This document shows positions 1 through 36,220 of a stretch of DNA of 36,220 nucleotides, in pieces. The stretch lies in assembly GCA_035703635.1 (NCBI GenBank), contig DASSXV010000072.1:1-36220 (forward strand), read 5' to 3'. The stretch's first letter is position 1. Every line of letters starts with the position of its first letter. The position numbers were made by a program, and so were the translations under genes. This DNA comes from Trueperaceae bacterium (lineage in GTDB: Bacteria; Deinococcota; Deinococci; Deinococcales; Trueperaceae). The notes under the pieces are model-generated. The model was not told the DNA's origin, did no database searches, and was given only the letters and a program-made list of their open reading frames with translations.

Positions 1-446
1 AGGCGGTCCGCCACTTCATCCCACAGGGCCGCCTGGCGCAGGCTGCGTTCGGCCGTCTCGGCTAGTTTGCGGCGGTCACGTTGGCCAACGAGCCGCTGGC
101 CCGCGACCACGTTGTCGAATATCGACATGGTAGGGAAGGGCGTTGGCTTCTGAAACACCATGCCGATGCGGCGCCTTACGGTCACCGGGTCGACGCCGGC
201 AGCGTAGATGTCGTCGCCGTCAAGCAACGCCTGCCCCGTTACCTTCACGCCACGCGTGAGGTCGTGCATGCGGTTGAGGGCCCTGAGGAACGTCGTCTTG
301 CCGCAACCGCTCGGACCAATGAGCGCGTTGACTTTGCGGTCCTCGAACGCTAACGAGACGTCCCTGACGCCACGGCCGTTGCCGTAATCGACGGTGAGGT
401 CGTGTGTGCGCATGCGGATGCGAGGGGTGACGGCTGGTTCGGTCAT
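1..446 (-). CDS. pstB: Phosphate ABC transporter ATP-binding protein (5' part, truncated by window edge)
   Basis: Manual translation from ATG 446: [24 protein letters not shown]...[22 protein letters not shown] (Walker A, PstB-typical LNRMHD); abuts pstA stop. Confidence 0.93.
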
Positions 447-1313
447 TCAATGAGCCTTCCGAGTGAGTAGGCGGCCGACGAAGAACACCACTATCACGAG
501 GGCGAGTAGCACGATGCCCGCCGCCCAGCCCATGGCGTGCCACTGCTTGTAGGGGCTGACGGCCAGGGCGTAGAGGCGTTGAGGAAGGGTGTCTGCTGCC
601 TTGGTGAGGTACTCGAGCGGGTTCCAAGGGTCGCGGGGCAGGAAGTTGTTGCCTAACGAAGTGAGGAGGAGAGGCGCCGCCTCGCCAGCTGCGCGCGCGA
701 AGGCGATGAGCACGCCGGTCACCAGACCGGGCCTAGCAACTGGAAGCACCGCCGCCAGGATCACGCGCCAGCGGGGCAGGCCAAGCGCCAACCCGGCCTC
801 GCGGATCGACCACGGCACCAGCGACAACGCGCCCTCCGTTGCGCGAGCGATGATCGGCAGCATGACGACGCCAAGCGCAAGTGCGCCGGCGAAGCCCGAG
901 AACGCGCCAGTCGGCCGCACCACGAGTGTGAAGATCAACAGGCCCTTCAGGATGGCGGGCATGCCGTTCAAGGTGTCGTTCATCACCCGGAGCAGCGGGT
1001 TGAGGGGGTGCTCCTTGTACTCCGCCAGCATCAGTCCGGCGCCAACGCCGACCGGCACAGCCATGAGTAGCGCGGTCAGGTCGATGAAGAAGGTGCCGGC
1101 GATGGCCTGCGCCATGCCGGTGGGTTGACCGAACTGCGCACGCGTCGGGCCGCCGAGGTCCTTCGTGAAGAAGTCGCCGTTCAGCGCGCTTACGCCCTGG
1201 CTAACGACGTACCAGATGACGATGAGTAGGGGGACGAGTACGACCAGGCTGGCCAAGATGATGGGGCCAAGCATGACGCGGTCGCGTCGGTGACGCCGTC
1301 TGAGGCTCGTCAC
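447..1313 (-). CDS. pstA: Phosphate ABC transporter permease PstA
   Basis: Hydrophobic; REAGLALG EAA loop, ARAAGEAAPLL motif; start set at GTG 1313 overlapping pstC stop (GTGA). Confidence 0.92.
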   Translation of the reverse strand: MTSLRRRHRRDRVMLGPIILASLVVLVPLLIVIWYVVSQGVSALNGDFFTKDLGGPTRAQFGQPTGMAQAIAGTFFIDLTALLMAVPVGVGAGLMLAEYKEHPLNPLLRVMNDTLNGMPAILKGLLIFTLVVRPTGAFSGFAGALALGVVMLPIIARATEGALSLVPWSIREAGLALGLPRWRVILAAVLPVARPGLVTGVLIAFARAAGEAAPLLLTSLGNNFLPRDPWNPLEYLTKAADTLPQRLYALAVSPYKQWHAMGWAAGIVLLALVIVVFFVGRLLTRKAH

Positions 1314-2260
1314 GACCCCTCGTTCCCAGGCACGAGGCGCCGTTGGACCCAAGCCGCGGCCAAGTTGACGATCAGGGAGATGATGAACAAGAAGAAGCCA
1401 ACGGCCAAGAGGCTGTTGAGGTGCAAGTTATCGACAGCCTCCCTGAACTCGTTGACGATGATCGACGGCATGGTAGAGGCCGGCCCGAACAGCGTGAGGG
1501 GCAGGCGCACCGAGTTGCCGATGAGCATGGCAACGGCGATCGTCTCTCCAAGGGCGCGCCCGAACGACAAGACGGCTCCGGCCGTTATGCCGCCGCGCGC
1601 GTAGGGCAGCACTGCCACCCACAGCACCTCCCAACGTGTGGCACCGAGTCCCCAAGCGGCCTCGCGTTGCTCGCTTGGTACCAGCCGTATGGCGTCGCGG
1701 GCGAGCGCCGTCGTGTAGGGCACGATCATGAGGGCGAGGACCAGCGTGGCCGTGATCAGCCCGTACCCCGTTGGGTTTCCCAGCCAAGCGGCTTGCCCTG
1801 GCGCGTTCTCAGTTGCCCATAGGTAGATGGGACGGTAGACGTTGTCCCGCAGGGCGGGGGCGAGGACGAGGATGCCCCAGATGCCAAATACGACGCTTGG
1901 TATGGCCGCCAGTAGGTCGACGACGTAATCGATGCCCGTCGCTAACCACCGAGGGGCGTACTCGGCGCTCAGGATGGCAAGCCCGATGGCGGGTAGGAAC
2001 GAGAGGAGTAGTGCCGCGCTGCTCGTGATGAGCGTGCCGAGTATGACGGGCCAAGCGCCGAACACGCCGCTCACCGGGTCCCACTTGGTTCCGGTCAGGA
2101 AGCCGAAGAGACCGAAACGACTGAGTGGGTCGGCTGCTTCCTTGCCTAGCGTCCAGGCCATGAGGACCCCGAGGCCAACCACGACCAAGCCCAAGACGGT
2201 GAGTAGCGTGAGGAAGGCGGTGTCGCCGAAGCGACTGCCCTTGTTGGCTAGACTGCGCAA
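1310..2260 (-). CDS. pstC: Phosphate ABC transporter permease PstC
   Basis: LAAIPSVVFGIWG, GRALGETIAV motifs; AAGGAG RBS upstream of TTG. Confidence 0.93.
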   Translation of the reverse strand: MRSLANKGSRFGDTAFLTLLTVLGLVVVGLGVLMAWTLGKEAADPLSRFGLFGFLTGTKWDPVSGVFGAWPVILGTLITSSAALLLSFLPAIGLAILSAEYAPRWLATGIDYVVDLLAAIPSVVFGIWGILVLAPALRDNVYRPIYLWATENAPGQAAWLGNPTGYGLITATLVLALMIVPYTTALARDAIRLVPSEQREAAWGLGATRWEVLWVAVLPYARGGITAGAVLSFGRALGETIAVAMLIGNSVRLPLTLFGPASTMPSIIVNEFREAVDNLHLNSLLAVGFFLFIISLIVNLAAAWVQRRLVPGNEGS

Positions 2261-2282
2261 CTACTGCTCCTTATGCGTTCAG

Positions 2283-2321
2283 GCGGTGGCGAAATCCGGT
2301 CGTCCCGGACTTCGCCACCGC
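2283..2321. other. Intercistronic stem-loop between pstS and pstC
   Basis: gcggtggcgaa-a-tccgg / ccgga-c-ttcgccaccgc inverted repeat; typical of ABC operons that stabilise the binding-protein mRNA. Confidence 0.65.
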
Positions 2322-2348
2322 GCCGAACTCGAAACGGTGCTTAAGCGG

Positions 2349-3440
2349 TTAGCGGAGGCCTTCGACGATGGCCGCGCCGATGTTCTCGCCCTGCCACTTG
2401 ACTTGGGCTAGGCGGTCCAGGTTGCTGTCGACCGCGGCCTTCGGTAGTGGCGCGAAGTCAAGCAGGGGGCTGAACTCTTGGCCTGCCGTCGTCATCCAGG
2501 CGAGGAAGCGCACGGCTTCTTCGGCCTGAGCGCGGCTGGTGAACGCCTTGTTGGCGTCCGCGTTCTCGTAGAAGAGCGCCCACGTGAAGCCCGAGATCGG
2601 GTAGCCCTCAGGGTGGGCGGTGTTGACGATCAGGACGCGGGTGTCCTCTGGGAGCGGAACGTCGCCTGCTGCCGAGGTGGCCTCGAGGCTCGGGGCGATG
2701 ACGTTGCCTGCCGCGTTGAGCATGTAGCCGTAGCTGATGTCGTTGAGAGTGGCGTAGACGAGGCTGTTGTAGCCGATGGTGCCTGGAGTGTTGTTGATCA
2801 GGCCAGCCACTCCTTCATTGCCGCTTGCGCCAACGCCGGTGGGCCACGCGACGGCCGTGCCAGCACCGACCTTGCTAGCCCATGTCGGCGAGACTGCGGA
2901 GAGGTAGCTCGTGAAGATGTTCGTGGTGCCCGAGCCATCCGCGCGGTGCACGACGTTGATGAGCATGTGCGGCAGTTCGGCTCCCGGGTTGAGGGCTGCC
3001 AGGGCGGCGTCGTCCCAGGTGAGGATCTCGCCGGAGAAGATACCGGCCAAGACTTCGCCGTCGAAGATCAGCCCGGTCTCGAGGCCAGGAACGTTGAAGG
3101 TGATGACGACATCGGCAAGCGTGACGGGCAGGTTGTACGCCTCGCCGCCACTGCCTGCGCGTGCCGCAGCGAGCTGTTCGTCGTTCAGGAACGCTTCCGT
3201 TGCGCCGAAGTGGACGGTCTGGTCGATGAAGTTGCGGATGCCGCCACCAGAGCCGATCGACTGGTAGTTGACGAGGACGGCGCCGTTCGTAGCGTCACGG
3301 TAGAGGTCGGCCCACGAGGCGATGAGCGGCGCGGGGAACGAGGCGCCAGCGCCAGTGATGTCGACGCTGGTCTGCGCTGCGCCGATGCTTCCGACTGCCA
3401 GGCAGGCGGCTAGGACGAACGAAGCGAGGTTCTTGGTCAT
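2349..3440 (-). CDS. pstS: Phosphate-binding protein PstS
   Basis: GAGASFPAP, NYQSIGSGGG, HRADGSGTT, YPISGFTW motifs; signal peptide after ATG 3440 with GGAAGGA RBS. Confidence 0.95.
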   Translation of the reverse strand: MTKNLASFVLAACLAVGSIGAAQTSVDITGAGASFPAPLIASWADLYRDATNGAVLVNYQSIGSGGGIRNFIDQTVHFGATEAFLNDEQLAAARAGSGGEAYNLPVTLADVVITFNVPGLETGLIFDGEVLAGIFSGEILTWDDAALAALNPGAELPHMLINVVHRADGSGTTNIFTSYLSAVSPTWASKVGAGTAVAWPTGVGASGNEGVAGLINNTPGTIGYNSLVYATLNDISYGYMLNAAGNVIAPSLEATSAAGDVPLPEDTRVLIVNTAHPEGYPISGFTWALFYENADANKAFTSRAQAEEAVRFLAWMTTAGQEFSPLLDFAPLPKAAVDSNLDRLAQVKWQGENIGAAIVEGLR

Positions 3441-3515
3441 GTGAGGTTCCTTCCGAAGCTGCCGACCTGCCGCATGGTGGCGGGTGGGCGAGGGCGGGCT
3501 TGCTGCCCGCTTTCG

Positions 3516-3547
3516 AATGTAGAACCGCAGTGTCAGTTGCCTGTCAG
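3516..3547 (-). promoter_or_regulatory. pstS promoter: -10 TACATT and Pho-box-like TGTCAG direct repeat
   Basis: TGTCAG at 3531-3536 and 3542-3547 (11-bp period); minus-strand TACATT at 3516-3521. Confidence 0.5.
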
Positions 3548-3580
3548 CCGCGTTGGACGGCCCTGAACTATGCTGCGCCC

Positions 3581-5023
3581 ATGCCAGATGACGCCCTAGA
3601 CCTGAAATCACTTGCGCTCGAGCATTCCAGTTGCAACTTCAGTAGGAGCGGCATGGTCGCCGTTGCTCGCGGTGGCCGCATTGTGCAGTTCGAACAGTGG
3701 GGGCCGGACGGTTACGCTCCCGGCTCACAGTTCCGCGTTGCGTCCTGCACCAAGAGCTTCACGGCGCTGGCGCTGCTCGTCTTGCGCCGCGCAGGCAAGT
3801 TGAACCTCGACGATGAGGTGTCACGGCACCTGCCGGAACTCAAGGTCGTTGCGCTGGAGGGCTGGCCCGCGTTGCGAGTCAGGCACCTGTTGAGCATGTC
3901 TGGTGGTCTGGCGACCGATAACCCCTGGGGTGATAGGCAGGAGTCGATCAGCCGGCAGCAACTGGGTGCCTGGTTGCAGGCCGGGCTACGGTTGATATTC
4001 GCGCCAGGCAGCGCATATGAGTACTCGAACCTTGGCTACGCCATACTTGGCGAGCTGATAACGCGCGTGAGCGGCCAGGATTACCGCCAGTTCGTCAAGG
4101 CGCAGATTTTAGAACCGATGGGCATGTCCGACACGCGCTTCGTTGACTCCGAGCTAGACCGCGTAGTGCCTAGCTACCACCGCGAGCCGTTCCTCCCTGG
4201 ACAGGGGGGCGGCTGGACCCCGCATGCGCAGTCGGGGCCAGGCGCCTTCTCGCCGATCGGTGGGCTCTACTCGAGCGCGCTGGACCTGGCGACGTGGGCG
4301 AACACCTACCTCGAGATGCGAGTGCCGACCGGAGTGGGTTTCACGGCGGCCGACCTCCTTGAGGCGCAACAGCCACTCACGGAGCTGGGGAGCTCGAGGG
4401 CCGAAGCGCCGCTTCACGGGCTGGTAACGACGGGCTACGGCTACGGCCTCAAGGTCGAAGAGTACGCCCAGCACGGCAAGCTCGTGTCGCATGCTGGCGG
4501 TTACCCCGGCTTCACGGCGTACATGTGTTGGCATGAACGCTCCGGTTACGCGGTCTTCGCTTCTGACAACGGTACCCACTCCGCCGCGCCGCAGCTGGCG
4601 CGTAAGGCCATGTTGCAACTGATCGCGGCGCACCGTGAACCCAAGAAGGCGCTCGCGCCCTGGCCGGAAACCACGGCCGCCGTGGCGACCCTCAACGAGT
4701 TCGTCAGGGCGGTGGCGGCTGGCGGCGCGGAATGGCAAGCGCCGAGGTTCGCTGGGCTGTTCGCGGAGAACGTCGAGCTGGACTTCCCGTTGGCGCGCCG
4801 CGTGGCGTACCTCAGGCAGGCGCTGGTCGGCGTTGGCCAACTGCGGCCGCTCGCCGCAGCTGTTGCCCCGAGCTGCGACCGGCCGTGCCGCGCGGCTTGG
4901 AACCTACCGGCTGAGTTCGGGCGCCTCGAGCTGTTCGTGGAAGTCATGCCGGTGGCGCCGTACGCCCTCCAGACCTTCAGCGTCACAGCCGTCGACGGCG
5001 GCGGGCGCGTGAAGCTGTTCTGA
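3581..5023 (+). CDS. Serine hydrolase, beta-lactamase class C / penicillin-binding protein family
   Basis: SCTK (SxxK), YSN, HAGG motifs; start set at ATG 3581, 6 nt after TATGCT (-10). Confidence 0.85.
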   Translation: MPDDALDLKSLALEHSSCNFSRSGMVAVARGGRIVQFEQWGPDGYAPGSQFRVASCTKSFTALALLVLRRAGKLNLDDEVSRHLPELKVVALEGWPALRVRHLLSMSGGLATDNPWGDRQESISRQQLGAWLQAGLRLIFAPGSAYEYSNLGYAILGELITRVSGQDYRQFVKAQILEPMGMSDTRFVDSELDRVVPSYHREPFLPGQGGGWTPHAQSGPGAFSPIGGLYSSALDLATWANTYLEMRVPTGVGFTAADLLEAQQPLTELGSSRAEAPLHGLVTTGYGYGLKVEEYAQHGKLVSHAGGYPGFTAYMCWHERSGYAVFASDNGTHSAAPQLARKAMLQLIAAHREPKKALAPWPETTAAVATLNEFVRAVAAGGAEWQAPRFAGLFAENVELDFPLARRVAYLRQALVGVGQLRPLAAAVAPSCDRPCRAAWNLPAEFGRLELFVEVMPVAPYALQTFSVTAVDGGGRVKLF

Positions 5024-5125
5024 GGGTTCGTCGCCTCCGCGGGCCCAAAAAGGGCCTTCTAGCGCGCTGGCGGCTCGTTGGGTGCGTGACGCTGCGCCCT
5101 ACCTCGTGCATCGCGCATGCCGTCC

Positions 5126-6289
5126 TCAGTCGTAGCTGATGGTGACGCGGTTGCCGCTTGCCGCAGAGGTGAGGGCCGCGTCGAGCACCTGCGTCTCGCG
5201 CAGGCCGTCCTCGAAGTCAGGTCGGATGCGCTCACGGCGAACCACCGCGTTGACGAAGTCAGCAACGGCGTGATGGAACGAGTGCTCGTAACCGATGAGG
5301 TGCCCCGGCGGCCACCACGCGTTCATGTACGGGTGGTTGGGTTCGGTAACGATGATCGTTCGGAAGCCCTGGGCGTGACTAGGGTCGTGGCGCGAGAAGA
5401 CCTGCAGCTCGTTCATGCGCTCCAGGTCGAAGACGATGCTGCCGTCAGAGCCGTAGATCTCGAAGGTGTTGTGGTTCTTACGCCCTGGTGCGAAGCGCGA
5501 GACGTCGAACGAGCCAAGCGCGCCGTTGTCGAACGTTGCGACCAAGAAGGTAGCGTCGTCTACCGTGACTTCGCCAAGCTCGCCTCTACCACCTGAACCC
5601 GCAGAGAAGGTGGCCGCGCCAGCGCCGGGCAGGGGCCGCTCCTTGACGAAAGTGGTGCTGGTGGCGCTAACGGTCCTCACTTCGCCAACCAGGTAGCGCG
5701 CCAAGTCGATCAGGTGGCTGTTCAGGTCGTGGTGAGGCCCCGAGCCAGCGCGTTCTTTGCGTAAGTGCCAGGTTAGGGGGAACGAGGGGTCCACTATCCA
5801 GTCCTGAAGGTAGGCGCTGCGCCAATGATAGATGGTCCCTACGAAGCCCTCGTCGATCAGCTGCTTGGCGAGCGCCACGGCTGGCACGCGCCGGTAGTTG
5901 TGGTTCAGATAGTGTGTAACGCCCGCGGCCTTGGCGGCCTCGAGCATCGCCCGCGCTTGAGTGCTGTCCAGCGCGAGGGGCTTCTCGCAGAAGATGTGCT
6001 TGCCGTTCTCCGCCGCGCGGATGGCGATCTCGGCGTGGAGGTCCGGTGGGGTGCAGATGTCTACGACGTCGATGTCAGGGCGTGCGACCGCGGCGCGCCA
6101 GTCAGAGGTCGTCTCCTCCCAACCCCAGCCGGAAGCGAAGTGCTTCAGAGACTCCTGATCTCGCCCGCAGGCGAGTTTCATGACGGGGGTAGTCGGCAGG
6201 TCGAAGAACCGGCCGGCGTTGCGCCACGCGTTTGAATGGGCCTTGCCCATGAAGTTGTGGCCGATGATGGCGACGTTGAGGGTGCTCAC
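5126..6289 (-). CDS. Gfo/Idh/MocA family oxidoreductase
   Basis: N-terminal Rossmann-like VAIIG, GKHIFCEKP, DLNSHLID, WWPPGHLIGYEH. Confidence 0.9.
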   Translation of the reverse strand: MSTLNVAIIGHNFMGKAHSNAWRNAGRFFDLPTTPVMKLACGRDQESLKHFASGWGWEETTSDWRAAVARPDIDVVDICTPPDLHAEIAIRAAENGKHIFCEKPLALDSTQARAMLEAAKAAGVTHYLNHNYRRVPAVALAKQLIDEGFVGTIYHWRSAYLQDWIVDPSFPLTWHLRKERAGSGPHHDLNSHLIDLARYLVGEVRTVSATSTTFVKERPLPGAGAATFSAGSGGRGELGEVTVDDATFLVATFDNGALGSFDVSRFAPGRKNHNTFEIYGSDGSIVFDLERMNELQVFSRHDPSHAQGFRTIIVTEPNHPYMNAWWPPGHLIGYEHSFHHAVADFVNAVVRRERIRPDFEDGLRETQVLDAALTSAASGNRVTISYD

Positions 6290-6472
6290 GCTCGCTGCTC
6301 CTTCTCATTCAACGCAAGTTGGTGGCGGTGCGCTCGAGGCTGGTTACGCTTCTCCGCAAGGACGAGGCGACTTAGGTGGGCTCATGGTAGAACCCGCCGG
6401 CTGTTACTACAAGCTTGGCCTTGCCGAGGTCGTCGGGAGCCAATCGGGTTCAGGCCGGCGCCCGGGCAACAG

Positions 6473-7726
6473 TCAACCCGATCGGGCCGCTTCAGTTCGC
6501 GAGGGCTGCGCAGCTCCTTGCCCCGCAGTACCCAGCTTGGAGGTGAAGCTGTCAGCCACGCGATTAGCCCCCATCGCCAGCAGCACCGCACGGGGCCTGA
6601 GCATTCCGAGCAGCCGACCATCGTCACCGACGACGGCGGCAGGCAACTGGCTGTCGCCTAGCGGCTCCATGGCGTCCTCGAGGAGCATGTCCGCGGCCAG
6701 CGTCAACGCTTCCTCGCGCAACAGTTCAGCTACCGGGCGCTCCGGGTTCTGCCCGGCATCGTGGAACGAGACGGTGCCTTGGTAGCGGCCGCGGGCGTCC
6801 TGTACGAAAGCGGCGAGGCCGTTGCTGGCGAGCAGCCGGTTGGTTACGTCGGATCCGCGCTGCGCCAAAGAGACGGTTACCGCGTCCTCCATGATGTGCC
6901 TGACGCGCAGCACGCGCGCGCGGTTCACGTGCTCGACGAACGCGCGGACGTAGTCCGTTGCCGGGCTCAGGACTATCCCGGCCGGAGTGCTCACCTGCAC
7001 GAGGCGGCCATGATTGAGGATCGCAACGCGGTCACCGAGGCGCAGGGCCTCGTCAAGGTCGTGAGTGATGAAGACGATGGTCTTCCTGAGGTCCCGCTGG
7101 ATGCGCATGAGCTCGTCTTGCATCTCGCGGCGAATCAGCGGGTCGAGTGCGCTGAACGCTTCGTCCATGAGGAGCACGTCCGGGTCGGTGGCCAGGGCGC
7201 GGGCGAGTCCGACACGCTGCTGCATGCCGCCAGATAGCGCCTGTGGCCTGGAGTGCTCATAACCGGAGAGACCAACGACTTCGATCCAATGCCCGGCCCG
7301 CTCGAGGCGTTCCTCCTTGCCCACGTTCCGGACGCGCAGTCCGAAGGCGACGTTCTCGAGCACCGTGCGGTGGGGCAGCAGTCCGAAGCGCTGGAAGACC
7401 ATCCCGAAACGCCGCCGCCTGGCGTCACGCAGCCCGTGAGCGTCGAGCGCGAGCACGTCGACGTCGCCGACGGAGATGCTGCCTGCCGTTGGCTCTATCA
7501 AACGGTTGAGGCAGCGTACGAGCGTCGACTTGCCGCTGCCTGACAGCCCCATGACGACGAAGGTCTCGCCGCGTTCGATGTCTAGGGAGATGTCGTACAG
7601 CCCGACGGTGTGGCCGGTCTGCTGGAGGACTTCCTCCTTGCTGCGCTCTTCGCTGAGTTGAGGCAGGATGCTCGCGGCTTGCGGGCCGAAGACCTTGCTG
7701 AGGTTGCGGATCTCTATGAACGCCAT
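6473..7726 (-). CDS. proV: Glycine betaine/proline ABC transporter ATPase with C-terminal CBS domains
   Basis: GLSGSGKST, LSGGMQQRVGLARAL, LLMDEAFSALDPLIR. Confidence 0.92.
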   Translation of the reverse strand: MAFIEIRNLSKVFGPQAASILPQLSEERSKEEVLQQTGHTVGLYDISLDIERGETFVVMGLSGSGKSTLVRCLNRLIEPTAGSISVGDVDVLALDAHGLRDARRRRFGMVFQRFGLLPHRTVLENVAFGLRVRNVGKEERLERAGHWIEVVGLSGYEHSRPQALSGGMQQRVGLARALATDPDVLLMDEAFSALDPLIRREMQDELMRIQRDLRKTIVFITHDLDEALRLGDRVAILNHGRLVQVSTPAGIVLSPATDYVRAFVEHVNRARVLRVRHIMEDAVTVSLAQRGSDVTNRLLASNGLAAFVQDARGRYQGTVSFHDAGQNPERPVAELLREEALTLAADMLLEDAMEPLGDSQLPAAVVGDDGRLLGMLRPRAVLLAMGANRVADSFTSKLGTAGQGAAQPSRTEAARSG

Positions 7727-7727
7727 G

Positions 7728-8609
7728 TCAGCCCGCTCTCTCGCCCGTTTCCATGCGCTTGCCGTAGCCGGCCGTCACGCGGTCCATGATGATCGCGAGG
7801 ATGACGATCGCGAGGCCTGCCTCCAACCCGAGGCCGACGTCGCCTCGCTGCAGGCTGCGCAGGACCTCTTGACCGAGCCCGCGGGCGCCGATCATCGAAG
7901 CCACCACGACCATGGCTAGCGCCATCATGATCGTCTGGTTTATGCCGGCCATGATGGTGGGAACCGCGAGCGGCACGCGCACCCACCACAGGAGTTGCCG
8001 CTCGGACGCCCCGAAGGAGTCTGCGGCCTCGACGACTTCTTCGTCGACGAGGCGCAGGCCGAGGTCAGTCAAGCGTATGACGGGCGGTGCGGCATAGATG
8101 AAGGTGGCGAAGATCGCGGCCACGTTGCCGAGGCCGAAGAACATGACCACCGGCACGAGGTAAACGAAGCTTGGCATGGTCTGCATGGCGTCTAGCACGG
8201 GCTGGACCCAGCGTTTGAGCCGGTCGCTGCGCGCCAACGCTATGCCGATGGGAATGCCGATCAGCACGGTCGCCGAGGTAGCGACCACCATGATGGCGAG
8301 CGTGGTCACGAGCTGCGGCCACAGGCCGAACGCGCCGACGAGCACCAGAAGTCCAGCTAGCAGGGCCGCCGGTGCGACGCGCTTGCCGCTGGCGTGCCAC
8401 ACGAGCAGGCCGACGAGAATCACTACCGACCACCACGGTAGCCAGTTGAGGAAACGTTCGACTTGCACGAGCACGAAGAGGAGGCTGTCCGTGATGCCGC
8501 GGAAGAAGTCGCCGTAATTCGCGACGAGCCAGTTGACGAATGAGTTCGTCCACTTCCTCAGCGGGACGCGCCAGCCGTCCGGAAAACTGCCTGTTAGTAG
8601 GTTTCCCAT
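7728..8609 (-). CDS. proW: Glycine betaine/proline ABC transporter permease
   Basis: LDAMQTMPSFVYLVP, AGINQTIMMALAMVV motifs. Confidence 0.92.
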   Translation of the reverse strand: MGNLLTGSFPDGWRVPLRKWTNSFVNWLVANYGDFFRGITDSLLFVLVQVERFLNWLPWWSVVILVGLLVWHASGKRVAPAALLAGLLVLVGAFGLWPQLVTTLAIMVVATSATVLIGIPIGIALARSDRLKRWVQPVLDAMQTMPSFVYLVPVVMFFGLGNVAAIFATFIYAAPPVIRLTDLGLRLVDEEVVEAADSFGASERQLLWWVRVPLAVPTIMAGINQTIMMALAMVVVASMIGARGLGQEVLRSLQRGDVGLGLEAGLAIVILAIIMDRVTAGYGKRMETGERAG

Positions 8610-8619
8610 CGCTCAGGGC

Positions 8620-9696
8620 CTACTTCAGCGCGGTCTTCACGCGCTCTGCAACGGCCGGGTCCAGCCCAGCGGTTTCGAGCCAGCCAGTCCACTCGTCTGG
8701 TGCGGTTTGGAGGAAGTGCAGGGCGGCTTCTTTCGGGGTGGCGTCCGTCTCCTGCATATGAGCGAGGACCTTGTTGATCATGGCGGATGGCGTGTCGATG
8801 GCGTTGAGGAAGGCGACCACCTCGGCGGGGACTTCGTCCTTGAAGCTCTTCCCGAGGGCGATCACGGCGGTGGAAGCCGGGTAGCTGCAGGCCTCGGTGG
8901 CATCCTGCGGAGTCTGGACGTTAGCTTCGATCTCGGCCCAGCAGGCGTCGGTGTAAGGAGGTTCCTCGAGGCGGATCATGTCCAGCTTGCCGAGGACCCA
9001 GGTAGGGCTCCAGTAGTACCCGAGCCAAGCGTCGCCGCGAAGGTAGGCGCTCTCCATCGAGGCCGCCAGGGCGATGGCCGTTCCGGGGAGGAAGTTCGTG
9101 AAGCCGTCGGAGAGCCCGTAGGCGGCGAGCTTGACGTTGTTCAGCTCCTCGCAGCGCCAACCGATGATGCAGTTATAGAAGCGGCCCTTGTTTGGCTGTT
9201 CCGGGTCGCGGAAAAGGCTCGCGTACTTGGGTAGGTCGGCAACGCTCCTTAGGTCTGGAGCCGTGGCTGCTATGCCGCGGTCGGCGTCACCCTCCACCAT
9301 GTAGCGCGGGACGTAGAAGCCCTGGATGGCGTCATCGAACACCGCATCCAGCTCGAGAACGTCACCAGCGGCAACGGCCGGCGCCCAGAAGTCGGGAACG
9401 TTGTCAAGCCAGACTTCCATCACGACGTCGATGTCGCCGCGAACGGCGCCGCGGTACATGGGGACGGTAGACCCTGGGATCGAATCCGTTGCGCAGCCGA
9501 AACCCTCCTCGAGAACGAAGCGAGCGATGTTGTTCAGGACCTGAGCGCTGTCCCAGTCGAGTTCGGCGAAGACTATGGGCTTGTCGTAACCGCCGCAGGT
9601 AGCTTCCTGGGCGCTGGCGAAGCTTCCGATGAACAGCGTTAGGGCGAGGAGGCCCGCGACGAGCGGGCGCGTGAACGACTTGGCGTCGTGTGGCAT
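8620..9696 (-). CDS. proX: Betaine/histidine-type ABC transporter substrate-binding protein (ProX family)
   Basis: Signal peptide, LDWDSA, CIIGWRC, GYYWSPT; ATG 9696 with GAAAGGA RBS. Confidence 0.82.
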   Translation of the reverse strand: MPHDAKSFTRPLVAGLLALTLFIGSFASAQEATCGGYDKPIVFAELDWDSAQVLNNIARFVLEEGFGCATDSIPGSTVPMYRGAVRGDIDVVMEVWLDNVPDFWAPAVAAGDVLELDAVFDDAIQGFYVPRYMVEGDADRGIAATAPDLRSVADLPKYASLFRDPEQPNKGRFYNCIIGWRCEELNNVKLAAYGLSDGFTNFLPGTAIALAASMESAYLRGDAWLGYYWSPTWVLGKLDMIRLEEPPYTDACWAEIEANVQTPQDATEACSYPASTAVIALGKSFKDEVPAEVVAFLNAIDTPSAMINKVLAHMQETDATPKEAALHFLQTAPDEWTGWLETAGLDPAVAERVKTALK

Positions 9697-9740
9697 GAGT
9701 GATCCTTTCAGAACTGACAAGGACGGTACACGCGAGAACG

Positions 9741-9925
9741 TGCGTCTAGGGGTGCCGATCCCGGACCCGCTCGACGTTAGTTGCTTCGTTAACTGGCGAC
9801 CTCAGGCACGTCGAAATCGGGAGTCGGGAGACTCGGGACGGCGGTCGCCGGGAAGCGTTCGGCACGTAATGGACAGCGAATATTGACGCAGGGTGCACCG
9901 AAACGTTGGGGCGGGCGCGACTCTA
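9741..9925 (-). promoter_or_regulatory. Long structured 5' leader of the proXWV operon (candidate cis-regulatory RNA)
   Basis: Nested inverted repeats tgcgtc/gacgca, gtgccga/tcggcac, tcccgg/ccggga, tcgacgt/acgtcga; minus-strand TAGAGT -10 at 9920-9925. Confidence 0.4.
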
Positions 9926-9987
9926 GGCGGCCTGTTCAGTAAGCCGGGAGTCGGCGCGGACGCTCACTGGTATAGCACAGTGCGCCG

Positions 9988-10350
9988 TTAAGGCGCTCGC
10001 TCGAGCTCTGCGCCGTGCGCTTGACAGGCCGGCATGTAACGCTGAGCCCAGGTGTCTATCGCGTCGATGACGCCGTGAAGTTCGCGGCCAGCCTCTGAAA
10101 GTTCATAGCGGGTCTTGGGTGGCATGGTCGACTCGACCGTCTTGATCACCAAGCCGAGGTGCTCGAGCTGCTCCAGCCTTTGGGCGAGGGTAGTAGTGTT
10201 CGCGCCGCCCACGGCGCGGCTGAGTTCATTGAAGCCGCGCGGCGCCTCTAGCAGCGCGCGAACGATGTGAAGCACCCACTTCGCCTGAAGCAACTCGATC
10301 GAGTCGTAGACGGGGCAGTGGGTGTGGTTCCCTTCAGCCGCAACGTTCAT
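9988..10350 (-). CDS. HxlR family winged-helix transcriptional regulator
   Basis: CPVYDSIELLQAKW, LAQRLEQLE, PPKTRYELSEAG; N-terminal Cys; TAGAGT 6 nt before ATG. Confidence 0.9.
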   Translation of the reverse strand: MNVAAEGNHTHCPVYDSIELLQAKWVLHIVRALLEAPRGFNELSRAVGGANTTTLAQRLEQLEHLGLVIKTVESTMPPKTRYELSEAGRELHGVIDAIDTWAQRYMPACQAHGAELERAP

Positions 10351-10354
10351 GGCG

Positions 10355-10422
10355 GCACTCTAGCACACATAGCACTCAGGCGACTAGTCTACTTGACATT
10401 CTAGAGCACTCGATGTTATGGT
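10355..10422. promoter_or_regulatory. Divergent hxlR/yceI promoters with repeated GCACTC
   Basis: TTGACA 10393-10398, 18 nt, TATGGT 10417-10422 (+); TAGAGT 10357-10362 (-); GCACTC at 10355, 10372, 10406. Confidence 0.65.
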
Positions 10423-10494
10423 CCCATCAAGGCAGGGGCGTTGTTGAAGAACGACCGCCCCGCCACACCCAAACCACAATCAAGGAGTTCCAAG

Positions 10495-11025
10495 ATGAGC
10501 CTAAACCTAGACACGTCTCACAGCAGCGTTGAGTTCGCAGTACGCCACATGGGCATCGCCACCGTACGCGGTCGCTTCGAGAGCTTCACCGTTCAAGCCG
10601 AGGTGGACGACAACGGTCTACCAACCTACGTTTCGGCCGAGATCGACGCCGCGAGCATCAACACCGGCAACAAGGACCGCGACGCACACCTGCGCTCGGC
10701 CGACTTCTTCACCACGGACGAGTTCCCCGTCATCAAGTTCGAGTCCACCAGCATCGTCAAGCGCGGGGACCAGGTCGTCTTCGAGGGCGGCCTGACCATC
10801 AAGGGCATCACGAAGCCCGCCACCTTCCAGGCCGAGGTCAGCGACTTCGTGAAGGACCCATGGGGCAACCAGCGCCTGATGGCGGAGGCCTCCGGCAAGA
10901 TCAACCGCACCGACTGGGGCCTCACCTGGAACCAGATCCTCGAGGCCGGCTCCTTGCTCGTCAGCGAAGACGTGCGCTTCACGATGAACATCCAGCTTGT
11001 CGCGCAAGCGGAAGTGGCTGCCTGA
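10495..11025 (+). CDS. YceI family protein
   Basis: DTSHSSVEFAVRHMG, RDAHLRSADFF, DPWGNQR, INRTDWGLTWN; AAGGAG RBS before ATG 10495. Confidence 0.92.
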   Translation: MSLNLDTSHSSVEFAVRHMGIATVRGRFESFTVQAEVDDNGLPTYVSAEIDAASINTGNKDRDAHLRSADFFTTDEFPVIKFESTSIVKRGDQVVFEGGLTIKGITKPATFQAEVSDFVKDPWGNQRLMAEASGKINRTDWGLTWNQILEAGSLLVSEDVRFTMNIQLVAQAEVAA

Positions 11026-11043
11026 GCAAGCGCGCGCCAACTG

Positions 11044-12696
11044 TCACAGCTCGGCCCGCGCCAACTGTTTGACGCCAAGCCATAAGGGCACGAACGCCGT
11101 GAGAAGCGTCAAGCCCACTAGCACGAGCAAGACCAACGCCCCCTCTGGACTAGTCCAGTAGGGGGCGTTCGGGTTTCGTAGCGCCACCCATGCTGGCCGC
11201 GCAAGCAGCAGCGTAAGCAACACCGAGTACGCCATGCCAAGCCCAACGAAGGTGAGCGCGCCAGGCGTCATCGCCAGCTCGTTCGGGTTCGTGTAACTGA
11301 AGCGCGGGTGCGACGCGCCAAGACCGACGGCCAGGCCCGTCAAGCCAACGGCGCTCAAAGCGGCAGCCAGCGGCGCGCCGAACGCCAGCGTGGGACTCAA
11401 GTCGAGGACGCGGCCGGCCGCCACCCCCAAACCCAACGCGAGCGCCACCATGAGCGGCAAGGTGAACAAGAACTTCGCAAGCACCAGGTCCCGCTTGCGG
11501 ACCGGCTGGGTCTGCACGAGCCAGTAAGTACCAGCCTCGTACGACACGCTTGGGTAAGCCACGCGCAACGCAACGCCTGCCACGATGAAGCTCACGAAGG
11601 CGATGTTGAGGGCGCCGATGATGTCGCGGAACTGTTGCGTCGGCAAGTCGATCGCGGCGAGACTCACGAAGTAGACACCCGCTAGAGCCGCAAGCACGAT
11701 GACTTGGCTCCACTGCTGGACGTCACGAAAGAAGACCCGCATGTCCTTGGCGATGATGGCGCCGATGGGCCCCAATCGACTGCCAAGGAACATCTCCCAC
11801 GCAGGCGTTCTGTAGGAAGCGCGGGTGCGAGGCGCAGGGGTCGTGTCCAAGCTCTTCACCCAACCGCGCGAGAACGCCAAACGCGCCAGTGCGCCAGTGA
11901 GAAGCAGTCCGCCGACGGCAACGCCGACTAGGAGCAGCACGCTGATGGCAAGGCGGCCGTCCAGGGCGGCCCAACTCGCGCTGCTCGCCCAAGCAGGCGG
12001 GAGCCAACCGATCTCTAGCCGGGCGAAGGCAGCAAGGAAGCGCTCGAAGGCGTCGCTGTCCTCCGGCCTGATGCGCGCCAGCTGCTCGGGCCGCAGCGCC
12101 CTAAGCCCAAGCAAGGCAGCTGCCGCGGCGCTGATGCTAACGGCCGTTGCCACCTCGCGCACGCGGCCGGCGGGGGAGAGCCGTACCAGCAGAAGGGCAA
12201 GTAGCGCACCGAGGGTTACCGGCATGGCGTAAAGCGCGGCTGCCGCCACTGTTCCGACTAGGTAGAAGAGCGGCGGGGCATGCAGCGCGGCCCCGACGCC
12301 AACGAGCACAGGTAGCGTGAAGATCAGCGGCAGACCCGCGGTGTTGACGAAAAGCTCGAGCACCTTCATGCCGAACACGGCCGCGGTTGAGGTCGGCTGC
12401 GCCAGGAGCAGTTCGAGGTCCTCGCTGCCGTAAAGGGTGCCTATGCTCGCGATGAGCACGCTGAAGAGCACCGCCGCCATGAGCATCAAGAAGAGACCCT
12501 CGAGGCTGCGCTGCGTTACGGCAGGCGCGATGGTTCCGATCAGCGGATAGGCGTACAGCCAAGCCACCCCGAAACGCACGAGCCGGAAACCTAAGTAGGC
12601 CGCGCCGCCGACGAGGCTCAACGAGAACAGCAGCCAACTCGGGCGAGCCGCGAGTGAGCGCAGGGCGCCACGGATGCGTAAGTTGGCGAGGGTCAC
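11044..12696 (-). CDS. Putative ABC exporter permease (multi-TM)
   Basis: Many TM segments, SEDLELLLAQP and KDMRVFFRD motifs; coupled to ABC ATPase by GTGA overlap. Confidence 0.75.
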   Translation of the reverse strand: MTLANLRIRGALRSLAARPSWLLFSLSLVGGAAYLGFRLVRFGVAWLYAYPLIGTIAPAVTQRSLEGLFLMLMAAVLFSVLIASIGTLYGSEDLELLLAQPTSTAAVFGMKVLELFVNTAGLPLIFTLPVLVGVGAALHAPPLFYLVGTVAAAALYAMPVTLGALLALLLVRLSPAGRVREVATAVSISAAAAALLGLRALRPEQLARIRPEDSDAFERFLAAFARLEIGWLPPAWASSASWAALDGRLAISVLLLVGVAVGGLLLTGALARLAFSRGWVKSLDTTPAPRTRASYRTPAWEMFLGSRLGPIGAIIAKDMRVFFRDVQQWSQVIVLAALAGVYFVSLAAIDLPTQQFRDIIGALNIAFVSFIVAGVALRVAYPSVSYEAGTYWLVQTQPVRKRDLVLAKFLFTLPLMVALALGLGVAAGRVLDLSPTLAFGAPLAAALSAVGLTGLAVGLGASHPRFSYTNPNELAMTPGALTFVGLGMAYSVLLTLLLARPAWVALRNPNAPYWTSPEGALVLLVLVGLTLLTAFVPLWLGVKQLARAEL

Positions 12697-13433
12697 GCTG
12701 GCTGCTGCGCTTGGTCGTCTGCCGTGAGGCGGAGGAACAAGTCCTCGAGCGTCGCGGTGCTCGACTGCTTGGTCAAGGCCCGCAGCTCAGCCATGGTGCC
12801 TTGAGCCACCAAGCGCCCATGGTTCACGACCGCCACTCGGTCAGCGACCTCCTCGGCCACCGCCAACGTATGCGTGGTGAGGACGACAGTGCGGCCGGCG
12901 GCTGAGAGCTCACGGAAGAGCGTCTTGACCTCACGGTGGCCCTGCACGTCGAGGCCGACCATCGGTTCGTCGGTGATGAAGAGCTGCGGTTCGCCGAGCA
13001 GCGCAACGCAGAAGGCGAGCCTTTGGCGCATGCCGTGGCTGTAACTCTCGGTGAGGCTATCCGCGTGCTCCGCAAGTTTGAAGCGCAGGAGCAGCTCCTC
13101 GATGCGCGCGTTGGGGGCGGCCTGACGCCTGACACCAGCCACGTACCTGAGGAGCTCGCGCGCCGTCACCTTCGGATAGAACCACGCGCGGTCAGGAACG
13201 AACCCAACGGCGGACTTGGCAGCCTGCGGCGCGGCCAACGTATCGTGGCCAGCGACTCTGATGGTGCCGCTAGTCGGCTGGGCCAACCCTGTGATGCAGC
13301 GGATGGTCGTCGTCTTGCCTGCGCCGTTAGGCCCGAGGAGCGCGAGGACTTCACCAGGGGCGGCGGTCAGCGTTAGGTCGTCGACGGCTAACGCGCGGCC
13401 GTAACGCTTCGTGAGGTTGGCGATGCTTAACAA
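12693..13433 (-). CDS. ABC transporter ATP-binding protein
   Basis: GPNGAGKTT, YSHGMRQR, DEPMVGLD. Confidence 0.92.
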   Translation of the reverse strand: MLSIANLTKRYGRALAVDDLTLTAAPGEVLALLGPNGAGKTTTIRCITGLAQPTSGTIRVAGHDTLAAPQAAKSAVGFVPDRAWFYPKVTARELLRYVAGVRRQAAPNARIEELLLRFKLAEHADSLTESYSHGMRQRLAFCVALLGEPQLFITDEPMVGLDVQGHREVKTLFRELSAAGRTVVLTTHTLAVAEEVADRVAVVNHGRLVAQGTMAELRALTKQSSTATLEDLFLRLTADDQAQQPA

Positions 13434-13515
13434 AGGGCACTCCCGAGGCAGATGTTAGCCACCCCGGGAGTGTTCGCGTGCTGAAGTTTGGCACAGGACG
13501 CCCGCGCCCCAGCGT

Positions 13516-14313
13516 TCACGGCAGCAAGTAGCGCCACTCGTCCGACATGAACTTCTCCTCGGCGAGGGCCTCCGCGCGCGCCAGCTCGTCGGCGGTCACT
13601 GGACCGTCCGTCAGTCCGTAACGCTGCTTGAACGTCGCGACCAGCCGGTCGATCACTACCTCGCGCGGGAGTTGCGTCTGCTGCCTGAGAGGGGCAACGC
13701 GCTTGTTGGCGCTCACGCTCCCCTTGTCGGAGAGCTTCTCCCGTCCGATCCGCAACACCTCGAGCATCTTCGCCGGGTTCATGTCGTAAGCCATGGTGAC
13801 GTGGTGTAAGACGGCGCCGCCGCGACGCGTCTGCGCCGCGCCGCCGATCTTGCCCGCGACCGACGAGATGTCGTTGATGGGGATGTACTCAGCTTCGACG
13901 CCCAACGACCTTAGTCCCTCCAACACCCAGTCGTCCATGAACTCATACGAGTCGATGAACGACATGCCTTTGACAAGCGTGTCTGGCGCGTAGATGGAGT
14001 ACGTGATGGTGTTCTCCGGCTCGACGAACATGGCGCCGCCGCCTGTGATGCGGCGCATGACCGAGATGTCGTGCTTGGTCGCGCCGACCGGGTCGACCTC
14101 GTTGCGGACGGACTGGAAGCGCCCGAGGATCACCGCGTTGCTCGACCATTCCCAGATGCGCAATGTCGGCGGCCGCTTGCCGGCCCCGACCTCGTAGGTC
14201 AGGACCTCGTCGAGTGCCATGTGGAGCTGCGGCGCCTGCGGCCCGGCGCGGACTAGGCGCCAGTCGAGCCCGTGCCAGCGCGGCCGGAACTTCGCGAAGC
14301 GGTCGTCGCTCAT
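13516..14313 (-). CDS. lplA: Lipoate-protein ligase A, catalytic domain
   Basis: MALDEVL, RRITGGGAMF, NDI...KIGGAAQ motifs. Confidence 0.88.
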   Translation of the reverse strand: MSDDRFAKFRPRWHGLDWRLVRAGPQAPQLHMALDEVLTYEVGAGKRPPTLRIWEWSSNAVILGRFQSVRNEVDPVGATKHDISVMRRITGGGAMFVEPENTITYSIYAPDTLVKGMSFIDSYEFMDDWVLEGLRSLGVEAEYIPINDISSVAGKIGGAAQTRRGGAVLHHVTMAYDMNPAKMLEVLRIGREKLSDKGSVSANKRVAPLRQQTQLPREVVIDRLVATFKQRYGLTDGPVTADELARAEALAEEKFMSDEWRYLLP

Positions 14314-14615
14314 ACGCGCTCGCGCGGGCTGCCGTCGTCGACCGCGCGCCTTACGGCTACCGCTACCGAGTTAGCGTCGAAGCCAAGCATCACGGTGTCC
14401 TCTGGCAGGCGTGAGGTTATCAGGCCCGCCAACTCGTCTGCGCTGGCGGTGGCCGGCGCACCTTCTAGCGCAGCGACGATCGCCTCGAGCGCTTCCGGGG
14501 GTTCCAGGAAGAAGTCGCCGCTCACGTGGACGTCGGTCAATGCTCCGCCTGACACGCTCAGGTCTACCACCACTAGCTTGCCGCCTGGGTGCTTGTACTC
14601 GCCGTGTAATGCCAT
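14310..14615 (-). CDS. Stand-alone lipoate-ligase accessory domain (LplB-like)
   Basis: HGEYKHPGGKLVVVDL...SGDFFLEP; TATCAT 7 nt before ATG 14615; ATGA overlap with lplA. Confidence 0.8.
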   Translation of the reverse strand: MALHGEYKHPGGKLVVVDLSVSGGALTDVHVSGDFFLEPPEALEAIVAALEGAPATASADELAGLITSRLPEDTVMLGFDANSVAVAVRRAVDDGSPRERV

Positions 14616-14651
14616 GCCTCCGATGATAGCGCCGCGTGCGGCAGCGCACGG

Positions 14652-14693
14652 TTGACCGAGGTCAATGCAGAGCGCTGCACTCGGGAATAGGCT
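14652..14693 (+). promoter_or_regulatory. FNR/CRP-family box with downstream -10
   Basis: Perfect TTGAC-CGAG-GTCAA at 14652-14665; TAGGCT at 14688-14693. Confidence 0.6.
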
Positions 14694-14703
14694 GGAAGCA
14701 ACC

Positions 14704-15666
14704 ATGGTTGATCACACGAATACCTTCACTTCCCCCGCCGTGGGTACGTTCACGGCGGTTCCGTCCGTGGTGCAGAAGTCTCGCGTTACGGTCGAAGTCA
14801 AGACTGAAACGCCGTTCCTGCCGAAGGCGGCGTTCTTCCTCATCTCCGTGGCGTCCCTCGCTGGCGCCTACTTGACCGGCAAACTGCACGGTGTAGACGG
14901 CGTCGCCCTCGCCTGGCGCTGGCTGCAGTTCTGGGGCCTTGCCTTGCCTACCGGCATGCTCGCTTGGCGGTTGTTCTACTTGCGCGGGCAGGAGTCCGGG
15001 CTCGACGTTGCCCGCGTCTCCGGCCTGCATGCCGATCTGCTCGAACGCGTCAGAAGGGTGAGCCGCTACCTAGCCCCGCTACTCGTGGCTGGCGCTGGAG
15101 CCTCGCTCTTCTTGCCGTACCTAGCTACGTGGACGGCCGTTGCCTTGACGGCAAGCAGCCTGGCGCTCGCCGCGCTGATCACGCAGGCGCACCGGAGCCG
15201 CGCCGCGGCGCTGGCGGCGTTCTTGATCGGCGCGGGCGCGTTGGGGCTGTGGGGCTGGGGTGACAGCAACGGACTAGGGTTCCTCGCCGCCGTGAGGACC
15301 GTTCACCTCTTCGCGTTCGCGGCTTGGCTGGGTGGCGCGCTCTTCAACCTCGGCGCGGCGGTTCCGGCCGGGCGCAAGAACGCCAACCTCGATGCCGTCG
15401 TAGCTGGCGCCCGCCAACTCGAGCGCTTCAGGTGGGTGGTCAGGACTTCGCTGCCCACGATCATCGTTACGGGCGTGTGGATGGCCTTACGCTACGGCGG
15501 CGTCACCAGCCCGTTCTGGCAGAGCGGTATCGGTTTGCTCGTGCCGTTCAAGCTGTTGCTCATCGTGGCGTTAGTGGTCATCTTCATCACCTGCCCCCTG
15601 TACCGGGCCTGCTCGCCGGTGCGTGGGGTGTGCAATCTCGACGATCTTGGGTCAGACGCGGGGTGA
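14704..15666 (+). CDS. Multi-TM membrane protein with CopD-like C-terminal half and Cys-rich tail
   Basis: About 8-9 hydrophobic segments; RTVHLFAFAAWLGG and IIVTGVWM resemble CopD/DUF4149-type proteins; ends CPLYRACSPVRGVC. Confidence 0.6.
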   Translation: MVDHTNTFTSPAVGTFTAVPSVVQKSRVTVEVKTETPFLPKAAFFLISVASLAGAYLTGKLHGVDGVALAWRWLQFWGLALPTGMLAWRLFYLRGQESGLDVARVSGLHADLLERVRRVSRYLAPLLVAGAGASLFLPYLATWTAVALTASSLALAALITQAHRSRAAALAAFLIGAGALGLWGWGDSNGLGFLAAVRTVHLFAFAAWLGGALFNLGAAVPAGRKNANLDAVVAGARQLERFRWVVRTSLPTIIVTGVWMALRYGGVTSPFWQSGIGLLVPFKLLLIVALVVIFITCPLYRACSPVRGVCNLDDLGSDAG

Positions 15667-15986
15667 CGGGCGGTGTGCGGACCACTAACGCGGCCGCGGC
15701 TGATGCCGCGGGTGGAGGCATGTTCCAGCGGTTGGATAACCGGTCCACGCCATGCTCGCTTGGCCTCTTGCGGGTAAAGGAGCGATTGGCTGGCATGCCT
15801 CTCGGCGCGACCCTCGAGGTGGTTACGCGCGATAAGTTCGCGCCTTACGAGGTGCCCGTCTGGGTCGAACGCGAGGGCCTCGAGCTCACGAGCATCAGGC
15901 ACTCGGGTTTCTGGCTGTTCGGCAGCACGATCTTCCGGATCCGCAAGACGGTCGCCGTCAGGGCTCCACGCCGCAAGATCGCCTAG
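15663..15986 (+). CDS. TusA/SirA-like sulfur-carrier domain protein
   Basis: LDNRSTPC...GATLEVVTRD...EVPVW...FRIRK pattern; GTG 15663 overlaps upstream stop (alternative ATG 15720). Confidence 0.7.
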   Translation: MTGGVRTTNAAAADAAGGGMFQRLDNRSTPCSLGLLRVKERLAGMPLGATLEVVTRDKFAPYEVPVWVEREGLELTSIRHSGFWLFGSTIFRIRKTVAVRAPRRKIA

Positions 15987-17815
15987 GAGCTCAGCGCTGG
16001 GTGGGGCTGCCAGCGGCGGCGGGGCCCGCGAGCCATTACGGTTGCGAGCTTCAGGACCTCGTCCCACTGGCGCTCCAGCACGCTCGTGGCTTGCGCCTCC
16101 GGCGTGCCGAGGCGCCGCTCGTGCCTGCGTAGGCGGGCGGCCACCGCGCCCCTGTACCTCTCGGCTAGTACCAACTCACGCTTCGCGCGCGTGAGTGCGA
16201 CGAACAGTACGTTGGCTTCTACCGCCTCCTCTTCGACGTTCGCGTGCCCGATCCCGAGGTTTTCAGGCCCCAAGAGGAAGGTTCGTTTCGCTTCGCGACC
16301 CTTGGCTTTGTGGATGGTGCTTAGCACCACGGCGTTGGCGGCGTCTGCTTGCTTGAACATGCGCAACGTGACCTGCTCGAGCTCGGTGTAGGTGACCACC
16401 CGGTCACGGATCAGCCCTCCGATCGCCGCGATGGCGCTGCCATGCGGGCGGCTCGCCAGGGCCTCGAGCATGAGGGCAAGTGCGCGGTGCGCATCGGCGT
16501 TGCGTTCCTGAAGCTCGCCCAGCCTAGGATCTGCGAGGTACTCGAACTCCAGGCGCCTGTTCTCCGCTTGAGCGTGCCGTTGCACGACCTCGGTCGCAGC
16601 GCGTGGCAGCCGGTCCTGGTCGGGGAAGATGCGCCTGGCCAGGTCGAGCAGTTCCGCCGCCAGCTCCTCGCCCAGGACCGTGGCTGGCACGCCAGCCTCC
16701 GCCATCGCCATGGCAACGCCAAGTAGTGGCGCGTTCGTGCGAGCCATGACGAGGTCGCCTGGGCGGGCAGTGCGCGCGAGGGCCGACTCGGGTATGAAAC
16801 GTACGCTGCCAGTAGCCGCACCAGGCGCGGACTCCATCTCGGGAGCGAAGCGGCGGGCAAGCGCGACGTGGCGGGTAGGGCAGCGGTAGGAGACCGACAG
16901 CGGCAGAACGGTGGCCGCAGCCTGCTCCTCGATGCGCTTCAGGGAGTGCCTGTCGGCACCAGCGAAGGCGTAGATGGCCTGGCGTGGGTCGCCCACGAAC
17001 AGGGCACGCGCCCCAGACGCGACCAGGCGCATGACGAGCGCTAGCGTGACGCGGCTGAGGTCCTGCGCCTCATCCACGCACACGAAATCGTAGCGCTCGA
17101 GTTGCAGGCGCTGCACTACCGGCAGGTAGACCATGTCAGTGAAGTCGACGGAGCCGCGCGCCGCAGCCGCCGTGCCCGCCTCGAGCAGCGGGTTCAATAG
17201 TGCGTGCAGCTGGGGTAGCAGTTCAGGGATGACCGGGCTGGTCAGGCCGTAGCGCGGTAGCAGCGCGGCCACGGCCGTGAGGTCGTGCGGCGCGGTTAGC
17301 TCAAGGCGGGCGAAGTTGGCGAGCGCTGCGAGGTAAGCGGCTATGCCAGGACGTGCACTTTCGTCGACCTGGTCGCCTATGCCTGCGACTAGTTCGCGCG
17401 CCAGGCGGCGGTACTTAGACGCGTCCGGCACGGCTGCCCCAACGGCGGCATGGTGCCGCGCTAGCGCGGAGCGGCCGAGGGCATGGATGGTGGTGGCGTC
17501 CACGCTGTTGGGTAGTCGCGAGCGCAGTTCGGCCGCCGTCGAGCGGTTGAAGGCGAGGAAGCAAGCGCGCGTGCCACCGGGGAGGCGCCGAGCGACCTCG
17601 ACGAGGGTGGTGGTCTTGCCGCTACCAGCGGTTGCCATCACCACCGCGTGACCACGTGAGCGCTCGACGTGCTCGAACACGGCAGCTTGATATGCGCTTG
17701 GCGCCGCGAGGCCGCTCAGTGGTCGTGCATGAGCGTCCGGAGTTGAGGCGGCTCGTTCGATCGCCACGGTAAGAACCTCCGCTCGCAGCATTTCGCGAGT
17801 GGAGGTCAAAGTCAT
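15983..17815 (-). CDS. UvrD/Rep-like superfamily 1 helicase
   Basis: ATAGSGKTT, VDEAQD, VGDPRQAIYAFAGA, SYRCP, STIHKAKGRE, VALTRAK; start may be GTG 17767 (GGAGG RBS). Confidence 0.88.
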   Translation of the reverse strand: MTLTSTREMLRAEVLTVAIERAASTPDAHARPLSGLAAPSAYQAAVFEHVERSRGHAVVMATAGSGKTTTLVEVARRLPGGTRACFLAFNRSTAAELRSRLPNSVDATTIHALGRSALARHHAAVGAAVPDASKYRRLARELVAGIGDQVDESARPGIAAYLAALANFARLELTAPHDLTAVAALLPRYGLTSPVIPELLPQLHALLNPLLEAGTAAAARGSVDFTDMVYLPVVQRLQLERYDFVCVDEAQDLSRVTLALVMRLVASGARALFVGDPRQAIYAFAGADRHSLKRIEEQAAATVLPLSVSYRCPTRHVALARRFAPEMESAPGAATGSVRFIPESALARTARPGDLVMARTNAPLLGVAMAMAEAGVPATVLGEELAAELLDLARRIFPDQDRLPRAATEVVQRHAQAENRRLEFEYLADPRLGELQERNADAHRALALMLEALASRPHGSAIAAIGGLIRDRVVTYTELEQVTLRMFKQADAANAVVLSTIHKAKGREAKRTFLLGPENLGIGHANVEEEAVEANVLFVALTRAKRELVLAERYRGAVAARLRRHERRLGTPEAQATSVLERQWDEVLKLATVMARGPRRRWQPHPALSS

Positions 17816-17846
17816 CGGGTTGTGGCCTAGAGGTTCTAGGCAGTCG

Positions 17847-17868
17847 ACCGAGGCGGCCGCGCCTCGGT
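17847..17868 (-). terminator. GC-rich hairpin downstream of the DEAD-box gene
   Basis: accgaggcg-gccg-cgcctcggt, 9-bp perfect stem, no U tract. Confidence 0.4.
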
Positions 17869-17904
17869 GGCCTTAGCCTTGGTTAGTGCCGGGGGTGGCC
17901 CCCG

Positions 17905-19470
17905 TTACGGGCGGCGTTGGCCGTCGCGGCCGGTAGCGCCCGGGCGCCTGCCGCTCTGCTCACGGCTACCTGGACCGCGTCCGCCTTGCGGCCGGCCACT
18001 ACGGGCGTCGCCCGCCTGAGGCGCACCAGCCTGGCTGCCACTCCGGTGGTCGCGGCGTTCGCCACCACCTTGGTGGTCGGGGCGTTGGCTGCTCCCGTTC
18101 TGGCTACGGCCACTGCCTTGGCGGTCACCGCGGGGCGCGCGGTCGCTGCGGGCCGCACTGCCGCCGTCCGTTTGGCCGGACTGGCTGCCTGCTGGCCGTG
18201 GGCCGCGCTGCGAGCCACCGTTGCGCCGGGGGCCGCGGTTGCGGCTGGAGCCGCCGTACGAGGGGCGGTCGGTTGTGCCGTCCAACGCCTCGAGCTGGGC
18301 GGCTGGACCAGCGAAGCCGTCCACCGGGCGGCGCTCAATGCGCATGCGCAGGCGGCGCTCGAGCTGCCTCACGTTGTCGAGGTCGTTGACCGTGACGAAC
18401 GTGAGCGCCTCCCCGGAGCGTTCCGCGCGGCCAGTGCGGCCGATGCGGTGGGTGTAAGCCTCGGAGGTGTCGGGGAAATCGTAGTTGATGACGTGCGAAA
18501 CGCGCGCCACGTCGATGCCCCGGGCAGCGATGTCGGTCGCCACGAGCACGTGGTAACGGCCCTTCTTGAAGCCGTCGAGAGCTTCTTGACGGCGGCGCTG
18601 TGAGAGGTTGCCCTGCAGCTCGGCCACGAAGTGGTTGGCCTTATCGAGCGTCGCGGCAAGGCGCTTCGCGCGGTGCTTCGTGCGGGTGAACACGAGGACC
18701 GAGCGGAGGTCCTTCTCTTTGAGGAGGTTCAGGAGCAGATCGGTCTTGTTGATCTCATCTACGGGGATGAGCGCGTGCTCGATCGTCTCGGCCGGAGCCA
18801 CACGGTTGATGGCGACCTTGAGCGGGTCGGTGAGCAGCTCGTCCGCGAGGTAAGAAACCTCGGATGGCATGGTCGCGGAGAAGAGGAGGCGCTGGGCCTC
18901 GACCGGAACGGCCTTGAGGATCTGCCGGACGGGGGGCAGGAAGCCCATGTCGAACATGTGGTCGGCCTCGTCGAGCACGAGCGCTTCGACCTGCGTCAAG
19001 TCGGCGTTGCCGCGTTGCATGTGGTCGAGGAGTCGACCAGGGCAGGCGACGATGATGTCGGCGCGACCGCGCAAGGCTTCGATCTGAGGCTGGAAGCCAA
19101 CGCCGCCATAGACGGTGGCGCTGCGCAGCCCGGTTGCCTGACCGAGGGTGCGGAACTCGTCGTTGATCTGCTCGGCAAGCTCGCGCGTTGGCGCGACTAC
19201 GAGGGCGCGCACTTTGCGGCGCATGCCGCGGCCGCCGTGGCGTTGACCTTCGGGGCCGGCGCCGAGTAGTAGGCGGTGAAGGATTGGCAGCACGAAAGCG
19301 GCGGTCTTGCCGGTACCGGTCTGCGCCAGGCCAAGCACGTGGCGGCCGCTCATCGCGGCTGGGACGGTCTGCTCCTGGATGGGCGTGGGTTTCGTGTAGC
19401 CTGCGGCACGCACGCCGATGGCTACTCGCGGGTCCAACTCGAACCCGTCGAACGAGATCTCATTTTGCAT
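17905..19470 (-). CDS. DEAD-box RNA helicase (RhlE-like) with R/G-rich C-terminal tail
   Basis: PTPIQ, AQTGTGKT, PTRELA, DEAD, SAT, HRIGRTGR; start set at ATG 19470. Confidence 0.93.
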   Translation of the reverse strand: MQNEISFDGFELDPRVAIGVRAAGYTKPTPIQEQTVPAAMSGRHVLGLAQTGTGKTAAFVLPILHRLLLGAGPEGQRHGGRGMRRKVRALVVAPTRELAEQINDEFRTLGQATGLRSATVYGGVGFQPQIEALRGRADIIVACPGRLLDHMQRGNADLTQVEALVLDEADHMFDMGFLPPVRQILKAVPVEAQRLLFSATMPSEVSYLADELLTDPLKVAINRVAPAETIEHALIPVDEINKTDLLLNLLKEKDLRSVLVFTRTKHRAKRLAATLDKANHFVAELQGNLSQRRRQEALDGFKKGRYHVLVATDIAARGIDVARVSHVINYDFPDTSEAYTHRIGRTGRAERSGEALTFVTVNDLDNVRQLERRLRMRIERRPVDGFAGPAAQLEALDGTTDRPSYGGSSRNRGPRRNGGSQRGPRPAGSQSGQTDGGSAARSDRAPRGDRQGSGRSQNGSSQRPDHQGGGERRDHRSGSQAGAPQAGDARSGRPQGGRGPGSREQSGRRPGATGRDGQRRP

Positions 19471-19612
19471 TCTGTGGGGTATTCCTTCCTGGCCAACCAC
19501 GAGCCAGGAACCCCCCAGGGCCAGCGGATAGCGGGGGTAACTATACGACATCGATCGCGCTCCGTAGTGATTTGGCGGACAAGCCGCCACCACCGGCTCG
19601 AAAAACGCGGCT

Positions 19613-20614
19613 TCAGGCAGGTCGAGTGTGCCGTTCCCCAGGGAACTCGGGCACGTCGGCGCGGCCCGCTTCTGGCATGGCGATGTCGCGCAATATGCCC
19701 GCGATCACCTGAATGGTGCGTGCCTGGTGGTTCTCGCCGTCGAACATGGCGTCGTGGTCGAGGTAACCGCCTGCGCCGTTGTGGGTCATGGGGCCCATCG
19801 GCACCTCGACGAGGCGGCCCGTGCGCTTCAGGCGGTTCCAGTACGAGTTGCGCATGATGGCCCAGCGGCCAGGGAAGAGCGCGTGCCCTAGGCCTGGAAA
19901 GGGGTCGGAGGAGCCAACCAGGTGGTAGACGCGGTCGAGGACGTTGAGTCCTGCCTCGCTTGCCATGACGCCTGCCAAGGAGACCATGGCCATCGGCGCG
20001 TCCAGTGCCCGCTTGAGGAATGGCGCGGCCGCGAGCCCGATCTGCACGCCGCCGCTGTACCCGACGATGGTGATCGGCACTCGGCTGCCTGGCTCGTAAC
20101 CGGCTTGCAGCAACGAAGTCAGGATGATCTGCGCCTCACCGCGGCCGTAAACGCGCCCGTACCGCGGATCTGCCGCGACGAGCACCTGATACAAGTTGCG
20201 GATGTTGATGCTGAAGGCGAGTAGCGTGTGCCGCCCTTCGACCTTGAACTGGAACATGCGTCGCCAGAAGCGCCCCAAGAGAGGCTCCTCGAGGAGGCTA
20301 ACGTTGCGCACCGAGTAGGGCATGAGGTCGCCGAGGATGACTGTGTCTGGCAGGGCATCGGACAGTCCATCGAGCAGGCCCTGCACGTCGTCATAGTTGG
20401 GGGCGCCGACCTTGGCGATCCCGTCAAGATAGACGACGAACTGTCGCGGATGCTTGCCCTTGCCGATGGGCCGGTAAGGGCCGACGCTCTGCTCGTGCGG
20501 GTGCTCGAGTCCCTCCCCGTACCAGCCAGCCCACCAACCAAGCGCTTCTATTGGCGAGAGGAGGAGGGAGAGCAGCGCCGCGAAGACCAAGACGGCTATG
20601 AGCACGCCGATCAC
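19613..20614 (-). CDS. Membrane-anchored alpha/beta-hydrolase-like protein
   Basis: N-terminal TM, GYSGG (GxSxG), downstream D (SDP) and H (THNG); GTGA overlap with upstream gene. Confidence 0.6.
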   Translation of the reverse strand: MIGVLIAVLVFAALLSLLLSPIEALGWWAGWYGEGLEHPHEQSVGPYRPIGKGKHPRQFVVYLDGIAKVGAPNYDDVQGLLDGLSDALPDTVILGDLMPYSVRNVSLLEEPLLGRFWRRMFQFKVEGRHTLLAFSINIRNLYQVLVAADPRYGRVYGRGEAQIILTSLLQAGYEPGSRVPITIVGYSGGVQIGLAAAPFLKRALDAPMAMVSLAGVMASEAGLNVLDRVYHLVGSSDPFPGLGHALFPGRWAIMRNSYWNRLKRTGRLVEVPMGPMTHNGAGGYLDHDAMFDGENHQARTIQVIAGILRDIAMPEAGRADVPEFPGERHTRPA

Positions 20615-21297
20615 GTCTGGCCGCCACGCCGCCGCCTGGCGGGCTTGGGTGGTGCTAGGCCTTCGTCTGGGGCGTCATCGATGAGGTCGCGTAGCCCTCT
20701 GACGTCGGTCACGAGCTTCACCCCGGCAGCCTGCCTGCGGGCCACGCGCGCGAGTAACAACAACGGTCTCCCTATCGTGCGCTGCAGGGTGATGAGCAGT
20801 AGCGCACCAACAGCGACTGCCAGGACGGCCTCCCAGGGCGCCAGCTCCAGCCCTTCCGCCACGCTGAGGACGGTAGCGCCGATGCTCCAGATCCACAGGA
20901 GAACGGAAAGCGGTAGCCCGAGGTAGGGGAGGAAAACGAGGAAACCGAAGAGACGCGGCGCCTGTCCGAGCGCGACCATGCCGGCGATGAACGAGAACGG
21001 CGCCTCTGAAGCGAGGGCGTAGCGTGCCACGACGTAGACGCTCAAGGCGAAGAAGAGATACGTGAAAGCGAAGATGATGGCCGAGATGACGAGCGAGATG
21101 GCGAAACGCCGCGGAGACACGCGGTTGACGAAGAGCACCACGCTCTCGCCTATGGCCTCCGACAGCCCGGCCGCGAACAGCACCCCGAATGCCAAACTGA
21201 TGGCAGCTCCGCCCAGGCGCAGCAACTCCGTGGTGCCCGGTTGGAAGAGGAGCGTGTCGCGGATTAGCGCTAAACCCGTGCCGAAGTCGAACATCAT
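20611..21297 (-). CDS. Hypothetical multi-TM membrane protein (Yip1-like topology)
   Basis: Five to six hydrophobic segments; start at ATG 21297 or 21294 (TACCGT 7 nt before the latter). Confidence 0.6.
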   Translation of the reverse strand: MMFDFGTGLALIRDTLLFQPGTTELLRLGGAAISLAFGVLFAAGLSEAIGESVVLFVNRVSPRRFAISLVISAIIFAFTYLFFALSVYVVARYALASEAPFSFIAGMVALGQAPRLFGFLVFLPYLGLPLSVLLWIWSIGATVLSVAEGLELAPWEAVLAVAVGALLLITLQRTIGRPLLLLARVARRQAAGVKLVTDVRGLRDLIDDAPDEGLAPPKPARRRRGGQT

Positions 21298-21451
21298 GAG
21301 AACGGTACCAGCAAGGCGCCTCCTTGAGCGGCGCACGGTGATGTGCTAGCATCTTACAGTTGTCGGCCCCGAGCGGGCCGCTATGCCACTAGCCTGAACG
21401 GCGGTCAAGGGCCGGGCCCGGGGCCGCGTGATAGGAAGAACGAGGAGCAAC

Positions 21452-21727
21452 GTGTCACAAAACGCATCCGCGATGAAGCGTCACCGCCAGTCAGAACAGC
21501 GGCGCCTCGCCAACCGCGCACAGAAGAGCACCATCCGCACCTTCACCAAGAAGGCCGTCGCGGCTGCTGAAGCCGGCGATTTCGCGGCCGCCGCCAAGTA
21601 CCAGAAGGTCGTCCAGGGCCTGGTTGACCGCGCCATCAAGTCGTCGTTGCTTCACGCCAACGCGGCCGCCCGCCGCAAGTCGCGCCTTGCCAAGCACATC
21701 AACGCGCTGCAGAACCCAAGCGCCTGA
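21452..21727 (+). CDS. rpsT: 30S ribosomal protein S20
   Basis: SAMKRHRQSEQRRLANRAQKSTIRT...LHANAAARRKSRL; GAGGAG RBS before GTG 21452. Confidence 0.96.
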   Translation: MSQNASAMKRHRQSEQRRLANRAQKSTIRTFTKKAVAAAEAGDFAAAAKYQKVVQGLVDRAIKSSLLHANAAARRKSRLAKHINALQNPSA

Positions 21728-21762
21728 TCGACTAGCTACCACCGATTGACTGGCAGACTCAA

Positions 21763-21784
21763 CTGGCGGACCTCGGTCCGCCAG
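21763..21784 (+). terminator. Hairpin after rpsT
   Basis: ctggcggac-ctcg-gtccgccag 9-bp stem, weak U tract. Confidence 0.55.
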
Positions 21785-21846
21785 CGTCGTTCGTCCATGC
21801 GACAGCGTGAGGCACCGCCCCGCGGGGCGCTGCTATGCTCGCCCAC

Positions 21847-22653
21847 GTGACGAACGCCAGCAGCGCCGAACCCGGCGCCTCAGCACCAGCATCACCGCCC
21901 GCTCGCGGCGGGCCGCGCATCATCCTCGTGCGCACGAAGGAATCCGCCAACATTGGCTCGGTGGCGCGCGCGATGCTCAACTTCGGACTCACTGAGCTGT
22001 GGCTCGTCGCGCCACGCTGCCGCATCGACCACCGCAGTTACGACCTCGCAACGCACGCCGAAGAAGTCCTAGACGACGCGAAGGTCGTCGACAGCCTCAA
22101 GGAAGCCATCGGCGACGTAGGCATGGTGTTCGGGACCAGTGCACGGCCTCGCAAGGCGGACAACTACCCGATCGTTACGCCGAACGAAGCCGCGCGGCGC
22201 TTGGTCCAAGGTACGGCGGTCGTGTTCGGGCCTGAAGACCACGGCCTAGGTAACGAGGAGTTGACGCTGTGCCAGGCGCAGATCGTCATTCCGACGCGCG
22301 ACTTCTCCTCACTGAACTTGGCTCAGGCCGTACTGGTCGTTGCTTACGAGTACGCTCGCTCGCTTGGCGACTCCGCAGGGCCAGTCGAGCCCGTGCACAG
22401 TGACGACCCCCGACACTCCGCCGTCACCCGCGAGCAACTTGAGCAGTTCTACGCCCAGCTCGAGGCGACGATGCTCAAGATCGGCTACACGGACGAGCGG
22501 CGTGCGCCTGGCATGTTGCGGCTCTACCGCGGGCTACTCGACCGCGCCAACCCGACGGCACACGAAGTGGCCGCGTTACGTGGACTACTAAGCCAGGCGG
22601 CTTGGGCAGCCGACCAGCCGCCCGGTCACTTCCTGGCCGCTAGGGACGACTGA
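21847..22653 (+). CDS. trmJ: SPOUT RNA methyltransferase, TrmJ/LasT family
   Basis: NIGSVARAMLNFG, FGPEDHGL, SLNLAQAV; start set at GTG 21847, 7 nt after TATGCT. Confidence 0.85.
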   Translation: MTNASSAEPGASAPASPPARGGPRIILVRTKESANIGSVARAMLNFGLTELWLVAPRCRIDHRSYDLATHAEEVLDDAKVVDSLKEAIGDVGMVFGTSARPRKADNYPIVTPNEAARRLVQGTAVVFGPEDHGLGNEELTLCQAQIVIPTRDFSSLNLAQAVLVVAYEYARSLGDSAGPVEPVHSDDPRHSAVTREQLEQFYAQLEATMLKIGYTDERRAPGMLRLYRGLLDRANPTAHEVAALRGLLSQAAWAADQPPGHFLAARDD

Positions 22654-22654
22654 C

Positions 22655-23374
22655 CTACAGCCCAGCAAGCGCCTTGGCGTGAGCTAGCACCTCATCGAAC
22701 ATGGCCTCGGTTAGCCTACCGGTGTTCGTGTTCTGAAAACTGACGTGGTACACGTCCACCAACGTCAAGGCGCCACTGGCAGCGGCGCCAGGCAGACCGC
22801 TCAAGTCGTGTACCGCGCCATGCGCGAACTTGTTGGCAGCCAACGTCGTTTGAAGGCCCCGTGAGCGCCACGCACCCACTGCGGCGTCGTGCCCGATCTT
22901 GCCCATCGCAAGTGCGACGCGTGCGTTCTTGACGCCGTCCAGGTCGTGATGAAGCCATCTCTGACATGCAGCCAACTCCCCGCGCAGCGGCTTATTGCCA
23001 GGCGGAACGCAGCGCAACGCGGCCGTGATCCACACGCCGCGTAGCTCCAGGCCATCGCCGCGGCTGACCGCCACTGGACTTGAAGCTAAACCGGCACGGT
23101 AAAGGGCGGGGTAGAGGAAGGCGCCGGAAGCGTCCCCCGTGAACATGCGACCGGTGCGGTTGCTACCGTGGGCGCCCGGCGCCAACCCGACCAGTAGCAG
23201 GCGCGCGTTCAGGTCGCCGAAGCCCGGTACTGGCGCGCCCCAGTACTCCTCGTTCACGTAGGCCTTGCGCTTCTCCCGGGCGACCCGCTGACGGTACTCG
23301 ACCAGGCGCGGGCAGAGCTGGCATGTGGCTAGCGCAGGCGGGTACGGGTCGAACGCCGAGGCGCGGTGCGGCAT
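22655..23374 (-). CDS. Uracil-DNA glycosylase, family 5 (UdgB-like, Fe-S)
   Basis: CQLCPRL, GLAPGAHGSNRTGRMFTGD, CVPPGNKP, HVSFQNTNTG. Confidence 0.88.
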   Translation of the reverse strand: MPHRASAFDPYPPALATCQLCPRLVEYRQRVAREKRKAYVNEEYWGAPVPGFGDLNARLLLVGLAPGAHGSNRTGRMFTGDASGAFLYPALYRAGLASSPVAVSRGDGLELRGVWITAALRCVPPGNKPLRGELAACQRWLHHDLDGVKNARVALAMGKIGHDAAVGAWRSRGLQTTLAANKFAHGAVHDLSGLPGAAASGALTLVDVYHVSFQNTNTGRLTEAMFDEVLAHAKALAGL

Positions 23375-23465
23375 GGCTGCAGCCTACCCGAGGGCGGCGG
23401 TTGCCCTCGCGGATGCCTTCTGCAGCCAACCTGCACCCAACCAGGTATCCACGAAAGAACGAGAA

Positions 23466-23489
23466 GCGGCGCTTCCGTGGAAGCGCCGT
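23466..23489 (-). terminator. Original tRNA-Arg terminator
   Basis: gcggcgcttc-cgtg-gaagcgccgt hairpin, followed on the minus strand by TTCTCGTTCTTT. Confidence 0.7.
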
Positions 23490-23506
23490 CCTCAACGTAC
23501 TTTATT

Positions 23507-23551
23507 TGGTGCGCCCGAGAAGATTCGAACTCCTGACCTTCTGATCCGTAG
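23507..23551 (-). pseudogene. 3' half of tRNA-Arg(ACG), the prophage att site
   Basis: Minus strand CTACGGATCAGAAGGTCAGGAGTTCGAATCTTCTCGGGCGCACCA gives anticodon loop, T-arm (GTTCGAAT), acceptor 3' strand and CCA; upstream CGTGC cannot pair with TCAGA, so the 5' half is absent. Confidence 0.9.
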
Positions 23552-23614
23552 GCACGTCCAGGCATCGGCGGTAGTAGGAGCTACGAGGCGGGATGTGGCG
23601 TTCTGGACGCGTTC

Positions 23615-24883
23615 TCAGCTCGGTTCGACGCCCGAACTGGCGTCACTGGGTGCCGTTGGAACGCGAAAGCTGGTGCCTTCTGCTACCAAGCTGCTACCGA
23701 GAATCGCGCCGATGCGATCAGCCACGGCGCGGTGAGTCGAGTTGCTTCCACGCAGGTAGACCTTGGCTGTGAAGCGCGGGTCCGTGTGCCCCAGGCGCTC
23801 CGCTAGCGCGTGCAGGTTGACCCCGGCATCCGCCAGGAGGCTGCCGTGGGTGCTGCGGGTGGCGTAGAGCTTGATTTGGTTCACGCCCGCGGCCTTCTGC
23901 AGGGCGTTGAACTGGCCGCGCAGCGACGAGCGGCCCCAGATGGTGCCGGTGCTCGTGGGGAACACCGCGTCCAGGTCCTCCCAGGGTGGCGACTCGCGGC
24001 CCAGGGCCGCCTGGCGAGCGTTCACGTCCGCCCTGATGGCCTTGAGGCGCTCCACGTGCTCACGCTGCCGCGCCAACGCGCCCGTGGTGATGTCGTCGAT
24101 GGGCACCACGCGGCTAGCAGCGTCCGTCTTACCGCCCGCTCGCAGCTCGACGCGGCCCTCGACCTCAACCGCCACCCGCTCGACGGTTATGGTCTTGTCT
24201 TTGAGGTCGACGCTGGACCATGCGAGGCCCAGCAGCTCCTCGGTGCGCAGGCCAGTGCCTAGGGCTACCAGCGTGTAGCGTGCCGCCTGGTCATCCACGC
24301 TGAGGCAGTGTCGGACGACCTTGCCGATTTCGTCCTCACTCCACCGCTGGATGGCCGGCGCCTCGACTCTTGGCGGGTCGATCACGGCAACAGGATCTCT
24401 TGGGATGAGGCCCTTCTTGGCCGCGTCGCGCAACACCATGCCTACGTGCAGGCGGACGCGGCGCACGAGCGCCGGGGACGCCCCGCCACGCGCCAAGGTG
24501 AGGAGCAGCCGCTGGATGGTGCTGGGTTCGATGTCGCGGGCTCTGAGGGTCCCCAAGTGAGGCGTGGCGCGCTGCAGCACCCACTTGTAGGACGAGGTCG
24601 TGCTGGACTTCCAGCCGCGCAGCGTCTCGCCAGCTTCGAGCCAGGCGTCTACGAGGTCCTGGAAGGTGCTGTTGTCTCCGAGTTGCGCGCCGCCGTGGAG
24701 GGCGGCTTGTTGCTCGAGCAGCCAGGCTTGCGCGTCGCCTTTCGTGCGGGTCGTCTTGGTGCGGCGCAGCGGTTGCCCGCGCTCGTCGAACCCGACGATC
24801 AGGGCGGCGACCCACGTGCCGCGCTCGGGACGCTCGTACACTGCGCCCTCACCTGGAGCGCGGCGATTACGCTTGCGAGCCAT
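23615..24883 (-). CDS. Tyrosine recombinase / phage integrase
   Basis: RRAPGEGAVYER arm-binding N-terminus; TGLRTEELLGL, KT, YATR, LGH, VY catalytic set; GAGGAGG RBS before ATG 24883. Confidence 0.95.
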   Translation of the reverse strand: MARKRNRRAPGEGAVYERPERGTWVAALIVGFDERGQPLRRTKTTRTKGDAQAWLLEQQAALHGGAQLGDNSTFQDLVDAWLEAGETLRGWKSSTTSSYKWVLQRATPHLGTLRARDIEPSTIQRLLLTLARGGASPALVRRVRLHVGMVLRDAAKKGLIPRDPVAVIDPPRVEAPAIQRWSEDEIGKVVRHCLSVDDQAARYTLVALGTGLRTEELLGLAWSSVDLKDKTITVERVAVEVEGRVELRAGGKTDAASRVVPIDDITTGALARQREHVERLKAIRADVNARQAALGRESPPWEDLDAVFPTSTGTIWGRSSLRGQFNALQKAAGVNQIKLYATRSTHGSLLADAGVNLHALAERLGHTDPRFTAKVYLRGSNSTHRAVADRIGAILGSSLVAEGTSFRVPTAPSDASSGVEPS

Positions 24884-24989
24884 GCCGCCTCCTCTGCGCG
24901 CCAAGCCTGACTAGACGACCGCGCCACTTGTGCGGGCGCGTGCCTAGACCGTCAGCGTTGCGAGACATGGATTCCCTCCGTCCGACCGA

Positions 24990-25019
24990 GTTGGCGGTGC
25001 GCAGGACCGCGCCGCCAAC
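24990..25019. terminator. Hairpin between secB-like gene and integrase
   Basis: gttggcggtgcg / cgcgccgccaac, 12-bp stem with one non-Watson-Crick pair, no U tract. Confidence 0.45.
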
Positions 25020-25037
25020 CCGTAGCAGGTGGTCGGC

Positions 25038-25616
25038 CTAGCCTTTCGCTGCTGGCTTCTTTCGGCTAGCCGTAGCCGGCGCCTTCTTTGCAGACTTCAT
25101 CTTCTGTCTAGGACTTGCTGAAAGGGCGAGGGACTTCGGGTCGATCTTGAAGAACGTCCCGATCTGGTAGATCGGCAGGGTCAGTGGAGGCATGCCCGCC
25201 CGTCGCGTTACGTCCGCGATTACCTCCCGCAGGTACGGGTAGATGATGACCGGGCCCATCTGTGATGCAATCTTGGCGAGCTCAACGTCGACGTCGAGCG
25301 CTGCATCCTCAGAGATGGTGACGGTGATGCGCGTCTTCGCCGCGACGGTGAGCGATGCCGTCTCGGGCGCTTCAATCACGAGTTGAAGCGCTGCTACTAT
25401 CGCGTCTTTGGCCACACGCCCAGTCGAATAGTCGAATCGCAGGGTGGGTTCCGCGGGGCTGTCGGGGGTGCCTTGCTCTGCGGTCCGCGCCTGGGCAGTG
25501 CGCCCGCGAAGGTCGTCAAAGTGAAGTTTGACGATTTCCACGACGCCAGGGTCGATGTGTATGTTGCCAACTCGGCCTTGCTCGGCCTCAGGCGGCTGCG
25601 AGGTATTCATTGTCAC
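25038..25616 (-). CDS. SecB-like chaperone (TAC chaperone)
   Basis: GPVIIYPYLREVIADVTRRAGMPPLTLP matches the SecB C-terminal signature; third gene after a TA pair; start GTG 25616 or ATG 25610. Confidence 0.85.
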   Translation of the reverse strand: MTMNTSQPPEAEQGRVGNIHIDPGVVEIVKLHFDDLRGRTAQARTAEQGTPDSPAEPTLRFDYSTGRVAKDAIVAALQLVIEAPETASLTVAAKTRITVTISEDAALDVDVELAKIASQMGPVIIYPYLREVIADVTRRAGMPPLTLPIYQIGTFFKIDPKSLALSASPRQKMKSAKKAPATASRKKPAAKG

Positions 25617-26106
25617 CCTTCTCCTCGCGCGCTATCCAGTCGCCGGGTCGACCTCGCCACGGCTGCGACGAAGGTGCGGGTCTTCGCCGCGGGAGAGGCT
25701 TGCTCACGGAGGTAGTCACGGTGAGATTGTCGTCTTCCACTTGAGCTCGCGCCTCGACCTCTGCGATCGGCATGAAGGATAGCGGCACTACGGGGAGGAC
25801 CGCGACTATCGCGTCGGTTTCGGGGTCGACGATGTCAACGTCGAGTCGGTATCCGAGAGCGGCGACGTATCGGGCGAGCACGTCGAGCGTCATGGAGATG
25901 CCCTTGGTCGATTCAATCTGAGACACTCTGGACGCCTGGACGCCCATGACCTTCGCTACTTCTGCCTGAAGCATGCGTCGAGTATCTCGCGCCTTCTTCA
26001 GGCTCGCGCCGATGTCGGCGTTAACTTCCTCCCAGAGGAACTCGGCGAGTTCGGCGCTAATCTTCTCATCTTGGGGGATCGCATTGTTCGCGTGAGTGTT
26101 CGTCAT
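25588..26106 (-). CDS. XRE/HigA-type HTH antitoxin with extended C-terminal tail
   Basis: LKKARDTRRMLQAEVAKVMGVQASRVSQIES...TLDVLARYVAALG; ATG 26106 overlaps toxin stop (ATGA), GAGGAG RBS. Confidence 0.85.
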   Translation of the reverse strand: MTNTHANNAIPQDEKISAELAEFLWEEVNADIGASLKKARDTRRMLQAEVAKVMGVQASRVSQIESTKGISMTLDVLARYVAALGYRLDVDIVDPETDAIVAVLPVVPLSFMPIAEVEARAQVEDDNLTVTTSVSKPLPRRRPAPSSQPWRGRPGDWIAREEKGDNEYLAAA

Positions 26107-26462
26107 CCTCGGCTCCTCTTGTGCTCGTCGCAGCATTCTTGGGCTTTCTTGATGAGGCTCGAGTTGGCCTGGTTCCTACCGTTGTTCTTGATCTCAGCAG
26201 TGGCTAGGTAGTAGACGTTGCCGTCCCGGAACAGGTAGATGCGTAGGGCTCCGCTGTCGCATAACTCCCGTAACTCCCAGATGTCTCCGTCTATGTGGCC
26301 AAACATCTCGGTGTGGGCTAGTTGTGGTCCCATGAAGCTGAGGTTTCGCTTCAGCTTCTCGAACTTCTTCGCGCATTGCTTGGACAGCCCTTCGAAGAGC
26401 GTCCTGGCTTGGTTGGTTGTCCCCCCGTGCCAATGCCAGGTGACCTGGTAGGGAGACTTCAT
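26103..26462 (-). CDS. HigB/RelE (Gp49-like) toxin
   Basis: 119 aa, GDIWELR...ALRIYLF pattern; toxin-first order before an HTH gene. Confidence 0.8.
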   Translation of the reverse strand: MKSPYQVTWHWHGGTTNQARTLFEGLSKQCAKKFEKLKRNLSFMGPQLAHTEMFGHIDGDIWELRELCDSGALRIYLFRDGNVYYLATAEIKNNGRNQANSSLIKKAQECCDEHKRSRG

Positions 26463-26477
26463 TGCCCACGCCCCACT

Positions 26478-26516
26478 TTAGGATTTCCTAAGGTGCAGGT
26501 GTCCAGAATATGACAC
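26478..26516. promoter_or_regulatory. Candidate TAC operator palindromes
   Basis: TTAGGA-TT-TCCTAA 26478-26491; GTGTC-N8-GACAC 26499-26516; just upstream of toxin start. Confidence 0.5.
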
Positions 26517-26746
26517 ACGCATGCCTCTGGTGTGAAGCCCCAATGCAGGGGTAATGAAGAACGCATCGCCCTGAGATCCTCTCCCTCGCTCACTCTCGCC
26601 CTCAATTCGCCCCTTGCTGCCTAAGCCCCCCTCAGTTCGTCCCGTGGTTGCCGTTGGTCATCCCTTCAGGAGCCTGTGTATGACTTTGCCGAGGACTCTG
26701 CTGCCGTCTGGGGCTTGGAAGTAGCGGGGTTCGCCGTCGGGTGGGC

Positions 26747-27160
26747 TCATAGCAGCGTGACTACGGTTGCGACCGCAGCGCCAGTGGACGCGAGGAAGAC
26801 GAGGCAACCACGTCCGGTTGCTGCGGCTCGTGGCGTGTGCGTCCCCGCGCCATGCTGGAAGACGTGCGAGATAACTTCGCTGATCTCAAGGATTCGGACG
26901 TACGCCTCAACGTAGTCCTCGTGCTCGAAAACGCCGGCCGCGTCGTTAGCGAGCTGCGTGTACATCAGTTCCTGTTCTTCGACGTCCTCGACAGTCATCG
27001 CGTACCGGCGTTCTTCTTGGACGCTTCGGTACGTGGGGAGCGTCAGCTTGATGCCGCGGAGGCCCTCTCGAACCTTCTCTAGCAGCTCTTCCTTCGAGTA
27101 GCCCCGTGCGTAGATTGCGGCTTCTTGCTCTTCTCGGAACTTCGCCCAGTCTGTCGCCAT
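26747..27160 (-). CDS. Hypothetical protein with C-terminal hydrophobic anchor
   Basis: 137-aa ORF, GAGGGGG RBS, acidic helical body, GCLVFLASTGAAVATVVTLL tail. Confidence 0.7.
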   Translation of the reverse strand: MATDWAKFREEQEAAIYARGYSKEELLEKVREGLRGIKLTLPTYRSVQEERRYAMTVEDVEEQELMYTQLANDAAGVFEHEDYVEAYVRILEISEVISHVFQHGAGTHTPRAAATGRGCLVFLASTGAAVATVVTLL

Positions 27161-27199
27161 GCTTCCCCCTCGTGCGCGCTTAGAAGCCCAGTGCCTTCG

Positions 27200-27925
27200 T
27201 CACCTGAAGCCGGGTGCTCGCGTCCAGTTCGCGACCATGACGCCACGAAGCATGGCCGGAGTCTCCTCGTCAATATGAATCGGCGCGTGAGCCGCGTTAT
27301 ACGACATGAGCCACGCCTCTCCGTCTCGCTCGGAGTACACCTTGAGTACCCCCATGTCTTCGTTTTCAAGCCATGCGACGACGATTTGCCCAGGCTGCGG
27401 CTGTAGATGTTCGTGGACAATGATGATGCTGCCCGGCGGCACCCATCTTCTGGCGTCCTCACTAACCATCGAGTCTCCTGTGACCTCAAGCAAGTAGAGA
27501 TCGTCAGGGCGGTACGTGCCGAGGAAGTAATCTGCTACGCCCAGGTAATCGACTGGTCCAGCAACTCCGCTGCCGGTTACTCCCGCTGAAACTGTCCCCA
27601 AGAACCGCACCGGTTGAATCCTCCCCCTTGTCGGCTCGGCGTCGACTTTTCCGGTTAGAAGCACATCTAGGTCTTCTGGAAGCGCATCGACAACCCCTGT
27701 GCCGATCTTGTCGACGAGCCAGATCGGAACTGAGTAAATCCGACTCAAGCGGCGGGCAGTGTCGCTGCTCATGTTCACTGGGCCGATTGAGTTCTCGATG
27801 TTGGTGATCGTTGTGTGGCTCAGCCCAGCGCGTGAGCCAGCCTGACGCGCAGAGGGAATTCCGCGCCGCAAGCGCAGTTCTTTGAACAGGTCGCCAGGGG
27901 TGACAGGCCCCTTAGTGGTCGTCAT
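27200..27925 (-). CDS. CI/LexA-like prophage repressor (HTH + S24 peptidase)
   Basis: N-terminal HTH (GLSHTTITNIEN), VSAG cleavage site, GDSM Ser and LKVY Lys; TAGAGT 7 nt before ATG 27925. Confidence 0.9.
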   Translation of the reverse strand: MTTTKGPVTPGDLFKELRLRRGIPSARQAGSRAGLSHTTITNIENSIGPVNMSSDTARRLSRIYSVPIWLVDKIGTGVVDALPEDLDVLLTGKVDAEPTRGRIQPVRFLGTVSAGVTGSGVAGPVDYLGVADYFLGTYRPDDLYLLEVTGDSMVSEDARRWVPPGSIIIVHEHLQPQPGQIVVAWLENEDMGVLKVYSERDGEAWLMSYNAAHAPIHIDEETPAMLRGVMVANWTRAPGFR

Positions 27926-27932
27926 GATTGCC

Positions 27933-28042
27933 ACTCTAGGCGACGCGCTGTAAAGCCAACCGACCATTACGCGCCACTATAGCCGAAACACTGGCAAGTG
28001 TAGTTGACACTCAATGAGGTCAGGTGTAAACTCAACTTGCCA
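27933..28042. promoter_or_regulatory. Lysis/lysogeny switch: divergent promoters and operator inverted repeat
   Basis: TTGACA 28004-28009, 17 nt, TAAACT 28027-28032 (+); minus-strand TAGAGT 27933-27938 and TATAGT 27976-27981; 15/19 inverted repeat 27993-28011 vs 28023-28041. Confidence 0.75.
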
Positions 28043-28311
28043 TGCGAGAGAACACAAAGACCCCCCCGGCAATGCGAACGCCGCAGGAGCTTGCCGCCGC
28101 CCTCGGGCTTCAGCCGCAAACGGTAATGAAATTCTGCCGCGAGGAACGCATCAAGTGCATCCGAGTCGGCAGACTCTACCGGATTTCTGCCCCTGAGTTC
28201 GACCGGGTACTACGCGAAGGCGTGCCGCAAGTCCCCGGCGAACAGAGTGGCCCCGCAGTGTCAACTTCCCGGCAAGCACGCACCAATAACAGGAAGGAGG
28301 TGTCTCAGTGA
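28042..28311 (+). CDS. Excisionase-like HTH (HTH_17) protein in the Cro position
   Basis: TPQELAAALGLQPQTVMKFCREERIKCIRVGRLYRI. Confidence 0.8.
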   Translation: MRENTKTPPAMRTPQELAAALGLQPQTVMKFCREERIKCIRVGRLYRISAPEFDRVLREGVPQVPGEQSGPAVSTSRQARTNNRKEVSQ

Positions 28312-28559
28312 GTCCTGATCTTGAGCGTGTTCAGTTCCTGAACTCGTTGTCGTTCCTCACGGCGCAAGAAGCCGGAGAGTTGCTGCGCACCGGCAGGCAC
28401 GAGATTTACCGCCTCGTGCGTGCCGGGCACATCGCCTGCACGCGGTTCGGGAAGAAAGTCGTCATCTCCCGCGAGGAACTCGACCGCTTCATGCGCGAAG
28501 GGCACGTGGTGAACACGCGCCCCATGACCAAGCAGGTGAGAAGGCACCTCAGCAACTAA
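28308..28559 (+). CDS. Excisionase-like HTH (HTH_17) protein
   Basis: LTAQEAGELLRTGRHEIYRLVRAGHIACTRFGKKVVISREEL; AAGGAGG RBS. Confidence 0.85.
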   Translation: MSPDLERVQFLNSLSFLTAQEAGELLRTGRHEIYRLVRAGHIACTRFGKKVVISREELDRFMREGHVVNTRPMTKQVRRHLSN

Positions 28560-28641
28560 CCGCCAAGAAGCAGGCGCGCTTACCGCGCGCCTAGGCTCCT
28601 GCCCCGAGGTTGCACTCGGGAACCCTTGAAGGGGGAAAACC

Positions 28642-28908
28642 ATGAACAGTGTAGCAACAAGTCGCCTCGCCGCGTTACACGAGGAACGCCACGACCTCCT
28701 CGAACACATGCAAGACCTCCTCGACGAGGCTGCTGCGCACGCCGCGGCGCACCCCACGCCAATGGACCAGTGGATGGATGCCCGCCGCCGCCTGAATGCG
28801 GAAGCCGCGCGCCTCGGAATCGTCAACGAGCAGATCGCAGCCCTCACGCTGGGCCGCGGCAGCCGCAGTTTGCCGACGCGCACGCAAAGCCAGCAGGTGG
28901 AGCGATGA
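28642..28908 (+). CDS. Hypothetical phage protein (helical)
   Basis: 88-aa ORF with GGGGG RBS, starts a chain of ATGA/GTGA-coupled genes. Confidence 0.65.
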   Translation: MNSVATSRLAALHEERHDLLEHMQDLLDEAAAHAAAHPTPMDQWMDARRRLNAEAARLGIVNEQIAALTLGRGSRSLPTRTQSQQVER

Positions 28909-29159
28909 CCTCGACTCTCACTCGCTCCGACTTGGCTGCTTCCGTCAGGGCGCACCAGGACGCGCAGGCCAATCTGCGGCGAGCGGACGCGGCGCATTGC
29001 GCTGCCGCCGACGCGGCCACGGACGCACGCCTTGCGCTCCTCGCCGAGCTTGAAGCCCGCCAAGCACACCGCGTCGTCGTCGCCGGCCACCTCGTTGAGG
29101 TCACCGAGCGTCACGGCGTGCGCGGCGTGAGCGTCACCCCCGTAGAGGTGCTGCCGTGA
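28905..29159 (+). CDS. Hypothetical phage protein
   Basis: MTSTLTRSDL...VEVLP, ATGA overlap upstream and GTGA overlap downstream. Confidence 0.65.
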   Translation: MTSTLTRSDLAASVRAHQDAQANLRRADAAHCAAADAATDARLALLAELEARQAHRVVVAGHLVEVTERHGVRGVSVTPVEVLP

Positions 29160-29365
29160 GCCGCCTCGACGAGATTCGCGCCAAGGGCTGGACCTCCCAT
29201 TTGTTGATGCTCCGGGCCAAGCAGACCGGCGACGTGCTCCTCGCCGCCGAAGCTGACGCGCAAGCCGTCGTGGAGCGCCTCCGCAAGGGGCCGCACAAGC
29301 TCCTGCCGCTCGAGCCCACCGTCGTGATCGAGGCCGCCGCGCGGCAGTTGGGGGTGCTCGCATGA
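29156..29365 (+). CDS. Hypothetical phage protein
   Basis: 69-aa ORF, overlap-coupled on both sides. Confidence 0.6.
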   Translation: MSRLDEIRAKGWTSHLLMLRAKQTGDVLLAAEADAQAVVERLRKGPHKLLPLEPTVVIEAAARQLGVLA

Positions 29366-29484
29366 GCGACCTCCAAGTGACCCTCTACGTCTTCGCGTTC
29401 TTCTCCGGCCTCTCAGTCGTCCTTGGCGTCCTCATCGCCGTCCATGACGGCATCGAGTGGCTCATCAACAGGAGGAGAGCATGA
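29362..29484 (+). CDS. Small single-TM protein (40 aa, not in ORF track)
   Basis: MSDLQVTLYVFAFFSGLSVVLGVLIAVHDGIEWLINRRRA; ATGA overlaps at both ends. Confidence 0.65.
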   Translation: MSDLQVTLYVFAFFSGLSVVLGVLIAVHDGIEWLINRRRA

Positions 29485-29645
29485 CCCTCTACTGCCACAC
29501 CCCCGGCTGCGCGCACGCCGAAGGCATCGAGGTCGCCTGGGTCGGCGTGACGGACACCGACCCCGGCTACCTATCCACCGAGGTCTGCCCGCGCTGCAAG
29601 CGCGACCTCGAAGAGACGCCACCCCCAGAGGAGGGCGAGGAATGA
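29481..29645 (+). CDS. Small Zn-finger-like protein (54 aa)
   Basis: CHTPGC...CPRC; AGGAGGAG RBS; ATGA overlaps. Confidence 0.65.
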   Translation: MTLYCHTPGCAHAEGIEVAWVGVTDTDPGYLSTEVCPRCKRDLEETPPPEEGEE

Positions 29646-31618
29646 CGCGCATCGAACTGGTGAGCCTGCGGCTGCGGAACTTCAAGGGCGCGACGAGCTT
29701 CGAGCTGATCCTCGACGGCCAGTCGGGGTCCGTCATGGGCAGAAACGCGAGCGGCAAGACCAGCCTCGCTGATGCCTACAGCTACCTCCTCTTCGAGAAG
29801 GACAGCTCTGGCCGCAAGGACTTCGACATCAAGACGCTGGTCGGGGGTGTCGCCCTCTCTGGCGTCGACCACGAGGTCGAGGGCGTGTTCCGCATCGACG
29901 GCGAAGAGCTCGTCCTCAAGCGGGTGTACGCGGAGAAGTGGACGAAGAAGCGCGGCTCCGCTACAGCCGAGATGACGGGTCACGAAACCAGCCACTTTGT
30001 GGACGGCGTGCCCGTCACGAAAGGCGAGTACGCCACGCGCGTTTCGGAGATCGCGGACGAGGCCACTTGGCGGTTGCTGAGCGACCCTGGGGCGTTTCAG
30101 GCGCTGCATTGGCAGGAGCGCCGCAAGGTGCTGCTGGACGTGTGCGGCGACGTGTCTGACGCGGACGTGATCGCGAGCAACCCCGAGTTGGCTGACCTGC
30201 CTGGCGTCCTCGGCAAGCGCAGCCTCGAGGAGCACCGGAAGGTGATCGCCAGCCGCAAGCCGCAGCTCAACCGCGAGCTGCAGGAACTCCCGGCGCGCAT
30301 CGACGAGGTGCAACGCGGCCTGCCTGAGCGCCCCGAGTTGAGCCTCAAGCAGGTCACGAGCGGCTTGGAGGCGGCAAGGGCCGCGCACGCTGACGCCCTG
30401 GCAGAGCTCGCCGCGGCCAAGGCCGGCCAGGGTGACGCGGCCGCGGAGCGCAAGCGCCTGCGCGAAGTCGAGGACGCCCTGACCGACCTCGAGCGACAGG
30501 CGCGCCGACGGGACGAGGAGGCCGCAGACAAGGCCCGCGGCAAGCTGGCGGACGCCAAGCGCGGCCTTGAGGACGCCAAGGAGCGCCTCGTGCGCTGGGA
30601 ACGACAAGCAACCGACCTACAGAGTGATGTGGCGCGCCTGGACGCGCAACTCGTGGAGCTGCGTGAGCGCTGGGCGGTCGTGAACGCCCGCAAGGTCGAC
30701 CCGCACGTTGACGGCACGTGCGCGGCTTGCCATCAGGCGCTGCCTGCTGAGCAGGTCGAGGAGGCGCACGCCGCCGCCGTGGCTGAGCTCAACGGCCGCA
30801 AGGCGCGCGAACTCGCGCAGATCACCGATGACGGCAAGAGCCTCAAGGCGAAGCGCGAGAGTGTGGCGGCCGAACTGGCAATGCTGCTCGACAGGGCCCG
30901 CAACCAGACGACCGGCCTGGCGTCACTGCAGGCGGACGTGGACAAGGCCACCGAGGCGCTGACCAAGGCCGAGACCACGGTCACTGCCGACGTGACTCGC
31001 ACCAAGCCTTACACGCAGTTGGCCGCCGAGCGTGATGACCTCACGCGCCGCATCGAGGCCGTGATGGCCGGCGATCCGGCCGCCCTCACTGACCTAGAGG
31101 CCCGCGTGGCCGAGCAGCTGCAGGCCATCGCGCTCCTCGAGCAGGACGCTCAGGCGCACGAGGCCAGAGCCAAGGGTGAGGCGCGCATCGAGCAGCTCAA
31201 GGAGCAGGAGCGCACCCTGGCCAAGGAGTTCGAGGAACTCGAGCGCCAGTTGCACCTCTGCGAGTTGTTCGTGCGGACCAAGGTCTCGATGCTCGAGGAC
31301 AAGGTGGCCGCCAAGTTCCGGCTCGTCCGCTTCAAACTCTTCGAGAACCAGGTCAACGGTGGCATCGCCGAGGTCTGCACCGCCACCGTCAACGGCGTGC
31401 CGTACGAGAGCGTCAACCACGCCGGGCAGATCGCGGCGGGCTTGGACATCATCCGCACTTTGCAAGAGCACCACGGCCTTTCCGCCCCAGTCTGGGTCGA
31501 TCAGGCCGAGTCAATCAGCGACATCCCAGCGACTGGCGCGCAGCAGATCGCGCTCGTCGTCAGCCCCCAAGACAAGCAGCTCCGCGTCGAGCTGCAGAAA
31601 GAAGCGGTAGCAGCATGA
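29642..31618 (+). CDS. Rad50/SbcC-like coiled-coil ATPase
   Basis: LRNFKG, Walker A GRNASGKTS, long coiled coil with central CAAC hook, C-terminal VWVDQAESI Walker B; start ATG 29642. Confidence 0.85.
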   Translation: MTRIELVSLRLRNFKGATSFELILDGQSGSVMGRNASGKTSLADAYSYLLFEKDSSGRKDFDIKTLVGGVALSGVDHEVEGVFRIDGEELVLKRVYAEKWTKKRGSATAEMTGHETSHFVDGVPVTKGEYATRVSEIADEATWRLLSDPGAFQALHWQERRKVLLDVCGDVSDADVIASNPELADLPGVLGKRSLEEHRKVIASRKPQLNRELQELPARIDEVQRGLPERPELSLKQVTSGLEAARAAHADALAELAAAKAGQGDAAAERKRLREVEDALTDLERQARRRDEEAADKARGKLADAKRGLEDAKERLVRWERQATDLQSDVARLDAQLVELRERWAVVNARKVDPHVDGTCAACHQALPAEQVEEAHAAAVAELNGRKARELAQITDDGKSLKAKRESVAAELAMLLDRARNQTTGLASLQADVDKATEALTKAETTVTADVTRTKPYTQLAAERDDLTRRIEAVMAGDPAALTDLEARVAEQLQAIALLEQDAQAHEARAKGEARIEQLKEQERTLAKEFEELERQLHLCELFVRTKVSMLEDKVAAKFRLVRFKLFENQVNGGIAEVCTATVNGVPYESVNHAGQIAAGLDIIRTLQEHHGLSAPVWVDQAESISDIPATGAQQIALVVSPQDKQLRVELQKEAVAA

Positions 31619-32595
31619 GCGGAGATGTAACGAAGTCAAACGGAACTCCTGGACAGGCGCTCGCCAAGCCCAAGGCGACCCTCAGTGAGCGGTTCCTGGC
31701 CGACGTTGAGCGCCAGTTCCTGGCCGAGATGGGCCGCGGCACTCAGTTCACGGCCCTCGAGCAGCGCCTCGTGCAGCACATGTACCTGTCGGTCGACCAG
31801 GCGTTGAAGGCCGCGGAAGAGAAGCGCACGAAGGGCTGGACGGAAGAGAAGCTCGCCACCGCGGCTGACGACCCGCGCGCCTTCACGTGGCACCATGTCG
31901 ACCGTCAGAAGCTGGCTCTGGACACGGTCCATCGCGTGAGCCTGGGCCTCGATGCCCTCATCCCGAATCACATCTGGCCGATCGCTTACTTCAACAGCGC
32001 TAAGGGCTTGTACGACATCGACTTGCGCGTCGGTTACATCGGTCGTGATTACGTCACGCGCCGCTTCGCGATGGACACGCCCATCGATATCGCCTATGAG
32101 CTGGTGTACTCGACCGACACCTTCAAGGCGTTGCCGCGCAGCTCGTCGCGTGAGGTCGAGGGTTACGAGTTCGAGATTACGAACCCCTTCAACCGTGGGG
32201 ATATCGTCGGTGGCTTCGGTTACATCGTGTACGACGACCCGCGCAAGAACCGCCTAGTGCTCGTCACGAAGCGCGACTTCGACCGCGCGAGGGCGGCTAG
32301 CAAGAGCGACTTCTGGACCAAGAACGACGTCGAAATGCACCTCAAGACCGTGTACCACCGCGTGGTTGGGAAGATGACGCTGGATCCCGCGAAGGTCAAC
32401 GTCGAGGTGCTCGCGTCCGTCCTCGAGGATGACCGCGACGTGGTTGACGTCGCGCACGTCGAGGTCGAGGTGGCGCACCGGAACGTCGCTAACCGTCAGT
32501 TGGTGGACGTGCAGCCGGCCACAGTCGACGTCGAGTCGGCAGGCGAAGCCGCAGAACCCGAGAGCCTCTTCGCGGAAGCCACGCCGGGCTTCTGA
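31615..32595 (+). CDS. recT: RecT-family single-strand annealing protein
   Basis: LGLD...PIAY, VGYIG, VYSTDTF, PFNRGDIVGGFGY, FW...EMHLKTV, acidic C-terminal tail. Confidence 0.8.
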   Translation: MSGDVTKSNGTPGQALAKPKATLSERFLADVERQFLAEMGRGTQFTALEQRLVQHMYLSVDQALKAAEEKRTKGWTEEKLATAADDPRAFTWHHVDRQKLALDTVHRVSLGLDALIPNHIWPIAYFNSAKGLYDIDLRVGYIGRDYVTRRFAMDTPIDIAYELVYSTDTFKALPRSSSREVEGYEFEITNPFNRGDIVGGFGYIVYDDPRKNRLVLVTKRDFDRARAASKSDFWTKNDVEMHLKTVYHRVVGKMTLDPAKVNVEVLASVLEDDRDVVDVAHVEVEVAHRNVANRQLVDVQPATVDVESAGEAAEPESLFAEATPGF

Positions 32596-33317
32596 TGCTC
32601 AAGTTCGAATCGTTCGCCAGCGGGTCCGCTGGCAACTTGTACCGCGTCACGGCCGATGGTCACGCCCCACTCCTCATCGAGGCGGGCGTGGCCTACAAGG
32701 CGCTCCGCAGAGCCCTCGCCTTCCAGGTCACGAGCCTGGCCGGTTGCCTCGTCTCCCATACCCACGGCGATCACAGCCGCAGCGTTCCCGAGTTGCTCGC
32801 AGCCGGCGTGAGCGTCTACGCGAGTCCGGAGGCAGGCGAGGCGCTGGGTGTGGACCGGCGCCACAACTTCCACCCCGTCCTCGACGGCGAGCAGTTCGAC
32901 GTCGGCGGCTGGACAGTGCTTCCCTTCGACCTGGTTCACGACGTGCCTTGCCAGGGTTTCCTCATCCAGTCCAAGGGCGGCGAGAAGCTGCTGTACATCA
33001 CGGACACGGCGTACTGCCCCTGGACGTTCTCAGGTGTCAGCGTGGCGGCGATCGAGGCCAACTACAGCCGCGGCATCCTCGATCGCCTCGTCGAGCAGGG
33101 CACCCTCGACCGGCACCACGCGGCCAGGGTCATTCGCAACCACATGTCGATTGAGCACGCCGCGCAACTCCTGCAGGGCCTTGCCATGCCCAGTCTGCGC
33201 GAGGTGCACCTCTTGCACCTGTCAGGCGGGAACAGCGACGAGGCCGACTTCCAGCGGCAGATCGAGCGGATTGTCGGCGTGCCCGTCTACGTGGCAGGCG
33301 AGGGGGTGAGGGCGTGA
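32595..33317 (+). CDS. MBL-fold metallo-hydrolase (probable nuclease)
   Basis: SGSAGN, HTHGDH (HxHxDH), HD, TDT, EANY, HMS, LLHLS. Confidence 0.88.
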   Translation: MLKFESFASGSAGNLYRVTADGHAPLLIEAGVAYKALRRALAFQVTSLAGCLVSHTHGDHSRSVPELLAAGVSVYASPEAGEALGVDRRHNFHPVLDGEQFDVGGWTVLPFDLVHDVPCQGFLIQSKGGEKLLYITDTAYCPWTFSGVSVAAIEANYSRGILDRLVEQGTLDRHHAARVIRNHMSIEHAAQLLQGLAMPSLREVHLLHLSGGNSDEADFQRQIERIVGVPVYVAGEGVRA

Positions 33318-33562
33318 GCGGCGTCGTGCAGCCCCTCCTCGCTGGCCTCGAACTCAAGCACACGATCGCCAGCAAACGCGGTCAGCAGTGGGTCGAGCAG
33401 TGCACCCATTGCGGCACCCTCGTGTGCGTCAGCAGCGCGGCGGGCCGCGCCAAGAGCGCACCGCTCGGCGCATGCCCCGCCTGCGGCGGCATCAACTGGT
33501 CCCTCCAGTACGTTCCTAGCGACGGCATCGGCATGTTCAAGATCGACAAGGGGCAACAGTGA
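33314..33562 (+). CDS. Small Zn-ribbon protein
   Basis: CTHCG...CPACGG; GTGA overlaps. Confidence 0.65.
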   Translation: MSGVVQPLLAGLELKHTIASKRGQQWVEQCTHCGTLVCVSSAAGRAKSAPLGACPACGGINWSLQYVPSDGIGMFKIDKGQQ

Positions 33563-33837
33563 AGCGCCCGATCATCGTCTGGAGTGACCCGCCGGCCGCT
33601 GAACCCCGCGTCCGCCGACTCAAGCACGGGCCTTACGTCACTGCCTTACGTGAGCGCCCAGGGCAATGGGCTTGCCTCATGCGCAGCGAGGACCCCCAAA
33701 CCCTCCGAAACATGCAAAGCACCCTTTACGGCCGCGGTTACAAGCGCCTCGCCGCCCCCTACGCGCTCCAGCTTCGCGTCCGCGCGACCGGCGGGGGAGA
33801 TTACGGACTCTGGGCGCGCGTCGTGGAGAAGCCGTGA
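33559..33837 (+). CDS. Hypothetical phage protein
   Basis: 92-aa ORF, overlap-coupled on both sides. Confidence 0.6.
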   Translation: MKRPIIVWSDPPAAEPRVRRLKHGPYVTALRERPGQWACLMRSEDPQTLRNMQSTLYGRGYKRLAAPYALQLRVRATGGGDYGLWARVVEKP

Positions 33838-34145
33838 CCGCCCCGCGCTTGCGTGCCTGCCCGCACTGCGGTGGTTCCCTCCGGCCAGCGCGCCAACCGT
33901 GGCCGCGGCCAGGCACGGCCGCCGCCCGCATCCTCGACGCCCTCAACCGTTTCGCGCCACTGCCGCTCGGCCTCACCGACCTCGCCGACGAGATCGACGC
34001 GAAGCCCAGCACCGTCTCACAGCACCTCACGCGACTCGTCAGAGCCGGACTAGTGCAGCGGTGGAAGGCCGGTAAAACCGCGCAGTACCGCGCCGCCACC
34101 GGCCTCGACATCGACACCAGCTACCAGAGAGAGGAGCGCCCGTAG
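33834..34145 (+). CDS. ArsR/MarR-like winged-helix protein with N-terminal CPHC
   Basis: LTDLADEIDAKPSTVSQHLTRLVRAGLVQR; GTG 33834 overlaps upstream stop. Confidence 0.75.
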   Translation: MTAPRLRACPHCGGSLRPARQPWPRPGTAAARILDALNRFAPLPLGLTDLADEIDAKPSTVSQHLTRLVRAGLVQRWKAGKTAQYRAATGLDIDTSYQREERP

Positions 34146-35117
34146 ATGGCCGAGAAGCGCTTCATCGCCCGTCGCATCACCGAAAGCGACAAGATCCGGA
34201 TCCTCGCTAACGAAGGCAAACTCCTCGCCACCAGCGTCTACATGTGGCTCCTGCCGTACACGGACCGCGCTGGGCGCATCAACGCCAACGCCTACTACCT
34301 CAAGGGCGGCGTCTTCCAAGGCTACGGTTTCACCCTCGAGGAACTCACCGCCGCCATCGACGACCTAGCTCGCGTCGGCCTCGTCCACCTGTACAGCAAT
34401 GGCCGCCACGACCGCATCATCCAGTACGCGAAGTTCCACGTCGACGACGGCGGCTTCAACAAGCCGCACGAACGCGAAGCGGCCAGCACCTTCCCAGGCC
34501 CAGACGACGCCGGGAGCGTGTCAATCACCACGACGGGAACGGGAACCCACGAAGGACGAGACAAGGTACCGGACAAGGTGCGAGACGAGGTACCGAACCC
34601 CGCCACGACCCCGCCAAAGCGAAGCCCGGAGGAGCTTAAGGTTGAGGTTGAGCTAGAGCTAGAGCTTGAGCTTGAGAATAACCCCCCTACCCCCCAGGCA
34701 GCCGGCCCGCTACCCCCGCCAGATGTCGAGGCTGCGCCTCGACGCGCTCTAGGGAAACCCCAAGACGGCAAGAACAAGAACGGCAAGGCACGAAGTCCCG
34801 CCTTCGACCCCGCCAGCATCGTCCTCCCGGAGTTCGTCAGCCCGGACGTGTGGCGCGACTTCGTCGCCGACCGCAAGGAGCGTAAGCGACCCCTCACGCC
34901 CCGCGCCGTCGAACTGACCCTCGCCGATCTCGCCAAGACCCCCTTGGACGCCGACGAGATGCTGCGAACGTCCATCAAGCGCGGCTGGACGGGCGTCTTC
35001 CCACTCGACCGCAACAAACCCCGCGCCTCCCCGGCGCGTGACCTGCCGACAGCAGCGGACTTTGAGCGCGTCCCCACCAACGCCGAACTGCTTGGTCTCC
35101 CAGGAGGTGACCAGTGA
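34146..35117 (+). CDS. Phage replication initiator (lambda O / DnaD-like)
   Basis: N-terminal wHTH-like block, low-complexity linker with ELELELE, C-terminal WRDFVADRKERKRPLT...SIKRGWTGVF; precedes DnaC-like gene. Confidence 0.75.
   Translation: MAEKRFIARRITESDKIRILANEGKLLATSVYMWLLPYTDRAGRINANAYYLKGGVFQGYGFTLEELTAAIDDLARVGLVHLYSNGRHDRIIQYAKFHVDDGGFNKPHEREAASTFPGPDDAGSVSITTTGTGTHEGRDKVPDKVRDEVPNPATTPPKRSPEELKVEVELELELELENNPPTPQAAGPLPPPDVEAAPRRALGKPQDGKNKNGKARSPAFDPASIVLPEFVSPDVWRDFVADRKERKRPLTPRAVELTLADLAKTPLDADEMLRTSIKRGWTGVFPLDRNKPRASPARDLPTAADFERVPTNAELLGLPGGDQ
34548..34680 (+). repeat. 12-bp and 6-bp tandem repeats in the initiator gene (candidate origin)
   Basis: GACAAGGTACCG / GACAAGGTGCGA / GACGAGGTACCG at 34560-34595; GAGCTW-like hexamer run at about 34632-34676. 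Confidence 0.55.
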
Positions 35118-35902
35118 ACCACACCGCGCTCTACATCGATGCACCCACCCCCGAGCAACTGCGCAGCCTGACACCGCGCGACGCGCACGAACGGTACTGC
35201 TCCGCCGGCTGGATCGAGCAGGTCAGCGAGGACGGGTACACCGCAATGCTCAAGTGCCCCTACTGCGCAACGCGAGCCGCTGAGACCGAGTTGCGACTCG
35301 CCGTCGAAGCCAGCGGCATCGGCAGCCGCTACCTCGACACCACCTGGGCTGACCTCGACCTCCCCGACCCCCTACCCGCCCTCAAGGCGGCGAGTGAGCG
35401 CATCACCGAGATCATCACGAGCGGCCACAACGCCCTGCTGGCCGGCCCGCCCGGCACCGGCAAGACCCAAGCCGCCACGCTGCTGCTCAAGGCCGCCATC
35501 GCCGAAGGCCACACCGCCCGCCTCGCCAACATCGGGCACACCGCCATGACCGTCCGCGCCGGGTACGACGACCACCAGGCGGGCGACAGCGAAGCTGCCG
35601 TCGTCGAACGCCTCGCCCGCCCAAGCCTGCTCGTCATCGACGACATCGGCGCCGGCGAAGCAGGGGAAGGGAAACTCGAACTCCGCATCCTCTACTTCGT
35701 CCTCGAGCAACGTCAGAACGCGAGGCGCGCCACTGTCCTCACCAGCAACCTCACCCCGCAGCAGGTCACGGCCTTCCTGGGGACGCGCATCACGAACCGC
35801 CTAATGCCGTTGGAGACCTTCGTGTTCAATCACGGCCGCAACTTCCGCACCCCCAAGGGCACCAACGCCTGGCGGCCAACCACCCCCGAGGCCACCCGAT
35901 GA
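35114..35902 (+). CDS. DnaC/IstB-like AAA+ helicase loader
   Basis: C...CPYC Zn motif, GPPGTGKT, LLVIDDIG, LTSNL, RITNRL. Confidence 0.88.
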   Translation: MNHTALYIDAPTPEQLRSLTPRDAHERYCSAGWIEQVSEDGYTAMLKCPYCATRAAETELRLAVEASGIGSRYLDTTWADLDLPDPLPALKAASERITEIITSGHNALLAGPPGTGKTQAATLLLKAAIAEGHTARLANIGHTAMTVRAGYDDHQAGDSEAAVVERLARPSLLVIDDIGAGEAGEGKLELRILYFVLEQRQNARRATVLTSNLTPQQVTAFLGTRITNRLMPLETFVFNHGRNFRTPKGTNAWRPTTPEATR

Positions 35903-36075
35903 GCCCCGTCCTCTGGATGCTCGTCGGCGCGTGGATAGGCGCGCCAATCGGCGTGCTCGCCATCGCCCTCTGCCAGGCTGCGGCCAGGGGAGACGCGCAC
36001 TTGGACCCCACCAGTCGACGCCAAGCCGAGATGGAGCAACGCGTGTGGGACGCCGCGAACAGGAGCAACGAATGA
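35899..36075 (+). CDS. Small N-terminal TM protein (58 aa, not in ORF track)
   Basis: MSPVLWMLVGAWIGAPIGVLAIALCQAAARGD...; ATGA overlap with the DnaC-like stop. Confidence 0.65.
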   Translation: MSPVLWMLVGAWIGAPIGVLAIALCQAAARGDAHLDPTSRRQAEMEQRVWDAANRSNE

Positions 36076-36096
36076 CGCCCAGGAAGGAGGCCGACC

Positions 36097-36220
36097 ATGG
36101 CCAGACGCTCGAAAGCCACACCTAAAAAGCTCGGCGAGTTCCTCGACCTCCTCGCCACCAACGGCAACGTCACAATCTCCGCCCAAGAACTCAACCTCGA
36201 CCGCCGCAAGCTCTACCGCC
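36097..36220 (+). CDS. Probable terminase small subunit-like HTH protein (partial)
   Basis: AAGGAGG RBS; MARRSKATPKKLGEFLDLLATNGNVTISAQELNLDRRKLYR resembles the N-terminal HTH of TerS-type proteins. Confidence 0.55.
   Translation, partial: MARRSKATPKKLGEFLDLLATNGNVTISAQELNLDRRKLYR

Follow-up and report, generated by a model that had tools for sequence, protein, structure and literature searches.

A HigBAC-type toxin-antitoxin-chaperone cassette with a SecB-like chaperone in the lysogeny region of a Trueperaceae prophage

Gene organization and prophage setting

The window, that is, the whole stretch of 36,220 nucleotides that was analyzed, comes from a Trueperaceae bacterium. Other members of the order to which this genome belongs carry DdrB, a protein that was detected in Deinococcus radiodurans alone among 14 control genomes. 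Inspection of the open reading frames of the window reveals three overlapping minus-strand genes encoding, in this order, a HigB-like toxin, a HigA-like antitoxin and a SecB-like chaperone (T-A-C), located between a tyrosine integrase and a cI/LexA-like repressor (Table 1), just where the original prediction had placed them. The toxin start at 26462 is unambiguous, with an in-frame TAA five codons upstream. For the antitoxin the best start is the ATG at 26106, which is preceded by AGGAGCCGAGG and overlaps the toxin stop by 4 nt in the form ATGA. For the chaperone it is the ATG at 25610, preceded by GGAGAAGGG, and here the overlap of the chaperone and antitoxin ORFs amounts to 23 nt. Relatives of both the antitoxin and the chaperone keep the same initiating Met. 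All three proteins are above the Pfam gathering scores, and the genes are adjacent, co-oriented and overlapping, as in a toxin-antitoxin-chaperone (TAC) module.

The cassette lies downstream of the cI-like repressor on the same strand and adjoins the integrase. An identical copy of the 46-nt att core forms the end of an intact tRNA-Arg (G000:C70), and the head and tail genes of the prophage are found on a second contig. Within the window there is no whole tRNA, and Rfam and ARAGORN gave no RNA element. The integrase, the repressor, both att copies and the head and tail genes confirm the predicted prophage setting, and the prophage looks complete, judging by the tRNA-Arg repeat at both ends and the head and tail genes. 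An integrated tailed prophage carries the cassette as accessory cargo in its lysogeny region.

An orphan ORF separates the repressor from the cassette. It belongs to no family in Pfam, NCBIfam or PHROG, and the Atlas gave no usable match for it. In sequencing run X3 a DNA contig joins 26737 to 27199 and therefore does not contain this ORF. Joints from 24882 to 27194 in X3 (side 23) and from 24959 to 25266 in X2 (side 32) are too weak to count.

Table 1. Position of the cassette genes, flanking genes and candidate sites in the window
Feature	Position	Strand	Description
att core	23506..23551	-	Copy (46 nt) of the 3' portion of tRNA-Arg(ACG)
Tyrosine integrase	23615..24904	-	Pfam Phage_integrase 7.1e-17, Phage_int_M 7.2e-9
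G+C-rich hairpin just 3' of the chaperone stop	24987..25022	-	Possible operon end, no U tract
SecB-like chaperone gene	25038..25610	-	190 aa
Lys/Ala/Pro-rich basic chaperone tail	25041..25133	-	aa 160-190
higA-like antitoxin gene	25588..26106	-	172 aa, Xre HTH, conserved linker and C-terminal extension
Antitoxin C-terminal extension, candidate ChAD region	25591..25821	-	aa 96-172, beyond the HTH domain
higB-like toxin gene	26103..26462	-	119 aa, Gp49/RelE-HigB family
Inverted repeat between the -10 and the toxin ATG	26474..26495	.	Possible HigA operator, or hairpin in the 5'UTR
Promoter-like site upstream of the toxin	26507..26536	-	TTCACA-18-CATATT, TG before the -10; sigma-70-like, consensus match only
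Orphan ORF between repressor and cassette	26747..27160	-	137 aa; context
cI/LexA-like repressor	27200..27967	-	HTH and Peptidase_S24 (2.8e-16); phrog_4 transcriptional repressor 1.7e-18

Toxin and antitoxin

The toxin matches Pfam Gp49 (PF05973) with a low score of 26.4 bits, above the cut-off of 23.9. As a single sequence it found no match at E<=1 among solved structures; as a profile it found HigB 6af3 as the only, weak match (E 0.21). The AF2 model built for it from a 4-row alignment reaches only a middling pLDDT of 67.3, and in Foldseek this model resembles Streptococcus pneumoniae HigB (6af4, TM 0.72) and Mycobacterium tuberculosis HigB1 (7nbu/7awk, TM 0.67). The Gp49 match and the fold matches to HigB toxins, which include the M. 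tuberculosis TAC toxin, support the predicted RelE/HigB-like character of this protein. Residues E66, R68, R77 and K95 are reported to make up HigB-TAC's catalytic pocket (PMC9098466). Toxin residues E63, R65, R74 and K92 show exactly the same spacing, and their equivalence is suggested by this spacing together with the weak HMM alignment (E 0.21), in which W62-E63-L64-R65 falls opposite WELR in S. pneumoniae HigB. Across 4 sequences E63, R74 and K92 are invariant, and R65 is not kept in the relative L002.

The toxin gene had been described as more AT-rich than its flanks. Numerically this holds: GC is 0.558 in the toxin gene, 0.609 in the antitoxin and chaperone genes, 0.687 in the integrase and 0.657 in the host part. 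The GC3 of the toxin gene (0.767), however, is not below that of the antitoxin and chaperone genes (0.71), so the dip reflects amino-acid composition. The whole interval from int to cro is low in GC. A separate origin of the toxin, as its low GC might suggest, was rejected because GC3 is not lower.

The antitoxin carries an Xre HTH at about aa 36-93, with a Pfam HTH_3 score of 25.7 (cut-off 23) and HTH_37/HTH_31 scores slightly below their cut-offs. Among PDB chains, those closest to it in sequence are M. tuberculosis HigA3 (6lty, E 3.6e-4) and HigA2 (7ewc, E 4.4e-4). The antitoxin was expected to be an HTH protein with a long tail and it is one, since HTH_3 is over the cut-off and is followed by a C-terminal extension of ~75 aa. 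The extension contains a conserved linker, VPVVPxSFMxVEEVExR, and then a variable stretch ending in W...E(Y/L)LAAA, and its aromatic residues are F111, W150, W157 and Y168. Where a genome lacks a SecB-like gene, close relatives of HigA measure 126, 140 and 155 aa, versus 172 and 184 aa for those with a chaperone; these shorter proteins (L041, L042 and L043) come from the same genus and family as the window. The tail has no recognizable similarity to any described ChAD. Described ChADs are themselves reported to lack sequence similarity among them (PMC5105189), so ChAD status is not a matter that sequence comparison can settle. A complex of the antitoxin tail (aa 96-172) with the chaperone (aa 1-165) in four copies, predicted without controls, scored 0.12, with the mark at 0.32; this modeled score counts neither for nor against chaperone-antitoxin binding.

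The SecB-like chaperone and its tail

The third protein scores 28.5 against Pfam SecB (cut-off 26), with an aligned part that covers aa 112-147 only, and its best PDB sequence match is Rv1957 (5mtw, E 8.7e-5). Its AF2 model has a pLDDT of 90.2 and a pTM of 0.79, and all 23 PDB matches returned by Foldseek at E<=1e-3 are SecB, Rv1957 or SecB-like proteins (TMt 0.57-0.69). The SecB fold anticipated for this protein is in this way sustained by both Pfam and structure. In the tree, the chaperone falls within a SecB-like clade that is deep and well supported (support 100/98, branch length 1.53). PADLOC, which had been proposed as a check, recognizes the chaperone (PD-T4-9_C, E 1.1e-5), whereas toxin and antitoxin have no match among PD-T4-9 models. 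PADLOC models the chaperone only, so a system-level call is not possible.

The C-terminal tail of SecB, which docks to SecA, is acidic. Here the last 25 aa bear a net charge of +9, and the tail has a pLDDT of 68-78 and no secondary structure in the AF2 model. Among the 20 nearest chaperone representatives, 16 have a tail charge of at least +5, whereas SecB-like proteins farther away are for the most part acidic. In most TAC chaperones of the order a Lys/Ala/Pro tail stands in place of the acidic SecB tail. The chaperone does not resemble a housekeeping SecB export chaperone: it is a prophage gene, it overlaps an antitoxin gene and its tail is basic. Moreover, it is the single SecB match of its own genome, and Pfam SecB matches occur in 2 of 201 genomes of the order, which argues against a housekeeping function in export. 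As a long shot, the histone-H1-like tail might anchor the complex of chaperone and antitoxin to the ribosome or to nucleic acid. If so, sensing and toxin release would differ from those of the M. tuberculosis and E. coli TACs.

Regulatory sites and transcription

The promoter-like site upstream of the toxin matches the consensus at 9 of 12 positions, and the 3.3-kb region has 3 such sites against 0.6 expected. The cassette had been credited with its own upstream palindromes. One inverted repeat is indeed present, with 10-nt arms at 26474-26483 and 26486-26495 (9/10 complementary, 2-nt spacer), together with a short GCATGC-centred palindrome, but as DNA the repeat is equalled in 80 of the 1000 sequences obtained by dinucleotide shuffling of the 284-bp intergenic region. 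As RNA it folds with -17.2 kcal/mol (z -2.35), a stability reached in 6 of 200 shuffles. In the region upstream of the related L002/L008 operon no inverted repeat was found. The idea of a conserved operator was rejected on this result and on the 80/1000 shuffles. Downstream of the chaperone, the hairpin has -36.9 kcal/mol over a 76-nt stretch (z -2.17; equally stable in 3 of 200 shuffles), and it was not called by the terminator scan.

A contig of 1492 nt from a metatranscriptomic library spans 24972-26439 with 3 differences. It is compatible with a single transcript of the cassette, bearing in mind that contigs from RNA libraries may hold DNA and carry neither strand nor ends. Parts of the window have no cover in RNA runs X13 and X19, from which no inference is drawn.

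Distribution of related cassettes

SecB-like genes occur in 29 of the 363 genomes of the order, nearly all of them beside TA genes. TA-type genes are directly upstream in 26 of the 29 SecB-like loci examined, and in 15 of these 26 they are a Gp49 and HTH pair. One locus (L032, genome G116) was left out of this neighbour count; it is probably another TAC, with a HigA-like match ~600 bp from the SecB-like match. Another genus of the same family has L002/L008, in which the T-A-C order and the gene sizes are the same and identity is 31-44%, and metagenomic relatives of the trio share 83-86% and 59-66% identity. With the chaperone as query, tblastn gave no match among 50,697 phage records and none among 72,556 plasmid records. 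In scans for chaperone relatives, none of 259 pattern matches was confirmed on viral contigs and one locus was found on genome contigs.

The sister clade of the chaperone (L007, L009, L010 and L011, from the same family) lies downstream of HicB antitoxins. This shows that the chaperone module moves between TA families, a behavior already described for TACs (PMC5105189, PMC3581621). A ChAD shared by the HigA and HicB partners was also considered and discarded, as the antitoxin tails do not align.

Discussion

Taken together, gene order, overlaps, protein families and folds lead us to assign the cassette, with a probability of about 0.8, to the HigBAC-type TAC modules with chaperone-dependent neutralization. 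Its toxicity, chaperone dependence, addiction and anti-phage activity are inferred. The overlapping genes and the promoter-like site suggest that, in the lysogen, one promoter located upstream of the toxin would drive all three genes, and read-through from cI may add to this expression. The RelE/HigB fold suggests that HigB would act as a ribosome-dependent mRNA endonuclease. HigA, as is usual in its family, would bind and neutralize HigB and repress the operon by means of its Xre HTH. The architecture of the cassette and the shorter antitoxins of chaperone-less relatives point to chaperone addiction, in which the HigA extension would be unstable unless it is held by the SecB-like chaperone. 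Titration or removal of the chaperone would lead to loss of HigA, release of HigB and arrest of translation. In E. coli HigBAC the agent that acts on the chaperone is a structural protein of the infecting phage.

The likeliest benefit would be that the lysogen is shielded from other phages, an idea that we put forward tentatively and to which we give somewhat less than even odds. It is suggested by the position downstream of cI, as in E. coli HigBAC, and by the PD-T4-9_C match of the chaperone.

A clearly less probable possibility is that the module stabilizes the prophage. In that case, if the prophage or its expression were lost, the labile antitoxin would decay and the cell would die, and phage sensing would play no part. 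TA modules beside integrases are classic stabilizers, and the cassette abuts the integrase. TACs are also framed as stress-responsive, horizontally acquired modules (PMC3581621). However, both E. coli prophage TACs of this architecture that were tested defend against phages, and the slot downstream of cI is known there for defense cargo (bioRxiv 10.1101/2024.02.24.581848). An integrated prophage with an intact repressor would, moreover, have less need of such a stabilizer than a plasmid. The two roles are compatible, and the cassette could both stabilize the prophage and protect the lysogen.

Could the locus instead hold a plain two-component HigBA beside an independent SecB-like chaperone that serves phage or host folding or export, with no addiction? 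Solitary SecB-fold proteins do exist in a few phages, with 5 BFVD matches at E<=1e-3, and a solitary SecB is reported in a Clostridium difficile phage (PMC3581621). Against them stand the 23-nt overlap with the antitoxin ORF, the TA genes upstream of SecB-like genes across an order otherwise without SecB, and an antitoxin longer than in chaperone-less relatives. A tail that is basic and not acidic also speaks against an export role by docking to SecA. We regard this arrangement as quite improbable. Just as improbable is a decayed or non-toxic module, kept as a regulatory remnant, with a toxin like M. tuberculosis HigB2 and HigB3, which were not toxic under the conditions of PMC9098466, because the low Pfam score of the toxin and its variable R65 are outweighed by three intact frames, by a trio conserved in another genus and in the metagenomic relatives, and by the invariant E63, R74 and K92.

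Returning to the chaperone-dependent TAC module, its activity would extend prophage-borne TAC immunity from Enterobacteria to a Deinococcus-related order, and would provide a compact, sequence-divergent trio for testing the generality of chaperone-based phage sensing, the logic of which has been elucidated in E. coli. To our knowledge, no TAC has been tested in this phylum.

Comparison with known systems

The cassette is not a new class of system, as its architecture, its set of folds and its genomic slot are already described. In this sense the novelty of context attributed to it was overstated: TAC and AC systems of Deinococcus-Thermus were catalogued in silico in 2012 (PMC3581621), and a prophage HigBAC beside cI has been characterized in E. 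coli.

HigB1-HigA1-SecB^TA of M. tuberculosis (Rv1955-Rv1956-Rv1957) resembles the cassette in its T-A-C order, in having a toxin of the Gp49/HigB type and an Xre-HTH antitoxin that is extended at its C-terminus, and in its SecB-like chaperone. In addition, among solved chains the chaperone matches Rv1957 best in sequence, and HigB1 ranks among the top fold matches of the toxin. However, identity is only about 20% in structural alignments, and no similarity between the antitoxin tail and the described ChAD is evident. The cassette also differs in the basic, Lys-rich tail of its chaperone, in being prophage-borne and not chromosomal, and in belonging to another phylum.

In position, the cassette mirrors HigBAC of E. 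coli NT1F31, a HigBA-type TAC on a temperate prophage that lies downstream of cI, where it occupies the rexAB slot of lambda, and that is triggered by the major tail protein gpV (bioRxiv 10.1101/2024.02.24.581848). The likeness is one of layout: none of the searches returned the E. coli HigBAC proteins, and in the window the orphan ORF separates cI from the cassette. CmdTAC (PD-T4-9) of E. coli also has a SecB-like chaperone, but its toxin is an mRNA ADP-ribosyltransferase (PMC11618068), whereas that of the cassette has a HigB-type RNase fold.

Two-component HigBA pairs (Gp49/Gp48-type) have the same toxin and antitoxin-HTH families as the cassette. In L041, L042 and L043, however, antitoxins of 126-155 aa are followed by no SecB-like gene, and the antitoxin of the cassette reaches 172 aa. 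Finally, the HicAB-SecB TACs of the same family carry the sister clade of the chaperone, and differ in their toxin and antitoxin families and in tails that cannot be aligned with that of HigA. The two kinds of TAC are a case from nature in which, inside a single bacterial family, chaperone modules pass between HigBA and HicAB partners.

A HigB-HigA-SecB-like operon

The window (contig C79, 36,220 bases, from a genome of 2.9 Mb in 88 contigs) carries a cassette whose best-supported reading is a HigBAC-type toxin-antitoxin-chaperone (TAC) system. ORFs, Pfam and folds agree that the HigB-HigA-SecB-like trio named in the original prediction is real and was correctly read, each of the three proteins lying above its Pfam gathering score. 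Five codons ahead of the toxin start there is an in-frame TAA, which fixes that start. For the antitoxin, the ORF finder chose 26136; ATG 26106 was judged better since it forms an ATGA overlap with the toxin stop, is preceded by AGGAGCCGAGG and is the point where all relatives begin. The chaperone ORF overlaps that of the antitoxin by 23 nt, and its relatives share the same start Met.

Features of the cassette and its surroundings
Feature	Position	Strand	Remarks
cI/LexA-like repressor	27967..27200	minus	Peptidase_S24, 2.8e-16
Orphan ORF	27160..26747	minus	137 aa; between repressor and cassette
Sigma-70-like promoter match	26536..26507		TTCACA-18-CATATT; upstream of toxin; consensus match
Inverted repeat	26474-26495		between -10 and toxin ATG; repeat search
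Toxin ORF	26462..26103	minus	119 aa; start fixed
Antitoxin ORF	26106..25588	minus	172 aa from ATG 26106
Chaperone ORF	25610..25038	minus	190 aa; best start ATG 25610, preceded by GGAGAAGGG
Basic chaperone tail	25041-25133		Lys/Ala/Pro-rich; part of chaperone ORF
G+C-rich hairpin			after chaperone stop; predicted -36.9 kcal/mol, z -2.17; 3/200 shuffles as stable
Tyrosine integrase	24904..23615	minus	beyond cassette
46-nt copy of tRNA-Arg(ACG) 3' end	23551..23506		just past integrase; sequence identity

The toxin matches Pfam Gp49 (PF05973; 26.4 against a gathering score of 23.9) and, by sequence, no solved chain at E<=1. Its structure model, built from a 4-row alignment (pLDDT 67.3), matches in Foldseek Streptococcus pneumoniae HigB (TM 0.72) and the Mycobacterium tuberculosis TAC toxin HigB1 (TM 0.67). 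The pocket residues of HigB1 are given as E66, R68, R77 and K95, and K95A is reported to abolish toxicity (PMC9098466). In the window toxin E63, R65, R74 and K92 have identical spacing, and among four relatives E63, R74 and K92 are invariant and R65 is variable; this spacing and one weak HMM alignment make them candidate pocket equivalents. The toxin had also been described as more AT-rich than its flanks, which holds for total GC, the lowest of the region (0.558), and not for GC3 (0.767, not below the 0.71 of its partners). Low GC spans the entire int-to-cro interval, and there is no sign of a separate origin of the toxin.

The antitoxin scores 25.7 against the HTH_3 gathering score of 23, its best solved-chain matches being M. 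tuberculosis HigA3 (E 3.6e-4) and HigA2 (E 4.4e-4). Twelve antitoxin relatives have the HTH domain and the conserved linker VPVVPxSFMxVEEVExR in common, together with a variable region that has W...E(Y/L)LAAA at its end; the tail of the window protein (aa 96-172) contains F111, W150, W157 and Y168, and two database relatives of 121 and 134 aa end directly after the linker. The closest HigA relatives in the order have 126 (L041), 140 (L043) and 155 aa (L042), and a search of the order with A3, a broader SecB-like profile, gave no match in their genomes. The two antitoxins preceding the window's chaperone lineage have 172 and 184 aa. A longer antitoxin where the chaperone is present agrees with the prediction of the chaperone-addiction model, as a correlation over few loci, and the antitoxins of two other TACs of the order (L030, L034) have just 133 aa. 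The chaperone-addiction (ChAD) regions described in PMC5105189 are without mutual sequence similarity, and therefore sequence alone cannot decide whether the tail is a ChAD. At L041 (G015:C15), which holds the tailless closest HigA relative of the same genus, there is no clear upstream toxin ORF and a TGA falls within the profile match; this antitoxin may be decayed or solitary.

The third protein reaches 28.5 with Pfam SecB (PF02556; gathering score 26), a match confined to aa 112-147, and the solved chain closest to it in sequence is Rv1957, the TAC chaperone of M. tuberculosis (5mtw, E 8.7e-5). Its AlphaFold2 model (pLDDT 90.2, pTM 0.79), for which distant relatives were aligned in 63 rows, shows four strands and, at 107-137, a long helix. 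The model has 23 Foldseek matches in the PDB at E<=1e-3 (TM 0.57-0.69 by target), all of them to SecB, Rv1957 or a pair of functionally uncharacterised SecB-like proteins, which upholds the claimed SecB fold. Within the cassette PADLOC recognised the chaperone alone (PD-T4-9_C, E 1.1e-5). Basic Lys/Ala/Pro-rich tails occur on most SecB-like chaperones of the order (charge of at least +4 over the last 25 aa in 18/29) and reach at least +5 in 16 of the 20 representatives closest to the window's chaperone; among SecB-like proteins at greater distance acidic tails prevail (-3 or lower in 25/40).

Upstream of the toxin lies a gap of 284 bp. The cassette had been credited with its own upstream palindromes: an inverted repeat is indeed present, with a predicted RNA hairpin of -17.2 kcal/mol (z -2.35), and 80/1000 dinucleotide shuffles of the gap contain an equally good one, so that the repeat does not clearly exceed chance. 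The hairpin after the chaperone lacks a U tract and was not called as a terminator. In a metatranscriptomic library (X2) a single 1492-nt contig spans 24972-26439 with 3 differences, from this hairpin to toxin codon 8. It is compatible with a tricistronic RNA, but strand and transcript ends cannot be read from contigs, and libraries of this kind may contain DNA.

Prophage setting

The minus-strand order is repressor, orphan ORF, cassette and integrase. The orphan ORF has no Pfam, NCBIfam or PHROG family and no usable Atlas match; a DNA contig from run X3 joins 26737 to 27199 (side 52) without it, so that in some variants the cassette directly follows cI, and the ORF is a variable insert. From 28042 the opposite strand encodes two HTH_17 proteins, SbcC-like and RecT-like proteins, a hydrolase, an O-like replication protein and a DnaC-like loader. 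The two consecutive HTH_17 (excisionase/Cro-like) genes, 28042-28559 (+), stand opposite the repressor, with a promoter-like site (28004-28032) in between; this is likely where the prophage switches between lysis and lysogeny.

Integration took place at tRNA-Arg(ACG) and is marked by a direct repeat of 46 nt: the same 46 nt terminate an intact tRNA-Arg on contig C70 of this genome (G000:C70:24688-24764, L036), and similar, non-identical G+C-rich hairpins follow both copies. Next to the C70 tRNA are genes for a major head protein (phrog_267, 2e-65) and for a tape-measure protein; with the repeat on both contigs, the element looks like a complete tailed prophage divided between two or more contigs. 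Near-identical DNA occurs in 20 listed runs from 11 coded studies, mostly sludge, wastewater or bioreactor metagenomes, with at least half of the sampled words in 7 runs.

Distribution and partner exchange

DdrB is not known outside the Deinococcus lineage, in line with 14 named controls, of which Deinococcus radiodurans alone gives a signal for this family. It is absent from the window's own genome and present in three of five same-order genomes, which therefore places this genome in a Deinococcus-like order, in a different family, and lends indirect support to the assignment as probable Deinococcota.

The window's chaperone lineage is rare. A word-based search gave 4 clusters among 5.8 billion, and a profile search of 1.84 billion representatives gave 274 at E<=1e-3, 48 at <=1e-10 and 12 at <=1e-30; a genome-contig scan for chaperone relatives found one locus, L002, bearing the same T-A-C operon. 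In the order, the Pfam SecB model matches just 2/201 genomes and A3 29/363, a count including one unpublished genome (G340) on which alone no claim is based. The neighbour survey covered 29 of 30 SecB-like places (L032 left out), and 88 of 129 upstream same-strand ORFs went to Pfam, the dropped 41 being mostly short or nested frames. Upstream genes were Gp49 plus HTH at 15 loci (the L008 toxin by alignment only, the L014 Gp49 just below the cut-off), HTH only at one, HicB with or without HicA at seven, DUF4160 plus DUF2442 at three and without family at three. TA-type genes thus precede 26/29 SecB-like genes, in agreement with a 2012 paper, according to which every SecB-like sequence of Deinococcus-Thermus belongs to a TAC or AC system (PMC3581621).

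In a maximum-likelihood tree of 29 chaperones of the order, that of the window groups with L008, from another genus of the family (support 96/93); the sister group of these two comprises four HicB-linked chaperones from that family, and all six form a clade with support 100/98 on a long branch. At least three partner changes for HigBA are forced by the starred branches; chaperone modules have therefore passed from one TA family to another, in line with the literature.

Three triads of DUF4160, DUF2442 and SecB-like genes were also seen (L024:173-1647 in G094, L027:139-1644 in G149 and L028:170-1647 in G287; family f4). At 248-258 aa their DUF2442 proteins are long, the domain itself taking up only about aa 32-97, and their chaperones form one clade (100/99). 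They could be a TAC class of their own; the portions of the TAC literature consulted name HigBA, HicAB, MqsRA and CmdTA, and do not mention DUF4160/DUF2442. A second, distantly related HigBAC-type TAC (L004/L022; G049:C29, a DdrB-positive genus of the order) has a toxin of 131, an antitoxin of 150 and a chaperone of 203 aa. On one side it is bordered by the end of a large gene upstream, on the other by a long, unidentified ORF (>489 aa); this may be a defence island.

Proposed function and comparison with known systems

From the modelled fold, HigB would act as a ribosome-dependent RNase, and HigA, as in its family, would neutralise HigB and repress the operon. Architecture and comparisons suggest that the HigA tail may confer dependence on the SecB-like chaperone, whose loss or titration would free the toxin. 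Judged from the analogous E. coli system and the genomic slot, the most likely benefit would be defence of the lysogen against other phages, at a probability of about 0.45. Stabilisation of the prophage comes second and is rather unlikely.

Within the library covered, our literature search found no experimental study of any TAC in this phylum. The TAC architecture is already known, and the cassette adds an example to these systems. In E. coli NT1F31, HigBAC is described downstream of cI, in the slot of lambda rexAB (bioRxiv 10.1101/2024.02.24.581848); similarly, the window cassette lies downstream of cI on the same strand.
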